Part shown: piece after piece, positions 1-63,821 of the stretch
How the letters are laid out: the number at the start of each line of letters is the position of its first letter
Numbering within the stretch: the stretch's first letter is position 1
Assembly (NCBI GenBank): GCA_038248505.1
Contig: JBBRXJ010000004.1
Span: 1-63,821 of the forward strand
DNA from: Bacteroidales bacterium
GTDB lineage: Bacteria > Bacteroidota > Bacteroidia > Bacteroidales > JBBRXJ01
Direction of reading: 5' to 3'
Length of the DNA: 63,821 nucleotides
The notes under the pieces: model-generated
The model's input: the letters and a program-made list of their open reading frames with translations, nothing else
Databases searched by the model: none
Told to the model about the DNA's origin: nothing
Program-made: the position numbers and the translations under genes

Positions 1-75
1 TTTCTTAAAATCTTCGCTGAAAACTCGTTTCCGACGTTCTGATTCACTAAGTTTAAATTCTTCTCTTGTTGCCAT
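1..75 (-). mobile_element. IS3-family-like transposase OrfA, first 25 codons only (gene runs off the left edge)
   Basis: Minus-strand ATG at 75-73 opens MATREEFKLSESERRKRVFSEDFKK up to the window edge. The basic RRKRxFSxDFK segment resembles the start of the HTH in IS3/IS911-type OrfA proteins. A candidate TG-type element terminus (minus strand TGTGTCGGTGCCTGAAATATGTTGACCG, about 114-141) lies shortly upstream of the ATG. Confidence 0.4.
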
Positions 76-374
76 TTTTTTCCAGTTTAAAATGATTTTT
101 TAAGTCTTTAAAACGGTCAACATATTTCAGGCACCGACACAAAAATAAATCAACACCAGGCGGTAACACACGCTAAATTTAGATTATAAGAATAGCATTC
201 GTGAACTCCCCTTGATCCGTTTCCGATTGTCAGTTAAGACTTTTTACGTTTGTCATACTTCAGCGTATTGGGTCACCCAAAACTGCATTGCCACTTGGAC
301 ATGAATTTATTGATGCAGTAAAAAATGCTGTTAAAAAATGATTTTATAGGACGTAAAATAAAATTGTGAAATCC

Positions 375-935
375 TCAACCACTAACTCTCCCTGGATTTT
401 TCGCAATAAAGCTTTTCCAATTTTTTGCTGCTGATTTTTCGCCAACTATTACCGAGCCCTGATAAAAATGACACAATGCAGCAGCTAAACCATCAGTTGC
501 ATCAAGGTTTTTAGGGATGTCATCAAACTTAAGAATAGTTTTTAAGAATGCGGCTACCTGCTCTTTTGATGAAGCTCCCATACCCGTAATTGACATTTTT
601 ATTTTCTTTGGCGCATATTCAAAAATAGGCATGGAACGCGATAAAGCCGCGGCAATGGCTGCTCCCTGTGCCCTTCCTAATTTCAACATGCTCTGAATAT
701 TTTTTCCAAAGAAAGGTGCTTCAATGGCTAACTCATCGGGATGATATTCGTCAATCAAACTTATTACACGTTCAAAAATTTTCTTTATGCGCACAAAATG
801 ATCGTCATACTTATCAAGAAGTAAAACGCCCATGGTTATCAGTATAGGTTTATTATTTGTAACCTGAATAATTCCATAACCCATAATGGTTGTTCCCGGA
901 TCAATGCCTAATATTATTTTGTCTTTTATAGCCAA
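375..935 (-). CDS. ruvC: Crossover junction endodeoxyribonuclease RuvC
   Basis: 186-aa ORF with [14 protein letters not shown] at the N-terminus, [13 protein letters not shown] centrally and [12 protein letters not shown] near the C-terminus, all typical RuvC motifs. The start is TTG at 935-933, directly after the TAG of the upstream gene. Confidence 0.93.
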
Positions 936-2204
936 CTATTCAGCTCCTTTGTCAAATTCAAATCCGCTGAGTCGGTCTCTGAAATTCTTTATACGAGGGG
1001 TACTCGATTTTATAGTAAGCCATGAATTATACCTAATATAATTGAGTGATTGTTGTAAACAATCTTCAGCGGAGTCACCAAAAGGGCGATAAACATCATC
1101 GTATGCAAATTTTGTAGGTGGTATTCCATTAAAATATCCACCTTCATTATTTGCATTCGTTATTGCAAATGATATAGGTACAAAAGCATAATCACTAAAT
1201 TCAAATACATACATACCTACTGGTTTGCCATGTGTGGTATCTCCAATAATATAAACTGGCATGTATGGTTTCATACTATTTATAATTAACTCACTTGCTG
1301 AAGCGGTGTTACGTGTAGCAATTACAAATAAGCGGGTTATTCCTAAATTATAAGCCGTAGTTGTAAAATTATAGGTGTAATTTTCGTTTGCTAAATTACT
1401 ATTGTGCTTGTAGTTCATGCAAATTTTTCCATTGGTAATTGATGGAGCTAAAGAGTTCAATAAAAATTGCGCTACATCTACACGACCTCCGCCATTGTAT
1501 CTAAAATCGAGTACTAAATCATTAATACCCTGGCTCTGAAAATTGCTGAAAACCTGGTATAACTCATTATAAGTAGGACCTATAAAGCTATGCAGAACAA
1601 GATATCCTACCTTTTTAGAACCTGCTTGAATTACTTCTGAATGGATTACGGTTTTTATAGTCACATTTTCTTTTATCACATTCTTTACCAGAGTATCACC
1701 TAAAACATCAATGTATGTAAATTCTTTAGAGACCCCAAGATTATCGTCGCCAAGCAAGCTCAATTTATCAGCTGTATTGCTGAGAGCTACTCCATCAATT
1801 TTTATTATTTTACAACCTCTATCAATTCCTGCTTTTCTCATGGGTGATCCATCAAAAGAAAACAATATCAATAAATTTCCTGAGGCATCCTCGCTAAACT
1901 GAACCCCAAAACCAACATACATTCCTTCTTCAAAAAAATTATTAAACTCTTCGCGCGATTGTACATAACTCCAACGATCATATTGTTTGTTACGACAGTA
2001 AACCATTAAATCGTCAGGAGAACTAAAGGCAGCAGGATCGATAATGTAGGGTAGTTCTTGATTCCAAAAATAATTTTCTTTCAGAATAAGATATAATTCA
2101 GATTCAGCAATATCGCTAGGTGTACCTGATGGCGTGTATTCAGCCTCTTGCTCAACACAAGATGCAAATACAAGAAGCAAGAAAAGGTAAATACTATTTT
2201 TCAT
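936..2204 (-). CDS. S41-family (tail-specific/C-terminal processing type) peptidase, lipoprotein
   Basis: 422 aa. Lipobox signal LLLVFASC, a PDZ-like segment (GCKIIKIDGV), then an S41 core with FRYNGGGRVDVAQ and NTASASELIINSMK. Confidence 0.75.
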   Translation of the reverse strand: MKNSIYLFLLLVFASCVEQEAEYTPSGTPSDIAESELYLILKENYFWNQELPYIIDPAAFSSPDDLMVYCRNKQYDRWSYVQSREEFNNFFEEGMYVGFGVQFSEDASGNLLILFSFDGSPMRKAGIDRGCKIIKIDGVALSNTADKLSLLGDDNLGVSKEFTYIDVLGDTLVKNVIKENVTIKTVIHSEVIQAGSKKVGYLVLHSFIGPTYNELYQVFSNFQSQGINDLVLDFRYNGGGRVDVAQFLLNSLAPSITNGKICMNYKHNSNLANENYTYNFTTTAYNLGITRLFVIATRNTASASELIINSMKPYMPVYIIGDTTHGKPVGMYVFEFSDYAFVPISFAITNANNEGGYFNGIPPTKFAYDDVYRPFGDSAEDCLQQSLNYIRYNSWLTIKSSTPRIKNFRDRLSGFEFDKGAE

Positions 2205-2308
2205 CTATTCTGAAGTATCATTTGTTAGGATTCAAATACATAAACGATAAAAATATTCAGTAGTATATAATACCCCTCAATTTATATTTACCCTGTATTG
2301 AATTTGAT

Positions 2309-3583
2309 TTAGTCAATCATATCAAAACCAGTATAGCTAACTAAAGCCTTTGGAATAGTAATGCCCTTGGAGCATTGGTTATTTTCAAGTAAAGCAGCTA
2401 GTATACGGGGTAATGCTAAAGCACTTCCATTTAGTGTGTGAGCTAATTTAGGTGTTTTATCTATTTTGTCACGGTATCTTAATTTTAGGCGGTTTGCCTG
2501 AAAATTTTCAAAATTACTAACGGAGCTAACTTCAAGCCACTTTTGTTGTGCTGCGGAATAAACCTCAAGATCATAGGTTAATGCTGAGGTAAAACCCATA
2601 TCGCCTCCACATAATTTTATTACGCGAAAGGGTAATTCAAGTTGATTCAGCAGTTTTACTACATGAGCCACCATGGTTTCAAGCGTATCGTATGATTTAT
2701 CAGGATGTTCAATTTGTACTATCTCCACTTTATCAAACTGATGTAGTCGGTTAAGTCCACGAACATCTTTACCATAGGAGCCCGCCTCACGTCTAAAACA
2801 AGGGGTATATGCAGTCATTTTTATAGGAAGCTCTTCGGCATCAACAATAACATCGCGATAAATATTTGTAACCGGAACCTCAGCAGTAGGAACTAAATAA
2901 TAATTATCGACGGTACAATGGTACATCTGGCCTTCTTTATCGGGTAATTGACCAGTACCAAAACCACTATCTTCATTTACCATGAATGGTGGGAGATATT
3001 CGGTATAGCCTGATTCGCGTGCTTTATCAAGAAAGAAATTAATAAGGGCTCTCTGGTATCTGGCACCTTTACCTTTATATACAGGGAAGCCAGCTCCCGT
3101 TAATTTATTGCCTAGTTCAAAGTCAATAATATCGTATTTTTTGGCAAGATCCCAATGAGGTATTGCTTCACCGTCAAATTTGGGCATTTCACCACCAGTT
3201 AGCACTACAGGGTTATCTTCAGCTCCTTTTCCGTTTGGCACTGTTGCATGCGGTGCATTTGGCAGAGTAATAATGAGTGCCAGTACTTTTTTCTCAGCCT
3301 CTTCATGATCTGTTTCGGCTAATTTTAGCTCATCTTTAAGTAAAATGGTACGTTCTTTTGCTTTATCAGCGTCCTTTTTTTTGCCCTCTTTAAAAAGTTG
3401 GCCAATTTGTTTAGACAAATTATTAAGCTCTGCTTGAACATCATTTACTTTTGATTGTAGAGTACGTCGTTTTTCATCTAAACCAATTATCTCATCAATA
3501 ATTGGTTTAGCATCCATATTGCGGATCTTTAAACGACTAATAATTTCTTCGGGATTTTCGCGAATGAATTTTATAGTTAACAT
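2309..3583 (-). CDS. serS: Serine--tRNA ligase
   Basis: 424 aa. N-terminal coiled-coil arm and class II aaRS motifs (FRREAGSYGKDVRGLNRLHQF, GSALALPRILAALLEN). Confidence 0.97.
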   Translation of the reverse strand: MLTIKFIRENPEEIISRLKIRNMDAKPIIDEIIGLDEKRRTLQSKVNDVQAELNNLSKQIGQLFKEGKKKDADKAKERTILLKDELKLAETDHEEAEKKVLALIITLPNAPHATVPNGKGAEDNPVVLTGGEMPKFDGEAIPHWDLAKKYDIIDFELGNKLTGAGFPVYKGKGARYQRALINFFLDKARESGYTEYLPPFMVNEDSGFGTGQLPDKEGQMYHCTVDNYYLVPTAEVPVTNIYRDVIVDAEELPIKMTAYTPCFRREAGSYGKDVRGLNRLHQFDKVEIVQIEHPDKSYDTLETMVAHVVKLLNQLELPFRVIKLCGGDMGFTSALTYDLEVYSAAQQKWLEVSSVSNFENFQANRLKLRYRDKIDKTPKLAHTLNGSALALPRILAALLENNQCSKGITIPKALVSYTGFDMID

Positions 3584-3657
3584 AGCTGCAGTTTTAAAAC
3601 AAAAAATCTCCTGAGAAATATCTCAGGAGATCAAAGTTAACAAATATTTTGAAAGGT

Positions 3658-3918
3658 TTATACCGTTATAGGTTCAACTGATACAAAGGATTTTTCATCT
3701 TTTTTCTTACGAAAAACCACTTTACCATCAGCCAAAGCAAATAAGGTATGATCCACACCCATACCAACGTTATCGCCAGCATGATGAACGGTACCTCTTT
3801 GACGTACAATGATATTACCTGATTTGGCAAATTCGCCACCAAATTTCTTAATACCTAATCTCTTACTATGTGATTCACGGCCGTTTTTCGAACTACCAAC
3901 ACCTTTTTTATGTGCCAT
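3658..3918 (-). CDS. rpmA: 50S ribosomal protein L27
   Basis: 86 aa, [24 protein letters not shown]...IIVRQRGT. Confidence 0.97.
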
Positions 3919-3940
3919 ATCAATTCTTTTTTGAGGGTTC

Positions 3941-4255
3941 TTACTTTGCTGAAATGTTCTCTACTAAAAGCTGAGTTAAATATTGTCTGTGACCATTCAA
4001 TACTTTATAGCCTTTTCTTCTTTTCTTCTTAAATACTAAAACCTTCTCACCTTTAGTGTGTTCTAGTATTTTACAGGTAACACTGGCACCTTTTATAGTA
4101 GGCTCACCTACAGTCACAGCACCTTCATTATCAATTAGTAATACAGTTTCAAATGAAACTTGTTTACCTTCTTCATGTTCTAACCGGTTGACAAATATTT
4201 TGTCATTCTTTTCAACCTTCATTTGCATTCCGGCTATCGTAACTATCGCGTACAT
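3941..4255 (-). CDS. rplU: 50S ribosomal protein L21
   Basis: 104 aa starting MYAIV..GMQ.KVE, directly upstream of rpmA as in the conserved rplU-rpmA operon. Confidence 0.93.
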
Positions 4256-4295
4256 TGCAATTTAATTAAATTGTTCAAAAAATTTATAGGGATGG

Positions 4296-4326
4296 CAAAG
4301 GTATAAAACTTTTAATTATCAACAAA
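4296..4326 (-). promoter_or_regulatory. Candidate Bacteroidota sigma-A promoter for rplU-rpmA
   Basis: Minus strand reads TTTG (4326-4323), a 19-nt spacer, then TACCTTTG (4303-4296). This matches the -33 TTTG / -7 TAnnTTTG consensus and lies about 40 nt upstream of the rplU ATG. Confidence 0.4.
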
Positions 4327-4364
4327 TATTTTGCTTTTTATTTACATAAATATAATTTGTAGCC

Positions 4365-4397
4365 TTTGTGCAAAAATACATTTTTATATTATCTTTG
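4365..4397 (+). promoter_or_regulatory. Candidate promoter for the DUF151 nuclease gene
   Basis: TTTG at 4365-4368, a 21-nt spacer, then TATCTTTG at 4390-4397 (TAnnTTTG). It lies 90 nt upstream of the ATG at 4487. Confidence 0.3.
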
Positions 4398-4486
4398 ATG
4401 CACAGCGCACGCTTTAGCTATTTATTAGGCCTCTAAAATACTGATTTATTTTTGTTTGAGGGTTTTTCTTTTAAGAATTATGAGAG

Positions 4487-5116
4487 ATGGGGAAAATTAG
4501 ATTAAATGTATTGGGTATATCCTATAGTCAAACCCAATCTGGGGCCTATGCTCTCGTTTTAACTGAGGAGGATGGCAATAGACGCATACCCATTATTGTT
4601 GGAGCCTTTGAAGCACAGGCCATTGCAATTCAACTGGAGGGCTTAACGCCTCCTCGTCCTTTAACGCATGATTTATTTATGAGCTTGGCTCAGTCGTTTA
4701 AGATTAGTCTTATAGAAGTAGTGATACATAAATTAGAAGAAGGCGTTTTCTTTGCTAAATTGTTATGTGATAATGGTAAAGACATGATTACCATTGATTC
4801 ACGCACTTCTGACGCTATTGCTTTGGCTTTACGTTTTGTTTGTCCAATTTTTACTACTGATGAGATAATGGAAAAAGCAGGCGTTGTTCTCGACTTTGAA
4901 GAAGGGGAGAAAAACAAGAAGCAAACACAAGAGGCAGAACTTATGGAGAAACCTCGGAAAAAAGCGTCAGAAAAAATTGAAATGCATGAAGATAATCCAT
5001 ATAGCTACCTCGACAATGATGAGATACAGAAAATGCTTGAAGATGCAATAAACCATGAAGATTATGAAAAGGCTTCCTCTTTGCGCGATGAGCTCAATAA
5101 ACGCCGTAAGTTATAA
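4487..5116 (+). CDS. Bifunctional nuclease family protein (DUF151) with C-terminal UVR-type motif
   Basis: 209 aa. DUF151-like core (VLTEEDGNRRIPIIVGAFEAQAIA...THDL) and a C-terminal DEIQKMLEDAINHEDYEKASSLRDEL helical hairpin like the UvrB/UvrC motif. Confidence 0.75.
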   Translation: MGKIRLNVLGISYSQTQSGAYALVLTEEDGNRRIPIIVGAFEAQAIAIQLEGLTPPRPLTHDLFMSLAQSFKISLIEVVIHKLEEGVFFAKLLCDNGKDMITIDSRTSDAIALALRFVCPIFTTDEIMEKAGVVLDFEEGEKNKKQTQEAELMEKPRKKASEKIEMHEDNPYSYLDNDEIQKMLEDAINHEDYEKASSLRDELNKRRKL

Positions 5117-5155
5117 ATTGCGTGGCGCCAAAATATTCAGCTTAGTATATATGAG

Positions 5156-6256
5156 ATGCAAATAGGTATCGTTCTCGTTTCTATTCTATTCCTAATATAT
5201 ATATTTTTCATTTTACTCCTTATATATGGATGGTATCGGATAAGACCTTTTACAAAGTCAAATTCGTTAGATCAGCCCTTTCTTTCTGTTGTAATTCCCT
5301 TTCGTAATGAAGCTAAAAATATTTCAGCTTTATTAAATGACTTATTTAATCAATCTCTTGATAAAATTAATTTCGAAATAATTTTAGTGAATGATCATTC
5401 AGATGATGAGAGTGTAAAAATAATTAATCAATTTAAGAATAAATTTGCTTTTTTATTGATTCATTCAAATACCCCATCCAAAGGTAAAAAGCAAGCATTG
5501 TCTAATGGAATACGTGCAAGTAAGGGAGAACTAATTCTTTCACTCGATGCTGATACTCGAATTGAATCGGACTTACTCTCCTTAATAATAAATTATTATT
5601 CCAAGTATAAATCAGACATGATTATATGTCCGGTTTTCTTCAATAAAAATAGAGGATTTTTAAATTCCGTTTTTTCTTTAGAATTTGCATCATTACTTGC
5701 ATCGGGTGCTGGTGCACTTGGTTTGGGTCAGCCCATCATGTGCAACGGAGCTTGTTTAGCATTTAAACGAGAATTGTATTTAAGTTATGGAAATAGACTC
5801 GATATTATATCGGGCGATGATATGTTTTTGATGTTGCATCTGAAAAAAGAGCATAAGCGAATTCATTATTTAAAAAACGCACATGTATATGCTTTAACGG
5901 ATGCTCCAAGTGATCTTAAATCTTTTATATCGCAACGAACAAGATGGGTATCAAAAGACAAAGCATACCGCGATGCGGGTGTGATTGAAACTGCAATTAT
6001 TGTCTTTTTGTTGAATACCGTACTCGCTATTTTGTTTGTTTCAGCTATTTTTGGTTTTTTTTCTTTTGGGCTTTTCTTATCATTATTCGGATTGAAATCA
6101 ATAGCTGATTTGGGAATTCTTTGGCCCTTCTTAAACTACTATGGAAGAAGGCATTATATTTGGTATTTTATTCCCACTCAGTTGTTATATATCTTTTATG
6201 TTCCACTTATCGCTATATGGGGAAATATTGCTAAATTTGAATGGAAAAATAAATAG
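5156..6256 (+). CDS. Family 2 glycosyltransferase, membrane-bound
   Basis: 366 aa. N-terminal TM helix, GT-A motifs (VVIPFRNE, LVNDHSDD, SLDADT, QRTRW) and C-terminal TM helices. Confidence 0.85.
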   Translation: MQIGIVLVSILFLIYIFFILLLIYGWYRIRPFTKSNSLDQPFLSVVIPFRNEAKNISALLNDLFNQSLDKINFEIILVNDHSDDESVKIINQFKNKFAFLLIHSNTPSKGKKQALSNGIRASKGELILSLDADTRIESDLLSLIINYYSKYKSDMIICPVFFNKNRGFLNSVFSLEFASLLASGAGALGLGQPIMCNGACLAFKRELYLSYGNRLDIISGDDMFLMLHLKKEHKRIHYLKNAHVYALTDAPSDLKSFISQRTRWVSKDKAYRDAGVIETAIIVFLLNTVLAILFVSAIFGFFSFGLFLSLFGLKSIADLGILWPFLNYYGRRHYIWYFIPTQLLYIFYVPLIAIWGNIAKFEWKNK

Positions 6257-6389
6257 ACTTTTTATAAACTAATTTTAATCAATATTAAACGAGCATGTTC
6301 GTAAAAAATAAACAAGGATGAAAATTCACATGCGAGTTCCTTCGCTTCAGGCGAACATCCATTATTTATTTACCCAAAATTATTTATCC

Positions 6390-6605
6390 ATGAAAAAACG
6401 TATTTTTCTCAGCACACTTCTTTTTACATTTATTTGTTGGATTAGCCTTCCTGTAAATGGCATTCAATCGGGTTTGAAAGTAAATATTTCAGACACAGTT
6501 AAGCCTATTGAAAAAAAAATAAGCACAATTGAACCAAGCAAAAAAGAAGTAAAATCAGAAGCAACAAAAAAAGATAAACAAAGTCAGGCTGGAACTTCAA
6601 AATAA
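6390..6605 (+). CDS. Small secreted Lys-rich hypothetical protein
   Basis: An internal ATG at 6390 gives MKKRIFLSTLLFTFICWISLPVNG, a signal peptide, followed by a low-complexity K/E/S tail. The track start at 6318 adds 24 non-signal residues. Confidence 0.4.
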   Translation: MKKRIFLSTLLFTFICWISLPVNGIQSGLKVNISDTVKPIEKKISTIEPSKKEVKSEATKKDKQSQAGTSK

Positions 6606-6623
6606 TAAACGCTACTTCTTTTA

Positions 6624-7856
6624 ATGGTACTCAATTATATTTGGATTGCCTTTTTCCTACTCGCTTTTGTGGTAGGATTGGTAAAGCTTATTTTTTTTGG
6701 TGATACATCTGTTTTCCCTGCAATGATGGGAAGTACTTTTGATATGGCCAAAACCGGGTTTGAAATTTCTATTGGCCTTACAGGTGTATTAACTTTATGG
6801 CTAGGCCTAATGAAAATTGGCGAAGCGGGCGGTATGGTTAAAATTCTCTCACGTCTTTTTGGTCCTTTGTTTCGTCGTTTATTTCCTGAATTACCAGCTG
6901 ATTGTCCAGCGCAGGGAAGCATTATTATGAATTTAGCATCGAATATGCTAGGACTTGGTAATGCCGCAACGCCCATAGGATTGAAAGCTATGAAGGAGAT
7001 GCAGGAAGTGAATCCGAATAAAGATACAGCCTCCAATCCAATGATAATGTTTTTGGTATTAAATACCTCAGGTCTTACTCTAATACCAATGACCATAATG
7101 GTTTATCGTGCACAGTTTGGTGCTGCTGATCCGTCTGATATTTTGTTGCCCTCTGTAATTGCTACATTTATTGCTATGTTAGCTGGTTTGGTTAGTGTTG
7201 CCATCATGCAGAAGATAAATTTGTTTAATAGAGTCGTGTTGGCGTATTTAGGGACATTATTTTTAGTGATTACTGCTTTAATTTGGTTTTTTAGTAGACT
7301 TCCGCAAGCAGATGTGACGCGTATTTCGAGTATTGGTAGTAATCTGATATTATTTTCAGTTATCATTTCTTTTTTTGCTCTCGGCATTCGTAAGAAATTA
7401 AACCTATACGAAACCTTCATAGAAGGCGCTAAAGAAGGTTTTGAAATTGCAATAAAGATTATTCCTTACCTCATTGCAATTATGGTAGCCATAGGTGTTT
7501 TTAGAGCTTCTGGTTCAATGGATTTTATTATTTCTGGTTTTGATAAAGCATTTATTGCACTCGGTTTAGATACCTCATTTGTACCCGCTTTACCTACTGC
7601 TTTAATGAAGCCATTAAGTGGTAGCGGTACACGTGGACTTATGGTTGAAGCGATGCAGAGTTATGGTGTAGATTCGTTAGTAGGTCGAATGGTATGTGTT
7701 ATTCAAGGTTCAGCAGATACCACCTTTTATATACTTGCTGTTTATTTTGGAACAGTAGGCATTCGCAAAACCCGTTATGCTTTAACATGCGGATTGATTA
7801 CCGATGTGGCAGGAATTGTTGCTGCAATAATTCTTAGCTATATCTTTTTTGCATAG
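6624..7856 (+). CDS. Nucleoside-recognition (Gate) domain membrane protein, fused SpmA/SpmB type
   Basis: 410-aa polytopic membrane protein with two Gate-like halves (NLASNMLGLGNAATPIGLKAM; GSADTTFYILAVYFG). Confidence 0.8.
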   Translation: MVLNYIWIAFFLLAFVVGLVKLIFFGDTSVFPAMMGSTFDMAKTGFEISIGLTGVLTLWLGLMKIGEAGGMVKILSRLFGPLFRRLFPELPADCPAQGSIIMNLASNMLGLGNAATPIGLKAMKEMQEVNPNKDTASNPMIMFLVLNTSGLTLIPMTIMVYRAQFGAADPSDILLPSVIATFIAMLAGLVSVAIMQKINLFNRVVLAYLGTLFLVITALIWFFSRLPQADVTRISSIGSNLILFSVIISFFALGIRKKLNLYETFIEGAKEGFEIAIKIIPYLIAIMVAIGVFRASGSMDFIISGFDKAFIALGLDTSFVPALPTALMKPLSGSGTRGLMVEAMQSYGVDSLVGRMVCVIQGSADTTFYILAVYFGTVGIRKTRYALTCGLITDVAGIVAAIILSYIFFA

Positions 7857-7859
7857 TCT

Positions 7860-8369
7860 TTAATGTATGATTAGATATTGATTTTCAGAATAGCTATTAC
7901 TATTGATTTTTATTATATATAGCACCTTTTCTGTAATCATTAATTGAGAATTATTATCAACTTCTTTGTTGATAAATAATTGCCCACATGAGTTAAATAT
8001 CGCTATGTTTGCTGAAGGAATTATATCGGCTAACTTAATATTTATAAGCCCTGTTGAAAGATTTGGGAAAATACTGCTTTTATATTTATGGTCATTTAAA
8101 TCTCTATTTAATCCGGTTACATTCAGTGATAATGTATTGGATGTATTTTCATTATTTTCATTATCAAAAACTTTAATATAGTAGTTTGCTTGCGTGTTGT
8201 AAGAATCTGTATACTCTATATTCCAGATATTGTTAATAACAGTATCTGTTCTAATTAAAAGACCATCTCGGTATAATTTAACTTTTGAGATATATCCGTC
8301 TTCATCAAAAAAACTAGCGTTGAATTTAGCTTGATTGTATGATATTGTTGCCGTAGATTCATCTGCATT
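7860..8369 (-). pseudogene. 5'-truncated remnant of a T9SS cargo gene (Ig-like segment plus C-terminal sorting domain)
   Basis: My codon-by-codon translation of the minus strand gives 169 open codons with no usable start. They end in ...SSIFPNLSTGLINIKLADIIPSANIAIFNSCGQLFINKEVDNNSQLMITEKVLYIIKINSNSYSENQYLIIH*, which has the pattern of a Por-secretion-tail CTD. The upstream stop is at 8370-8372. The only in-frame start codons are ATG at 7940-7938 and GTG at 7925-7923, both close to the stop, so any start-defined ORF here is under 60 aa and is absent from the track. Confidence 0.6.
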
Positions 8370-8790
8370 TTATTGGTCGGAGTATAGAAATATACAAGAC
8401 TATAATATTTCAGGAGATGATTTTACATTTAGCACCACATTTTACAATTCATTTTTTCATAAGAAACATAGTAATAATGAATCAATCATTATTATTGTTG
8501 GGGAGAAAGAACGAATACAAGTTGTTTTTCAAAATAGAAGTCGTTCTCATTTTGGAACAATTATTTTTGCCGAAAAAAGATTAAATGGTAAAAATGATGA
8601 TCTTTCGATGTTTGGATTAGATGTGACCCAGGCATCAAATGTTCGAATAGAAAATGTAAATAAAAATATTTTAATTTATTTTAATGATTCTTTAATTTAT
8701 CAAACGACGTATCAAAAATCAATTGGGAATATTAAAAGTCTGATATTCTCATTTGCTGGTGGTGGAATTGTTGATGCAATACTTCTTTAA
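8335..8790 (+). CDS. Hypothetical protein or gene fragment (jelly-roll/LamG-like feel), doubtful TTG start
   Basis: 151-aa ORF that opens with TTG directly after an in-frame TGA. It is protein-like (NILIYFNDSLIYQTTYQKSIGNIKSLIFSFAGGG) but has no signal peptide or clear start. Its 5' end overlaps the 5' end of the opposite-strand remnant. Confidence 0.3.
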   Translation: MYDIVAVDSSAFYWSEYRNIQDYNISGDDFTFSTTFYNSFFHKKHSNNESIIIIVGEKERIQVVFQNRSRSHFGTIIFAEKRLNGKNDDLSMFGLDVTQASNVRIENVNKNILIYFNDSLIYQTTYQKSIGNIKSLIFSFAGGGIVDAILL

Positions 8791-9069
8791 AATAGCACAA
8801 AGACAATCAGTTACAAGCTATAAATTTGTAACTATTTTAAATGCATTTATTGATGGCCAGAGGCCATAAGAAAAAAGCATAAAGATTTATTTAAGAAGAC
8901 TGAGCGGGGCAGGACGCTCAGCCTAACACATCCGTTACATCCAAACATATTCCACTAGTTCGGAGTTATAATACTAAATTAAGTTTGCAACACGAGAATC
9001 CTCCTGCAGCAGCGGGGAGCCATTGCTATTGGAGACGTTTTTTAACACAAAGAACACTTAGGGCCGCAA

Positions 9070-10092
9070 TCAATGTTGCTCTACTTCTACGGAATTAATT
9101 TCAGTGTTGCCTTCATTTTTATTTGCATCACTTGCTGTATTGATATCCACTTCAGCTACTACCCATCCAACAACTTTTTTACGTTCACGCCTACTGCTTT
9201 TCCCGTCTGGTATTGGTAAGCCTGGCACTAAAGAACATTCGAGGAATATTTTTGTTGCTTGTACTTTATAAGTAGTTTCTGATGCTTCTTCTTCTGAAAT
9301 TATAGTTGTATTTTCAGGTAGTTTATCGGAAATGTTGCGTATGTCATTTTTAAAACTATCTTCACAGCAAAAGCCTGATATTTCTTTTTGAATGTTTTCA
9401 ATACCTATTTCGCAAGCATCTTTTTTAATTATGCTATTTTTTTTTGAAATTACTTTAACATTAATAATAGTAGGTACTTTAGCTAGAACTACCATCTCTT
9501 TTTCAAGGGTATTTTCTTTTTTTACGGTATCCTTAGTAAGGGATTCAGCAGATAAAATGTTAGCAGTATTTTCAATTCTATAAGAGTTGGTTTTTCTTGT
9601 ATTAAGAATAAGAAAAGCAACAAAAAAGGAAGCAGCAACCGCCAAGGATGTATACAAATAAAAGGCATTACCTTTCTTTTTAACAAATTTATTTAAACTT
9701 ATTTTATCTGGAAAGATAATATTAGTATTGGCTAAAACTTTTGTTTTGCTGTACTGGCTAAAGGTTTTCTCTGCCGCTGTATTATTTTTCAAATATCCGG
9801 CCCATGCTACATTCTGCTTAGCACTTAATAAACATTCCATTGCATGTAAACACCAAATATCAATATCTTTTGGATTTACACTAGTTCCGGTTATTTTTTT
9901 CAGTAAATATTTTTCAGAGAAAACAATGTTTGCTGGTTTAATAATAGTTTTAGTAAGGTCTTTTATTTGTTCAGCAATAGTAGGATTGGCAAGTATAAAA
10001 GCAGCGAACTCCTCCTGAAGTGAGGGGTTCAGTTTGTTATCGATATAATCAATAACAAACGTTTCGTAATTATCTTTGCTAATGGTTTTCAT
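9070..10092 (-). CDS. Putative anti-sigma factor (single-pass membrane protein)
   Basis: It starts at ATG 10092, 17 nt after the ECF sigma gene. It has a cytoplasmic N-terminal helical part, one TM helix (LYTSLAVAASFFVAFLIL) and a novel C-terminal part. I see no FecR or zf-HC2 motif, so the call rests on gene order. Confidence 0.55.
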   Translation of the reverse strand: MKTISKDNYETFVIDYIDNKLNPSLQEEFAAFILANPTIAEQIKDLTKTIIKPANIVFSEKYLLKKITGTSVNPKDIDIWCLHAMECLLSAKQNVAWAGYLKNNTAAEKTFSQYSKTKVLANTNIIFPDKISLNKFVKKKGNAFYLYTSLAVAASFFVAFLILNTRKTNSYRIENTANILSAESLTKDTVKKENTLEKEMVVLAKVPTIINVKVISKKNSIIKKDACEIGIENIQKEISGFCCEDSFKNDIRNISDKLPENTTIISEEEASETTYKVQATKIFLECSLVPGLPIPDGKSSRRERKKVVGWVVAEVDINTASDANKNEGNTEINSVEVEQH

Positions 10093-10109
10093 ATGCAATG
10101 TTGCAAACT

Positions 10110-10595
10110 CTAAATAACATTATCCATTTTTCCAATAAATTCTTTTAAGAATGTACGGGCTCTAAATATATATACCTTTACTTGCGACTCATTCAAACTC
10201 GTTATTTCGCCAATTTCATCATACGAGTAGCCTTCATAGTCGCGTAATAAAATCACTGTTTTTTGTATTTCAGGAAGCTTACTAATGGCAAGCTCCAATA
10301 TTTCTTTTAAATCAGAATACTGCTTATTCGTGCTGAGATCTGATGGTTTTAGTGATTCCATTCCAGCTCTAAACTTATCTCGACGAATCATATCAATCAT
10401 ACCATGATATGCAACGGTAAAAAGATATGATTTAGCCTTTTCAAAGTCAACATTATCAATACGCACCCATAATTTCTCATAGGTATCTTGCACCACATCA
10501 CGAGCTTTATCTATGTCTTTAATGCTTTTTAATAAAAAACGATAAAGACCGTCGGAGTAATTCTCAACGCATTTGTTATATTCTTCTGCGTTCAT
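10110..10595 (-). CDS. RNA polymerase ECF-type sigma-70 factor
   Basis: 161 aa. Region 2 (DVVQDTYEKLW) and region 4 HTH (YSYDEIGEITSLNESQVKVYIFRAR). Confidence 0.9.
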   Translation of the reverse strand: MNAEEYNKCVENYSDGLYRFLLKSIKDIDKARDVVQDTYEKLWVRIDNVDFEKAKSYLFTVAYHGMIDMIRRDKFRAGMESLKPSDLSTNKQYSDLKEILELAISKLPEIQKTVILLRDYEGYSYDEIGEITSLNESQVKVYIFRARTFLKEFIGKMDNVI

Positions 10596-10653
10596 GGGCA
10601 GATTTGTTTATGAGACGTGTGAATACTAAAGAAAGTTACAAGGAGGGATTTTT

Positions 10654-11448
10654 TTATTTACTTAAGAAAAGAGTGCCAATATTCTCTCCTGCAAGTAATT
10701 GAGTTATTTGTTTGGGTTCCTGACCATTCATTATAATAGTAGGAATACCAGCTAGCCCACATATTTTTGCGGCAGCAATTTTAGTTGCCATTCCGCCTTT
10801 TGCAAATATGCTACCCGCTCCTGAAGCCATTTTTTCAATAGCAGGAGTAATTTTTTCGACCTTATTAATAATTACAGCATTTTTATCTTTTCTGGGATCA
10901 GCAGAATACAATCCGTCAATATCACTTAGAATTACTAAAAGCTCGGCGTCAATTAATGCAGCCACATCTGCAGATAAGCGATCGTTATCACCATATTCAA
11001 TTTCATCAGTAGCAACGGTATCGTTTTCGTTTATTACTGGTAAAACATTCATTTCCAGTAGGGTATCTAAGGTATTGCGTGCGTTTTTGCTTTTTGTTTT
11101 GTGTGTCATTTCGTCTTTGGTGAGAAGAATTTGAGCAACATGCTGATTGTATTCGCCAAAGAATTTCTGATATATTTTCATTAACTCGGCCTGTCCAATT
11201 GCAGCTAAGGCTTGCTTTTCGGCCAGGGTACCTGGTTTACTCGTACGATTAACTATGGTTGCACCAACTGCAATGGCTCCTGATGAAACTAAAACAATTT
11301 CTTTTCCACTATTCATCAAATCACTAATTACACGGGCTAATTTTTCAAAACGATCAAAATTGAGCTTACCCCCACTATGTGTTAGTGTTGATGTTCCAAT
11401 TTTAATGACCATTCTGCTAATGTTTTTTATCTTTGCTCGATCTTTCAT
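10654..11448 (-). CDS. proB: Glutamate 5-kinase (short form without PUA domain)
   Basis: 264 aa with VIKIGTSTLT, VLVSSGAIAVG and PVINENDTVATDEIEYGDNDRLSA, collinear with ProB and unlike ArgB. Confidence 0.88.
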   Translation of the reverse strand: MKDRAKIKNISRMVIKIGTSTLTHSGGKLNFDRFEKLARVISDLMNSGKEIVLVSSGAIAVGATIVNRTSKPGTLAEKQALAAIGQAELMKIYQKFFGEYNQHVAQILLTKDEMTHKTKSKNARNTLDTLLEMNVLPVINENDTVATDEIEYGDNDRLSADVAALIDAELLVILSDIDGLYSADPRKDKNAVIINKVEKITPAIEKMASGAGSIFAKGGMATKIAAAKICGLAGIPTIIMNGQEPKQITQLLAGENIGTLFLSK

Positions 11449-11455
11449 GCTCGAT

Positions 11456-12799
11456 TTATTTTATAGGTAGCAGTAATTTCTCAAAAGCTTTTTCAGCTTT
11501 AGTAAAACCAAATTCTTTTTTTACTTTGTTAAATTTACTTTTTATTTTATCGTTGCAAAGATTGCCTATGCTGCCTTCGTGAGTGTGATGTATTTTGTAA
11601 TCGGGTTTAAATGAACCTTCTTTAATATCTTCAGCAACCTGTCGGTAGGCATCGCGAAATGATATGCCTTTTAACACCAATTTATTCACCTCTTCAACGC
11701 TGAACATATAGATATACTTCGCATCGGCTCCAGCTTTTTTATTTATTTTAATATGATGAAACATGAGTTGCGCCATTTGCAAGCAATCAATAAGATCATC
11801 AAAAGCGGGCATTATAATTTCTTTAATAATTTGTAAATCTCGATGATAGCCTGCTGGCAAGTTTCCTGTTATCATGCTAATCTCCGTAGGTAATGCTTGA
11901 AGGCGATTTCCTTTTGAGCGTATCAATTCAAAAACATCAGGATTTTTTTTATGCGGCATAATACTAGAGCCAGTAGTTAGTTCATCGGGAAAACTAACAA
12001 AACCGTAGTTCTGACTCATATATAAACAAACATCCATTGACATTTTGGCTAGGGTAGAGCCCACTGAAGCAAGTGCAACAGCCGAAGCTCGTTCACTTCG
12101 ACCGCGACCTAATTGTGCATTAATAACATTATAATTTAAAACTGAGAAGCCTAAAAGATCAGTGGTCATCTGTCGTTTTAATGGAAAAGAAGAGCCATAG
12201 CCCGCAGCACTGCCAAGCGGATTTTGGTCAGCAATGCGATATGCAGCAAGCAACATCTGCATATCCTCCACTAAACATTCGGCATAAGCACCAAACCACA
12301 ACCCAAATGATGAGGGCATTGCAACCTGAAAATGCGTATAGCCTGGCATCAATACCTCACGGTGTTTATTACTCAGTTGTTGCAATAAAGAAAAAAGTTT
12401 TTCGGTTTCTAATGTAACATCTTGTAATTTTGCCCTCAGATATAATTTCATGTCCACTAAAACCTGATCGTTACGAGATCGGCCACTATGTATCTTTTTT
12501 CCTGCTTCACCAAGCTTGCGCGTGAGCATCAGTTCTATTTGTGAATGAACATCTTCAACTCCATCTTCAATAATGAAGTGTCCTTTTTCTGTTTCTTTAT
12601 AAATATGAATTAGCTCTTTGGTTAAGGTTTTTAGCTCACTTTGCGTTAACAAACCAATAGAGGCGATCATGCGTGCATGTGCCAAATTACCAAGTATATC
12701 AAAGCGTGCAAGCTGTAAATCAAATTCACGATCGCGACCAACCGTGAATTTTTCAACGGGCTTGTTAACTTCAATTCCTTTATCCCAAAGCTTTTTCAT
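11456..12799 (-). CDS. argH: Argininosuccinate lyase
   Basis: 447 aa with the fumarate-lyase family signature GSSIMPHKKNPD. Confidence 0.95.
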   Translation of the reverse strand: MKKLWDKGIEVNKPVEKFTVGRDREFDLQLARFDILGNLAHARMIASIGLLTQSELKTLTKELIHIYKETEKGHFIIEDGVEDVHSQIELMLTRKLGEAGKKIHSGRSRNDQVLVDMKLYLRAKLQDVTLETEKLFSLLQQLSNKHREVLMPGYTHFQVAMPSSFGLWFGAYAECLVEDMQMLLAAYRIADQNPLGSAAGYGSSFPLKRQMTTDLLGFSVLNYNVINAQLGRGRSERASAVALASVGSTLAKMSMDVCLYMSQNYGFVSFPDELTTGSSIMPHKKNPDVFELIRSKGNRLQALPTEISMITGNLPAGYHRDLQIIKEIIMPAFDDLIDCLQMAQLMFHHIKINKKAGADAKYIYMFSVEEVNKLVLKGISFRDAYRQVAEDIKEGSFKPDYKIHHTHEGSIGNLCNDKIKSKFNKVKKEFGFTKAEKAFEKLLLPIK

Positions 12800-12805
12800 C
12801 GTTTA

Positions 12806-14050
12806 TTATAGATAAAATTTCTTTCCCATTTTTTTCATTAGTGCGCTGTATGTTCTTAGGCGAACTGCATTTATGCGAATAAATCCAGCACTGTCTTTTT
12901 GATCAAAACCGCCCTCAACATCCATGCTTGACAACTCTTTATCGTAAAGGCTACTTTCGGATTCGCGACCTTCCATTATAATATTTCCTTTATACAAACT
13001 TATATGAACGATACCATTTACGGTTATCTGGCTTTTTTCAATTGTATTGAGAATTAAGTCCATTTCAGGGCTAAACCAGAATCCATTATAAATTAAATTA
13101 GCAAAAGTAGGCGTTAGCATGTTGCGAATTTTTAGCACTTCACGATCCATTGTAATCCCCTCCAGATCCATGTGTGCAGCAATCAGAATGGCACCACCTG
13201 GTGTTTCATACACGCCACGTGATTTAAGTCCTACAAAGCGATTCTCAACCATATCAACCAAACCAATACCATTCTCACCTCCAATTTTATTGAGGTAATT
13301 AAAAATATCGAGTGCATTCTTTTTGGTCGTTTTATCATCCTTGTTAATCACTTTAACCGGAATACCTTCCTTAAAGTGAATTTCAAGATGTGTTTCACGG
13401 TCAGGGGCTTTTTGAGGAGGAACCATTTTGGTTAAAATACTTGGGTCCGCTTTAAAATTAGGATCCTCCAAAATGCCTGCTTCGTGACTGATATGCATTA
13501 AATTATCATCTTCACTATAGGGTTTCTTCAGCGTTTGTTTTACGGGTATATTATTTTCTTCGGCATATTTTAATAAGTCGGTACGACCTTTAAATTTATC
13601 AAGAAACTCTTGTGTTTTCCATGGTGCAATCACTTTAACTCCAGGCATTAAAGCGTAATAGCCTAATTCAAAACGCACCTGATCATTTCCTTTACCGGTA
13701 GCACCATGAGCCACATAAGCCGCCTTTTCGCGAAGCGCAATTTCAACGTGTCTCTTTGCAATAATTGGGCGGGCAAGTGCAGTACCAAGCATATATCGTC
13801 CTTCATATAAGGCGTTTCCTTGAATAGCAGGGAAAATATAATCTTTCACCAATTCCTCTTTCAAATCCTCAATAAAAACCTTGGTAGCCCCCAACTTCAA
13901 AGCTTTTTCACGAGCTTCTTCAAAATTTTCATCTTGGCCAACATCGGCAATATACGCAATAATGTCATATCCTTTATCAATCAACCATTTAAGAATTACT
14001 GAGGTGTCTAAACCGCCACTATAGGCCAGTACTACTTTTTCTTTACTCAT
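12806..14050 (-). CDS. argG: Argininosuccinate synthase
   Basis: 414 aa with AYSGGLDTS and [13 protein letters not shown]. Confidence 0.97.
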
Positions 14051-14249
14051 ATCGTCTGTATTTGTTGTTTATATAGCTTTTAATGCCAACAAACTTACAT
14101 AAAAAAGACAATTCTAGCTATAAAATCAAAGGATTAGGCAAAAAAAACACAAAATAGGGCTCTAAAATAGACCTTACAAATCAGTCTAAATCTTTTGTAT
14201 ATTCACTTTTTTTTTATTAATTGCATGGTATATAAACGGTCGGTTAATT

Positions 14250-15149
14250 ATGTTTAGAATGAATTTTATATTCCGCATTGTTTTCTTTCTGCTTTTTTAT
14301 TTTTTTTTCGCATGCACAGATGTGTCAAAAAGAAGCAGAGAGGATGATTTATTAAATATTGATATTGATTCAAGTTCAATTTTGTTGATGTATAAAACAT
14401 CTTGTTTTAGTCTTCCTTCACCACATCAAGCATCATTATTGATAAAAAATAACGATATCCCTTTCCGAAAAGACTTGATGAATTCAGTAAATAATTATTC
14501 ACGCTACTCAACAACCATAAAAAAAGCACTTAACTTGGGCATATATGGTACTGATATGGGCTATTTAAATATTTTTGGCAAGAATCAGGATGCCCTTACA
14601 AATTTTATGGTAATTGAAAAACTTGGTCATGATCTGGAGTTATCCAGTGCCATTAATGAAAATACACTGCAACGAATAGAAACCAATTTGAGCAACAATG
14701 ATTCGATATTAAATATCATTTCAAGCACTTATAAAGAAATGGACCAATATTTAATTGAAAACAACCGTGATGCAATTGGTATCTTAATACTTGCTGGTGG
14801 ATGGATTGAGAGCATGTATATTTTAACACAAAGCCAGAATGAAAATTTCTCTCAGGTTTTAGTTGATAATATTGGCAAACAAAAATACCCACTTGATAAA
14901 CTCATCAAACTAATGGCTCCTTATTATGAGCAGTCAGAAGAATTTACCCATTTAATAGATATGCTCACCGATTTAGCTTACGAATTTGATTGCTTAGATG
15001 TAGAGTATATTTATAAAAAATCGGATGTTTATCCGGAAAAGAAATTAACCGTAATAAATGGCCACTCAAGTTTGCAACTTAACAATTACAAAATTTCAAA
15101 AATTCTTGAGAAGGTAGCACTTTTAAGAAATAATATTATTAGCCAATGA
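14250..15149 (+). CDS. Hypothetical lipoprotein (mostly helical)
   Basis: 299 aa with a lipobox signal FFFFAC and no motif I recognise. It is the first gene of a tightly packed four-gene + strand cluster. Confidence 0.6.
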   Translation: MFRMNFIFRIVFFLLFYFFFACTDVSKRSREDDLLNIDIDSSSILLMYKTSCFSLPSPHQASLLIKNNDIPFRKDLMNSVNNYSRYSTTIKKALNLGIYGTDMGYLNIFGKNQDALTNFMVIEKLGHDLELSSAINENTLQRIETNLSNNDSILNIISSTYKEMDQYLIENNRDAIGILILAGGWIESMYILTQSQNENFSQVLVDNIGKQKYPLDKLIKLMAPYYEQSEEFTHLIDMLTDLAYEFDCLDVEYIYKKSDVYPEKKLTVINGHSSLQLNNYKISKILEKVALLRNNIISQ

Positions 15150-15568
15150 TAAAGAGATTTATTTTATTTTTCTGCTTTATTTCAATTCTAGTAGAAAGCT
15201 TTTCGCAGGTTCAATCACGTTCTGATTGCGAAAAATTGATTACGCCTGCTTATTATTATAATGATCAGGATTATCTTGTTAAGATTTCACAAAATGAAAA
15301 GGCAAGTTTTCATGTAACATTTTACGAAAATTTTCAATATCGTTTAGTAGCTTGTAATAAGCTTAAAAATTCACGTGTTGAGGTAACTTTAATTGACCCA
15401 AATAATAATATTTTGTATTCAAATATAGATTATGATTATACACAGGTATGGGATTTTCAATTTACTTCCACTATTGAATGTGTAGTAAAGATGGCTGTAG
15501 TTGGTAATGAGAAATTTGATAAAACAGAACTTTCTTTGTTAGTAGGATATAAGTCTTTTTCAAAATAA
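15146..15568 (+). CDS. Small secreted hypothetical protein
   Basis: 140 aa with a signal peptide (ILFFCFISILVESFSQ). The start overlaps the upstream stop (ATGA), which suggests translational coupling. Confidence 0.55.
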   Translation: MIKRFILFFCFISILVESFSQVQSRSDCEKLITPAYYYNDQDYLVKISQNEKASFHVTFYENFQYRLVACNKLKNSRVEVTLIDPNNNILYSNIDYDYTQVWDFQFTSTIECVVKMAVVGNEKFDKTELSLLVGYKSFSK

Positions 15569-15574
15569 TGAGAT

Positions 15575-18500
15575 ATGAGTGAGAAGATATTAAAAGCGCT
15601 GATGCAATTGTTTGCCATTATTGCATCACCAGATAGCAACCCAGAGGAGAAAAAGGCAATAGTAGAGTCTTATCTTCGAAAACAAATCAATGAAGATCTT
15701 GTTAACGAGTATTTGAAGATATTTGAGAATTATTATCGTTTATATCAGGAGAAACAACGAGAGAAGGGGAACCGAATGATTCCTCTCAGTTCCGTTCGTG
15801 TTTTAAAAATTTGTACCGAAATTAATGAAGAGTTAACCCAACAACAAAAAGTAATTGTATTAGTTCAATTACTCGAGTTTGCCAAATCAGACGATGATAC
15901 GGTACAAGATCTTACCGAACAAGAAATGGAGTTTATCTCCACTGTGGCCGATACATTTTTCATAACAAAAGAAAATTATGAGCAAATACGTGACTTTGTA
16001 GTTTACTCATTTGATCAAGTTCCTATAAACCATAACACACTCATTATTGAGAGTAAAATTGATGACCGCCCAGTAGGTACAAAATTTATTTATGCTGAAA
16101 ATTTGGAAGGACAAATTCGTGTACTCTTCGTAGATTCAGCGAATATGTACCTCATCAAGTATATTGGAAACTCTGAAATTTACCTCAATAGTCAGTTACT
16201 TCATGCCGATCGTGTTTCCGCATTTAAAACAGGTTCATCTATACGTAATCGTTTAATAAAGCCTATTTATTATAGTGAGGTAATAAGCTCTTTTAACGAA
16301 AATAAATTAAAATCGAAAATAGTTTTTGAGGTACAAGACTTACAATATAAGTTTAAAGATGGTAAGCATGGTTTGTACAATATTAATTTTATTGAAGAAT
16401 CAGGGCATTTAGTTGGAATTATGGGTGCAAGTGGGTCAGGTAAATCAACTTTACTAAACACACTTAATGGAACCAATAAACCATCAGGGGGTGCAATTTT
16501 GGTTAATGGAGTTAATGTACATACTGAGCATGAGAAGGCTGAGGGCCTAGTGGGTCACGTACCACAAGATGATTTGCTAATTGAAGAATTAACGGTTTAC
16601 CAAAACCTTTATTATAACGCTAAACTTTGTTTCGATAATTATAACGAAGAACAGATAATACAAGCTGTTGCAGATACCTTAAAAAATCTGGGCCTATATG
16701 AGATTCGAAATATACAAGTAGGGAATCCGCTTAATCAAAAAATTAGTGGTGGACAGCGTAAACGATTAAACATTGCCTTGGAGCTTATTCGCGAACCAGC
16801 TATTCTTTTCCTTGATGAACCTACGAGTGGTTTATCATCGCGAGATTCAGAGAATATTATGGACTTACTAAAAGAGTTGGCCCTAAAGGGAAAATTAATT
16901 TTTGTAGTAATTCATCAACCATCATCAGATATCTTTAAGATGTTTGATAGCCTATTAATTCTTGATACTGGAGGATATCTTATTTATGATGGAAATCCAA
17001 TTGACTCCATCATATATTTTAAATCACGCGTACATCATGCCAATTGGAACGAAAGCGAGTGTCATGTTTGTGGTAATGTAAACCCAGAACAAATTTTTAA
17101 TATAATTGAAGCGAATGTTGTTGATGAGTATGGTAACTTAACACATACCCGTAAAATTAGTCCTAAGGAGTGGGTAAAGTTCTATGATGAGTTTACCAAA
17201 GAAAAGGAGCGCGATGAAGAAACCCCACGCGAATTGCCTGCAATAAACTTTAGAATACCAGGCAAACTTAGGCAGTTTCTGATCTTCATGAAACGTGACA
17301 TGCTTTCGAAACTGACCAATACGCAATACTTGGTAATTAATTTTTTTGAGGCACCTTTCCTTGCCTTTTTACTAGCTTTTATTATTAAGTACTACGATAA
17401 AAACGATGAATTAGGATATAGCTTTTTTGAGAATGAAAATATTCCGGTTTATATTTTCATGTCGGTAATTGTTTCCATATTTATCGGTTTAACAGTAAGT
17501 GCAGAGGAGATCATAAAAGACAGAAAGATTCTTAAACGAGAAGCTTTTCTTAATTTAAGTTGGTCTAGCTATCTACTCTCTAAAATTGCTAACTTATTAA
17601 TTATATCAGCTATTCAGGCTTTCACTTTTGTAATGGTTGGAAATTCGGTTATTGAATTACGCGACATGTATTGGCAATTTTGGTTGGTCCTATTTAGTGC
17701 ATGGGCCTCATCAAATATACTTGGCCTTATTATTTCTGATAGTTTTAAGACGGTAGTTACGATATATATTATTATTCCATTTTTGGTTATTCCACAACTA
17801 GTTCTTAGCGGGGTAATGGTGAAGTTTGAAAGATTAAACCCAAATATTTCATCGCCAAAAGAGATTCCGTTTTATGGTGAAATAATAACGGCACGCTGGG
17901 GTTATGAAGCATTAGCTACGTATCAGTTTATGGAAAATGACTACGAGAAACAATTTTATAATCTCGAGAAGGCCATGTCAAAAGCGGAGTACAAGAAAAA
18001 CTATTGGATACCCGCATTAAAGAATAAGATGAGTTTTATTGAACGCAACTTAAATAATACAAATCAACAAGAGAAAGTAGCTGCAGATTTAAAGTTGGTA
18101 TTGAATGAGATAAGTAAAGAGATGCGCGATAATAAACTCGTGAAATTTACTTACATGAAAATGTTAACCTCTGAAAAGTTAGGTCCTGATGTAATTGAAG
18201 GAGTGAATCTTTACTTTGAGATGTTGAATAAATATTACATTAAATTATACAATAAAGCCAACGATAGAAAAGATAAAATTGTATCGGAACAGCAACAAAC
18301 AAAGTTTGGTAAGTCGCTGTATATGGAAACCAAGCGAAAATACCACAACGATAAATTAGCCGAATTTCTGACAAACGCCAACGATATGCAACGAATTTTG
18401 GAATATAATGGGAATCTGATTCAGAAATTAAATCCCATATTTTACGATTCGCAGCACACATTTATGAAGGCACATTTTTATGCGCCTCGTAAACCATTCT

Positions 18501-18670
18501 TTGGAATTCAGGTAAGTACCTTTTGGTTTAATATTGGGGTAATTTGGATGATTTCCATTTTGATGTATATTGCCTTGTATTATAGACTTCTTAAGAAGGT
18601 GCTAGATTTTGGTGAACAAATAAGTACCAAAATTCAACCTCAAAATAAAAAGGTAATTATTAAAAAGTAG
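15575..18670 (+). CDS. ABCG-type (NBD-TMD) ABC transporter with ~250-aa TerB-like/FHA-like N-terminal extension and ~240-aa C-terminal extension
   Basis: 1031 aa. Walker A GASGSGKST (nt 16424-16450), signature ISGGQRKRLNIA, Walker B ILFLDEPTSG and VVIHQPS, followed by an ABC-2 type TMD. The N-terminus has two helical repeats like TerB (ALMQLFAIIASPD..EEKKAIVESYL; LVQLLEFAKSDDD..EQEMEFISTVA). A beta-rich FHA-like stretch follows. The C-terminus is a coiled coil plus a final TM helix. Confidence 0.85.
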   Translation: MSEKILKALMQLFAIIASPDSNPEEKKAIVESYLRKQINEDLVNEYLKIFENYYRLYQEKQREKGNRMIPLSSVRVLKICTEINEELTQQQKVIVLVQLLEFAKSDDDTVQDLTEQEMEFISTVADTFFITKENYEQIRDFVVYSFDQVPINHNTLIIESKIDDRPVGTKFIYAENLEGQIRVLFVDSANMYLIKYIGNSEIYLNSQLLHADRVSAFKTGSSIRNRLIKPIYYSEVISSFNENKLKSKIVFEVQDLQYKFKDGKHGLYNINFIEESGHLVGIMGASGSGKSTLLNTLNGTNKPSGGAILVNGVNVHTEHEKAEGLVGHVPQDDLLIEELTVYQNLYYNAKLCFDNYNEEQIIQAVADTLKNLGLYEIRNIQVGNPLNQKISGGQRKRLNIALELIREPAILFLDEPTSGLSSRDSENIMDLLKELALKGKLIFVVIHQPSSDIFKMFDSLLILDTGGYLIYDGNPIDSIIYFKSRVHHANWNESECHVCGNVNPEQIFNIIEANVVDEYGNLTHTRKISPKEWVKFYDEFTKEKERDEETPRELPAINFRIPGKLRQFLIFMKRDMLSKLTNTQYLVINFFEAPFLAFLLAFIIKYYDKNDELGYSFFENENIPVYIFMSVIVSIFIGLTVSAEEIIKDRKILKREAFLNLSWSSYLLSKIANLLIISAIQAFTFVMVGNSVIELRDMYWQFWLVLFSAWASSNILGLIISDSFKTVVTIYIIIPFLVIPQLVLSGVMVKFERLNPNISSPKEIPFYGEIITARWGYEALATYQFMENDYEKQFYNLEKAMSKAEYKKNYWIPALKNKMSFIERNLNNTNQQEKVAADLKLVLNEISKEMRDNKLVKFTYMKMLTSEKLGPDVIEGVNLYFEMLNKYYIKLYNKANDRKDKIVSEQQQTKFGKSLYMETKRKYHNDKLAEFLTNANDMQRILEYNGNLIQKLNPIFYDSQHTFMKAHFYAPRKPFFGIQVSTFWFNIGVIWMISILMYIALYYRLLKKVLDFGEQISTKIQPQNKKVIIKK

Positions 18671-18713
18671 TTTTGGTTTTGCTCTTATTTTTTTCTATTA
18701 ATCTTTGTTTACA

Positions 18714-20870
18714 ATGAAGTCTGTTGGGAAAAAGGTAGATATTAAAAATTTAGTACCAAATCATAAACCAGCAATTAAACTTCGCGAAAGATTATATTTA
18801 GCATGTATATTTATAATCGCATGTTTGATTTATTCCAACACATTGAGCAATGAGTATGCTTTAGATGACAAAGCGGTTTTAACGCAAAATCAGTACACGT
18901 TACAAGGTTTTGAGGGCATTAAGGATCTTGTTACTCATGATCATTTTTTTGGCTATAAAGGTGCAACCAGTGGATTATATAGACCGCTTCCGCTCATTAC
19001 ACATGCAATAGAATATCAGCTTCTGGGCTTAAACTCTTTTGTAAGTCATTTAATTAATATACTCCTTTATGCACTATCCTGTGTTCTTCTATATATTCTT
19101 TTTCGTAAATTTTTAAAGGAGGAGCAATCGCTTGCCATTTTTATTGGGGTAATACTATTTACTGTTCACCCAATACATACTGAAGTGGTCGCAAATATTA
19201 AAGGTCGAGATGACCTTTTGGCGCTTGTTTTTATACTATTGAGTATGTTTTTATTTGTTGATTACACCCTTAATAATCGCTTGATAATTTATTTTGGTGG
19301 ATTAATAACATTTACACTAGCAGCACTCTCTAAAGAAAGTAGTTTAACCTTCGTTTTAGTAATTCCTGTTTGTCTGTATTTCTTCACTAAGGCATCTATT
19401 AAAAAAATGGTTATTGTTGGAGTGGTACTATTTCTTATAGCGCTTGTCTATTACTATGTTCGGTCACAATATATATCAACAGCTACTGAATATCGGTTTT
19501 TAGATAGTTATTTTCAATATGCCAATGATAGATCCATTCGCCTGGCTACAGGGCTAGCCAATATGCTCGATTATTTTAAGCTCCTTGTATTTCCATTTCC
19601 TCTAATTTACGATTACTCCTATAATCATACCCCATTACTCACATGGTCACATTGGAAGGTTTTACTTTCAATAGTGATTCTCTGTTTACTCTTTATAACT
19701 TTTGTGTACGGTTTTTATAGAAAACATTCGTATTCTTTTGCTATATATTTTTATTTTGCAACGATAGCATTATCATCAAATCTTTTAACCCCTAATCAAG
19801 CTATATTTGCCGAGCGTTATTTGTTTTTACCCTCAATAGGCGTTTTTTTATTTGTTTCTGTTCTTTTAGCTCGGTTGAATAATTTTAAAGACGATAGACC
19901 ATATACCATTTTTGAGATTATTGAAAGAAATAAATTTATAGTGGGAATCCTTACAGGTGTTTTTATCACGTTTACATTTTGTACGTATCAAAGAAATTTT
20001 GATTGGAAAAACGATCAAAGTCTTTTTACTTCAGCAATAAAATATGCCCCTTCAAATGCTCGTGTTCATTATAATTTGGGTTCTTTATTTGTAAGTAAAT
20101 TTACAGCAGAAGTTAATCAGGATACTGAAGAAAACTTTATTAATGCAGAGAGATATTTATTGCGCTGTGTGGCTATTGACTCAAATTTTTATGATTCCTA
20201 TTTTACCCTCGGCATTTTGTATAATAAACATAAAGATTATCTTAAATCAGCATATAATTTTGAACGATGCTTAAAGATTAGCACCGACGCATCAGGCGAT
20301 TACTCAGCTGAGAATGCTTTATTTTATGCAGGTTTAGGATATACCTCGGCTGGCAAGTTCAAGCAGGCATTAAATATGAATCTTCGTTACATATATTTCC
20401 CAGAAATAAAACGAGCTAAACAAATAGGCAATATGCCTTTCGCATATAATAATGCGGGAAATGCATACATGCAATTAAAGCAGTATGATAGTGCTATTGT
20501 ATATTTAAAAGAATCTATAAAGTTGAATCCTAACAACGAAACAAGTTTAAACAATATCGTTTTATGTTATAATCAAATCAATAAAAACCAAGAATCTGTC
20601 GATTATTTTGATAGCTTAACTACCGAAAATCCGAAAAATACTATTATTAAAAAATATCGGGGACTATGTTATTTTAATAAAAAGGATTACAAAAAGACGG
20701 TTGATCTATATTTGTCTTTTATAAATGATAACCCTCAAGATGCCTATTCTTTATACTATTTAGGGCTAAGCTATTATTATATGGGCAGTACGGAAAATGC
20801 CAAAATATATATTAGTAAAGCAGCAGAATTAGAATTTCGTTTTAAAGAGATACTAAATCAGATTCAGTAG
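18714..20870 (+). CDS. GT-C fold glycosyltransferase (PMT_2/TMTC-like) with C-terminal TPR repeats
   Basis: The ATG at 18714 gives MKSVGKK. The protein has about 10 TM helices and a first-loop acidic motif NEYALDDKAVL like the DD/DE motif of GT-C O-mannosyltransferase-like enzymes. The C-terminal ~270 aa consist of TPR repeats. Confidence 0.75.
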   Translation: MKSVGKKVDIKNLVPNHKPAIKLRERLYLACIFIIACLIYSNTLSNEYALDDKAVLTQNQYTLQGFEGIKDLVTHDHFFGYKGATSGLYRPLPLITHAIEYQLLGLNSFVSHLINILLYALSCVLLYILFRKFLKEEQSLAIFIGVILFTVHPIHTEVVANIKGRDDLLALVFILLSMFLFVDYTLNNRLIIYFGGLITFTLAALSKESSLTFVLVIPVCLYFFTKASIKKMVIVGVVLFLIALVYYYVRSQYISTATEYRFLDSYFQYANDRSIRLATGLANMLDYFKLLVFPFPLIYDYSYNHTPLLTWSHWKVLLSIVILCLLFITFVYGFYRKHSYSFAIYFYFATIALSSNLLTPNQAIFAERYLFLPSIGVFLFVSVLLARLNNFKDDRPYTIFEIIERNKFIVGILTGVFITFTFCTYQRNFDWKNDQSLFTSAIKYAPSNARVHYNLGSLFVSKFTAEVNQDTEENFINAERYLLRCVAIDSNFYDSYFTLGILYNKHKDYLKSAYNFERCLKISTDASGDYSAENALFYAGLGYTSAGKFKQALNMNLRYIYFPEIKRAKQIGNMPFAYNNAGNAYMQLKQYDSAIVYLKESIKLNPNNETSLNNIVLCYNQINKNQESVDYFDSLTTENPKNTIIKKYRGLCYFNKKDYKKTVDLYLSFINDNPQDAYSLYYLGLSYYYMGSTENAKIYISKAAELEFRFKEILNQIQ

Positions 20871-21163
20871 TTGTATTAAGCTGAGGGATTGGGATTTTTT
20901 ATACCATATAATTTTATACCAATACCGGTTTCTCAAAATCATTTCGCTTTTTGTTGCGGATTGGCAGCGATTTTTCAATGTCCCTTGTGCTGAGGCAATT
21001 ACTATTGAATGCTATACCTGGGTTTTCACCCGCTGTTATTTATATATTGGCCTTTTTGGATAGAGGAAGTAATAGTTGCGTTGTGACTTTGATTTGCGTG
21101 CCGGCTATTAAAAGAAAACCCGTACATTAAAAATGTCTGGGTTAAAATATGTTTACTTACAAG

Positions 21164-21212
21164 AATAACTATTTAAGTAGCCAAAATATTTTTGGCTACT
21201 TAAATAGTTATT
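21164..21212. terminator. Bidirectional terminator, 23-bp perfect palindrome
   Basis: AATAACTATTTAAGTAGCCAAAA-TAT-TTTTGGCTACTTAAATAGTTATT, located between convergent genes ending at 20870 (+) and 21222 (-). Confidence 0.7.
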
Positions 21213-21221
21213 AGAATGTAA

Positions 21222-21605
21222 TTAATCTACGATTTCGATCATTTTGAAAGGTACACGAATGATTGATTCATAATCTTCACCAGCCTCAAGCATATCTTCG
21301 TCATCCTCTTCATAATACCAGTTAATTAGGACTTCATTCTTTTGTGTTTTGTGAATGGCTTCGAGTTTTTTGAAGACATCTAAAATACACTTAGAACTAC
21401 TTGTATTAAAGTATTCGAGCTGCACATTAACATTGGTTAATTTTTGCGGACCTTTCGAATACTCTTCAAGCCATTCTATTAATGGTTTGTAAAATTCGAT
21501 TGAGTTTTCAGGAATTGATCTTCCTTTAATCTCGACCATGCCAGTTAGGGCATCAAACTTAACGGTCGGGGTTTTTGGCGTTCCTTCGATTGAAATGGGT
21601 TCCAT
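21222..21605 (-). CDS. SiaC-like regulatory phosphoprotein (DUF1987)
   Basis: 127 aa collinear with DUF1987: IEGTPKTPTVKFD..G..EIKGRSIPENSIEFYKPLIEWLEEY, LEYFNTSSSK and INWYYEEDDEDMLEAGEDY. Confidence 0.85.
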   Translation of the reverse strand: MEPISIEGTPKTPTVKFDALTGMVEIKGRSIPENSIEFYKPLIEWLEEYSKGPQKLTNVNVQLEYFNTSSSKCILDVFKKLEAIHKTQKNEVLINWYYEEDDEDMLEAGEDYESIIRVPFKMIEIVD

Positions 21606-21612
21606 AATGATT

Positions 21613-22164
21613 TTATTTTAACACTTTAACATTGAGACTGTAAAAATACCAATTATTCTTATATTCAAAAAAATTATACTCTAATTTATTTTTGGTTCTT
21701 TTAGCTATATCAATTAATCCAAGTCCACCTCCGCCTTTAGCTGAAAGTTCTTGATTATTTAATACATCCATATACATACCCTTTAATTCATCTTCCGTTG
21801 AAGCATTAATTTTCTCTATTTTATCAATTAAATAATCTCGCTGATCTTTTTCAACGAAATTACCCAAAACAATTAAAATATGATCTTCATTTTTCTGAAT
21901 AACCATAATTCCTGTCTTATCCCCTAATTCTTTTTCAAGTTCAGCTGGGTATTGCTCTGTATGGTGAAAAAGATTTTGTAAACCTTCAATAAGAACGTTG
22001 TAAACTTTTTTAATCACTTTAGGATGCTCGTCCATAGCAATAAGTTTGTTCTCTACTTCTTGAAGAATAGAATTTACTACTTCAGTAGTAACTTTACCCT
22101 TAAAAGCAGTAACCAAGTTGCCATTCTGCAGTGTATTAAAATATTTATTTAGATCAAAACTCAT
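21613..22164 (-). CDS. SiaB-like protein kinase (DUF6272, GHKL-like fold)
   Basis: The ATG at 22164 gives MSFDLNKYF. Motifs include VYNVLIEGLQNLFHH and KGGGGLGLIDIAKRT (G-rich ATP-lid like). It ends 7 nt before the SiaC-like gene. Confidence 0.72.
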   Translation of the reverse strand: MSFDLNKYFNTLQNGNLVTAFKGKVTTEVVNSILQEVENKLIAMDEHPKVIKKVYNVLIEGLQNLFHHTEQYPAELEKELGDKTGIMVIQKNEDHILIVLGNFVEKDQRDYLIDKIEKINASTEDELKGMYMDVLNNQELSAKGGGGLGLIDIAKRTKNKLEYNFFEYKNNWYFYSLNVKVLK

Positions 22165-22270
22165 AGTTGTGAGAAGTGCATTCCAACGTTTTAACAAATC
22201 TAAGAAAAAAAAACGAATTGCATAAATATTCGGTATTTATTTTTATAGTATTGTATATCATTATTATAGA

Positions 22271-25200
22271 CTATTTGAAACCTATATATTTTTGTATTGT
22301 ACGAAGCAAGAAGAGGCCATCAACTGGTTTTGTAAGGTATTCATCTGCCCCTTCATTTAGGGTTTTTTCGGCATCACCCATCATTGCAAAGGCGGTTTGC
22401 ATAATTACAATTTGGTTAGGGTTTATTTTTTTAATATGCTTCATAGCCTCAAGTCCGCTCATTCCAGGCATTTTAATATCCATAAGTAGTATGTCAAATA
22501 TTCTGCCAGAGTTGTATAAATCGATTGCTTCTTCGCCTGTTTTGGCTCGTTCAACTTCTGCGCCAGTATATTTAAAAAGTTCATGCAGGTATATATAATT
22601 ATAATCTTCGTCTTCGGCAATTAAAATTCTTTTTCCGTTCCATTTAAAATCGTCTTCAGCTGAGAGATCTGTTATATCTTTATCCTTAAAACTAATTTCA
22701 GTAATAAAAGTTAGAGGTATCATTACTGAAAACCTAGATCCACGTCCATCTTCAGATATGATGCTAATTTCTCCACCTAATAATTCAGCATATCCTTTTG
22801 AAATTGATAAACCTAAACCAGTACCTCCATATTTTCTACTTACATTTAAATCGGCTTGAACAAAGCGGTTAAAAATAATTGTTTGTTGATCTTTTGAAAT
22901 TCCAATTCCACTGTCTTTCACAAAGAATTCTACTAAATTTTCTTTTTGCATATACCCAAATTCAATAAAACCTTCGGCTGTAAATTTGATGGCATTTGAA
23001 AGCAGATTAGAAATTAGTTGTTTTAATTTAGAATCATCAACAACAACAGTAGCTTTATCGTCTTTTCTTTCTTTAAAAAGGATTAGTTTAAGTCCTTTGG
23101 CACGTACATCTCCATTAAAAAGCAAGAACAAATCATCAAGCAAATGATTAAGGTTCGTTTTTTTCTCAATAATGTTTACCTGATTTGCTTCAATTTTAGA
23201 TATATCAACCAAATCGTTAATAATGCCGAGAAGTTGATTGCAATTGTCTTGAATTATTTTTACATATTGACGGCGATCTTCATCTTCCGTTTTTTGATTA
23301 ATAAGTAAATTAGAGAAGCCGAGAATACCGTTCATGGGTGTACGAATTTCATGACTCATATTAGCAAGGAAAGCCGATTTTAAGCGGTCGCTCTCTTCAG
23401 CTCGTTCTTTTGCACGTATTAACTCTCGTTCGGTATTTTTTTTATCTGTAATATCTTCCTTAATTGCTATATAATTTGTAATACGCCCAAAGGCATCTTT
23501 TACAGGTGAGATGGTTATATTTTCAATAAATAAGGCACCATCTTTTTTCTTATTTCTAATGACTCCTGACCATACATCTCCATTTGAAATTGTTTTCCAT
23601 AGATTCTCATAAAACTCATTCGTATGCAAACCAGATTTGGTTATATTGGATTTTTTTCCGATTACTTCTTCCACCGAAAACCCTGTTAAATCATAGAACT
23701 TTTTATTTGCATATTCAATTATTCCTTGTGTGTTTGTTACCACTATGCTGTTTGCACTTTGTTCTATCCCAATTTTTAGTTGTCTATTCTCATTCTCAGC
23801 TATGCGGGCATCTGTTAAGTTGAGAATTATTCCGTCAATAAATTTTATATTCTGATTTTCGTCAAAAACAGCTCTACCTGTATCTAAAAGCAGTAGTGTT
23901 TTTGAATCATGGGTAACTACTGTATATTCTTCCGTTGATTCAACTTTACCTTGCCAACGATATAGCTGACCATTGGTGAAAAACAACTGATGATTATATG
24001 CGTTATATAAAGATTCAATATTTTTATAGCTAAATATAATAGCTAAGGCCTGATTTGCAAAAATCAATTCACCTTTTGATGACACTCTATAGATGCCTAT
24101 TGGCAAACCATTGGCAAGGGTTCTATATTTTTGTTCGCTCTCTTCAAGTTTTATATTTTTTTGCTCAATGGTTTTCTTTGAATCTTGCAGTTTACGATAT
24201 CTATAAAACACAATTAAGATCATAATTAGCAATAAACTAATTATTAGTGTTAAAAAATACTTTGTGAATAATTGCTGCTTTAATTCAAGATTTCGGATAA
24301 TTGAATCTTTTTTTCGTGTTTCAAAAACCGTTCTCATAATTTCAAGGCGGCTTTTACTTTCTTGTGAAAATATGCTGTCGCTTATGGCTATTGAAAGACT
24401 GTGAAAGTTATAGGCATTTTGGAAATCTCCTTTTTCTTTATAAATCTGAGAAAGCAAATCATTTAGTTCTACCAATAGAATCCCATATTTGCTTTTATTG
24501 GCTAATGTAATTGCAGAATCAATTTGTTGGTGTGCAATAGACCATTGCTTCAATTTAAATGCAATTTTACCACGCAAAATAAAAACCTTACTTAAATAAA
24601 AATAATCTTTATATAGTCTTGCGTTTTTTTCTGCTAAAGTCAAATATTTTAGTGTTTCCTTTTCATTATTCAGTATGTTATAGACTTCAGCTAAACTATA
24701 TAGGGTAACAGGAACGTAAATATTTTTACCATACTTCACCTTTATTCGAAGCGATTCAGTTAAAAAGAGAATTGCTTTGTCATAATTACCCATTAACTTA
24801 TAGGTATTTCCTATGCGATTATAGCAATAGGAAATTGTAATTGAGTCGCCAAAATTAGTAAAGATTTCAAGGGCTTGATTTAAAGATTCAAGCGCATCGA
24901 TATAATGACCTGATTCGCTGTAAACCTGACCTAAGTTTAAGGCTCCTTCAGCTAATATTTTGGTAAGGCCATTTTCTTCTGCAATCTGTATGCCTTGTTG
25001 TATGCGCTCTAAACCTTGATCACGCATGCCTACTCTATTGTAAGAATAACCTGATGCACTAAGTAATTGAGCTTTTTTAGCGGGAGTAATTTTATTTGAA
25101 AATAAATCAAGAAAATAATTGATTCTTTCTATAAAAGCTAATTCACCATCTTTATTTTTATTAATCGATAATAAGCTATCGGCTAATTGTTCGGCTAAAA

Positions 25201-25306
25201 CACCATTATAATGATATTTTAAAACGTTAAACAAACTATCGACACGAGCGCTTGCGCTGATAGATAATGAGCTGATAACCAGTATGAAAATGAATATTTT
25301 CTTCAA
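22271..25306 (-). CDS. Hybrid sensor histidine kinase/response regulator with extracytoplasmic TPR domain and two PAS domains
   Basis: 1011 aa. Signal peptide, about 330 aa of TPR repeats, a TM helix, two PAS domains, HisKA (FLANMSHEIRTPMNG), HATPase_c (GGTGLGLSISKGYAELLGG) and REC (ILIAEDEDYN...LLMDIKMPGMSG). The apparent start is TTG. Confidence 0.9.
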   Translation of the reverse strand: MKKIFIFILVISSLSISASARVDSLFNVLKYHYNGVLAEQLADSLLSINKNKDGELAFIERINYFLDLFSNKITPAKKAQLLSASGYSYNRVGMRDQGLERIQQGIQIAEENGLTKILAEGALNLGQVYSESGHYIDALESLNQALEIFTNFGDSITISYCYNRIGNTYKLMGNYDKAILFLTESLRIKVKYGKNIYVPVTLYSLAEVYNILNNEKETLKYLTLAEKNARLYKDYFYLSKVFILRGKIAFKLKQWSIAHQQIDSAITLANKSKYGILLVELNDLLSQIYKEKGDFQNAYNFHSLSIAISDSIFSQESKSRLEIMRTVFETRKKDSIIRNLELKQQLFTKYFLTLIISLLLIMILIVFYRYRKLQDSKKTIEQKNIKLEESEQKYRTLANGLPIGIYRVSSKGELIFANQALAIIFSYKNIESLYNAYNHQLFFTNGQLYRWQGKVESTEEYTVVTHDSKTLLLLDTGRAVFDENQNIKFIDGIILNLTDARIAENENRQLKIGIEQSANSIVVTNTQGIIEYANKKFYDLTGFSVEEVIGKKSNITKSGLHTNEFYENLWKTISNGDVWSGVIRNKKKDGALFIENITISPVKDAFGRITNYIAIKEDITDKKNTERELIRAKERAEESDRLKSAFLANMSHEIRTPMNGILGFSNLLINQKTEDEDRRQYVKIIQDNCNQLLGIINDLVDISKIEANQVNIIEKKTNLNHLLDDLFLLFNGDVRAKGLKLILFKERKDDKATVVVDDSKLKQLISNLLSNAIKFTAEGFIEFGYMQKENLVEFFVKDSGIGISKDQQTIIFNRFVQADLNVSRKYGGTGLGLSISKGYAELLGGEISIISEDGRGSRFSVMIPLTFITEISFKDKDITDLSAEDDFKWNGKRILIAEDEDYNYIYLHELFKYTGAEVERAKTGEEAIDLYNSGRIFDILLMDIKMPGMSGLEAMKHIKKINPNQIVIMQTAFAMMGDAEKTLNEGADEYLTKPVDGLFLLRTIQKYIGFK

Positions 25307-25920
25307 AATAGGTAGTTCTTTAATACAAATATACAGATTCGCTCTATTATATTAAAAAGGAAATAACTCTTTTAACGTATAAATGTTAAATATCATTTTG
25401 ATTTGCCATATATGAATTAAAAAGGATAAAATTCCGGATTACCCTTATTATACTACAATAACGTAAATCATGATTATTGCACTTTATTTGTAGCGGAGAG
25501 GCTAAATTTTTTATGTTATTTGTACCACAACATGCTACATTGCATGCTATACTTCCAGTTTCACCCAAGCTTATTTTGGTATAGCCCTACAGGGCAAATT
25601 ATGTAATAGACTGGCCGCTACTTTGAGTTCTGCCCAGTCTATCACATAATTTCATAAATTAAGAGCCTAAATATTAGTACAATAGCATTGTTTGTAATAG
25701 AACGAAACAAAATATTTTTTATCAGTAGATATGAAATGATTATTTTTAATCTGTTTTAATAGACATCATGATTGGTAAATGAAGGCGATTATTGTAGAAA
25801 TCATTTTACAAAGCTATTCGTTTTGATTTATTTAAAACACTATTTTTTTGTGGCATAGGGTGAAGTTAAAATATATTAGATTTTTTTAGATAAAAATTAA
25901 CATCAAAATACACTTTTAAA

Positions 25921-26325
25921 ATGGTTGAAAAAAAAACCTGTCTCGATTGCGGAGAATTATTAATGGGCAGAATTGATAAGAAATTTTGTTCTGATCAATG
26001 TAGGAATAATTATAACAATAGATTAAATAGTGACACCAACAATCAGGTTCGATTGATAAATAATATTCTTCGCAAAAATCGTCGCATACTTGAAGAGTTA
26101 AATCCAAATGGTAAGCTAACTGTTCACAAAGACAAGCTTTCAACCATGGGATTTAATTTTATGTATCACACTCATATTTATACTAGTAAAAATGGAAACA
26201 CTTACTTCTTCTGTTACGAACAAGGATATCTGGCTTTAGAAAAGAGCTTTTTTATGTTAGTACGCCGTGAAGAAAGTCACGCAAAAGAGTTTAGTGCTAA
26301 AGATGAGAAAACACAAAATGTATGA
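25921..26325 (+). CDS. Zinc-ribbon hypothetical protein
   Basis: 134 aa with an N-terminal CxxC...CxxxC motif (CLDCGELLMGRIDKKFCSDQCRNNY). The stop overlaps the next start (ATGA at 26322). Confidence 0.6.
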   Translation: MVEKKTCLDCGELLMGRIDKKFCSDQCRNNYNNRLNSDTNNQVRLINNILRKNRRILEELNPNGKLTVHKDKLSTMGFNFMYHTHIYTSKNGNTYFFCYEQGYLALEKSFFMLVRREESHAKEFSAKDEKTQNV

Positions 26326-27596
26326 AAAATATAATTACATTTTTCATTTTATTTCACTCTTTCATTTTCTGTAATTCACAAAATACTTCAAACGAGGTTT
26401 TATGTTATCCTATACCAAATGTGTTGGAATGTTTTGATGGCAGCACCGTTAATGATTCAGCAAAATGGTGGAATACAAAACGACCCGAACTGTACAATTT
26501 TTTTGAAGAACACGTTTATGGGAAGATGCCAGATAAAAAAATAGCTTTAAAATATAAAACATTGCGAATAAATAATAATGCTTTAAATGGGAAAGCCATT
26601 CGCAAAGAGCTGCGTATATATTTTAGCGAATTAGATACAAGTTTATATATGGATATATTGATGTATCTTCCTAAAAATAAGGATTCTGTACCCATATTTC
26701 TCAGCTATAATTTTTTTGGTAATCAATGTATTAATAAAGATACTGGTATTTATATTACTCAACATTGGGTTCCATGGCAAAACAAATATGGAACAAGAAA
26801 TTTTAAAGCTACGGATACTACACGAGGCATAGAATCTGAAAGATGGCCTATTGATACAATACTTTCTAGCGGATATGGTATTGCAAGCATTTATTGTGGT
26901 GATGTTGATCCGGATTATGATGACGGTTTTAAAAATGGGGTTCATAAATTGTTTTATCGTTCAGGACAAGAAAAACCAGACTCAAATGAGTGGGGAACAA
27001 TATCAGCATGGGCCTGGGGCTTGAGTAGAGCGATGGATTTTTTAGAGACAGAAACTTTAGTTGACAATAAACGTGTTATTGTATTGGGACATTCCCGACT
27101 AGGGAAAGCAGCATTGTGGGCAGGGGCATCTGATGTGCGATTTGCTGCTGTAATATCAAACAATTCGGGATGTACAGGTGCTAAATTATCAAAGCGAATG
27201 ACGGGTGAATCCATAGAAAAAATAAATACTAAATTTCCATATTGGTTCTGTGGTAATTATAAGAAGTATATTAACAAGGAAAAATTACTCCCTGTTGACC
27301 AACATGAACTAATAGCACTAATAGCTCCACGCCCTGTTTATATTGCCAGTGCAAGTCTTGACAATAATGCTGATCCCGAAGGAGAATTTTTGGCAACTAA
27401 ATTTGCAGCTCCTGTTTACGAATTACTTGGTGCGGGTACACTTGCAGCCGATAGCATGCCTGTTGCTGAGCATCCAATAAAAAGTATTATTTCATATCAT
27501 TTAAGAACAGGTTCACATAATATTCTACTATACGACTGGCTGCAATATATTAATTTTGCTGATAGGTGGATATTGAGGAGTCATGATAGGTATTAG
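26322..27596 (+). CDS. Carbohydrate esterase family 15-like (glucuronoyl esterase type) alpha/beta hydrolase, secreted
   Basis: 424 aa with a signal peptide. The nucleophile motif VLGHSRLGKAALWAGASDVRFAAVISNNSG matches the bacterial CE15 pattern GHSRxGK. There is a late His in RTGSHNI. Confidence 0.7.
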   Translation: MKNIITFFILFHSFIFCNSQNTSNEVLCYPIPNVLECFDGSTVNDSAKWWNTKRPELYNFFEEHVYGKMPDKKIALKYKTLRINNNALNGKAIRKELRIYFSELDTSLYMDILMYLPKNKDSVPIFLSYNFFGNQCINKDTGIYITQHWVPWQNKYGTRNFKATDTTRGIESERWPIDTILSSGYGIASIYCGDVDPDYDDGFKNGVHKLFYRSGQEKPDSNEWGTISAWAWGLSRAMDFLETETLVDNKRVIVLGHSRLGKAALWAGASDVRFAAVISNNSGCTGAKLSKRMTGESIEKINTKFPYWFCGNYKKYINKEKLLPVDQHELIALIAPRPVYIASASLDNNADPEGEFLATKFAAPVYELLGAGTLAADSMPVAEHPIKSIISYHLRTGSHNILLYDWLQYINFADRWILRSHDRY

Positions 27597-27668
27597 GAAA
27601 GGAATGGTGCGGATCGAAATGGAGAAAGAAAATGAGTTACGACTAAGGCAAATTGAACTATTATAAAA

Positions 27669-27968
27669 TCACCGGAATAATAGACCCGAAAAGGGGTTAA
27701 ATGATTTTACACGTTTTTGTTTCTTCTCTAATTTTTTAAAGTTATTGCCAATGTAAAAATAGTTAAGCCACCAACCGGATATATTATTACTTAACATTTT
27801 TTGACGTATTTTATATGTTTTGTAATGCTTCATTATACCAAGGTAAGAATTTAAACTGCTTAAAAAAGAAACTTGTTCTTCAGCAGTTGGCTTGTGGTCT
27901 CTGGCTATCTTGTTATGTTTATTAATTGCTTGGTATAAATAGCATATATTTGTAGTATTTTCATACAT
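27669..27968 (-). CDS. Hypothetical ORF, possibly a C-terminal fragment of a stand-alone reverse-transcriptase-like protein
   Basis: 99 aa. The segment SSLNSYLGIMKHYKTYKIRQKML resembles, from memory only, the SY.G..KH...Y.LR C-terminal tail of Bacteroidota RT-domain proteins. No RT core (YxDD) is readable upstream in any frame. Confidence 0.2.
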   Translation of the reverse strand: MYENTTNICYLYQAINKHNKIARDHKPTAEEQVSFLSSLNSYLGIMKHYKTYKIRQKMLSNNISGWWLNYFYIGNNFKKLEKKQKRVKSFNPFSGLLFR

Positions 27969-28370
27969 TTATATGCAACATATTCGTGTTTATTCTATAA
28001 ATTATTTAATGAAACAAGATGCTACAAAAGAACAAATTGATTTTTTTAAAAGAGCTTATACAAAAGATTAAGGTCTTTGAACTTGCTTTTAGACCTAGAT
28101 AAAAGAACCTAGAAGTTATTGTTGATTTTGACATTACACCTATTGAAAGGTTAGATTACATTAACAAATTAACTTATAAAAATTATTATAGCGGATCAAA
28201 TACAGACGCACACGATAAAAAGCGGCTAGATTATTATGAATTTGGTATAATGGTAAATAAATAGAAGTTTATATAAAAATTAGTATTGGAATGACCAGTA
28301 AAATGGCCTATTGTATGTCATTTCACAGAGCTGAAAACCCAATAACATATCTACTAAAAAACAAATAGAT

Positions 28371-29388
28371 ATGAAAAATTTAATTGAATGTCCGTATTGT
28401 GATGGTAATGCAAAATTACATCGCAAAGACAAGGAGATTAATTATCGTAAAGAAATGTTTTGTGTTGTGGAACATTATTACAAATGTGAAAATTGTAAGG
28501 AAGAATTTACAACCACAAAAACAGACACAGTAACGATGACACAGGTATATAATATGTATCGTAAAAAGTACAATATACCTAGCCTTGAAGAAATCATAGC
28601 CATACGAGAACAATATGATATTTCTGCCACTAAAATGAGCGAAATATTGCAATAGGAATTAATGGATATAACAATTATGAGAAAGGAGAAATACCAAGTA
28701 CAGCTATAGCAAACCTAATTACAATGGCAGCAAAACATGCAATATTTATAAATATGGTAGACAAAGTAAAGGATAGTTTAACTGCTAACCTTTATGATAA
28801 AATATTAAGTAAAACAAAAACACTAATAGAAGTTTAAGAGAAAGAAAAAAGACAGCTTGCAAAATAAATATTTACCAAGATGCCAATGAATACACAGGAC
28901 TTAAATACCCAAGCAAAGATAAAATTGCCAATATATTTTTAATGTATATTAAAAACTGTATAAATGATTTTAATGATAGGCTAAAGTTAAACAAGCTACT
29001 TTTTTATACTGACTTCTATTGTTACAATTTAACAGGAAATTCCATAACAGGAATATCTTATAGGGCAATACAATATGGACCTGCACCTGCTAATTATGAT
29101 AATATATACGATATAATAGAAGAAGAAGGGTACATAACACAGAAATGGGTTAAGGTTGAAAAAGGTAGTGGAAGAGAAATATTTGAAAGTAAACGTAGTT
29201 TAGACAAAAATGTTTTCACAGAAGATGAAATAAATGTTATAAACCTAATAATTGATAATTTCAAAGATATACCAACTTGGGATTTAGTTGATTTAAGTCA
29301 TAAAGAAGCAGGATGGAAAGAGAATGAAAAAAGTAGAAATATAATTATCTATCAGAAATATGCCTTTAAACTTAAAGCATTGGCATAA
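28371..29388 (+). pseudogene. Frameshifted MqsA-type Zn-ribbon + XRE HTH + Panacea (DUF4065, SocA/PanA-like) antitoxin gene
   Basis: There are three consecutive reading frames. Frame A covers 28371-28655 (CPYCDG...CENCKEEF Zn ribbon, then ...ISATKMSEILQ*). Frame B is open over 28634-28837 (AIGINGYNNYEKGEIPSTAIANLI...). Frame C is open from 28813 (...EYTGLKYPSKDKIANIFLMYIKNC...LKLNKLLFYTDFY...YRAIQYGPAPANYD, which is Panacea-like). Each junction is a -1 shift. Confidence 0.7.
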
Positions 29389-29733
29389 TAATTGATAATT
29401 ACAAAACCGAAGCTTTGGAATAGTGTTTCGGTCTATTAAACTAAAAATGTTTGACGACGATTATTATTTTGATAGAAAAAGCAGCAAAATTCTTTGTACT
29501 ACCAATTATTCCATGGGTAGAATGCACTAACGCAATAGTATCAAATTATTGGTGTAAAAAATTGTGCTTTTTTTAACGCTCAATAGTCGAGGTTAAGCTT
29601 ATCACAAAGACATTTCGGTTTATTAGATACGTTCAGTTCAAAGGGTCTAGGATTTTGACTATATAATACCGAATGGTCGGGATTAAAGTCTCACTAATTA
29701 AAAAATCAAACATCACATCTAGAGTCTCAGCAT

Positions 29734-30843
29734 TTAAAAACTCATTATTCCCATAACAAGTTCCGTCTGCTTCTCTGTAAGCTTTGCTACTACTAAATCT
29801 TGAACGGCCCAATTTGTATCAAAAGGGATTACATCGTAAAGTTCTTTTTCTTTATTTATTATTACGAATGCGCAACGATTACTGTCAATAACAATTAGAT
29901 TCTTTTTTACGGTTTTGCTATTTTGCAACCATTCCATCTCGGCAAGATATTCGGGTTTGCCTGAGATGTTATTTAGGAAAAAACGTTCTTGCCTATTTAG
30001 TTTACCCAGTGCTACCTCACCACCAGTAGTACTTGTAGCAAGGTATTCATTATTAAGCCGCATACCGCCATGTGGATTTTTGAGTTTATCCATTACCTTA
30101 GTAGCTACTCCGTTTTTTTTATTAATACTGTAAACCGCACCTTCATGAAAAAAGGTGGCAATAATTTTGTTCTCATCATTAGTATCATATACCACTGAGT
30201 TAATAAATGCCGCTCGTTTAGCCGTTGGCAAACTTTGTCTGGCCGGATTATCAATATACATGTAAGCTTGTCCTAATGTTTGATAAGCCATAGCTTCAGA
30301 GTTATTACGTGTAAGAATGAAGCGCTCACCATTAGCAGGGTCAATACCAATATTAAAGCCATGTTCCCATGCAAACCATTCGTAAATGGGTTCAAATGTT
30401 TTTAAATTAAATTCAAAAATTGCATCAAAGCCAGAAGAGGAGACCAAAATATTTCCATTGCAAATATCAACCGTATGAATATAGCTAAACCATTTATTTT
30501 CGAGAGTTCGCAGCTGATCGTTTTCTACTACATACACTTTATTTTCAGAGGAGAATGCAAAAATCCCTTTATCGAAATGTATACCACGTGGCTCAGGCAG
30601 TTTTGTAAGTACTTCACAATGGCATATTTTGCCTTTATTAATAGTAACGGCAGTTACTCCGCCAATTGCTACTTCACGTCGTGCTGTACTTCCGGCCCTA
30701 CTCTTATTTTCAGATCGAGATTTGATATAACGCTCGCGTATCGCTTGTAAATCAAAACTCTTAATGGTTAACAACAAGGGTATTTCACCATAAAATTTGC
30801 TGTCTTTTTTATATGTGTTTAGGTCAATTCGTTTAATGGACAT
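29734..30843 (-). CDS. Hypothetical protein, beta-propeller-like, coupled to GT4 gene
   Basis: 369 aa with repetitive beta-strand-rich sequence and no motif I can name. The start overlaps the upstream GT4 gene by 11 nt. Confidence 0.55.
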   Translation of the reverse strand: MSIKRIDLNTYKKDSKFYGEIPLLLTIKSFDLQAIRERYIKSRSENKSRAGSTARREVAIGGVTAVTINKGKICHCEVLTKLPEPRGIHFDKGIFAFSSENKVYVVENDQLRTLENKWFSYIHTVDICNGNILVSSSGFDAIFEFNLKTFEPIYEWFAWEHGFNIGIDPANGERFILTRNNSEAMAYQTLGQAYMYIDNPARQSLPTAKRAAFINSVVYDTNDENKIIATFFHEGAVYSINKKNGVATKVMDKLKNPHGGMRLNNEYLATSTTGGEVALGKLNRQERFFLNNISGKPEYLAEMEWLQNSKTVKKNLIVIDSNRCAFVIINKEKELYDVIPFDTNWAVQDLVVAKLTEKQTELVMGIMSF

Positions 30844-32140
30844 GGCTTATTTGATTTAGGCTTTCACTCAATTGTTCGGTCAATCCTTTACGAGTGTAGC
30901 GATGAATGTTTTTATTATTTACAGTTTCAATGTTTTTATTATTGCTTAGCCAGATATTAAAATGCGCAAGCAAATTTTTACGGAACGCAACTTCATCATT
31001 ATAATCGATCATTGCCTGACGATCATTTTCTTTTAGCAAAGCATCGGCATCCCCATTAGGAGGACCAACAGCTAAGATGGGTGTTGTACTCGCAATATAT
31101 TCAAAAAGTTTTCCGGTAATAATCAGTTTACTATTTTCATATTGCGGAATAATAAAAAGAAGCATATTTGTTTCAACCATTTGCTTGGTGGCAATCTCAT
31201 GTGTAACATAACCTGTATATTCGGTGATATCGCTAATTCCTCGCATTTTAATTTCATTAATAATTGAGGGATCAATTTTACCGGTTAATTGCAATCTGAA
31301 ATATTTTTTGAAATCCGCATTTTCATTTTTAAGTTCTTTTATTACATCCCACATCATTGTTATATTTTGAATGGGTTTTAGACTGCCAATGTACGAGAGC
31401 CGAAATAATTCTGTTGAAGTAATTTTACGTTGCGGCATATCTGTCTCGTCATAACCATTATAAATGAGACAGATATTTTTTGCTCTATCTTTAAATTCTT
31501 CACGTAAACCATTACTAACAACTACTAACATATCAGCAGTTCGAGCTACTTTATCTTCAAATTGCTTATCTTTTCTCTCTGCATAATGTGTTCGGGGAAA
31601 TGTTTTGTTATAATAAATACTGGTCCAGGGGTCACGAAGATCCGCTATCCAGGGCAAATTAAATTTTCTTTTTAATGCGAGACCAACAAGATGTGTACTA
31701 TGTGGAGGGCCTGTGGTAATTACAGCATCAATAGTATGTTCATCAATAATATTTTTTGCAGCTCGTATAGCGAAGAATTTCCAACCAACGCGTGCATCGG
31801 GGATAAATAAATTTGCACGAAGGAAAAAAGATATTTTTTGGCTAAAATTTTTCTTTACCTGTTGTGGAATAATGCCCACAGGTACTGAATTTCCTTTTTT
31901 ACCACTTATTAAATTGTACAGTACAAAAGGTTCAAGTGTATGACTATGGTACACTTGAACATTAGCAGGTACTTCATTTAATAATGAATGATCGGTGGCC
32001 GGATAGCTGCCATTTTTAACAGTGAGTACAATGGGTTCCCATCCGAATTCACTCAAGTATTTACAAAATTTTAGAAATCGATATACCCCCGGACCTGATG
32101 CTGGCGGCCAATAATAGGTGATAATAAGAACCTTTTTCAC
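30833..32140 (-). CDS. Family 4-like glycosyltransferase (GT-B)
   Basis: 435 aa with the N-terminus KKVLIITYYWPPASGPGVYRFLKFCKYL, typical of GT4-like enzymes, and a C-terminal Rossmann half with E..LFEYIA. Confidence 0.8.
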   Translation of the reverse strand: MKKVLIITYYWPPASGPGVYRFLKFCKYLSEFGWEPIVLTVKNGSYPATDHSLLNEVPANVQVYHSHTLEPFVLYNLISGKKGNSVPVGIIPQQVKKNFSQKISFFLRANLFIPDARVGWKFFAIRAAKNIIDEHTIDAVITTGPPHSTHLVGLALKRKFNLPWIADLRDPWTSIYYNKTFPRTHYAERKDKQFEDKVARTADMLVVVSNGLREEFKDRAKNICLIYNGYDETDMPQRKITSTELFRLSYIGSLKPIQNITMMWDVIKELKNENADFKKYFRLQLTGKIDPSIINEIKMRGISDITEYTGYVTHEIATKQMVETNMLLFIIPQYENSKLIITGKLFEYIASTTPILAVGPPNGDADALLKENDRQAMIDYNDEVAFRKNLLAHFNIWLSNNKNIETVNNKNIHRYTRKGLTEQLSESLNQISHVH

Positions 32141-32263
32141 AAGAATAAAGTTAAGTTATTTAATTGGTCTTGTGGAACTTTCATGAGCAAGATCTTTGTT
32201 TTATATTCATATCCTTTTGTGCAAGCACTTTAAAAAATGTTGTGACGGCATGAATTTTCATTC

Positions 32264-33028
32264 CTATATTGCTATCTCAAGTTTAACGGGGCAATGATCG
32301 GAGTGCACGATATCAGACAATATGCTAGCACTGCTCATTTTTGAGAAGAGCGGTTTTGTAACCATATTATAATCGATACGCCAGCCGAGGTTTTTTGGGC
32401 GAGCACCAGCGCGATAACTCCACCAACTGTATTGATTCGGACGGCTATCAAAGGTGCGGAATGAATCAACAAAACCGCTTGATATTAGGCGATCCATCCA
32501 TTCGCGCTCTTCAGGTAAGAAGCCCGATACATCATTGTGCTTTTCGGGGTGATTGATATCAATAGGTTTATGACAAATATTGTAATCGCCAGAAACGATG
32601 AGATTCGGACGGGTTTTACGCAATTCAGTAAGGTAGATAAGTAAATCTTCCAGAAAATACATTTTAATTGCTTGGCGTTCATCTCCACTAGAGCCAGAGG
32701 GTATGTAAACACAAATCACGGTTAAGTCACCAAAATCGGCACGTAGTACACGACCTTCATCATCGTATCGCATTATACCTATGCCAGCTACTACTTTGTC
32801 GGGCTTTTGTTTTGAGATAATGGCCACACCACTATACCCTTTTTTTACAGCAAAATGCCAATGATGATATTGGCTTGCTTTATCAAAAATGCTTGTATCA
32901 AATTGTCCTTCCTGCATTTTGGTTTCTTGCAAACATATTACGTCGGGTGATTCTTGTTGCAACCAATCTATAAAACCTTTACCATGTGCAGCTCTTAGGC
33001 CATTAACATTGTATGAGATAATATTCAT
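32264..33028 (-). CDS. xth: Exodeoxyribonuclease III
   Basis: 254 aa with MNIISYNVNGLRA, ICLQETK, SGDYNI and SDHCPV. Confidence 0.95.
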   Translation of the reverse strand: MNIISYNVNGLRAAHGKGFIDWLQQESPDVICLQETKMQEGQFDTSIFDKASQYHHWHFAVKKGYSGVAIISKQKPDKVVAGIGIMRYDDEGRVLRADFGDLTVICVYIPSGSSGDERQAIKMYFLEDLLIYLTELRKTRPNLIVSGDYNICHKPIDINHPEKHNDVSGFLPEEREWMDRLISSGFVDSFRTFDSRPNQYSWWSYRAGARPKNLGWRIDYNMVTKPLFSKMSSASILSDIVHSDHCPVKLEIAI

Positions 33029-33328
33029 AATTATTTTTTTAGTATGAAATAAGAATTACGGCTTTTATTTTTTAATGCTGAGAGTTATATTTCCTAAATT
33101 TAGCTTCAAATATCGCAATATTAAAGGAACGAACAAATGTTTTACTTATTTTTGTTGATGTATAATTGCAGCGTAAAAGCTATATAATTATCAATGATTA
33201 TATACTTTTACACAATTAAAAATCTCTCTTAAACTATTTTTATTGGCTATGAATAAAGCAATTAGGTATTTAGCAAGATTTATCCACTGTGTAGGCAGCT
33301 CTAGTTTTCTGCCTAATAGTCTCAAAAA

Positions 33329-34261
33329 ATGAATACGAGCCAAGGTATAGTCATAAAATCAACTGGAAAGTGGTTTAGTGTAACACTTGATGATAATCGT
33401 AAGATTGAGTGTGGTATTAAGGGCAAATTTCGTATGAAGGGATTTGACAGTACCAACCCGGTTGCAGTGGGAGATCGGGTGGATATTAAATTGGCTGACG
33501 ATCGAAATTCGGGCACTATTGTTGGCATTCATGATCGCAAGAATTATATCATTCGTAAATCTATTAAACTATCAAAGTTGCACCAGATAATGGCCGCAAA
33601 TGTTGATCAGACATTACTTATAGTTACTATTGCGTGGCCCGAAACTTTAACTGGATTTATTGATCGTTATTTGGTATCTGCTGAGGCATATAGAATTCCG
33701 GCCATTTTGGTGTTTAATAAAACCGATCTATATGGTGAGCCAGAAAAAGCGCGCCTGACTGAATGGACTGCCATGTATGAGAAGATAGGCTATAAATGTA
33801 TTGCAGTATCGGCATTAGAGAAAATAAATGTGGATTTGGTAGCTTCTATTCTTAAAGATAAAATATCTGTACTATCAGGTAATTCAGGGGTAGGTAAGTC
33901 GTCTCTCATCAATGCGGTTGATTCTTTACTGCATTTAAAAACTGGTAGCATTTCAGATGCATACGATACTGGTAAGCATATTACTACATTTGCCGAAATG
34001 TTTGCTTTACAACAAGGAGGCTATATTATAGATACCCCTGGTATTCGTGGTTTTGGAATGATAGATATGGATCCGGGAGAAATATATCATTACTTTCCTG
34101 AAATATTTAAGGTGGCATCGCGTTGTAAGTATCATAATTGCAGTCATGTTCACGAACCTGAATGTGAAGTTTTGGCAGCCGTTCAAAGTGGCGATATCGC
34201 TTTATCACGCTATCAAAGCTATTTAAGTATTTTACAAGGCGATGAGAAAAAATACAGATAA
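33329..34261 (+). CDS. rsgA: Ribosome small subunit-dependent GTPase A
   Basis: 310 aa with an OB-fold N-terminus, circularly permuted GTPase motifs (VFNKTDL, GNSGVGKSSLINA) and a C-terminal zinc knuckle CKYHNCSHVHEPEC. Confidence 0.95.
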   Translation: MNTSQGIVIKSTGKWFSVTLDDNRKIECGIKGKFRMKGFDSTNPVAVGDRVDIKLADDRNSGTIVGIHDRKNYIIRKSIKLSKLHQIMAANVDQTLLIVTIAWPETLTGFIDRYLVSAEAYRIPAILVFNKTDLYGEPEKARLTEWTAMYEKIGYKCIAVSALEKINVDLVASILKDKISVLSGNSGVGKSSLINAVDSLLHLKTGSISDAYDTGKHITTFAEMFALQQGGYIIDTPGIRGFGMIDMDPGEIYHYFPEIFKVASRCKYHNCSHVHEPECEVLAAVQSGDIALSRYQSYLSILQGDEKKYR

Positions 34262-34306
34262 GTAATTCCTATTTTGTTTATAAAAATGCATTTGAAATAA
34301 TTTACC

Positions 34307-36940
34307 ATGTTTTTTTTATTGAAATATTTTAAAAGATTTTTAGTCCTATTGTCTTTGCTTATTACTTTAATTGTAATTAGTGGGGTTGTTTTTACCATTG
34401 TATATAAGGATGAAATTGCTTCATTAGCATGGAAGGAATTGAATAAAAACCTAAAAACTAAACTTACGGTTGATGAGATGAGTTTCTCTGTTTTTCGTCG
34501 TTTCCCCAATGCTTCAGTTCGTTTTAAAAATTTAACGGCACTCTCAGCAAATGATTTCAGAAAAAAAGATATTACTGAAACGAAAGCTGATACTCTTTTT
34601 AATTTTCATAATGTGTTTCTTGAGTTTAATATTTTAGAAATAATTCAAGGAAATTATAAAGTTCGAAATGTACGCGTAAATGGAGGTTTTGCTAAAATTT
34701 TAACAGATAAAAAAGGGCATGCGAATTATGATATATTTCGATCAAATAAAAAAGGAGAAACATCTGCATTTCGTCTTAGTTTCGTAAAATATATTGACAC
34801 TTATGTATGGTATATTGACAAAACTCAGTCAACGGTAACACGAGCATATATTAAAACACTTGGTATGCGTGGCGATTATGCTGCAAATGATTTTGTAATG
34901 TATCTTACAACAGCAGTAAAAATTTATGAGTTTAGTATTGGCGGTGTAAAATATCTAGAGAATAAAGATTTTGTTTTATTAACGGATTTGAATGTTCGTG
35001 GCAATCGTTATTTAGTTCGTAAGGGTGTTCTTTCGTTATTAGGTATGAAGCTTGATATTACTGGCTTTTATCGTAGCGGTACAATGGCGGATATGAATAT
35101 TAACTTGCGTGCCAATAAAATTGATATTCCACAACTTATTGATCTTTTGCCAACTGATTTTACAAAAGATATTAGAGCGTTTGAAACGCGTGGTCTATTG
35201 ACTCTTAATCTGAGTATAAAGGGTTATATGAGTGCTTATCGAAATCCACATGTAGCGGCATCCTTTGATATTATTGATGGTAGTATATCGCGAAGTGGTT
35301 CTGATGTTGAATTGCGAAACCTTAGTTTAAGAGGTCTGTATTCAAATGGCAAGCAAAACAGTAGCAGCACTTCAAAACTTGCATTACGAGGTATAAAAGC
35401 GCAGCTCGGATCGAGCTTTCTGTATGGCGAACTATTAATGAAAAACTTCACTTATCCCGTGCTTAATTTTAAAGGAAAAGTCAAGTTAAATCTAATGGAA
35501 TTACAAGATTTTTTTAAGCCTGATACTATTGATGAGATGCAAGGTTTGCTTTATGCTGATCTCTCTTTGGCTTGTAGTCTAAGTAGTATTGAAAACTTTA
35601 ATAAAGAGACCTTAACAAAACTTAATTTAATAAGTAATGTACGATTACGTGATATTAATATAAAGATTAAAGGTGATGTTCCTGATGTAAGTCATATGAG
35701 TGGGAAATTAAATATTAATAATGAAATCGTTACTGATAGTTTGTATCTTGAATCAATGGGCTCCAATTTCCTCTTTGCTGGCAGCATAGAGAGAATGTTT
35801 GATTACCTGTCGGGAGAGTCAAAGAGTTTTGTAATTGATGGAAAGTTACGCTCACACTATTTTGACTTAAATGCTTTTTTGGATGATAAAGTCACTGATG
35901 ACCCTTTTCAATTTCTTGATTATGTTATTGCCCGTTTAGACTGTAAGATTGATGATTTGAGGTATTTGAAACTAAAGGCGAGTAATGCCAGCGGAGAAAT
36001 TCGATTGACACCAGAGGGGATGATGTTCAGTGGTATAGAATTAAAAAGCATGGGTGGTATTTTCTCAGGTGATGTTGTTTTTAGAAATTACAATTCTTTA
36101 TTAAGACTTAATGGTGATATACATTTTACAACTGTAGATGTGAATAAATTTTTCTCATCGTTTGATAATTTTGGTATGACATTTATTCAGGCAAAACATC
36201 TCAAAGGTTTAGCAGATGGTGATGTTAAGATGAACATGTATTTTGATACAAAGTTTAATTTCATTCAGGATTCATTAGTAGCGCAAAGTACAGTAGTTAT
36301 TAATAAAGGCGAGCTAATTAATTTTGAACCTTTATTAGGAATGTCGCGATTTATTTCTGTTGATGAGTTAAAACATATTCGGTTCAGTCAGCTTAAAAAT
36401 ACCATTTCAATACGCAATAGAATTATTCTTATTCCTGAAATGAATATTCATTCAACGGCAATGAATATAAGCTGTTCAGGGCAACAAGATTTCGATAATA
36501 ATTTTGAGTATCATGTACGTGTATTAATGTCGGATGTGCTTTGGGGTAAGGCAAAAAAGAATCGAAAGGAAAGTATTGAGTTTGGGGTACCTGAAGATGA
36601 TGGTGTTCGCACCAGTTTGTATCTTACAATTATCGGCAATCCTGATAATTACAAAGTCTATTATGATAAGTTAAAAGTTTTTGAGGTAGTAAAGCAAAAT
36701 TTAAAAAACGAAAGAAGTGATTTAAAGCAAATTCTAAAGGAAGAATATGGTTGGTTTAAGAAGGATAGCACTTTTAAAAATTATAAAGAACCAAATGAAA
36801 CGGACTACAAACATAGAATAAAATGGGTTGATGATGAGGAGATTGATAGTGCAACAACAGACAATACAATCAAAAAAAATGTTGGCACAAATACTAAAAG
36901 CGAAGAAGATAAGTTAAGTATTAAATGGGAAGACGAGTAG
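34307..36940 (+). CDS. AsmA-like large envelope protein
   Basis: 877 aa with a single N-terminal TM anchor followed by long beta-rich repetitive sequence. The organisation matches AsmA-family proteins; no catalytic motif is present. Confidence 0.6.
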   Translation: MFFLLKYFKRFLVLLSLLITLIVISGVVFTIVYKDEIASLAWKELNKNLKTKLTVDEMSFSVFRRFPNASVRFKNLTALSANDFRKKDITETKADTLFNFHNVFLEFNILEIIQGNYKVRNVRVNGGFAKILTDKKGHANYDIFRSNKKGETSAFRLSFVKYIDTYVWYIDKTQSTVTRAYIKTLGMRGDYAANDFVMYLTTAVKIYEFSIGGVKYLENKDFVLLTDLNVRGNRYLVRKGVLSLLGMKLDITGFYRSGTMADMNINLRANKIDIPQLIDLLPTDFTKDIRAFETRGLLTLNLSIKGYMSAYRNPHVAASFDIIDGSISRSGSDVELRNLSLRGLYSNGKQNSSSTSKLALRGIKAQLGSSFLYGELLMKNFTYPVLNFKGKVKLNLMELQDFFKPDTIDEMQGLLYADLSLACSLSSIENFNKETLTKLNLISNVRLRDINIKIKGDVPDVSHMSGKLNINNEIVTDSLYLESMGSNFLFAGSIERMFDYLSGESKSFVIDGKLRSHYFDLNAFLDDKVTDDPFQFLDYVIARLDCKIDDLRYLKLKASNASGEIRLTPEGMMFSGIELKSMGGIFSGDVVFRNYNSLLRLNGDIHFTTVDVNKFFSSFDNFGMTFIQAKHLKGLADGDVKMNMYFDTKFNFIQDSLVAQSTVVINKGELINFEPLLGMSRFISVDELKHIRFSQLKNTISIRNRIILIPEMNIHSTAMNISCSGQQDFDNNFEYHVRVLMSDVLWGKAKKNRKESIEFGVPEDDGVRTSLYLTIIGNPDNYKVYYDKLKVFEVVKQNLKNERSDLKQILKEEYGWFKKDSTFKNYKEPNETDYKHRIKWVDDEEIDSATTDNTIKKNVGTNTKSEEDKLSIKWEDE

Positions 36941-36960
36941 AAAAAATCAATTATACTTAG

Positions 36961-38121
36961 ATGGCTAGAAATATATATTCTAAAAAACAAACATGGAAGT
37001 TCTTACTATTCATTTTTGCCTTGCTTATAGGAGCAAGTTCATTGTGGTATACCAACAATTTAATAGCGAAACTATCGTATGAAGAACATAAAAAAGTTGA
37101 GTTATGGGCTGAGGCTACAAAGCAATTAGGAAGTGCAATAGAGGAGAATGTTGATATAAATTTTTTAGTTCGCATCATACAAGGTAATGAAACCGTTCCC
37201 GTTATTTTAACAGATCAGCGAGATACAATTATTTCATATAGAAATTTAGATACTTCAAGAGTTTATAATTCGAATTATTTAAAATCTAAATTAGCTGAAA
37301 TGAAAAGCCAGCATGCACCTATTGAAATAGATTTAGGTGATGGGATACAAAATCATATATATTATAAAGATAGTTTAATACTTACTAAATTAGCCTTGTT
37401 TCCCTATATTCAATTTGCAGTAGTTTTGTTATTTGCTTTTATTGCATATTTTGCATTTAGCGTATCACGCAAAGCTGAGCAGAATGAAGTATGGATTGGA
37501 TTAACAAAAGAAACAGCACATCAACTTGGTACGCCCACTTCTTCTTTAATGGCTTGGGTTGAGCTAATGCGAATGAAAAATGTGGACGCTGAAATTACTA
37601 ATGAAGTTGAGAGAGATGTACAAAGATTAAAGAAGATAACAGAGCGGTTTTCCAAAATAGGATCAAAACCAACATTACGACCAGGGAGTGTAAAAGAGAT
37701 TGTTGTTAGTGTTCAGAAGTATCTTCAGAGTCGTATGCCTGATAAAGTTATTGTAAATATGCATTTACCCGAAGAGGATATTTATGCCCCTATAAATGCT
37801 TCTTTATTTGAATGGGTAATTGAGAATGTGATGAAGAATGCCTATGATGCAATTGTAGGGGGAGGACAGATAGATGTTAGTATGCGTTTACAAAAAAATA
37901 AAGTAGTTATAGATATTAAAGATACTGGAAAAGGAATTCCAAAAGCCAGACATCGTACTATTTTTAAACCAGGATATACTACTAAGCAGCTTGGATGGGG
38001 GCTTGGTCTATCTCTTTCAAAACGTATTGTGGAAAACAATCATGGTGGAAAAATATTTGTTTCAACATCAGAGATTGGAAAAGGTACAAATATTAGAATT
38101 ATATTGAATGCAATTGTGTAG
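36961..38121 (+). CDS. Sensor histidine kinase (two TM helices, HisKA, HATPase_c)
   Basis: 386 aa with an H-box ETAHQLGTPTSSL, an N-box NVMKNAYDA, and G-boxes DTGKGIP and GWGLGLSLS. Confidence 0.85.
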   Translation: MARNIYSKKQTWKFLLFIFALLIGASSLWYTNNLIAKLSYEEHKKVELWAEATKQLGSAIEENVDINFLVRIIQGNETVPVILTDQRDTIISYRNLDTSRVYNSNYLKSKLAEMKSQHAPIEIDLGDGIQNHIYYKDSLILTKLALFPYIQFAVVLLFAFIAYFAFSVSRKAEQNEVWIGLTKETAHQLGTPTSSLMAWVELMRMKNVDAEITNEVERDVQRLKKITERFSKIGSKPTLRPGSVKEIVVSVQKYLQSRMPDKVIVNMHLPEEDIYAPINASLFEWVIENVMKNAYDAIVGGGQIDVSMRLQKNKVVIDIKDTGKGIPKARHRTIFKPGYTTKQLGWGLGLSLSKRIVENNHGGKIFVSTSEIGKGTNIRIILNAIV

Positions 38122-38174
38122 TGTGAGATTATTTAATAGAAGGATTGCCTTGGAGATTATAATCAATAGTAGGA

Positions 38175-39437
38175 ATGAATAATAAAATTGAAATAATGGC
38201 TCCTGTAGGTTCCTTCGAATCTCTTACAGCTGCAATACAAGCAGGAGCAAATGCTATTTATTTTGGTGTAGGTGATATGAATATGCGATCGCATTCCGCT
38301 TCGGTAAATTTTACAATAGAAGATATTGAGGCCATATTAATTCGATGTAGAGAAAAGCAGCTAAAAAGTTATCTTACTATTAATACGGTGATATATGATA
38401 GTGAGATGGATGATATGCAATGCTTAGTAAATGCAGCTAAAAACCTAAATGTTACTGCAATTATTGCATCAGATCAATCAGTAATGCATTATGCCCGATC
38501 AGTTGGAATGGAGATCCATCTCTCAACACAAGTGAATATAAGCAATCTGGAAGCTGTTAAATTTTATTCGACTTTTGCTGATGTGATGGTTCTTGCGCGT
38601 GAGTTAAATATTGATCAGGTTAAGTTTATAAGTGAAGGAATAAAAAGAGAAAATATTTTGGGTCCCTCGGGTGAATTAGTTCGCCTTGAAATGTTTGTTC
38701 ATGGAGCATTGTGTATGTCTATTTCAGGTAAATGTTATTTGAGTTTACATGAATTTAATAAATCAGCAAATCGCGGAAAGTGTTTTCAAACATGTCGTAG
38801 AGGCTATACCGTTAGTGATCGTGAGACGGGTGAAGAACTGGCTATTGAGAATCAATATATCATGTCGCCAAAAGATCTTTGTACAATTCATTTTCTTGAT
38901 CGTATTATAGATGCAGGCGTTACTATACTTAAAATTGAAGGGAGAGCACGATCAGCTGATTATGTAAAAACGGTGACGACTTGTTATAGAGAGGCTGTTG
39001 AATCAATTGCAACGGGATCTTTTTCACATCAAAAAGCAGAGCAATGGAAGATGAAGCTAGCTACTGTTTTTAATCGTGGTTTTTGGGATGGCTATTATTT
39101 AGGACAAAAATTAGGTGAATGGAATGATTCTTATGGATCTAAAGCAACAGAGCGAAAAGTATATATTGGAAAGGTGAGTAATTATTTTTCCAAGATTGGA
39201 GTTGCAGAACTGAAGTTAGAAGCCAATTCACTCGACAAAGGGGATAGTATATTAATAATGGGTGATACAACAGGAGTTTACGAAGGAATAGCAGAAGAAA
39301 TTCGTGTTAATTTAAAAGTTGTTGATGTGGCTGGTAAAGGAGTATGCTGCTCTATTTCAGTAACAGAACCCGTCCGTCGTTCAGATAAGGTGTATAAACT
39401 AAAACAGAGCGAAAGTGTTGTTGACACTCAAAATTAG
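38175..39437 (+). CDS. Peptidase U32 family protein
   Basis: 420 aa with the N-terminus IEIMAPVGSFESLTAAIQAGANAIYFG and the U32 signature EMFVHGALCMSISGKCYLS. Confidence 0.9.
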   Translation: MNNKIEIMAPVGSFESLTAAIQAGANAIYFGVGDMNMRSHSASVNFTIEDIEAILIRCREKQLKSYLTINTVIYDSEMDDMQCLVNAAKNLNVTAIIASDQSVMHYARSVGMEIHLSTQVNISNLEAVKFYSTFADVMVLARELNIDQVKFISEGIKRENILGPSGELVRLEMFVHGALCMSISGKCYLSLHEFNKSANRGKCFQTCRRGYTVSDRETGEELAIENQYIMSPKDLCTIHFLDRIIDAGVTILKIEGRARSADYVKTVTTCYREAVESIATGSFSHQKAEQWKMKLATVFNRGFWDGYYLGQKLGEWNDSYGSKATERKVYIGKVSNYFSKIGVAELKLEANSLDKGDSILIMGDTTGVYEGIAEEIRVNLKVVDVAGKGVCCSISVTEPVRRSDKVYKLKQSESVVDTQN

Positions 39438-39508
39438 CCCTTACATGAAATTTATGTTTTTTGAGATTAAAAAATCCGCTCAAATTTTATATATATTTGT
39501 ATTCTCAT

Positions 39509-39582
39509 TGCCCATTGGTGTAATTGGCTAACACGTCTGACTCTGAATCAGAAGAGTCCAGGTTCGAGTCCTGGTTGGGCAA
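39509..39582 (+). tRNA. tRNA-Gln (anticodon CTG)
   Basis: Hand-folded cloverleaf. Acceptor TGCCCAT/TTGGGCA (with one T-T mismatch at 7:66). D arm GTGT-AATTGGCTA-ACAC. Anticodon arm TCTGA-CTCTGAA-TCAGA. T arm CCAGG-TTCGAGT-CCTGG. Discriminator A, and no encoded CCA. Confidence 0.85.
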
Positions 39583-39609
39583 CAAAATTGAAAGCTAAAA
39601 ATGGAAAAA

Positions 39610-39647
39610 CCCGCTCGGAACATTGTTCTGAGCGGGTTTTTGTTTTT
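39610..39647 (+). terminator. Rho-independent terminator after tRNA-Gln
   Basis: CCCGCTCGGAAC-ATT-GTTCTGAGCGGG (12 bp with one G-U pair), followed by TTTTTGTTTTTT. Confidence 0.85.
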
Positions 39648-39759
39648 TAGACCTAGTGTAGAAAGATTCCTTTTAATCCTATAGTGAGGATACCCCCATC
39701 AGGGGTGTCCTTTTAGATAATTTTTATTCAATAAACTTTGATTTTTCTTTAATTGTTGG

Positions 39760-40239
39760 TTATACCCCCATAACCATATATAACTGCAATATGTCATAGT
39801 CAATAAAATTCACATTGTTATTAGAGAGAAATTCTTTGGTTTCTTTCAGATTGAAAGGCAATATTCTTATTTTCTGTATTATTCTATTGTGAAGCCCCCC
39901 TTTATTCATTATAATTTTCTTCACCATATAGGCAGCAGCAGAAACTCATATAACAATTACAATATCATTTTTTCGTGAAGCATATTCATTCCAGAAACGT
40001 TTAAATGCCATTAAAAAGTTTGATTTTGGTGAATCTAACCAAGCGAATTCATTAATAAATACAGCTTTCTTACCTTTAATTGAAGACGAATTTAAATACT
40101 CTTTAAGAGCATTAAACCCATCAACCCAATTTGCTAATTGATGTTGTTTATGAGTAAGCTTGTTTAGGAATTTCTCTTCAAAATAATGAAGCATCATCAA
40201 AATCTCAACAATAAATAAGAACAAAATTATTGATTGCAT
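39760..40239 (-). pseudogene. Decayed AAA+ ATPase gene (archaeal-ATPase-like family common in Bacteroidota), truncated at both ends
   Basis: The track ORF 39946..40239 carries the Walker B region AVFINEFAWLDSPKSNFLMAFKRFWNEYASRKNDIVIVI. An in-frame TGA at 39948-39946 sits where these proteins have Cys. The same frame then continues as VSAAAYMVKKIIMNKGGLHNRIIQKIRILPFNLKETKEFL...LQLYMVMG up to a TAA at 39762-39760. The Walker A part is missing. Confidence 0.6.
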
Positions 40240-40248
40240 AGAAAGTTT

Positions 40249-40650
40249 TCAGGGTTCTGAATTATACAACTTTTCAATGATCCCAGCCATAATATCTTCA
40301 AAGTTAAATCCCTCCAAATAGCTATCAATATTGCTATCGAACTCGTTTTCGTAAATATTTGTCTTAAGCTTTATTCGTTTACTTGTCGCTACATGTATGG
40401 CAAATATTTCTATTTTCTTCTCTAAATCATAGAGAATATGTATTTCATATTTGAAACGATTTGATATGGTATTCCTCTTGTTAACCTTAATGATTATGGG
40501 GTCTTCATCATATTGCTGACGGTAAAGTAAAAACTCGTATTTCTTATTAATATCGTTATCGAGTTCCTCTTTGGCTGAGTTTCGAAAATAGAGTTTTATA
40601 TTTTCGAAAAGTTTCTCAAAGTTGGTAGCGTTTTCTTTTTTTCGTCCCAT
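40249..40650 (-). CDS. Hypothetical protein
   Basis: 133-aa charged, soluble-looking ORF with no motif I recognise. Confidence 0.45.
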   Translation of the reverse strand: MGRKKENATNFEKLFENIKLYFRNSAKEELDNDINKKYEFLLYRQQYDEDPIIIKVNKRNTISNRFKYEIHILYDLEKKIEIFAIHVATSKRIKLKTNIYENEFDSNIDSYLEGFNFEDIMAGIIEKLYNSEP

Positions 40651-41023
40651 ACACGTATTTTAATAATTGCAATATACTAATATTATGATATTTAATCATT
40701 TAATTATTGCTTTTTTATGAATTCATCAATAATTTTATAGAGCTACTATAAAAGATGTTTAAATTCTATTTGAATTAATAGGCATCAAAATAAGAGAAGT
40801 TTCACCTTTAAACGAGAAATTCAAACCATGTTTTACGAGTTTTTCAAGCAATACAAAAGCATAGACTTTTTTTTTCAAATAATACAAGATTTACATGCCT
40901 TTTTATGTTTTTATGCATAGAAACAGACCTACATTTTTTGATAATTCTGAATGTATTGATATAAAATGTATATAGGAAATATTCCAGTGTTACTGCAGCT
41001 TCTCAATGTAACATACAATTTAA

Positions 41024-41059
41024 AAAACTCAAAATAGGTATTGCAGTATTTTGAGTTTT
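41024..41059 (-). terminator. 13-bp perfect AT-rich hairpin, terminator-like on the minus strand
   Basis: AAAACTCAAAATA-10 nt-TATTTTGAGTTTT. On the minus strand it is followed by TTTTTT (A6 at 41022-41027 on the + strand). No annotated minus-strand gene feeds into it. Confidence 0.4.
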
Positions 41060-41083
41060 ATTTTGTATTAAAAATAGAGTACG

Positions 41084-41164
41084 CCTTAACGTATTACAAA
41101 AAGATAAATGTTGTTAGGAGGTGCCTCCATCTACATCGATTACGATGTAGAAAAGATGCACAAC
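41084..41164 (+). repeat. Copy A of a conserved ~80-nt element (mini-ORF start plus palindromic hairpin)
   Basis: CCTTAACGTATTACAA...ATG(41108) TTG TTA GGA GGT GCC TCC ATC TAC ATC GAT TAC GAT GTA GAA AAG ATG CAC. It aligns with copy B at 43296. It contains the hairpins GGAG-GTGC-CTCC and CTACATCG-ATTA-CGATGTAG. Confidence 0.6.
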
Positions 41165-41581
41165 TTAATGACACTGGTTTTTCTTTGTACTTTTTTGAAC
41201 CACGATTACTCTAAAGTGTATTATAAACAATGTTCTAAAATCTTATTTATTGCAATTAAATTTTTTGCTTTTTTTTGTCTAATAATAATGCATGCATCTG
41301 CTTTTTTTCAATTCACACCATTTTTAATCATTACACCTCTAAAGTGTTATATGTGTGAACGTTCAACAGAAAAACGCTGAGAGAATTCTAATGTATTCAT
41401 ATCTTTTCTTTATCGCAAAACTATCTGATTGATAAATTAAAAACTTATTGTTGGTGTATGTTAAAGTAAAATCAGATTTTCTTTTTCCGAAAAATTATTA
41501 TGGCTGGATGTGATTGTTATTAGCAAATAATATGGTATCTTTTCAAAAAGTTTAATCATTCATTTAATAAACATAATAAGT

Positions 41582-43162
41582 ATGAAAAAGCACTACTACA
41601 TGTTATTTTTTGCTGTTCTGATGGTAATGAACTGTTATAGCCAGAATGTTGTTGTAAAGAAAGGAATTAATCCTAATAATGTTCGTGATGCCCTTATGGA
41701 CTCACAGGGTAATACCTACCTTTTATTAAAAAGAGGTGACAAAGCTGAAACTGTTGTGAAAATTGACTCTTATGGGGTTAAGACAACAGTTTTTGATACA
41801 AATAATATTACAAATTATTCGTCTATTACATCTTCGGGTTTTTTTAGCATGACCTACAATGAAGATTCTTTAACGTTTTATTTTAGTTATTTCCGAAATT
41901 CAGAAGATGTTGGTTGCCTGGGAAGCTATAAAATAGGAACTGCCTTTACAAAAGAATTATATGCAGCAGCCGGGACTAGCGGAAGCTATCCATGGAGCTT
42001 GACCTACAGTAAGTTAACAGGCAAGATATGGGCGACAGAACTTAATTCAAATGGCCGAAAAGCAGCTATTGCCTGTTTTAACCCTGTAACAGGTGCAAGA
42101 ACACGTATAGCAGGAGGAGGTAAAGAATTTGGAGATACAATTGGGATTGGTACACAAGCTGCGTTTAATTTTTCTAACGAATGGTATTCAGGTAGTGCTC
42201 GGCAGGGTAAAGGAATTGTTTTTAACAAAACATACGATACCTTAATTGTTGTAGATTGTCGTAACCATAAAATTAAAAAAGTAGCCATTATGACTGAGGC
42301 TGCTAATAGTGGTGTTGTTGTTAAATTTGCGGGTAAAGGAAATTTAGGGTTTAGAAATTCAGACAATCCTGATTCGGCTGTTTTCTGTATTATTACCGAT
42401 ATACTTAGGGATGATCTTGGTTATTTGTATGTTTCAGAGGCTGGAAATAATGATACTATCGGCAACCGGGTGAGAAAAATTTCACCTTCAGGTAAAGTGT
42501 ATACTCTTTTTGGAAGTAATGGTGGAGCCAGCTTTACTGCGGGTATCGGCAAAAATGCAGTTGTTAAACATACGGATAATATATTTTTCAATGCTGCAAA
42601 GGATACCATCTATGGATATTGTGAGACCGCTAATTTTAAGGCGTACAAAGCAACGCATATCATAACTGTTTCAATACCGGATAAAGTTATTTCATCACCA
42701 AAATTTAAAATTCCATATACCATTAGTACAGGTGCACCTGTTATTTTTTCAGTTATTTCAGGACCTGCTTCAATTGTTGGGACTGATTCCATTGTGCTAA
42801 GCGGAACTGTAGGGCAGGTGATTGTAAAAGCCGCCGCCGCAGCTAATAACGACGCTTATAATTATGGTGAAAAACTGGATACATTCAATGTTATTGATCC
42901 TGTTGGGATAACAAAATTTAATGCCGAGTCTTTGATTGTTTCTCCTATTCCATCAAAAGGACATTTGGAAGTATCATTCTCAGCTCAAAATTATAAGGGA
43001 GCCACAATCAGGATATATAATATGTTAGGACTGCAAGTTAATTTACAGGAAAACATTTCAGGCTTAACTGGTATTGATATTACAGATCAGCCCTCTGGAG
43101 TATATATACTTGTTCTGTCAGTGGATGGCCAAAAAGTAGTAAAACGGATTATAAAACAATAA
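41582..43162 (+). CDS. Secreted NHL/beta-propeller repeat protein with T9SS C-terminal sorting domain
   Basis: 526 aa with a signal peptide and NHL-like repeats (VVDCRNHKIKKV; LYVSEAGNNDTIGNRVRKISPSGKV). The CTD reads PIPSKGHLEVSF...IRIYNMLGLQV...GVYILVLSVDGQKVVKRIIKQ. Confidence 0.75.
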   Translation: MKKHYYMLFFAVLMVMNCYSQNVVVKKGINPNNVRDALMDSQGNTYLLLKRGDKAETVVKIDSYGVKTTVFDTNNITNYSSITSSGFFSMTYNEDSLTFYFSYFRNSEDVGCLGSYKIGTAFTKELYAAAGTSGSYPWSLTYSKLTGKIWATELNSNGRKAAIACFNPVTGARTRIAGGGKEFGDTIGIGTQAAFNFSNEWYSGSARQGKGIVFNKTYDTLIVVDCRNHKIKKVAIMTEAANSGVVVKFAGKGNLGFRNSDNPDSAVFCIITDILRDDLGYLYVSEAGNNDTIGNRVRKISPSGKVYTLFGSNGGASFTAGIGKNAVVKHTDNIFFNAAKDTIYGYCETANFKAYKATHIITVSIPDKVISSPKFKIPYTISTGAPVIFSVISGPASIVGTDSIVLSGTVGQVIVKAAAAANNDAYNYGEKLDTFNVIDPVGITKFNAESLIVSPIPSKGHLEVSFSAQNYKGATIRIYNMLGLQVNLQENISGLTGIDITDQPSGVYILVLSVDGQKVVKRIIKQ

Positions 43163-43216
43163 TTACAATCAATATTTTGCAGCACGAAATGTAGTTTTTG
43201 TAATATCATTTTAAAC

Positions 43217-43260
43217 CGGATTAAGCATTAGAATCAAATTCACTAATGCTTAATCCGTTT
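43217..43260 (+). terminator. Rho-independent terminator after the NHL cargo gene
   Basis: CGGATTAAGCATTAG-11 nt-CTAATGCTTAATCCG (15 bp, perfect), followed by TTT. Confidence 0.75.
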
Positions 43261-43295
43261 AAATTTGGGTTAGCTCCAGATTAATCCCAAGTTCA

Positions 43296-43398
43296 CCTTA
43301 ACGTATCACAATATAAAATGCCGTTCGGCGGTGGCTCCGCATCCATCGACTACGATGATGCAATGAAGCACAAGTCTATCAATGCCTACCAGCCGTAA
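43296..43398 (+). repeat. Copy B of the conserved element, containing a closed 26-codon mini-ORF (43318..43398)
   Basis: CCTTAACGTATCACAA...ATG CCG TTC GGC GGT GGC TCC GCA TCC ATC GAC TAC GAT GAT GCA ATG AAG CAC..., which translates to MPFGGGSASIDYDDAMKHKSINAYQP*. It is visibly GC-richer than its flanks. The hairpin is CATC(C)ATCG-ACTA-CGATGATG. Confidence 0.6.
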
Positions 43399-43680
43399 AC
43401 CCAAATCAATATTTTATTTATTTTATACCGTTTGTAAATATGTAATAGAGCAAATTTCGCTACTCTCATTTGCACTAAACATATTTAACAAGGGCATTTG
43501 CCAATCTAAATATATAATTAGTCTATGGGCTAAATTTTAAGTAAGATTGCTATTTGATATAATGGAGTTTATATTTTAAAATAAACCCCAATATAAAACT
43601 GTACGCATTGTTTTTAATTAAATCTTTTTTAGAGAATGCTTTTCCTATTTACTTTTTAATTAACTTGCTATAATCTATCG

Positions 43681-43848
43681 ATTCTGCACAATCGTACACC
43701 AATTAGATATTTACTAATTTTTAATGAAAGCAAATCTCTTATATATTGATGAAAGTAAAACGCTGAGGCATTCGCCTCGGCGAATAAGCGCATGGAAATA
43801 AAGGCGTTACAAAACCGGGGCTCTTCGCCGGGGCGAATGCCTCAGCCA
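43681..43848 (+). repeat. Intergenic repeat copy 1 with embedded 23-bp GC-rich inverted repeat
   Basis: The AT-rich arm ATTCTGCACAATCGTACACCAATTAGATATTTACTAATTTTTAATGAAAGCAAATCTCTTATAT aligns with 63035-63100. The inverted repeat pairs GCTGAGGCATTCGCCTCGGCGAA (43762-43784) with TTCGCCGGGGCGAATGCCTCAGC (43824-43846). That is 23 pairs with one T-G, around a 39-nt loop. Confidence 0.65.
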
Positions 43849-43917
43849 TTTGCTTTGGTATTTTAGTATGAAATTTGTCTTTGGTGTATCATTCTGCAGA
43901 ATCTATTTAATAAAAGT

Positions 43918-46146
43918 ATGAGAATCATTCTAATCGGTTTTTTTTTATTACTACAATTTATTATAACAGAGAGTTCTAGCGCTCAAAGTGTAGTAAATAT
44001 AGTAGTTTCAGGCAAGCCTTTAAGTGTTAATGGGCAAACTAAGGTTCCTGAAAGTCTTTTTGGAGTACATCTAGGGAATTTTATTGGTTACAATAGTGAT
44101 ACCGTATTTAAATGGGGCATTGTATCTGCTCGTTCCATTGAAACGATACCAGCGGGCGCTGCATGGATGCCAAGTAATGGGTTAAAAACCCTTGTACAAT
44201 GCTGGTATGATCGTTTTGTTCCGGCAACCATTCTTACAAATAGTAATTGGAAATCCATTTTACAGAACCTCGGAAATACGTATGGTAAAACAGCCAACCC
44301 CAGTAACTCCCCGTTAATGTTGGAATTTTGGAATGAACCTTATTTGAATTGGGCTTATAAGCCAGGCGTAAATACCGATATTCAATTTTATAATCAAAGT
44401 GGAATATCTGAAAATGCTCCAGTATTTCGCAATGGCAGTATTGTTGCAGAACCTTATCTTATTTGGAGAACCGATATGTGGTATGATAGTCCTAAGTGGG
44501 CATCAAATCGACAAGGTGTTTATAATGCAATTTCAACGGAATGGAATAAGGTTATTTCTGCTGGATGTTTCTATCCATGCCAGAATGCGCTTGTCATTGA
44601 TTCAACCTATAGAAAGACTACGAGTAGCGAGTTTACTCCTCGTGTTCGACTAAGACCAGTGGATACTACGCAGAAATCGTATTATTCATCAAAACAAATG
44701 GAGCATTATTATAATCAGATGTACCAAATTGTTGCCGATACCATAAAGAAGCTAAACCCTGCAGTGCAGATGATTGCTGGCTGGGGAATGGAATCGCATA
44801 AAGATAATTGGTTGCCATGGCACACATTAATTAAACCAACATTTGATAAAAACATTCATCTTATTGATGGCTATCATGAACATCATTATGGCACTGATAC
44901 TCGAATAATAGCAGCCGATTACGAAACTATAACCGCATATACAGATAAGAAATATTTAAAACGTTTAAAGTTTTACAATACTGAAACGGGAGGATTTTTA
45001 GATCCGCAAAGACCGGATGGAGTATCAAGCAGCCCGGGAACGGTTACTGCAGCGCAAAAAGCATTGAACGCTTTCAGCTACAATATTCGCGATATTGTTT
45101 ATATGATTGATAAATGTCCCGACAAAGCTGCCACCCGTGCCGTACATGAACCACAGAATACCAATGGGGGTGTTGAAAAGGCCTTTAAGTTATCAAAAAC
45201 CTTTCGCGGAAACATGATTTATGATGAGTCATCTGATGAAGAGGTTTATACTATTACATCACTTAATGATAGTTTGATGACAACCATTTGTTTTAATGGA
45301 AACATGAGTTCACGAATTTTAAATTTTGAAATTAAGGCAACTCAAGGAATGATTTTTAATGGGGGATACGTATTATCTGTAGATACTTTACCTGGGATGA
45401 TCATACTACAATGGAAGAACCTAACTGCTGTTGGTGCCCGCTTTAATTTTATTGACACCATTGATCCATATACCGCAAAATCCTATGTATTAAGGCTTAC
45501 AGGTGTTCTCTCGGCAATAGATACTATTTACGTTAAACAATTTTATGCCGATACTATTTTGGTTGAAATACCCGCAGCAAGTTCGAGCGATTTTAAAATT
45601 AGCATACCACAACAAGCATTAGATAATGCACAAGCAGCGCGTATTAAATATGTGCTTATGAATTATAAATCGGGTGGGTCGTTTAGTTTAAATGGCAAGA
45701 ACTATTCAATAGTGAATTATAGTGGCGGCAATCCTGAAAAAAGCTTAGGAGGTATTAGTTATCAAACAATTGATCTGGCAAATCTTACAACAAATAACAC
45801 GTTAGCGGTTTATTCTGGTGATACTGCGATAAAAGTTTGGATGGCGAGTATTGAATTAACGAATTCAAAATTATATGATTCGTTAACCGATAATCAGAAA
45901 ATAAAAAAGCCTGATATTGGTTTTACGATGCAACCCAATCCCGCTACAAAAAATTTACATATTAAAACAGTATTAAATGATAAAGCAAGTATTTCTATTA
46001 TTGCATTAGATGGCAAAAGTGTTTTGGAGCAAAGCATACACGGGAATAGTGATCTTAATATTTCTGGCATTGGTAATGGATTATATATTGTAGTTTGCAA
46101 ACAGGGAACAGAGCTTTACAGAGAAAAATTAATAATAAAAAATTAA
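43918..46146 (+). CDS. Secreted putative clan GH-A (TIM-barrel) glycoside hydrolase with T9SS C-terminal sorting domain
   Basis: 742 aa with a signal peptide. It has the acid/base-type motif LMLEFWNEPYLNW and a later FYNTETGG (nucleophile-like TE). The CTD reads QPNPATKNLHIK...SIIALDGKSV...GLYIVVCKQG..YREKLIIKN. Confidence 0.6.
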   Translation: MRIILIGFFLLLQFIITESSSAQSVVNIVVSGKPLSVNGQTKVPESLFGVHLGNFIGYNSDTVFKWGIVSARSIETIPAGAAWMPSNGLKTLVQCWYDRFVPATILTNSNWKSILQNLGNTYGKTANPSNSPLMLEFWNEPYLNWAYKPGVNTDIQFYNQSGISENAPVFRNGSIVAEPYLIWRTDMWYDSPKWASNRQGVYNAISTEWNKVISAGCFYPCQNALVIDSTYRKTTSSEFTPRVRLRPVDTTQKSYYSSKQMEHYYNQMYQIVADTIKKLNPAVQMIAGWGMESHKDNWLPWHTLIKPTFDKNIHLIDGYHEHHYGTDTRIIAADYETITAYTDKKYLKRLKFYNTETGGFLDPQRPDGVSSSPGTVTAAQKALNAFSYNIRDIVYMIDKCPDKAATRAVHEPQNTNGGVEKAFKLSKTFRGNMIYDESSDEEVYTITSLNDSLMTTICFNGNMSSRILNFEIKATQGMIFNGGYVLSVDTLPGMIILQWKNLTAVGARFNFIDTIDPYTAKSYVLRLTGVLSAIDTIYVKQFYADTILVEIPAASSSDFKISIPQQALDNAQAARIKYVLMNYKSGGSFSLNGKNYSIVNYSGGNPEKSLGGISYQTIDLANLTTNNTLAVYSGDTAIKVWMASIELTNSKLYDSLTDNQKIKKPDIGFTMQPNPATKNLHIKTVLNDKASISIIALDGKSVLEQSIHGNSDLNISGIGNGLYIVVCKQGTELYREKLIIKN

Positions 46147-46246
46147 CCAATAAGAATTCGATATAATTATAATCAGTATTTAACAATTAAATTAGTCCTT
46201 GGTCTATTTTATGCATATTCAAAATAGTAATTAACACATATACATT

Positions 46247-48280
46247 ATGAAACATATCTTTACAAATCTCGTCTGTTTTTTGATTCTTATTTTTGGTCTC
46301 GGAGCGCAGCAGTTAATTATTAATGAAGATTTTACCGATAGCTTGTTCGATGGTACAGGAGCCGGTATTGATGCTGTAAATTGGAAACACAATCCATTTT
46401 CAAATGGAGTTGGCATGCATAAACCAAATAATAGAACTTTCCCGTATGGTTTGTCAAAAATATTAAGTCAATGTTCGAGTAATCCATGGGCTGGTGCTAT
46501 TCGTTGGGGAGCTTTTGTTAATCCCGATTCAGGATGGACTAGTCGAAATTTACAAACGTATTATGTCGATAAATTTAACGATGTAGTAGTAATAAAATAT
46601 AAATCCTTTTCAGATGTTGCTCGTAAACCGGAAGTTTACCATGCTCAGATTACTTTGATGAATTATAATGAAAAGTTTTTACCCGCACCACATTTTGATC
46701 ATGATATATCTATAGAGACAGATAATTTTTATCATGTTGACAATACGAGTACCCCACGTCAGTTGAATGGTAATGTAAATACCATTCGTAATTGGGCACC
46801 ATTAGGTATTGCCTATGCACATTTTTCGGCTAATGGAGGTCAGCCTACAAATACCGAATTGTCGAAAGAGTGGAATAATTTGGTGATATTTAGACCCAAA
46901 CCCAATATGTACTCAACCAATATTGAACAATGGGGTGAGCGTATGAGTGATGATTATGATGTGGCTATTGGAATGGAAAATCGCCTATTTTCACAGCCTC
47001 CCCGCGATGTTTTACTTGATACAATTTCAGAGTATACAAAATTTAATTATGTTCAATTCACCTTTTTTAGTTATTTACAAACCTCATTACCCTTTTTATG
47101 CCGAACAGGAGTTGCAACAACGGATGCACAAATAGGGTTTTGTAATGCACAAGTGGGTATTACAAAGAAATCAGATTTTAATATAGATTATGTAATTGAC
47201 CAAAAAGATGCGGATACCCTAGTTAAATATTGGGGCTATACAGGAACAATGAAAATCCGTACAGGTGATGCTACTAATGATAAAGCAAGCGATTTAGCTG
47301 ACGCTAATCCATTAATTGCATTTTGGTCTGCCGCACTTGATTCAGGTAAAGCATCCGTAACTTATAATTCAAGTACGGGTGAGATTCGTATTACAGCACA
47401 AAATATTAGTTACTTTAAAATTGAAAGTGCTTCATCTTCATTGAATGCTACCGCAGCTAATTTTGCTGCGCTAAGTCCTGCTGGAATAGTTAATACTACA
47501 ACATATAAAGGATGTTTTTCAAAAATAGCAAATACTTTAACAGATTATAGTTTGGGAACTATTGCAGCAACCGGATTAAATCCGTCTGATTTGGTTGTTA
47601 CAATTAATTACTTTGGAAGCAAAGTGGCTAATGGCTTTAAGGTACCTGTAAATATGGGATATAACAATACTAAACCCGCAACTATTCAGTTTGAAATTAG
47701 TAATGTAAATCTTACCGAGGGAGTTGACACATCGTATGATTTTAACGTTCAATTAGTAAATCCAGACAAAGTATCTACCTATGTTGTGCGTATAGCAACC
47801 ATGGCCGGTGACTCATTGCGAACCACTTTGTTTGGTTCCAAAACACTCACATTTACACCTGGAGGTGCAACATCTAAAATAGTTCATTTTAGTGTTATTG
47901 ACGATAATAAAACAACCGCAATTGATAATGTGCGATTTGGTATTCAGATTGTGAGTGGCGGAAACATAAGCAAAGGCAATCAGAATCAACTTGATTTGTA
48001 TATATATGATAAAACTTTATCTGGCAAAGCCAATGTGCTGCAAACCACATTGAGGTCGAGTGAGGTAACGATAGCGCCAAATCCGACCGACGGGCTCGTA
48101 AGTATTACCAGTGGTGACCCCATAGAGTGTGTTTCAATTGTAAATATGCTGGGAACTGAAATCGAAATACAATCAAAAAATAAAAAAAATATTGATATTT
48201 CAAATTATCCTAAGGGGGTGTATATACTTGTTATTCGCACAAAAATGGGTGAGGTTAAGCAAAAGATTATAAAGAAATAA
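46247..48280 (+). CDS. Secreted protein with dockerin/EF-hand-like segment, Calx-beta-like domain and T9SS C-terminal sorting domain
   Basis: 677 aa with a signal peptide. A segment DFNIDYVIDQKDADTLVKYW...GDATNDKASDLADANPLIAFW is dockerin-like. A Calx-beta-like stretch reads IQFEISNVNLTEG...TLTFTPGGATSKIVHFSVIDDN. The CTD reads IAPNPTDGLVSI...IVNMLGTEI...GVYILVIRTKMGEVKQKIIKK. Confidence 0.6.
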   Translation: MKHIFTNLVCFLILIFGLGAQQLIINEDFTDSLFDGTGAGIDAVNWKHNPFSNGVGMHKPNNRTFPYGLSKILSQCSSNPWAGAIRWGAFVNPDSGWTSRNLQTYYVDKFNDVVVIKYKSFSDVARKPEVYHAQITLMNYNEKFLPAPHFDHDISIETDNFYHVDNTSTPRQLNGNVNTIRNWAPLGIAYAHFSANGGQPTNTELSKEWNNLVIFRPKPNMYSTNIEQWGERMSDDYDVAIGMENRLFSQPPRDVLLDTISEYTKFNYVQFTFFSYLQTSLPFLCRTGVATTDAQIGFCNAQVGITKKSDFNIDYVIDQKDADTLVKYWGYTGTMKIRTGDATNDKASDLADANPLIAFWSAALDSGKASVTYNSSTGEIRITAQNISYFKIESASSSLNATAANFAALSPAGIVNTTTYKGCFSKIANTLTDYSLGTIAATGLNPSDLVVTINYFGSKVANGFKVPVNMGYNNTKPATIQFEISNVNLTEGVDTSYDFNVQLVNPDKVSTYVVRIATMAGDSLRTTLFGSKTLTFTPGGATSKIVHFSVIDDNKTTAIDNVRFGIQIVSGGNISKGNQNQLDLYIYDKTLSGKANVLQTTLRSSEVTIAPNPTDGLVSITSGDPIECVSIVNMLGTEIEIQSKNKKNIDISNYPKGVYILVIRTKMGEVKQKIIKK

Positions 48281-48315
48281 TTTATTTTTTATCTCATCAT
48301 TTTATTATTTAGAAT

Positions 48316-51177
48316 ATGAATCGTTTCTATCTAAAAATAATTCTTCCATCTATTTTATCAATACTTTTTTTCACCCTTACTATTTTTCTGATTATTATTC
48401 CGCATTTTCAGCAGAATATTATGAATGGAAAACGAGAGATGATTAAGGAATTGACAAATTCTGCATGGAGTATATTATCTAAGTATGAGAATGATGAAAG
48501 GAATGGCTTGTTGACTCGCGAAGAAGCCCAAAAAACAGCTGTTTCACGTATTGAGTATTTGCGTTATGGCGATGAAAATAAAGATTATTTTTGGATTACA
48601 GATATGCATCCACAAATGATTATGCATCCGTATCGATCTGATTTAAATGGGAAAGATTTAAGTGATTTTATTGATCCACATGGCAAACGCTTTTTTGTAG
48701 ATTTTGTAAATGTTGTTAAAGCATCAGATCATGGATATGTTGATTATATGTGGCAATGGAAGGATGATTCATTGCATATTGTTCCTAAACTCTCTTATGT
48801 ACGACTTTTTAAACCATGGAATTGGGTAATAGGAACTGGAGTATATATTGAAGATGTTAAGAAAGAGATAAAAGCACTTACCAAAAAATTAGTTTGGATT
48901 TCGATATTTATTTCTATTTTAATTGCCTCTTTGTTGTTATATATTTCTCAACAAAGTTTAAAAATTGAAAAAGGTAGACTTGATGCTGAAAAGAGTCTAC
49001 AGATATCAAAAGATAGATACAAAACACTTGTAGAGGCTGCTACAGAAGGTTTAATAATGTTGATAGATGGTCGGATAAGTTTTCTTAATAATGTAATTTG
49101 TAAAATGACAGGTTATGAAAGTGGAGACCTAATTAATTTTTCCATAGCAGAATTTATTGGCGAAAATAACAATAAAGATATTGTAGATGCTTTTTCGAAA
49201 AATATTATAAAAGAAGGACAATATGAAATTAATTTAAAGAAAAAGGAAGGTGGTTTTATTGAAGCATTAGTTACCTCGTCAACTACTTTTTTATACGAAA
49301 AACAAGTTAATGTAATTATTGTTAAAGATATTACCCTTGATAAGCGAATTAATACGGTCAGTATTGATTACCAAAAGCTTATTAATTCAGTTGATTTAGG
49401 TTTTTTTAGGATTCGGATTGATAATAAAGGGAAATTTATATTAGCCAACGAAACTGCGCTTCGCATTCTTGGATGTGCAGATTTTAGCGAGTTAACGGAT
49501 ATCACCATTTTTGATTTGTTTATAAGTCTTGAAGAACGAAAAAGTATAAGAAATGATTTGCTTGAGCATGGCTTTATAAAAAATAGGCTAATTCGAATTC
49601 GTAAAATAAATGGCGAATATGCTACTTTAACGATTACTTTGGTGGGTATTGTTAATGACAATTCAGAGCGAGTGATATTTGATGGAATGGTTGAAGATAT
49701 CAGTCTGCAAGAGACATTTAGAGCAGAATCTATTCGTATCATTAGCGAATTAAAAGCGGGTAGTTTTATGATGGAGCAATCATTAAAACCGTTTAGCGAT
49801 GCATTATTTACCATAGACTCTGATTCAACTATTAAACAGGCAATAGATTTACTACCAAAATTTAAAACCGATTGTTTGTTAGTTACAAAGGGCGAGAATA
49901 TATATATTGGAATAATTACCAGCACAGATATTCAAAAACGAGTTTTAGGTTTAAAGTTATCTTTAGATAATCCGGTATATCTTATTATGAGTGCTCCAAT
50001 TACTTCCGTTCTCGATTCAATGTCTGTTGCTGAAGGTATTCGTATTTGTGAAGATGCAAAAATAAATCATTTGGTATTGAGAGATGAGTCAGATACTATT
50101 TATGGAGTATTAAATCTTAATAAAGTATATAGAGCTTTAAAAGATTCTCTTTATTTTTTTAATACAAATATTAGTAAAGCTCAAACAATAGAGGAGATTC
50201 GGGCTTGTTACAAAAGCATGCAGTTATTTATAAAGCCGCTTATTATTTCAGGATTGTCTGTAGCTTATGTGACAAATATTACCTCGGCTTTTTCAGATGC
50301 TCTTACGCGAAGAATTATTGATTTGGCCATAGAGCAGATAGGTAAACCTCCTGTTGATTTTGCCTTTATATGTATGGGAAGCGAGGGTAGGAGTGAGGAA
50401 ACACTATTTACAGATCAAGACAATGCAATTATTTTTGAAAAACCTTCTAATGATAATGAAAAGCACCTTTATAATTATTTTAATAAACTAGGTACTATTA
50501 TATGTAATGATTTAGATTTTGTTGGTTATACATTTTGCAAGGGCAATATAATGGCAAAGAATCCGCAATGGTCTCAGCCCATTGATGTTTGGGAGAAATA
50601 CTTTGCAAATTGGATAACGACACCAGACCCACAAAATCTTTTGGATGCCAGTATATTTTTTGATTTCCGATGCATATATGGTGAAGATTTTATTGTCGAT
50701 CGTTTGCGTAAAAATGTTAAAACTTTAATTAAAGCAAGTCCCCTTTTTAGATATCATATGGCGAACAATGCTTATAGTATTAAATTAAGTCAAATAGGTT
50801 CAAGTGGTATTATTGGAGATAAGAATAACGATCTTTTTGATTTGAAATATGCCGTTAGTATTATAATAATAATAGCACGTGTTTATGCTTTAAATAATGA
50901 TATTTCGGTGACCAATACCTTAGAACGATTATCGGCACTTAAGGCGAAGCAAATAATCTCACCAACTACCATTGATGAGATGTATTATGTATATGATTAT
51001 TTGATGAAGCTGAGATTAAAGAATCAAATTTATTTAAACGATAACCACCTGCCATTAAGCAATACTATTAATGTTAAGAAAATGCTGGATGTAGATTTGT
51101 CAATACTCAAGAAAGTACTCTCTTTAATACCATCCTATCAAAATAAAATTGCTTTAGATTTCAAGCTTAGCCCCTGA
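48316..51177 (+). CDS. Membrane sensor: Cache domain, TM, two PAS, CBS pair, DUF294 nucleotidyltransferase and its C-terminal substrate-binding domain
   Basis: 953 aa with an sCache_2-like motif DYFWITDMHPQMIMHPYRSDLNGKDL and a TM helix LVWISIFISILIASLLLYI. PAS-like regions and a CBS pair follow. The DUF294 motif is FAFICMGSEGRSEETLFTDQDNAIIF. Confidence 0.8.
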   Translation: MNRFYLKIILPSILSILFFTLTIFLIIIPHFQQNIMNGKREMIKELTNSAWSILSKYENDERNGLLTREEAQKTAVSRIEYLRYGDENKDYFWITDMHPQMIMHPYRSDLNGKDLSDFIDPHGKRFFVDFVNVVKASDHGYVDYMWQWKDDSLHIVPKLSYVRLFKPWNWVIGTGVYIEDVKKEIKALTKKLVWISIFISILIASLLLYISQQSLKIEKGRLDAEKSLQISKDRYKTLVEAATEGLIMLIDGRISFLNNVICKMTGYESGDLINFSIAEFIGENNNKDIVDAFSKNIIKEGQYEINLKKKEGGFIEALVTSSTTFLYEKQVNVIIVKDITLDKRINTVSIDYQKLINSVDLGFFRIRIDNKGKFILANETALRILGCADFSELTDITIFDLFISLEERKSIRNDLLEHGFIKNRLIRIRKINGEYATLTITLVGIVNDNSERVIFDGMVEDISLQETFRAESIRIISELKAGSFMMEQSLKPFSDALFTIDSDSTIKQAIDLLPKFKTDCLLVTKGENIYIGIITSTDIQKRVLGLKLSLDNPVYLIMSAPITSVLDSMSVAEGIRICEDAKINHLVLRDESDTIYGVLNLNKVYRALKDSLYFFNTNISKAQTIEEIRACYKSMQLFIKPLIISGLSVAYVTNITSAFSDALTRRIIDLAIEQIGKPPVDFAFICMGSEGRSEETLFTDQDNAIIFEKPSNDNEKHLYNYFNKLGTIICNDLDFVGYTFCKGNIMAKNPQWSQPIDVWEKYFANWITTPDPQNLLDASIFFDFRCIYGEDFIVDRLRKNVKTLIKASPLFRYHMANNAYSIKLSQIGSSGIIGDKNNDLFDLKYAVSIIIIIARVYALNNDISVTNTLERLSALKAKQIISPTTIDEMYYVYDYLMKLRLKNQIYLNDNHLPLSNTINVKKMLDVDLSILKKVLSLIPSYQNKIALDFKLSP

Positions 51178-51948
51178 TTATATTGATATGTAGGCATTTC
51201 TCTTAAATGTGCTATGTTCGTTTTCATGCACATAACCTAGTTGATTGGTGAGCAATATTGTATTGTTTAAAAATACAGGATTAGAATTAAAATGACTGTG
51301 TCCATAAATCCAGAAATTAACATTAGATTCGTTAATTAGTTCGTTAAGATTAACGCAAAATGCTTCGTTTATAGAACTATTTTTATGTTCCCTAGAATTG
51401 CACAAAGGAGAGGGAAGATGGTGACTTACTATTATTGTTTTTTTGCTCACTTGATTTAAAGCATTTTTTAAAAACAAAAGACTATCAAAATGTAATTCAT
51501 TAAAGTCTTTTGCTTTTAATTTCCGTTTGTTCTTTGTGATGCAATCAAAATCAGAGACACTTTGCTCAATAGTTGTTTCATTGTTTTTACTAATATTTGA
51601 CCACAGAGTTGTGAAGATATAACTTATATCATCATCTTCAATTTTTATATTATTTACAATGTGAATATTCTCTCTTAAATTAATATTATACGAATTACTG
51701 AATTCATTAATGTCTTTATAATAAAATTCATGGTTGCCTGGAACCCAGTAAACTTTTTTGTAGTTTTTTGAAATAAAAGGGAAGAAGGAATTGTTGAAAA
51801 ATTCATCATGTAATGGAATAATATCCCCTGCAAGTATTAAAATATCCCCACTTACAATTAAAGGATTATTTTGTAAGAATCTTCTGTTTTGCTGAAATTC
51901 GAGATGTAAATCAGAGCAATATTGAATTTTTATTTTATCACTTTTCAT
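51178..51948 (-). CDS. Calcineurin-like metallophosphoesterase
   Basis: 256 aa with IQYCSDLHLE, ILAGDI, PGNHEFY and YGHSH. Its stop codon abuts the stop of the convergent sensor gene. Confidence 0.8.
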   Translation of the reverse strand: MKSDKIKIQYCSDLHLEFQQNRRFLQNNPLIVSGDILILAGDIIPLHDEFFNNSFFPFISKNYKKVYWVPGNHEFYYKDINEFSNSYNINLRENIHIVNNIKIEDDDISYIFTTLWSNISKNNETTIEQSVSDFDCITKNKRKLKAKDFNELHFDSLLFLKNALNQVSKKTIIVSHHLPSPLCNSREHKNSSINEAFCVNLNELINESNVNFWIYGHSHFNSNPVFLNNTILLTNQLGYVHENEHSTFKRNAYISI

Positions 51949-52475
51949 TATAGTTTTCTATTCAATTAAATCATCATATTAAAAAGTACGTTAAATGATT
52001 CTACCTAATTATAAACCAAACAATTTTACATTCGTTAAGTTCATGAATTAATTTTATTGATTGAGATGGTAAATTTAATTGGTGTATAATTTGGCAACAT
52101 CATTAAACAATTCCATTATTCGATATATATTAAAGATATGAATATTTATAATGAAATATGTTAGATGTGTTTATTTTTAAATATAGATAACGTCACCTAG
52201 TCATTTTGCTTATTTTAAAAATTACTTAATTCGAATTTATGATTATGAGTTTAATTCAAAAAGAATATTGATTTAGTTGTTGTATTGTTAGTTTCGTAAT
52301 ATGTTAGTTAATAGCGTTTAAATTAGCTTGTTTTAATCGATTGTTTAGATTAGACAGATGAGTTGCTTAATATACTATTAATTAGGAGTAATAAACTTAT
52401 AAATATGTCTTGTTGGTTATATATAAATTAATATATTTGAAGAAAATGAATTACAAACTAAAATAAGGAGGACAT

Positions 52476-52748
52476 ATGCTTCACGAACCATCAGCCGTAA
52501 TAGGAACCGACAATGCTGCGCCAAAGAAAGCAAAATTAGGAGTGATACTATTTTTTGTATATACTATAATTTATGCTGGATTTGTACTTATTGGACTTAC
52601 CAAACCTGAATTAATGGGTTTAGAATTAATGGGAGGACAGAATATCGCCATAATTTATGGATTTGGATTGATATTATTAGCAATAGTTATGGGTTTTATC
52701 TATAATTATTTTTGTACCAAAATGGAAGACAAAATGAATAAAAACTAA
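52476..52748 (+). CDS. DUF485 (YjcH-like) small inner membrane protein
   Basis: 90 aa with two TM helices, immediately upstream of actP as in the yjcH-actP pair. It is preceded by AAGGAGG at 52465-52471. Confidence 0.8.
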   Translation: MLHEPSAVIGTDNAAPKKAKLGVILFFVYTIIYAGFVLIGLTKPELMGLELMGGQNIAIIYGFGLILLAIVMGFIYNYFCTKMEDKMNKN

Positions 52749-52760
52749 ACACTAAATAAT

Positions 52761-54683
52761 ATGATTTACGAAGTATCAAATTTGGCAATTTTTATTTTTA
52801 TATTTATTGTAGGTCTCGTATTGGGGCTATCGTTTTATTTTGCTAGGAAGACAAAATCTGCCGCTAGCTATTATGCAGCTGGCGGAAATATTCATTGGGC
52901 GGTAAATGGTATAGCATTTGCTGGTGATTATTTATCGGCTGCTTCATTCCTTGGAATATGTGGTATGATTGCATATTCTGGATATGATGGATTTCTTTAT
53001 TCAATTGGTTATTTGGCTGGTTGGGTTGTCGCTTTGTTTCTTGTAGCGGAACCTTTAAAGAAATTAGGAAAATATACTTTTACAGATGCACTTGACTCAA
53101 GATTTAATTCAAAAGCCATAAAATTGGCCGCTTCTATAAGTACACTTATTGTTTCAATTTTTTATCTTATCCCACAAATGGTAGGAGCTGGTGACTTAGT
53201 GGTTCCATTACTCGGCTTACCTCATTGGATGGGAGTTGTAATTGTTGGATCCATCGTTATCTTAATTGTTGCTACAGCAGGCATGACATCAACTACTTAT
53301 GTCCAATTTATTAAAGGTGCGTTGTTGGTTGTATTTTCTACAATTTTAACTATTTATATTTTAAATAATGGCTTCACATTAACACCTAATAAAAACTATC
53401 ATAAGTTTGTTAAAGTAAATGCTCTAGTTGTTAATGATACTATTGTAAGTGTACCTGATTCAAGTTATGTAGTAAAAACCACTAAAGTAGTTGATAAATT
53501 AGTTTTTGTAAAATTAGAGAAAGATAGTGCAAACTGTTGGTATAATCTTAATACAAAGGGAGAAACTGCTGTATTGGAGGAAATGTTATTTACGACAATT
53601 ATTTCATCGGGTGAAAAATTATATAATGGTGCACCAAAGTCAGAGCGGAAATTTTACCAAGTGGGTCATCTTAGTAAAATTGTAGTTGATGGAAAAGAGG
53701 TGGAGAAAACAGGTTCAGTTGGTCCTTTTGAATTTATTAAAACAATTGAAAAGAGTGAGGTAGTTCGTTTTTCAAAGAAAGCCTTTACTGACGGAAGTGA
53801 TAAAGTTACGGTTTGGTTCCAAAAAGTAACTAAAGGAGAGGATATTGTTAAACCTGGATTATTATATAAATTGTCGGCTGCATCTGGTGCAACATTCTGG
53901 GATCGATTGAATTTTTTATCATTGATGCTTGCATTATTCTTAGGTACTTCAGCTTTACCACATATCTTAATTAGATATTACACTGTACCTAGTCAACGTG
54001 CAGCACGTAAATCAACCATTGTTGCTATTGCTGTAATAGGGTTCTTCTATGTTCTTACTTTATACATGGGTTTAGGATCAATGATAAATGGGGTATTAGA
54101 TGTTGAAAGTAGTAACATGTCTGGTCCATTATTGGCCAAATCATTTGGTGTAGGAATATTTTCAATAATATCTGCCATTGCTTTTGCTACTGTTCTTGGC
54201 ACAGTAAGTGGTTTAATTGTTGCCTCTTCAGGTGCCATTGCGCATGATTTTATTGACAAATATCTTCAAGTGGAAATGACTGACCATGGCAAAGTAAAAG
54301 CAGGTAAAATTGCTGCACTATGTGTTGGCGTTTTCGCAATAGTTTTAGGTATATTATTTAAAGGAATGAATGTTTCATTTCTTGTTGGTCTAGCTTTTGC
54401 TGTTGCCGCATCTGCAAATCTCCCAGCTATTTTGTTTCTTTTATTTTGGAAGAAAACAACGGCTAAGGGAATTGCATATTCAATTATAGTAGGTATTATT
54501 TCTTCAATTGGTATTATTTTATTCTCACCAACCATGTATGAAAAGTATGGTTTGATACCAAAAGATGCTCCTATTCCGCTTGATAATCCTGGTATTATTT
54601 CAATTCCGTTAGCAATAATTACCTTAGTTGTAGTTTCCTTATTAACACAAAAGGATAATTCAACAAAGGATTTTTCGAAATAA
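52761..54683 (+). CDS. actP: Cation/acetate symporter, solute:sodium symporter family
   Basis: 640 aa with SSS-family motifs (YYAAGGNIHW..NGIAFAGDYLSAASFLG; LGTSALPHILIRYYTV). It also carries a long extra soluble segment at about aa 200-370. Confidence 0.85.
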   Translation: MIYEVSNLAIFIFIFIVGLVLGLSFYFARKTKSAASYYAAGGNIHWAVNGIAFAGDYLSAASFLGICGMIAYSGYDGFLYSIGYLAGWVVALFLVAEPLKKLGKYTFTDALDSRFNSKAIKLAASISTLIVSIFYLIPQMVGAGDLVVPLLGLPHWMGVVIVGSIVILIVATAGMTSTTYVQFIKGALLVVFSTILTIYILNNGFTLTPNKNYHKFVKVNALVVNDTIVSVPDSSYVVKTTKVVDKLVFVKLEKDSANCWYNLNTKGETAVLEEMLFTTIISSGEKLYNGAPKSERKFYQVGHLSKIVVDGKEVEKTGSVGPFEFIKTIEKSEVVRFSKKAFTDGSDKVTVWFQKVTKGEDIVKPGLLYKLSAASGATFWDRLNFLSLMLALFLGTSALPHILIRYYTVPSQRAARKSTIVAIAVIGFFYVLTLYMGLGSMINGVLDVESSNMSGPLLAKSFGVGIFSIISAIAFATVLGTVSGLIVASSGAIAHDFIDKYLQVEMTDHGKVKAGKIAALCVGVFAIVLGILFKGMNVSFLVGLAFAVAASANLPAILFLLFWKKTTAKGIAYSIIVGIISSIGIILFSPTMYEKYGLIPKDAPIPLDNPGIISIPLAIITLVVVSLLTQKDNSTKDFSK

Positions 54684-54798
54684 GTAAAGATTGATTTAGA
54701 AAAAACACTCATGTTATGATTGAGGCATAAGAATGCTAACATATCAGTAGCATGAGTGTTTTACTTTTACATTAAGTATTAATATAAATTAGTTTATC

Positions 54799-56061
54799 AT
54801 GAGAAAAATTTTATTTTTATTCTTAGCGACTTCTTTTATTTCAGTTAGTGCACAAGAAAAAAAAGAAGAGCCAAGATTTGGTATCAATTTTGGCGGTTTT
54901 GTAAAGACTGATGCGTTTTATGACTCTCGGCAAAATGTTTCTATTCGAGAAGGACACTTTTTGTTGTATCCTGATAATATTTCAAAAGATGCTGATGGAA
55001 AAGATATTAATGCACGATCAAATTTTAATATCCTATCCATTCAAACTCGTTTGAAAGGTGGCATTACGGGACCAGATGCGTTTGGAGCAAAAACGAGTGG
55101 CTTGATTGAAGCTGATTTCTTTGGCAATGAAAGTGCTGGTTTAATTGATGCGAATGGTTTTCGTTTACGACATGCGTTTGTAAAATTGAATTGGAAAAAA
55201 ACGGAATTGCTGGCGGGTCAATTTTGGAATCCATTTTTTATTACTGAATCGTATCCTGATGTTATTTCATTTAATACAGGTGCACCATTTCAGCCATTTT
55301 CACGTAATCCGCAAATTCGAGTGACACATAAAATTGGTCTTTTATCTTTAATTGGGAGTATATTGTCAGAGCGCGATTTCCAGAGTACCGGACCTGATGG
55401 TAGCAGTACTAAGTATATGCGTAATGCAGCCATGCCAGAGGGAAATTTTCAAGTTCAGTTTAAAGCTGATTCATCAGACCATTTGTTTGGTGTAGGAGTT
55501 GATTATAAGTCTTTGCTTCCTGAATTATATAGTCAGAATAATGCAAAAACGAAGAAATTTGTAAACAATGAAACCATAAATAGCATGTCAGGAATGGCTT
55601 TCATGAAATTGAAGTTTAAACCTATTACGGTAAAGGTACAAGGCGTGTATGCACAAAATGCAACCGACCTTACCATGATTGGTGGTTATGCTGTAAAGAA
55701 TATATTAGATACCGCAACAGGTGCAAAAGAATATACTAATTTAAATACAGCAAGCGGTTGGATCGAATTTCAGACCAACGGAAAAAAGATACAATATGCC
55801 TTATTTACTGGCTACACACAAAATTTAGGTTCAAAAGATACGATATCAGGTGCTATCTATGCACGCGGTGCAAATATTCAATATGTATATAGAGTTGCGC
55901 CACGCGTAGTGTTTATTTCGGGTAAGTTAAATGTGGCTCTTGAAGCAGAATATACCTTTGCTATGTATGGTATTACTAACGGCGATAAAAAGGGTAAACC
56001 AACCAATAATAAAGCTGTAGAAAATTGGAGAGGCATGTTAGCCTTTATCTATAAGTTTTAG
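54799..56061 (+). CDS. Outer membrane porin (beta-barrel)
   Basis: 420 aa with a signal peptide, alternating beta-strand pattern and a C-terminal aromatic residue (..AFIYKF). Confidence 0.65.
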   Translation: MRKILFLFLATSFISVSAQEKKEEPRFGINFGGFVKTDAFYDSRQNVSIREGHFLLYPDNISKDADGKDINARSNFNILSIQTRLKGGITGPDAFGAKTSGLIEADFFGNESAGLIDANGFRLRHAFVKLNWKKTELLAGQFWNPFFITESYPDVISFNTGAPFQPFSRNPQIRVTHKIGLLSLIGSILSERDFQSTGPDGSSTKYMRNAAMPEGNFQVQFKADSSDHLFGVGVDYKSLLPELYSQNNAKTKKFVNNETINSMSGMAFMKLKFKPITVKVQGVYAQNATDLTMIGGYAVKNILDTATGAKEYTNLNTASGWIEFQTNGKKIQYALFTGYTQNLGSKDTISGAIYARGANIQYVYRVAPRVVFISGKLNVALEAEYTFAMYGITNGDKKGKPTNNKAVENWRGMLAFIYKF

Positions 56062-56094
56062 TAATGAATTAATGGTTATAAATAATAGACAAAA

Positions 56095-56122
56095 AATAGG
56101 CCGGGTTTTTTCCCGGCCTATT
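56095..56122. terminator. Bidirectional terminator between the porin and RRM genes
   Basis: AATAGGCCGGG-TTTTTT-CCCGGCCTATT. Confidence 0.8.
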
Positions 56123-56147
56123 CTATTTAGTTTGAGAACATGCGATA

Positions 56148-56423
56148 TTATTCAGCACGGTCATCACCGCCTGCAGGAGCGGTACGTGGATTAGCTTCCT
56201 GCACAATGATTGCGCGCTCTTCGAGTTCGTAGCCATTCATAGCTAAAATAGCTTTTTGACCTTCAATCTCGTTTGGCATTTCAACGAAGCCATAACCTTT
56301 TGATCTTCTGGTTTTGCGGTCGAGTATAATTCTTGCGGATGATACTTCACCATACTGTTCAAAAACTTCTTGGAGCTTACTGCTTCTGACCTTGAAGTTC
56401 AGATTTGCAACGAAAATGTTCAT
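56148..56423 (-). CDS. RRM-type RNA-binding protein
   Basis: 91 aa with RNP2 (IFVANL) and RNP1 (KGYGFVEM). Confidence 0.9.
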   Translation of the reverse strand: MNIFVANLNFKVRSSKLQEVFEQYGEVSSARIILDRKTRRSKGYGFVEMPNEIEGQKAILAMNGYELEERAIIVQEANPRTAPAGGDDRAE

Positions 56424-56537
56424 GGAAAAATTAAATTAAAGTTAAAATTAAATTAAATATAGCCGTAATATTAAGTGATTTTTTCAACATAACAAAATCT
56501 ATATTGAATTTTTCCTAGGCATCTTAGTTTATCAAAA

Positions 56538-57980
56538 TCAACCTTTAATATTTATAGTGGCTACCATATTGTTTCGTTTAAGTAGTTTCTCAACAGAACT
56601 TATTTCAATAAATGATGCCCCATGTTTTGAGCCAAAATTACCGGCAACTACCACTACCATGTCTTCTTTATTAAGGATATTTTCGCGTACTAGATGAATA
56701 AGTGTTTCTTCAATCATTTCGGGCTCTTTCTCATCTTTTATAAGATACTGAGGGTAAACACCATAGCTAAGTGCCAATTGTCTCATTACTTTTTTATCAT
56801 AACAACGTGCGTAAATAGGTTTGTTACCTCTAAACCCGGCCATATTGCGTATGGTATGGCCTAAAGTAGTATCTGCAATAATCGCTTTTGCATCTAGCTT
56901 AACTGAAGCGCGTACGGCTGCTTTTGTTAGGTATGATGAAATTTCTGAAGTTAAAACTACTTTAAAAGTATTGTAGAATGGATTCTTATGTTTTTCAACT
57001 TCCATACATACTTTTACCATTGTCTTTACGGATTCAATAGGATAAGCACCACTCGCTGTTTCGTTACTGAGCATAATTGCATCAGCATGGCTATAAATTG
57101 CACTAGCGATATCACTAATCTCGGCACGAGTGGGTCTTGGATTATGAATCATGGAATGCAACATTTGCGTAGCAACAATTACTGGCTTACGATGTTCAAT
57201 ACACTTTTGAATGAGTTCTTTTTGTATTACGGGTATTTGTTCGAATGGAATTTCAACAGCTAGATCGCCACGAGCAACCATTACACCATACGAATGATCA
57301 AGTATTTCATCAATATTATCAACACCTTCTTGATTTTCAATTTTTGCAATAATTTTTATGGAGCTATTTTTTGCATCCAATATCTTTTGAATTTCTTTTA
57401 GATCTTCTTTATTTCGAACAAAAGAATGTGCGATAAAATCGAGTTCATTTTCAATAGCAAATTCAATATAATCAATATCCTTGTGACTAAGTGCGGGTAG
57501 GTTTAATCGAACATTAGGCACATTAAGGCTTTTACGCGATTGAACCACACCATCGTTTAATGCTTTACATAATAGATAATCGCTTTCTTTGCTTAAAACC
57601 CCTAATTCAAGACGTCCATCATCTATCATAATACGATCGCCTACGGAGAGATCTTCAACAAAATCTTTATAACGAACGTAAATACAATCGCGTGTTGTAA
57701 TTTCATCTGGATCGCCTTTTATTTTTATGCTATCACCTACTTCGAGTGAAAATTCTTCTTCAAGTTTGGTAATTCGCAATTCGGGGCCTTTGGTATCTAA
57801 CAATATGGCAACTTTATCAGTTACCTTTCGAATATTGTCAACAATTTTCTTTGTGCTGTCAAGTGATTGGTGGGCTGTGTTTAATCTGATAACATTCACA
57901 CCAGCATCAACAAGCATTTGAATAAAAGTAGTGTCACAATGCAAATCGGATACCGTGGCAACAATTTTGGTTTTCTTCAT
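56538..57980 (-). CDS. pyk: Pyruvate kinase
   Basis: 480 aa with KIVATV, NTAHQS, MVARGDLAVEIP and ATQMLHSM. Confidence 0.95.
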   Translation of the reverse strand: MKKTKIVATVSDLHCDTTFIQMLVDAGVNVIRLNTAHQSLDSTKKIVDNIRKVTDKVAILLDTKGPELRITKLEEEFSLEVGDSIKIKGDPDEITTRDCIYVRYKDFVEDLSVGDRIMIDDGRLELGVLSKESDYLLCKALNDGVVQSRKSLNVPNVRLNLPALSHKDIDYIEFAIENELDFIAHSFVRNKEDLKEIQKILDAKNSSIKIIAKIENQEGVDNIDEILDHSYGVMVARGDLAVEIPFEQIPVIQKELIQKCIEHRKPVIVATQMLHSMIHNPRPTRAEISDIASAIYSHADAIMLSNETASGAYPIESVKTMVKVCMEVEKHKNPFYNTFKVVLTSEISSYLTKAAVRASVKLDAKAIIADTTLGHTIRNMAGFRGNKPIYARCYDKKVMRQLALSYGVYPQYLIKDEKEPEMIEETLIHLVRENILNKEDMVVVVAGNFGSKHGASFIEISSVEKLLKRNNMVATINIKG

Positions 57981-58485
57981 AACTAATTAAAATATAATAG
58001 CTTAAACTAAATATCGCAAAAGCGAACTGCAAATATATACGAAGTGAGCTAAATAACAGCAGCTAAAGCAACCGAAATATGTCGAAATTCATATTAATCA
58101 AATATGATTCCCCGTATTATACAGATATTACGAATAAATAAGATCATAGGCCTTATTTATTCAAGATTGGCTGATATTTTCAATGACATTATGTAGAAAC
58201 ACTCAACATTAAATTCTATTAAGCTGCCTCACCCGCTGTTATTCAAATATTGGTGCTAATGTAAAATTTATGGTTCAAAATTTGTTGATTTTAGTTAATT
58301 ATATTTACTCAGAAAATTTGGTGAGTGATTAGGCATAATCAAATGATTTATATCATTTTATGCAGAATTGTCGGTAAACACTCAATAATAAATGCGTGTT
58401 TAAAATTTATTTATGGAAATACTTACTCAACAAAATCTTTAAACAGCAAGGTATATTTGTATATATTAATCAAAACCTTAAGAAA

Positions 58486-58863
58486 ATGTTTACATGTTCT
58501 TATAAGATTCAGGCTGACATTATAAACAATCGTTTATATCTTATCATGAGAGGATATTTGGTTGATGAATATGTAAAGCGAGCAGTAGTTAAAACTATTG
58601 AAGAGGTTGAGAAATTGCGTAGTGGATTTGATTTGATAAATGATATAAGTGAACTTAAGCCAGCAACAGATGATGACGCTAGACGGCTTCAAAGAGTGAA
58701 GGGTTATGTGTTGGGACGCGGAGTGAATAGATTGGTAGAGGTGGTAAAGATAAGCGAGAGAGAGAGCAGAATGAAGAGTGCTGAAAGAAATGTAGGGAAG
58801 ACTAAGAATGATCCGATCTTCGTATCGTCTGTTGATGAGGCTGAGAAATTTTTAAGTGAGTGA
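58486..58863 (+). CDS. Hypothetical protein (STAS-like feel)
   Basis: The ATG at 58486 gives MFTCSYKIQADIINNRLYLIMRGYL.... The track start at 58396 adds 30 AT-rich codons that do not look coding. Confidence 0.4.
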   Translation: MFTCSYKIQADIINNRLYLIMRGYLVDEYVKRAVVKTIEEVEKLRSGFDLINDISELKPATDDDARRLQRVKGYVLGRGVNRLVEVVKISERESRMKSAERNVGKTKNDPIFVSSVDEAEKFLSE

Positions 58864-58926
58864 AGTATGGATTGTGAAATGAATGTGTGAGCGATTGTAG
58901 GGAAGTAAGTGAGGGTGAATGTGTGA

Positions 58927-58952
58927 AATGACGACTTGTGGGTCGTCATTTT
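58927..58952 (+). terminator. Rho-independent terminator
   Basis: AATGACGAC-TTGTGG-GTCGTCATT with a TTTT tail. Confidence 0.75.
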
Positions 58953-59026
58953 GCATTTATATATATGCGAGCATTAAACAATTATTTTAATAATTCAATT
59001 AGCCGTGTTTAATATATCAGGGAAAG

Positions 59027-59614
59027 CTAAGCTGCGAAGTAAGCTTTAATGCCACTTAGCAGCATTTCAATAGCCATTGTGGTTAATAACATTCCCATTA
59101 AACGAGTAGTTGCTTTTATTATACTGCTTCCTAAAATTATATCGAGAAACTCTGAAAACATTAGTATGGCAGCTGTTACAGCCCATGCAATTAATAAGGC
59201 AACAAGCCATGTATTCATTTGATCGGGATGCTGTTTCGATAATAAAATAACCATAGTCATTGCTGAAGGACCTGCTACCAAAGGAACTGCCATTGGTACG
59301 ATAATTGGGTCTGTATTAAAATCGCTTTCTTCTAACCAGATGTTGAGAGGAAAAATCATTCGTATAGCAATCAGAAAAAGAATTACTCCACCCGCAATGC
59401 TTAGTGCCGGTTGTGAAAGATTCATCCCACTTAGTATATATTGTCCAAAATACAAGAAGAAGATAAGAACAATCAGGGCAATTATTAATTCGCGAATTAA
59501 AACTTTTGTGCGTTTTTCTTTTGGTACTTGTTGAAGAATGGAAATAAACAAAGGAATATTTCCGAAAGGATCCATTACCAGAATGAGTGTAATTGCAGCG
59601 GTGTAGAGTGTCAT
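59027..59614 (-). CDS. MarC family (UPF0056) membrane protein
   Basis: 195 aa starting LILVMDPFGNIPLFISIL, with six TM helices. Confidence 0.88.
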   Translation of the reverse strand: MTLYTAAITLILVMDPFGNIPLFISILQQVPKEKRTKVLIRELIIALIVLIFFLYFGQYILSGMNLSQPALSIAGGVILFLIAIRMIFPLNIWLEESDFNTDPIIVPMAVPLVAGPSAMTMVILLSKQHPDQMNTWLVALLIAWAVTAAILMFSEFLDIILGSSIIKATTRLMGMLLTTMAIEMLLSGIKAYFAA

Positions 59615-59669
59615 ACTAATTTACTATTATTTGATTTTTAAAAGCGTTTTTATAGATATACATTTGGTA

Positions 59670-60062
59670 TTATCTCTCAACAATAAAACCAAGATTTACT
59701 TCATCTGCAGGTAAACCTCCTTTAATACAACAGTTCTCAAGTGGTACTTCATTTAATACTATAATAATATCGTTAATGGGTATGCCTAATTTTTCATGTA
59801 AATTATTGGTCACTTCTCTATAGAAATTCTTTTTAGTATCGCGTGTTCGCCCCTTAAACAAAGTAATATCAATGATTGTTGTTTGAGGGCTTTTGCCTGT
59901 TGAATATTCAAAATTCGCTACATCGTATTCATTTATTCGTTGCATACAGTCATGTTCAGGAATTCCTAATGCATTTACGAGTGCATCATGTATTGTATCA
60001 AGAAGTTTTTTTTATATTCAGAGCTTTGATTTTTAACAATATTTATTTGAACTAGTGGCATA
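59670..60062 (-). CDS. Tautomerase-superfamily protein (two beta-alpha-beta units), extended to the upstream ATG
   Basis: The track lists only 59670..59945. Reading the minus strand codon by codon, the frame stays open up to the ATG at 60062-60060. This gives MPLVQINIVKNQSSEYKKNFFDTIHDALVNALGIPEHDCMQRINEYD... The Met-Pro start is the hallmark catalytic Pro1 of tautomerases. Confidence 0.7.
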
Positions 60063-60287
60063 ATGATTATAGATTTTATTGATTACGGTACAACATTAAA
60101 GATATAAAAAAAAACTTTCAACGCTAATGTTCAGATTAATAACACTATAACATAAAACATTGTCTTTAAATTTTGATTTGTATGAGATGTATTTTTCAAA
60201 ATTGAATTATATTCGCACTATATTAAAAACATTGGCATTTAAATCTATTATTTGTCATTCAAAGATTTAATTTTTAAAAATTTATTG

Positions 60288-61316
60288 ATGAAAAAGAAAG
60301 ACCTATTAAAAGATGTGATTGAACACATTGACATTACCGCAATTGATTCGACAGCTATTATTGATGCAATGCGCAAAATGTCGTTTACATCGCGTGATAC
60401 AGCAAACGCAACCGATATTTTCTTGCGAATGCTTAAAGATAAAGATTGTACTGTAATTCTCACTTTAGCTGGCAGTACAAGCGCAGGTGGTTGTATGCAG
60501 CTTTATGCCGATATGGTTCGTTATCGAATGGTTGACTGTATTGTTGCCACTGGAGCATCTATCATTGACATGGACTTTTTTGAAGCTCTAGGATACAAGC
60601 ATTATAAAGGAAGAAAAGATATAAATGATAAAGTATTACGTGATTTTTATATTGACCGTATATATGATACATTTATTGATGAAGAAGATTTGCAAGGATG
60701 CGATGGTACTATAAAAAAGATAACTGATAGCTTACAACCACGTCCATATTCATCACGTGAGTTTATAAAAGAGCTTGGAAAATATCTCACAAAAAACGCA
60801 AAGAAGAAAGATTCATTGATACAACTTGCATACGAAAATAATGTGCCTATATTCTGTCCAGCTTTCTCTGATAGTAGTGCGGGTTTTGGTTTAGCAAAAC
60901 ATCAGTATGAGAATCCTGAAAAACATGTTTCAATTGATTCAGTAAAAGACTTTTTGGAACTTACAAAAGTAAAAATAGCTGCTGGAACGTCAGGATTATT
61001 AATGATTGGTGGAGGTGTTCCAAAGAATTTTGCTCAAGATACAGTTGTTTGTGCTGAAATTTTAGGACATGAAGTGCCAATGCACAAATATGCCGTTCAA
61101 GTTACCGTTGCTGATGTTCGAGATGGAGCTTGTTCATCATCAACATTACAAGAAGCATGCTCATGGGGTAAAGTTGATACTGTATGGGAGCAAATGGTAT
61201 ATGCTGAAGCAACAAGTGTGCTGCCACTTATGATTAGCTATGCATATCACAGTGGTGCATGGAAGAAACGACCAAAGAAAGAGTGGTCAAAGCTTTTTGA
61301 TGTAAAAAAGAAATAA
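60288..61316 (+). CDS. Deoxyhypusine synthase family protein
   Basis: The ATG at 60288 gives MKKKDLL. DHS-like motifs include ILTLAGSTSAGG, VATGASIIDMDFFEALG and LLMIGGGVPKNF. Confidence 0.82.
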   Translation: MKKKDLLKDVIEHIDITAIDSTAIIDAMRKMSFTSRDTANATDIFLRMLKDKDCTVILTLAGSTSAGGCMQLYADMVRYRMVDCIVATGASIIDMDFFEALGYKHYKGRKDINDKVLRDFYIDRIYDTFIDEEDLQGCDGTIKKITDSLQPRPYSSREFIKELGKYLTKNAKKKDSLIQLAYENNVPIFCPAFSDSSAGFGLAKHQYENPEKHVSIDSVKDFLELTKVKIAAGTSGLLMIGGGVPKNFAQDTVVCAEILGHEVPMHKYAVQVTVADVRDGACSSSTLQEACSWGKVDTVWEQMVYAEATSVLPLMISYAYHSGAWKKRPKKEWSKLFDVKKK

Positions 61317-61395
61317 ATATAAAATGCCATCTTTAAAAATGGCATTTTTTTTGCTTGCAAATTTAATATAAGGGCATAATTATTAACTTCGTAGA

Positions 61396-62016
61396 ATGGC
61401 ATTGCTCAATATAAAAGAAATATCGAAAAGCTATAACAACCAAGATTTATTTCAAGCTTTATCTTTTGAGATAAATCGTGGTGACAAACTCGTTATTACG
61501 GGCTCATCAGGATGCGGGAAGACCACTTTGATGAATATGCTTATTGGATTTGTTTTTCATGATAGAGGTATCATTCAGTTTGAAAATAATGTATTGGATT
61601 CAACTAATATTCATTTGTTCCGAAGTCATTGTTCATGGTTACCTCAGGAAGTTTCTTTTGACGTTGAAACGGCACGTGATTTTGTAATGCTTCCTTTTAG
61701 CTTTAAAATAAATAGAGATAGAATTCCAACAGAAAATAATATCCGAGATATTATGAATAACTTAATGCTTCCTTATTCCTTACTCGATAGCACAATGTTA
61801 AAAGTTTCTGGCGGAGAAAAGCAACGTTTGGCATTATTATCAATATTGTTGATGAAAAAAGGAATTGTTTTTCTCGATGAACCCACATCGGCTCTTGATC
61901 AGAAAGCCGCAAAAGCAGTTATCGATTTATTTCTAAAAGATAAAGATTGTACGGTTATTTCTGTTTCACATCATGAATTATGGCAATCTAAATGTAATCG
62001 TATAATTGCAATTTAA
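61396..62016 (+). CDS. ABC transporter ATP-binding protein (FetA/YbbL-like)
   Basis: 206 aa with Walker A GSSGCGKTT, signature VSGGEKQRLAL and Walker B IVFLDEPTSALD. Confidence 0.75.
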   Translation: MALLNIKEISKSYNNQDLFQALSFEINRGDKLVITGSSGCGKTTLMNMLIGFVFHDRGIIQFENNVLDSTNIHLFRSHCSWLPQEVSFDVETARDFVMLPFSFKINRDRIPTENNIRDIMNNLMLPYSLLDSTMLKVSGGEKQRLALLSILLMKKGIVFLDEPTSALDQKAAKAVIDLFLKDKDCTVISVSHHELWQSKCNRIIAI

Positions 62017-62019
62017 GTT

Positions 62020-62811
62020 ATGCAGATGAATATTGACATAAAATTATTAAACATGATACTGGGTTATCTGCTCTTAGTGATCCCTATTTATGTTTTTTGG
62101 TATTATCGATCGGGGCTTATAAAAGAAACGCTGCTAGCTATTGGTAGAATGACTTTACAGCTCTTATTGGTAGGTGTGTATCTTGAATATTTGTTTAAAT
62201 TAAATAATTATTGGATAAATGCAATTTGGTTATTATTTATTGTGTTCGTTGCATCATGGACTATCATAAAGCGGAGCGATTTATCTATTAAAATATTTAT
62301 AGTTCCAGTATTACTCTCTTTATTGTTAAGTGTAGTTTTTACAGATTTTTATTTTATTAGAGTAATTATAATGCATCCAAGTTTTTTTGATGCATCTTAT
62401 CTTATTCCTATAACTGGTATTATAGTAGGCAATTGTTTGCGAACAAATATTCTTGCATTGAGTAATTATTATCAACAAATATCGAAGAATAGCAAAACAT
62501 ACAGGTATTATTTAGCGAACGGAGCCAGCAGAGGAGAAGCTTTACAGCCTTATATGAAAGATGCATTGAAGAATGCATTCAATCCAACCATTGCTAATAT
62601 TTCGGTAGTAGGTTTAATTAACATGCCAGGAGTAATGACAGGTCAAATATTAGGAGGTAGTAATCCCATTATTGCAATTAAATATCAAATTCTATTTCTA
62701 TTATTTATTTTTGTATCAGCCATGATAAGCGTTGTATTAAGTATTTTGCTTGCTAATAAAAAAGCCTTTGATGCATCGCATAATTTACTTGACAACATTT
62801 TTAATAAATAG
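62020..62811 (+). CDS. FetB/YbbM-like (UPF0014) ABC permease
   Basis: 263-aa polytopic protein with GRMTLQLLLVGVYLEYLF, typical of the YbbM family. It is paired with the upstream ATPase. Confidence 0.75.
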   Translation: MQMNIDIKLLNMILGYLLLVIPIYVFWYYRSGLIKETLLAIGRMTLQLLLVGVYLEYLFKLNNYWINAIWLLFIVFVASWTIIKRSDLSIKIFIVPVLLSLLLSVVFTDFYFIRVIIMHPSFFDASYLIPITGIIVGNCLRTNILALSNYYQQISKNSKTYRYYLANGASRGEALQPYMKDALKNAFNPTIANISVVGLINMPGVMTGQILGGSNPIIAIKYQILFLLFIFVSAMISVVLSILLANKKAFDASHNLLDNIFNK

Positions 62812-63034
62812 TGACTATTCTCTATTTATCACACACATATTTAGCTAATATTATTCCTCAAATTTATATAATGAAAATAAGGAAGAATATAATGATAGCC
62901 TATTACAGAATACTTGACTCATTCCATTTAGTTTTTAATAAACTTGTTCCGTTTTAACTTCTCAATTATTCTATGCTAATAGGAGTAATTAATCACAGAA
63001 ATAACAACTTGTTACTGAGAATAGCTATTAATTA

Positions 63035-63167
63035 ATTCTGCATAATTATACCCAACATTGATATTAATTGTTTTTTTAATGAAATCAAATCTCTTTATAT
63101 CAATTAAAGGCTATACAAACCGGGGCTTCTTCGCCGCGGCGAAAAACTCAATGTACCACCTCAGCCA
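63035..63167 (+). repeat. Intergenic repeat copy 2 (lacks the left hairpin arm)
   Basis: ATTCTGCATAATTATACCCAACATTGATATTAATTGTTTTTTTAATGAAATCAAATCTCTTTATAT...AAAGGCTATACAAACCGGGGCTTCTTCGCCGCGGCGAA...CCTCAGCCA aligns with 43681-43848. It contains a 14-nt perfect palindrome TTCGCCGCGGCGAA at 63130-63143. Confidence 0.6.
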
Positions 63168-63200
63168 CCTACTTCTCCTTATAAACTCATCAAATAATAC

Positions 63201-63335
63201 CCTTAGTGGTTCTTTCAACTTTCTTCCTTAGTGTTCTCAGTGTCCTTATTGATCAAAAATCCACTTAAAGAAACTCTTTTCCCTCATTGGCCTTAGTGTT
63301 TTTACCCCACTTTCCCCTTTTTACTTTCAACTTTC
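63201..63335 (+). repeat. Pyrimidine-rich tract with short direct repeats
   Basis: CCTTAGTG occurs at 63201, 63226 and 63291. TTTCAACTTTC occurs at 63213 and 63325. The + strand is markedly G-poor here. Confidence 0.5.
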
Positions 63336-63743
63336 TATATACTCACTTATAGATTAAAACTGTTCTTAAATAAAATAGAAATCATATATTGAATCAATCT
63401 AAATAGCGATTTAAATATCTATAATTAAGTACTATATCTTGTTTTTATGTTTTGGTTCTCTTCTTTCAAAAAGAATTATCAAACATTTGCAAACTTCACC
63501 AAAGTTTTTCATGATACTTTGCACGCGTATGATAATCAGTTCCATAAGCCCTTTTTAAAACGTCTCATTTCCGATGAGACAATAGTGCAAAACAATTATT
63601 TACTTTTGGTATATCTTTATAAATAGTATAATGAACTATTTAATGAACAGATTGCAAATATTTACAAATTAATACAAATTATTAAATGACTATCCGTTTT
63701 TGCACCCAATGAAAAATAATTACCTTTGCAAGTAAAAAATCCA

Positions 63744-63821
63744 ATGAATTTACTTGATTTTAGTACTTATTTTCCCCATGAAGAAATCTGTGTTGAGCAT
63801 TTTAAAATGCAACGTGAAAAA
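63744..63821 (+). mobile_element. IS1595-family transposase, first 26 codons (runs off the right edge)
   Basis: ATG at 63744 opens MNLLDFSTYFPHEEICVEHFKMQREK. This resembles the usual N-terminus of Bacteroidota IS1595-type transposases (..F...FP.EE.C...L...RE) that precedes their zinc ribbon. Confidence 0.55.

What the first reader, a model, noticed from the sequence alone, without database searches (positions are those of the whole stretch)
41024..43398. Duplicated ~80-nt element (mini-ORF M-x-x-G-G-x-S-x-x-I-D-Y-D plus covarying palindromic hairpin) about 0.5 kb upstream of two consecutive T9SS cargo genes
Copy A (41084-41164) and copy B (43296-43374) align while their flanks do not. Both start with CCTTAACGTAT(T/C)ACAA and reach an ATG after 8-10 more nt. 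The peptides are A = MLLGGASIYIDYDVEKMH... and B = MPFGGGSASIDYDDAMKHKSINAYQP*. By my hand count, 41 of the first 57 coding nt are identical. Some differences are synonymous third-position changes (GGA/GGC, GAT/GAC), which favours a peptide.

The same stretch also folds. A forms CTACATCG-ATTA-CGATGTAG and B forms CATC(C)ATCG-ACTA-CGATGATG. The two outer pairs swap T-A/A-T to A-T/T-A, which is compensatory. That favours an RNA hairpin or a palindromic operator. A second short GC hairpin sits just upstream in both copies.

Context points:
- Copy B is closed after 26 codons and is GC-richer than its surroundings.
- Copy A runs open for 90 codons into AT-rich sequence.
- Each copy lies 25-36 nt after a strong hairpin (41024-41059 and 43217-43260).
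- The copy-A hairpin carries a T6 tail only on the minus strand, so a minus-strand small RNA is also possible.
- The two copies bracket the NHL cargo gene like cassette boundaries.

I do not recognise this element.
Basis: seen in the sequence. Interest (0 to 1): 0.7.

Follow-up and report, generated by a model that had tools for sequence, protein, structure and literature searches.

The report
Small non-coding stem-loop repeat family
The two look-alike 85-base stretches are real and have a third, more diverged relative 11 kb away; what they share is a stem-loop with fixed flanking motifs, not a peptide and not a link to secreted-protein genes, so this is a small, orphan family of structured intergenic elements of modest interest.

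Summary
Copy A (41080-41168) and copy B (43292-43378) are homologous: 73% identity over 86 nt, blastn E 4e-10, with unalignable flanks.

Most of the interpretation does not hold.
- A covariance model built from A and B alone found a third, diverged copy C on the minus strand (29641-29557).
- C keeps AACGTAT, AAATG, GTG and GCACAA in the same order. It has a 10-bp hairpin whose arms are unrelated in sequence to those of A and B but fully paired.
- In C the ATG opens only Met-Ser-Leu-stop.
- C lies between two convergent genes, not upstream of a T9SS cargo gene.
- Substitutions between A and B show no coding signature (2 synonymous against 11 non-synonymous codons), and codon usage is atypical.

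The element is therefore a non-coding module made of a conserved 5' box and a covarying stem-loop.

It is single-copy at 80% identity or more in the source metagenome, so it is not an active MITE or IS end. It has no Rfam match. I found no relative in genome, metagenome, viral, plasmid or phage collections. The host is an uncultured Bacteroidales with no close relatives.

My best reading is a lineage-specific structured RNA element, sRNA-like or UTR-embedded. A REP-like repeat is the main rival.

In passing I found a high-copy 226-nt MITE at 43678-43903.

The parts
41080..41168 (+). Copy A of the element. 5' box CCTTAACGTATTACAA 41084-41099; AAATG 41106-41110; GTG 41121-41123; 9-bp hairpin 41130-41138 / 41143-41151 with loop ATTA; GCACAA 41158-41163.
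   Evidence: Alignments. Fold: the 41-nt core gives -17.1 kcal/mol, z = -6.45. CM scores 113.5 bits (R1) and 88.9 bits (R2).
43292..43378 (+). Copy B. 5' box 43296-43311; AAATG 43316-43320; GTG 43331-43333; hairpin 43339-43348 (C43344 bulged) / 43353-43361 with loop ACTA; GCACAA 43368-43373.
   Evidence: core -12.8 kcal/mol, z = -2.37. GC 47.6%. CM scores 101.6 bits (R1) and 74.4 bits (R2).
29557..29641 (-). Copy C, newly found and diverged. AACGTAT 29633-29627; AAATG 29615-29611; GTG 29605-29603; 10-bp hairpin 29596-29587 / 29583-29573 (C29578 bulged, one G-U pair) with loop CTA; GCACAA 29567-29562; then T6 at 29561-29556. The ATG opens only ATG TCT TTG TGA.
   Evidence: Found by model R1, which was built from A and B only: 18.6 bits, E about 0.06. 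The best chance score is 13.9 bits in the window and 10.4 bits in 85 kb of other Bacteroidales DNA. The composite motif occurs 3 times in the window and 0 times in 300 shuffles. Core fold z = -2.86. It is intergenic, and 84% of the window is coding.
41108..41380 (+). 90-codon ORF opening in copy A. Judged incidental, not a gene.
   Evidence: Codon-usage log-odds is -0.02 per codon, against 0.30 +/- 0.08 for real genes. It contains a DNA-level direct repeat (41193-41224 / 41321-41352) that falls in two different reading frames. Its length is at the 99th percentile of shuffles, which remains a minor loose end.
43318..43398 (+). 26-codon ORF opening in copy B. Judged incidental.
41024..41059 (.). 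Terminator-like hairpin 24 nt before copy A, with T-rich runs on both strands.
43211..43263 (+). 21-bp-arm hairpin 49 nt after the stop of the 526-aa gene and 32 nt before copy B. It is overlapped and followed by the only TAnnTTTG box of that intergenic region (43260-43267).

Best explanation
A, B and C belong to a small, lineage-specific family of non-coding intergenic elements about 85 nt long. Each has two modules:
- a 5' module of fixed sequence: CT(T/G)AACGTAT, an A-rich spacer of 9-11 nt, then AAATG;
- a 3' module in which GTG and GCACAA clamp a 9-10-bp stem-loop whose arms vary in sequence while staying complementary.

Selection acts on the stem-loop and on the unpaired flanking motifs, not on a peptide.

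Most likely the element works as RNA, read on the strand as drawn. It could be a short sRNA of its own, or a module carried in neighbouring transcripts (the leader of the two cargo genes for A and B, the 3' UTR of the 369-aa gene for C). In that reading the conserved single-stranded boxes are a binding site for a partner RNA or an RNA-binding protein. The stem-loop would protect or terminate the transcript.

Shown: the homology, the three-copy family, the conserved paired stem with changed sequence, and the absence of a conserved ORF. Inferred: that it is transcribed, on which strand, and what it binds.
For: - **Homology of A and B:** (E 4e-10).
- **Third copy C:** found by a model that had not seen it, well above the empirical chance scores. 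It has all four fixed motifs in order.
- **Stem-loop:** in the hand-registered three-way alignment all 37 cells are paired, and 8 of 10 hairpin pairs change on both sides. 1 of 500 shuffles does as well, and slid controls give 18-46% paired. RNAalifold recovers the same structure.
- **Identity pattern:** stem arms of C match A/B at 4 of 18 positions, which is random level. Non-stem positions are about 60% identical. This fits a paired region under structural constraint only.
- **Each copy folds:** core z-scores are -6.45, -2.37 and -2.86.
- **Intact stems despite divergence:** overall divergence is 27-50%, which argues for ongoing selection in each copy rather than decay of dead repeats.
- **Strand:** one G-U pair in C is tolerated only on the drawn strand. 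C is followed directly by T6 on that strand. B is preceded by the only TAnnTTTG promoter box of its intergenic region.
- **Against coding:**, and the 3-codon ORF in C.
- **Against an active mobile element:** each copy has the single-copy depth of its contig, with no other copy at 80% identity or more among 10.9 million contigs of the source metagenome.
Against: - There is no expression data. The only run holding this DNA is a DNA metagenome.
- No promoter sits at a fixed distance in the three copies. Only B has a canonical Bacteroidota -7 box.
- Only C has a U-run right after the stem-loop.
- The contexts differ: A lies in a divergent region, B between two co-directional genes, C between convergent genes. 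No single cis role fits all three.
- Membership of C rests on E about 0.06 plus features partly chosen after seeing it.
- The three-way alignment was fitted by hand to the structure, with N padding, which inflates the covariation counts.
- With A and B alone the structural evidence is marginal.
- The hairpin is a Watson-Crick palindrome apart from one pair, so a DNA-level or opposite-strand role is not excluded.
- No homologue was found outside this contig, so conservation across species is untested.
Confidence: 0.45

Rival explanations
1. REP-like or old MITE-like dispersed repeat. In this reading the element is a short selfish or domesticated intergenic palindrome family, whose hairpin is recognised as single-stranded DNA by an HUH-type transposase (RAYT or IS200/IS605-like) encoded elsewhere in the genome. 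The conserved flanking motifs would be the cleavage or guide sequences.
For: - Three copies in 64 kb, all intergenic.
- A hairpin with free stem sequence and fixed flanking motifs is the REP pattern (REP/REPIN biology: PMC3116915, PMC3337134).
- The same genome carries another repeat in more than 100 copies, so small mobile DNA thrives here.
- Two of the three copies lie just downstream of a gene end, next to terminator-like hairpins.
Against: - No copy at 80% identity or more to A, B or C anywhere in the source metagenome. There is therefore no sign of recent copying, unlike the MITE next door.
- The copies are not arranged as inverted doublets (REPINs).
- No GTAG/CTAC motif is shared by the three copies.
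- At 85 nt the element is longer than a REP, and its conserved 5' box lies 35-40 nt from the hairpin.
- No transposase lies in the window.
- Stems are intact despite 27-50% divergence, which is unexpected for dead copies.
Confidence: 0.22
2. Small protein or leader-peptide gene, with the hairpin secondary.
For: - The frame is open in both A and B.
- The ATG sits in the A-rich context that Bacteroidota use for initiation (own knowledge of Bacteroidota translation initiation).
- 9 of 20 residues are identical and there are two synonymous differences.
- The 90-codon ORF in A is longer than 99% of shuffles.
Against: - Codon position 2 changes most often (2/9/7), with 2 synonymous against 11 non-synonymous codons.
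- Codon usage is far from that of real genes.
- The ORF lengths are 90, 26 and 3 codons.
- A 5-nt deletion in C removes the GG motif and shifts the frame, yet the nucleotide motifs and the hairpin persist.
- No family hit in Pfam or NCBIfam.
- The motif is absent from the JGI metagenome scan.
- phmmer hits are repeat proteins with an unrelated IDYDDG motif.
- The conserved 5' box is in different frames in A and B because of a 2-nt indel.
Confidence: 0.05
3. DNA-level site. In this reading the imperfect palindrome is an operator for a dimeric regulator, or a recombination site. In the recombination version the direct repeats A and B mark a cassette carrying the 526-aa gene.
For: - The core is a near-perfect DNA palindrome, which cannot be told apart from an RNA hairpin by sequence.
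- A and B are direct repeats that bracket one gene, in a region that breaks synteny with the nearest relatives and follows a tRNA gene.
Against: - The arms differ almost completely between copies (4 of 18 identical). A sequence-specific DNA-binding protein or recombinase would not tolerate that.
- No joint contig lacks the 41.1-43.3 kb segment.
- No integrase or recombinase lies in the window.
- Copy C stands alone, without a partner.
- The attC R''/R' complementarity is absent.
Confidence: 0.08
4. Opposite-strand small RNA. In this reading the element is transcribed antisense to the drawing. The RNA would start beyond GCACAA, carry the stem-loop, then a single-stranded CAUUU...AUACGUUAAGG stretch that could pair with A-rich start-codon regions, and end at the hairpin that precedes copy A.
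For: - The hairpin 41024-41059 has a clean T6 on the minus strand.
- A TAnnTTTG box on the minus strand lies at 41423-41416.
- The reverse complement of AAATG is an anti-start-codon motif. FopS sRNAs of Bacteroides thetaiotaomicron act at start-codon regions of target mRNAs (PMC11697453).
Against: - No minus-strand promoter box exists anywhere in the intergenic region of B.
- No terminator follows C on its antisense strand.
- The G-U pair in C would become a C-A mismatch.
- The T6 of C is on the drawn strand.
Confidence: 0.1
5. Neutral relic. In this reading A and B are what remains of an old short duplication, C is a chance match, and nothing is under selection.
For: - The mismatches between A and B are spread about as a uniform 27% divergence would give. 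The longest identical run is 11 nt against about 10 expected.
- A is shifted towards A+T relative to B (11 sites against 3), as in decay.
- No homologue exists in any collection searched.
Against: - The boundaries of similarity are sharp.
- B holds 47.6% GC in a 33% GC intergenic region.
- The supposedly decayed copy A has the best hairpin (z = -6.45).
- C scores well above every chance match in 148 kb and has a stable hairpin exactly between GTG and GCACAA.
Confidence: 0.1

Closest known systems
FopS/GibS-type paralogous sRNA families of Bacteroides (PMC11697453)
   Same: - A multi-copy family within one Bacteroidota genome.
- Members lie in intergenic or 3'-UTR positions.
- A conserved, probably single-stranded 5' stretch is followed by a hairpin.
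- Copies are only partly similar in sequence.
- The window also encodes an RRM-type RNA-binding protein (56148-56423), the protein class that binds FopS.
   Different: - No Rfam match, although the paper says the FopS consensus structure was deposited in Rfam.
- No canonical promoter at a fixed distance.
- A U-run follows the hairpin only in copy C.
- No expression evidence.
- No sequence similarity.
REP / REPIN elements mobilised by RAYT transposases (PMC3116915, PMC3337134)
   Same: - Short intergenic palindromes whose stems covary.
- Fixed flanking bases.
- Often found next to gene ends.
   Different: - Only three diverged copies were seen, and none at 80% identity or more in the metagenome.
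- No inverted doublets.
- No shared GTAG motif.
- Longer than a REP, with a distant conserved 5' box.
- Presence of a RAYT gene is unknown.
MITEs, such as the 226-nt element at 43678-43903 in the same window
   Same: Small, non-coding, intergenic and hairpin-forming.
   Different: The neighbouring MITE has terminal inverted repeats, more than 100 copies at 85-99% identity, and a depth of 2000-3500 against 15. The element studied here has none of these.
Integron attC sites
   Same: - Imperfect palindromes with a bulged base, lying between co-directional genes.
- The 5' box resembles the RYYYAAC motif.
   Different: - No complementary GTTRRRY box at the 3' side.
- 420-540 nt separate the element from the next gene.
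- No integrase.
- Copy C is isolated.

Membership tests
Any described RNA family (Rfam 15) | Score at or above the family's gathering threshold | tested here: not met
   The whole window at gathering thresholds gives only a tRNA. Permissive scans over A/B and over C give only noise from eukaryotic families.
IS end / MITE | Several near-identical copies in the genome | tested here: not met
   Each of A, B and C is matched by one contig only, at single-copy depth, at 80% identity or more among 10.9 million contigs of the source metagenome. The same method recovers about 170 contigs for the neighbouring MITE.
IS end / MITE | Terminal inverted repeats, target-site duplication, or a transposase nearby | tested here: not met
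   The repeat search found no inverted-repeat pair at the ends of the element, and none is visible in the sequence. No transposase or integrase domain is present in the window's proteins. No match in plasmid or phage records.
REP/REPIN-RAYT | Palindrome with covarying stem and conserved flanking bases | tested here: met
REP/REPIN-RAYT | Tens to hundreds of copies, commonly as inverted doublets | tested here: inconclusive
   Three single copies in 64 kb and no doublets. The rest of the genome is not available. Copies below 80% identity cannot be seen with read laying.
REP/REPIN-RAYT | A RAYT (Y1 HUH transposase) gene in the genome | not testable with these tools
   Only this 63.8-kb contig of the MAG is at hand, and none is encoded on it.
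Small protein / leader peptide gene | ORF kept in all copies, with excess of synonymous change and host-like codon usage | tested here: not met
   ORFs are 90, 26 and 3 codons. There are 2 synonymous against 11 non-synonymous codon differences, and position 2 is the most variable. Codon score is -0.02 and 0.01, against 0.30 +/- 0.08 for real genes.
Trans-acting sRNA gene (FopS-like) | Own promoter (-33 TTTG / -7 TAnnTTTG) and Rho-independent terminator | tested here: inconclusive
   A TAnnTTTG box precedes only B, at 43260. A T6 follows the stem-loop only in C.
Trans-acting sRNA gene (FopS-like) | Detected transcript | not testable with these tools
   No RNA run holds this sequence.
Integron attC | R'' RYYYAAC paired with R' GTTRRRY, cassette array, intI | tested here: not met
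   The sequence shows CCTTAAC but no GTTAAGG-like partner downstream. No integrase was found.
Cis-regulatory leader specific to T9SS cargo genes | Found upstream of cargo genes, and conserved with them | tested here: not met
   Copy C is not next to a cargo gene. The third cargo gene has no copy. Orthologous cargo pairs in L034-L036 lack the element.

The most novel reading that the evidence does not exclude
A previously undescribed family of structured regulatory RNAs in an uncultured Bacteroidales lineage. It would have a conserved single-stranded box (CUUAACGUAU...AAAUG) acting as a binding site for mRNAs or an RRM-type chaperone, followed by a covarying stem-loop clamped by GUG/CAC. Copies would be placed beside genes for surface or secreted proteins.
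Probability: 0.3. Interest if true: 0.45.

Novelty: new member of a known kind. Interest (0 to 1): 0.3.

Why it matters
If the element is transcribed, it adds a new paralogous structured-RNA family to a phylum whose RNA biology lacks Hfq and ProQ and is still poorly charted. It would give three natural variants of one stem-loop to test.

In practice the value is limited. The family is seen only on one contig of one uncultured organism. It has no homologues elsewhere and no expression data, and it cannot be manipulated genetically.

The more immediately useful results are negative. There is no hidden micro-protein here and no T9SS-specific control element. The gap in front of the 742-aa cargo gene is long partly because a high-copy MITE has landed 15 nt before its start codon.

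Tried and rejected
**Searches for further copies outside the window**
- Genome-contig scan with CTTAACGTAT N30-50 ATHGAYTAYGAY gave 8 hits. All were chance, none with the rest of the element.
- Metagenome-contig scan with the peptide-type pattern gave 2 chance hits, an endolysin-like ORF and the C-terminus of another ORF.
- Three viral-contig scans gave chance hits only. The best later CM hit, L015, lies inside a 645-aa phage ORF.
- blastn against plasmids and phages found nothing.

**Searches in related genomes**
- The region downstream of the U32 peptidase gene in the nearest relatives (66% protein identity) is not syntenic and has no copy.
- The 526-aa cargo protein is an orphan.
- Orthologues of the 742-aa cargo gene have short upstream regions without the element.

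**Attempts to get more of this genome**
- I tried to extend the genome beyond the window through Logan contigs. Both contigs end inside the window.

**Peptide searches**
- Pfam and NCBIfam gave no hit.
- phmmer against 1.84 billion representatives gave 4 hits. All are internally repetitive proteins with a DIDYDDGEKE-like or GSASIDYLDVMG motif, scored up by summing repeats. I do not regard them as homologous.

**Ideas considered and dropped**
- Tandem gene duplication: the downstream genes are unrelated apart from the T9SS domain.
- DGR template/variable repeat: differences are not adenine-specific and there is no reverse transcriptase.
- Group II intron end, CRISPR repeat and attC: the architecture does not fit.
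- ECF or sigma-54 promoter: no spacing match.

**Check on the model**
- A model of all three copies (R2) finds no fourth copy in the window.
Full report
**1. The observation**

The stretch was read directly.
- Copy A and copy B align over about 87 positions, with 63 identical bases and one 2-nt indel. The sequence on either side does not align.
- blastn of the 931-nt intergenic region around A against the whole window returns B at E 4.4e-10 (73% over 86 nt). Everything else is at E 1e-3 or worse and is AT-rich noise.
- The 16-mer CCTTAACGTAT(T/C)ACAA occurs only at 41084 and 43296.
- The ORFs are 41108-41380 (90 codons) and 43318-43398 (26 codons).
- The hairpins fold as described.
- Small corrections are listed under the observation check.

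**2. Context**

The window comes from a sediment metagenome. One DNA run holds it and no RNA run does.

The host is an uncultured Bacteroidales. The best homologue of its U32 peptidase among 5.8 billion proteins is only 66% identical. Close comparative genomics is therefore impossible.

In those relatives the genes upstream of U32 are syntenic, but the region downstream is not. In the window, U32 is followed by:
- a tRNA gene;
- two small unknown ORFs on the minus strand;
- copy A;
- a 526-aa T9SS protein;
- copy B;
- a 742-aa and a 677-aa T9SS protein;
- a Cache/PAS/CBS/DUF294 sensor protein.

The three T9SS proteins are unrelated to each other apart from the C-terminal sorting domain. A and B are therefore not leftovers of a tandem gene duplication.

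The 526-aa protein has no real homologue anywhere.

The 742/677 pair is a conserved two-gene unit in other Bacteroidota at 42-48% identity. There its upstream region is only 27-240 nt long and has no copy of the element.

**3. Is it a repeat of a mobile kind?**

I laid the contigs of the source run on A, B and later C at 80% likeness. Each time I got one contig at the single-copy depth of 14-16.

The same method shows that a different stretch, 43678-43903, is present in about 170 contigs at 85-99% identity. Its summed depth is 2000-3500.

The method therefore does detect repeats, and the element under study is not one at that level of similarity.

No transposase, integrase or recombinase domain is present in the window. 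No contig joins A to B with the 526-aa gene missing.

**4. Peptide or not?**

In the shared frame, A and B differ at 2, 9 and 7 sites in codon positions 1, 2 and 3. Two codon differences are synonymous and 11 are not. A gene under purifying selection shows the opposite pattern.

I scored codon usage against 25 long genes of the window. A gives -0.02 and B gives 0.01 per codon. Real 270-nt gene windows give 0.30 +/- 0.08, and none falls below 0.16 at the 5th percentile.

The conserved 5' box is in different frames in A and B. A DNA repeat inside the A ORF also falls in two frames.

Further searches:
- Pfam and NCBIfam know no such peptide.
- A back-translated pattern for M-x-x-G-G-x-S-x-x-I-D-Y-D found two unrelated ORFs in the JGI metagenomes.
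- An exhaustive phmmer search returned four repeat proteins whose scores come from summing a short IDYDD-type motif.

One point favours coding: the 90-codon ORF in A is at the 99th percentile of shuffles. I regard that as a post-hoc oddity of a T-rich strand.

**5. A third copy**

I built a covariance model (R1) from A and B alone, using the hairpin and its GTG/CAC clamp as structure. I ran it over the window without filters.

Its best hit after A, B and the antisense of A is 29641-29557 on the minus strand, at 18.6 bits and E about 0.06.
- The next chance hit in the window scores 13.9 bits.
- In 85 kb of other Bacteroidales DNA the best score is 10.4 bits.
- nhmmer had flagged the same place weakly.

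Copy C reads TTGAACTGAACGTATCTAATAAACCGAAATGTCTTTGTGATAAGCTTAACCTCGACTATTGAGCGTTAAAAAAAGCACAATTTTTT. It has AACGTAT, AAATG, GTG and GCACAA in the same order and nearly the same spacing as A and B.

The composite pattern occurs three times in the window and never in 300 dinucleotide shuffles. Its blocks were chosen after seeing C, so this test is not independent.

Between GTG and GCACAA, C forms a 10-bp hairpin with one bulge (z = -2.86; 1 of 200 shuffles folds as well).

C lies in the 16% of the window that is non-coding. I put the chance that C is a true member at about 80%.

**6. What the three copies share**

I aligned the three by hand so that the stems are in register. Deletions and bulges were padded with N, which is declared here as a manipulation.
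- All 13 pairs are standard in all copies.
- 8 of the 10 hairpin pairs change on both sides.
- 1 of 500 shuffles does as well.
- Sliding the 3' partners drops pairing to 18-46%.
- RNAalifold finds the same structure by itself.
- The stem arms of C are identical to those of A and B at 4 of 18 positions, which is what unrelated sequence gives. The unpaired parts are about 60% identical.

With A and B alone the case was weak. There was no compensatory pair in column register, and about 4-5% of random substitution sets kept the hairpin. The third copy carries the argument, and the alignment was fitted to the structure, so the counts are generous.

Even so, three perfect stems at 27-50% overall divergence are hard to explain without selection for pairing.

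**7. What C rules out**

- Its ATG is followed by TCT TTG TGA.
- A 5-nt deletion removes the Gly-Gly codons.
- It lies 93 nt after the stop of a 369-aa gene of unknown function, and faces the end of a SocA/Panacea-type gene.

The peptide and the link to T9SS cargo genes are therefore not properties of the family.

**8. How it may work**

Conserved unpaired motifs around a stem of free sequence are typical of a functional RNA. They are also typical of a hairpin recognised as single-stranded DNA.

Evidence for the drawn strand:
- the one G-U pair in C;
- the T6 that follows GCACAA in C;
- the only TAnnTTTG promoter box of the B intergenic region, which sits 28 nt before B.

Evidence for the opposite strand:
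- the clean T6 after the hairpin that precedes A;
- a minus-strand TAnnTTTG box 250 nt away.

No feature is shared by all three copies, so strand and transcript boundaries remain inferred.

The nearest functional analogy is the FopS family of Bacteroides thetaiotaomicron. It has 14 paralogous sRNAs with a conserved single-stranded 5' seed and a terminal hairpin. They are bound by the RRM protein RbpB and act on start-codon regions of outer-membrane transporter mRNAs (PMC11697453). This is an analogy only. Rfam gives no match, although the paper says the FopS consensus structure was deposited in Rfam, and the promoter and terminator features are not consistently present.

The main rival is a REP-like repeat (PMC3116915, PMC3337134). 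I cannot exclude it because the rest of the genome is out of reach.

**9. Verdict**

The finding is real, and it is a little larger than reported: three copies, not two. The attractive parts of the interpretation fall away (micro-protein, T9SS control element, cassette boundary).

What remains is a small orphan family of structured non-coding elements in one uncultured bacterium.
- Confidence that it is non-coding and hairpin-centred: about 0.85.
- Confidence that it acts as RNA on the drawn strand: about 0.45.
- Interest: 0.3.

Noticed in passing
window 43678-43903 (second, partial copy at 63035-63143): A high-copy MITE-like element of about 226 nt lies 15 nt before the ATG of the 742-aa T9SS gene. 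It has 26-nt terminal inverted repeats (GATTCTGCA...TGCAGAATC) and a GC-rich internal 23-bp stem. In the source metagenome its ends reach a summed depth of 2000-3500 against 15 for the flanks. About 170 contigs match at 85-99% identity on both strands, many at the depth of this genome. The central part is replaced or deleted in other copies. There is no Rfam match. It explains why the Logan contig breaks at 43705.
   Followed up: partly
window 43762-43846: Inside that MITE, the 23-bp stem GCTGAGGCATTCGCCTCGGCGAA / TTCGCCGGGGCGAATGCCTCAGC has a single mismatch, which is a G-U pair only on the plus strand. A terminator-like site (43827-43859 followed by ATTTTAGTAT) lies within it. The insertion may therefore affect expression of the cargo gene behind it.
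   Followed up: no
window 39437-48280, compared with L030-L033: Synteny with the nearest relatives (DUF748/AsmA-like gene, histidine kinase, U32 peptidase) ends right after the U32 gene. Here a tRNA gene (39509-39582) with a strong terminator follows, then lineage-specific genes. This looks like a variable region next to a tRNA gene, but no integrase or direct repeat of the tRNA end was found.
   Followed up: partly
window 43918-48280; L034, L035, L036: The 742-aa and 677-aa T9SS proteins form a two-gene unit that recurs in other Bacteroidota: a 745-750-aa homologue followed by a second Por_Secre_tail protein. Neither has any other Pfam domain. It is a conserved secreted pair of unknown function.
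   Followed up: no
window 41193-41224 and 41321-41352: A direct repeat lies within the AT-rich region after copy A (core CTCTAAAGTGT, 128 nt apart). It occurs nowhere else in the window. It is unexplained.
   Followed up: partly
It is essentially an orphan: its only database relative covers 25% of it at 31% identity.
   Followed up: yes
window 28371-29388: A Lar-like restriction-alleviation ORF and a SocA/Panacea antitoxin-domain ORF lie next to copy C. This may be a small defence or toxin-antitoxin islet.
   Followed up: no
window 56148-56423 (minus strand): A 91-aa RRM_1-domain protein is encoded here. This is the class of global RNA-binding protein (RbpB-like) that binds paralogous sRNAs in Bacteroides.
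   Followed up: no
L035 255-277: Just upstream of an orthologue of the 742-aa gene lies CCTCTAACGTTACAAAATACATG, which loosely resembles the 5' box plus ATG of the element. There is no hairpin after it and it falls below every score threshold, so it is probably chance.
   Followed up: partly
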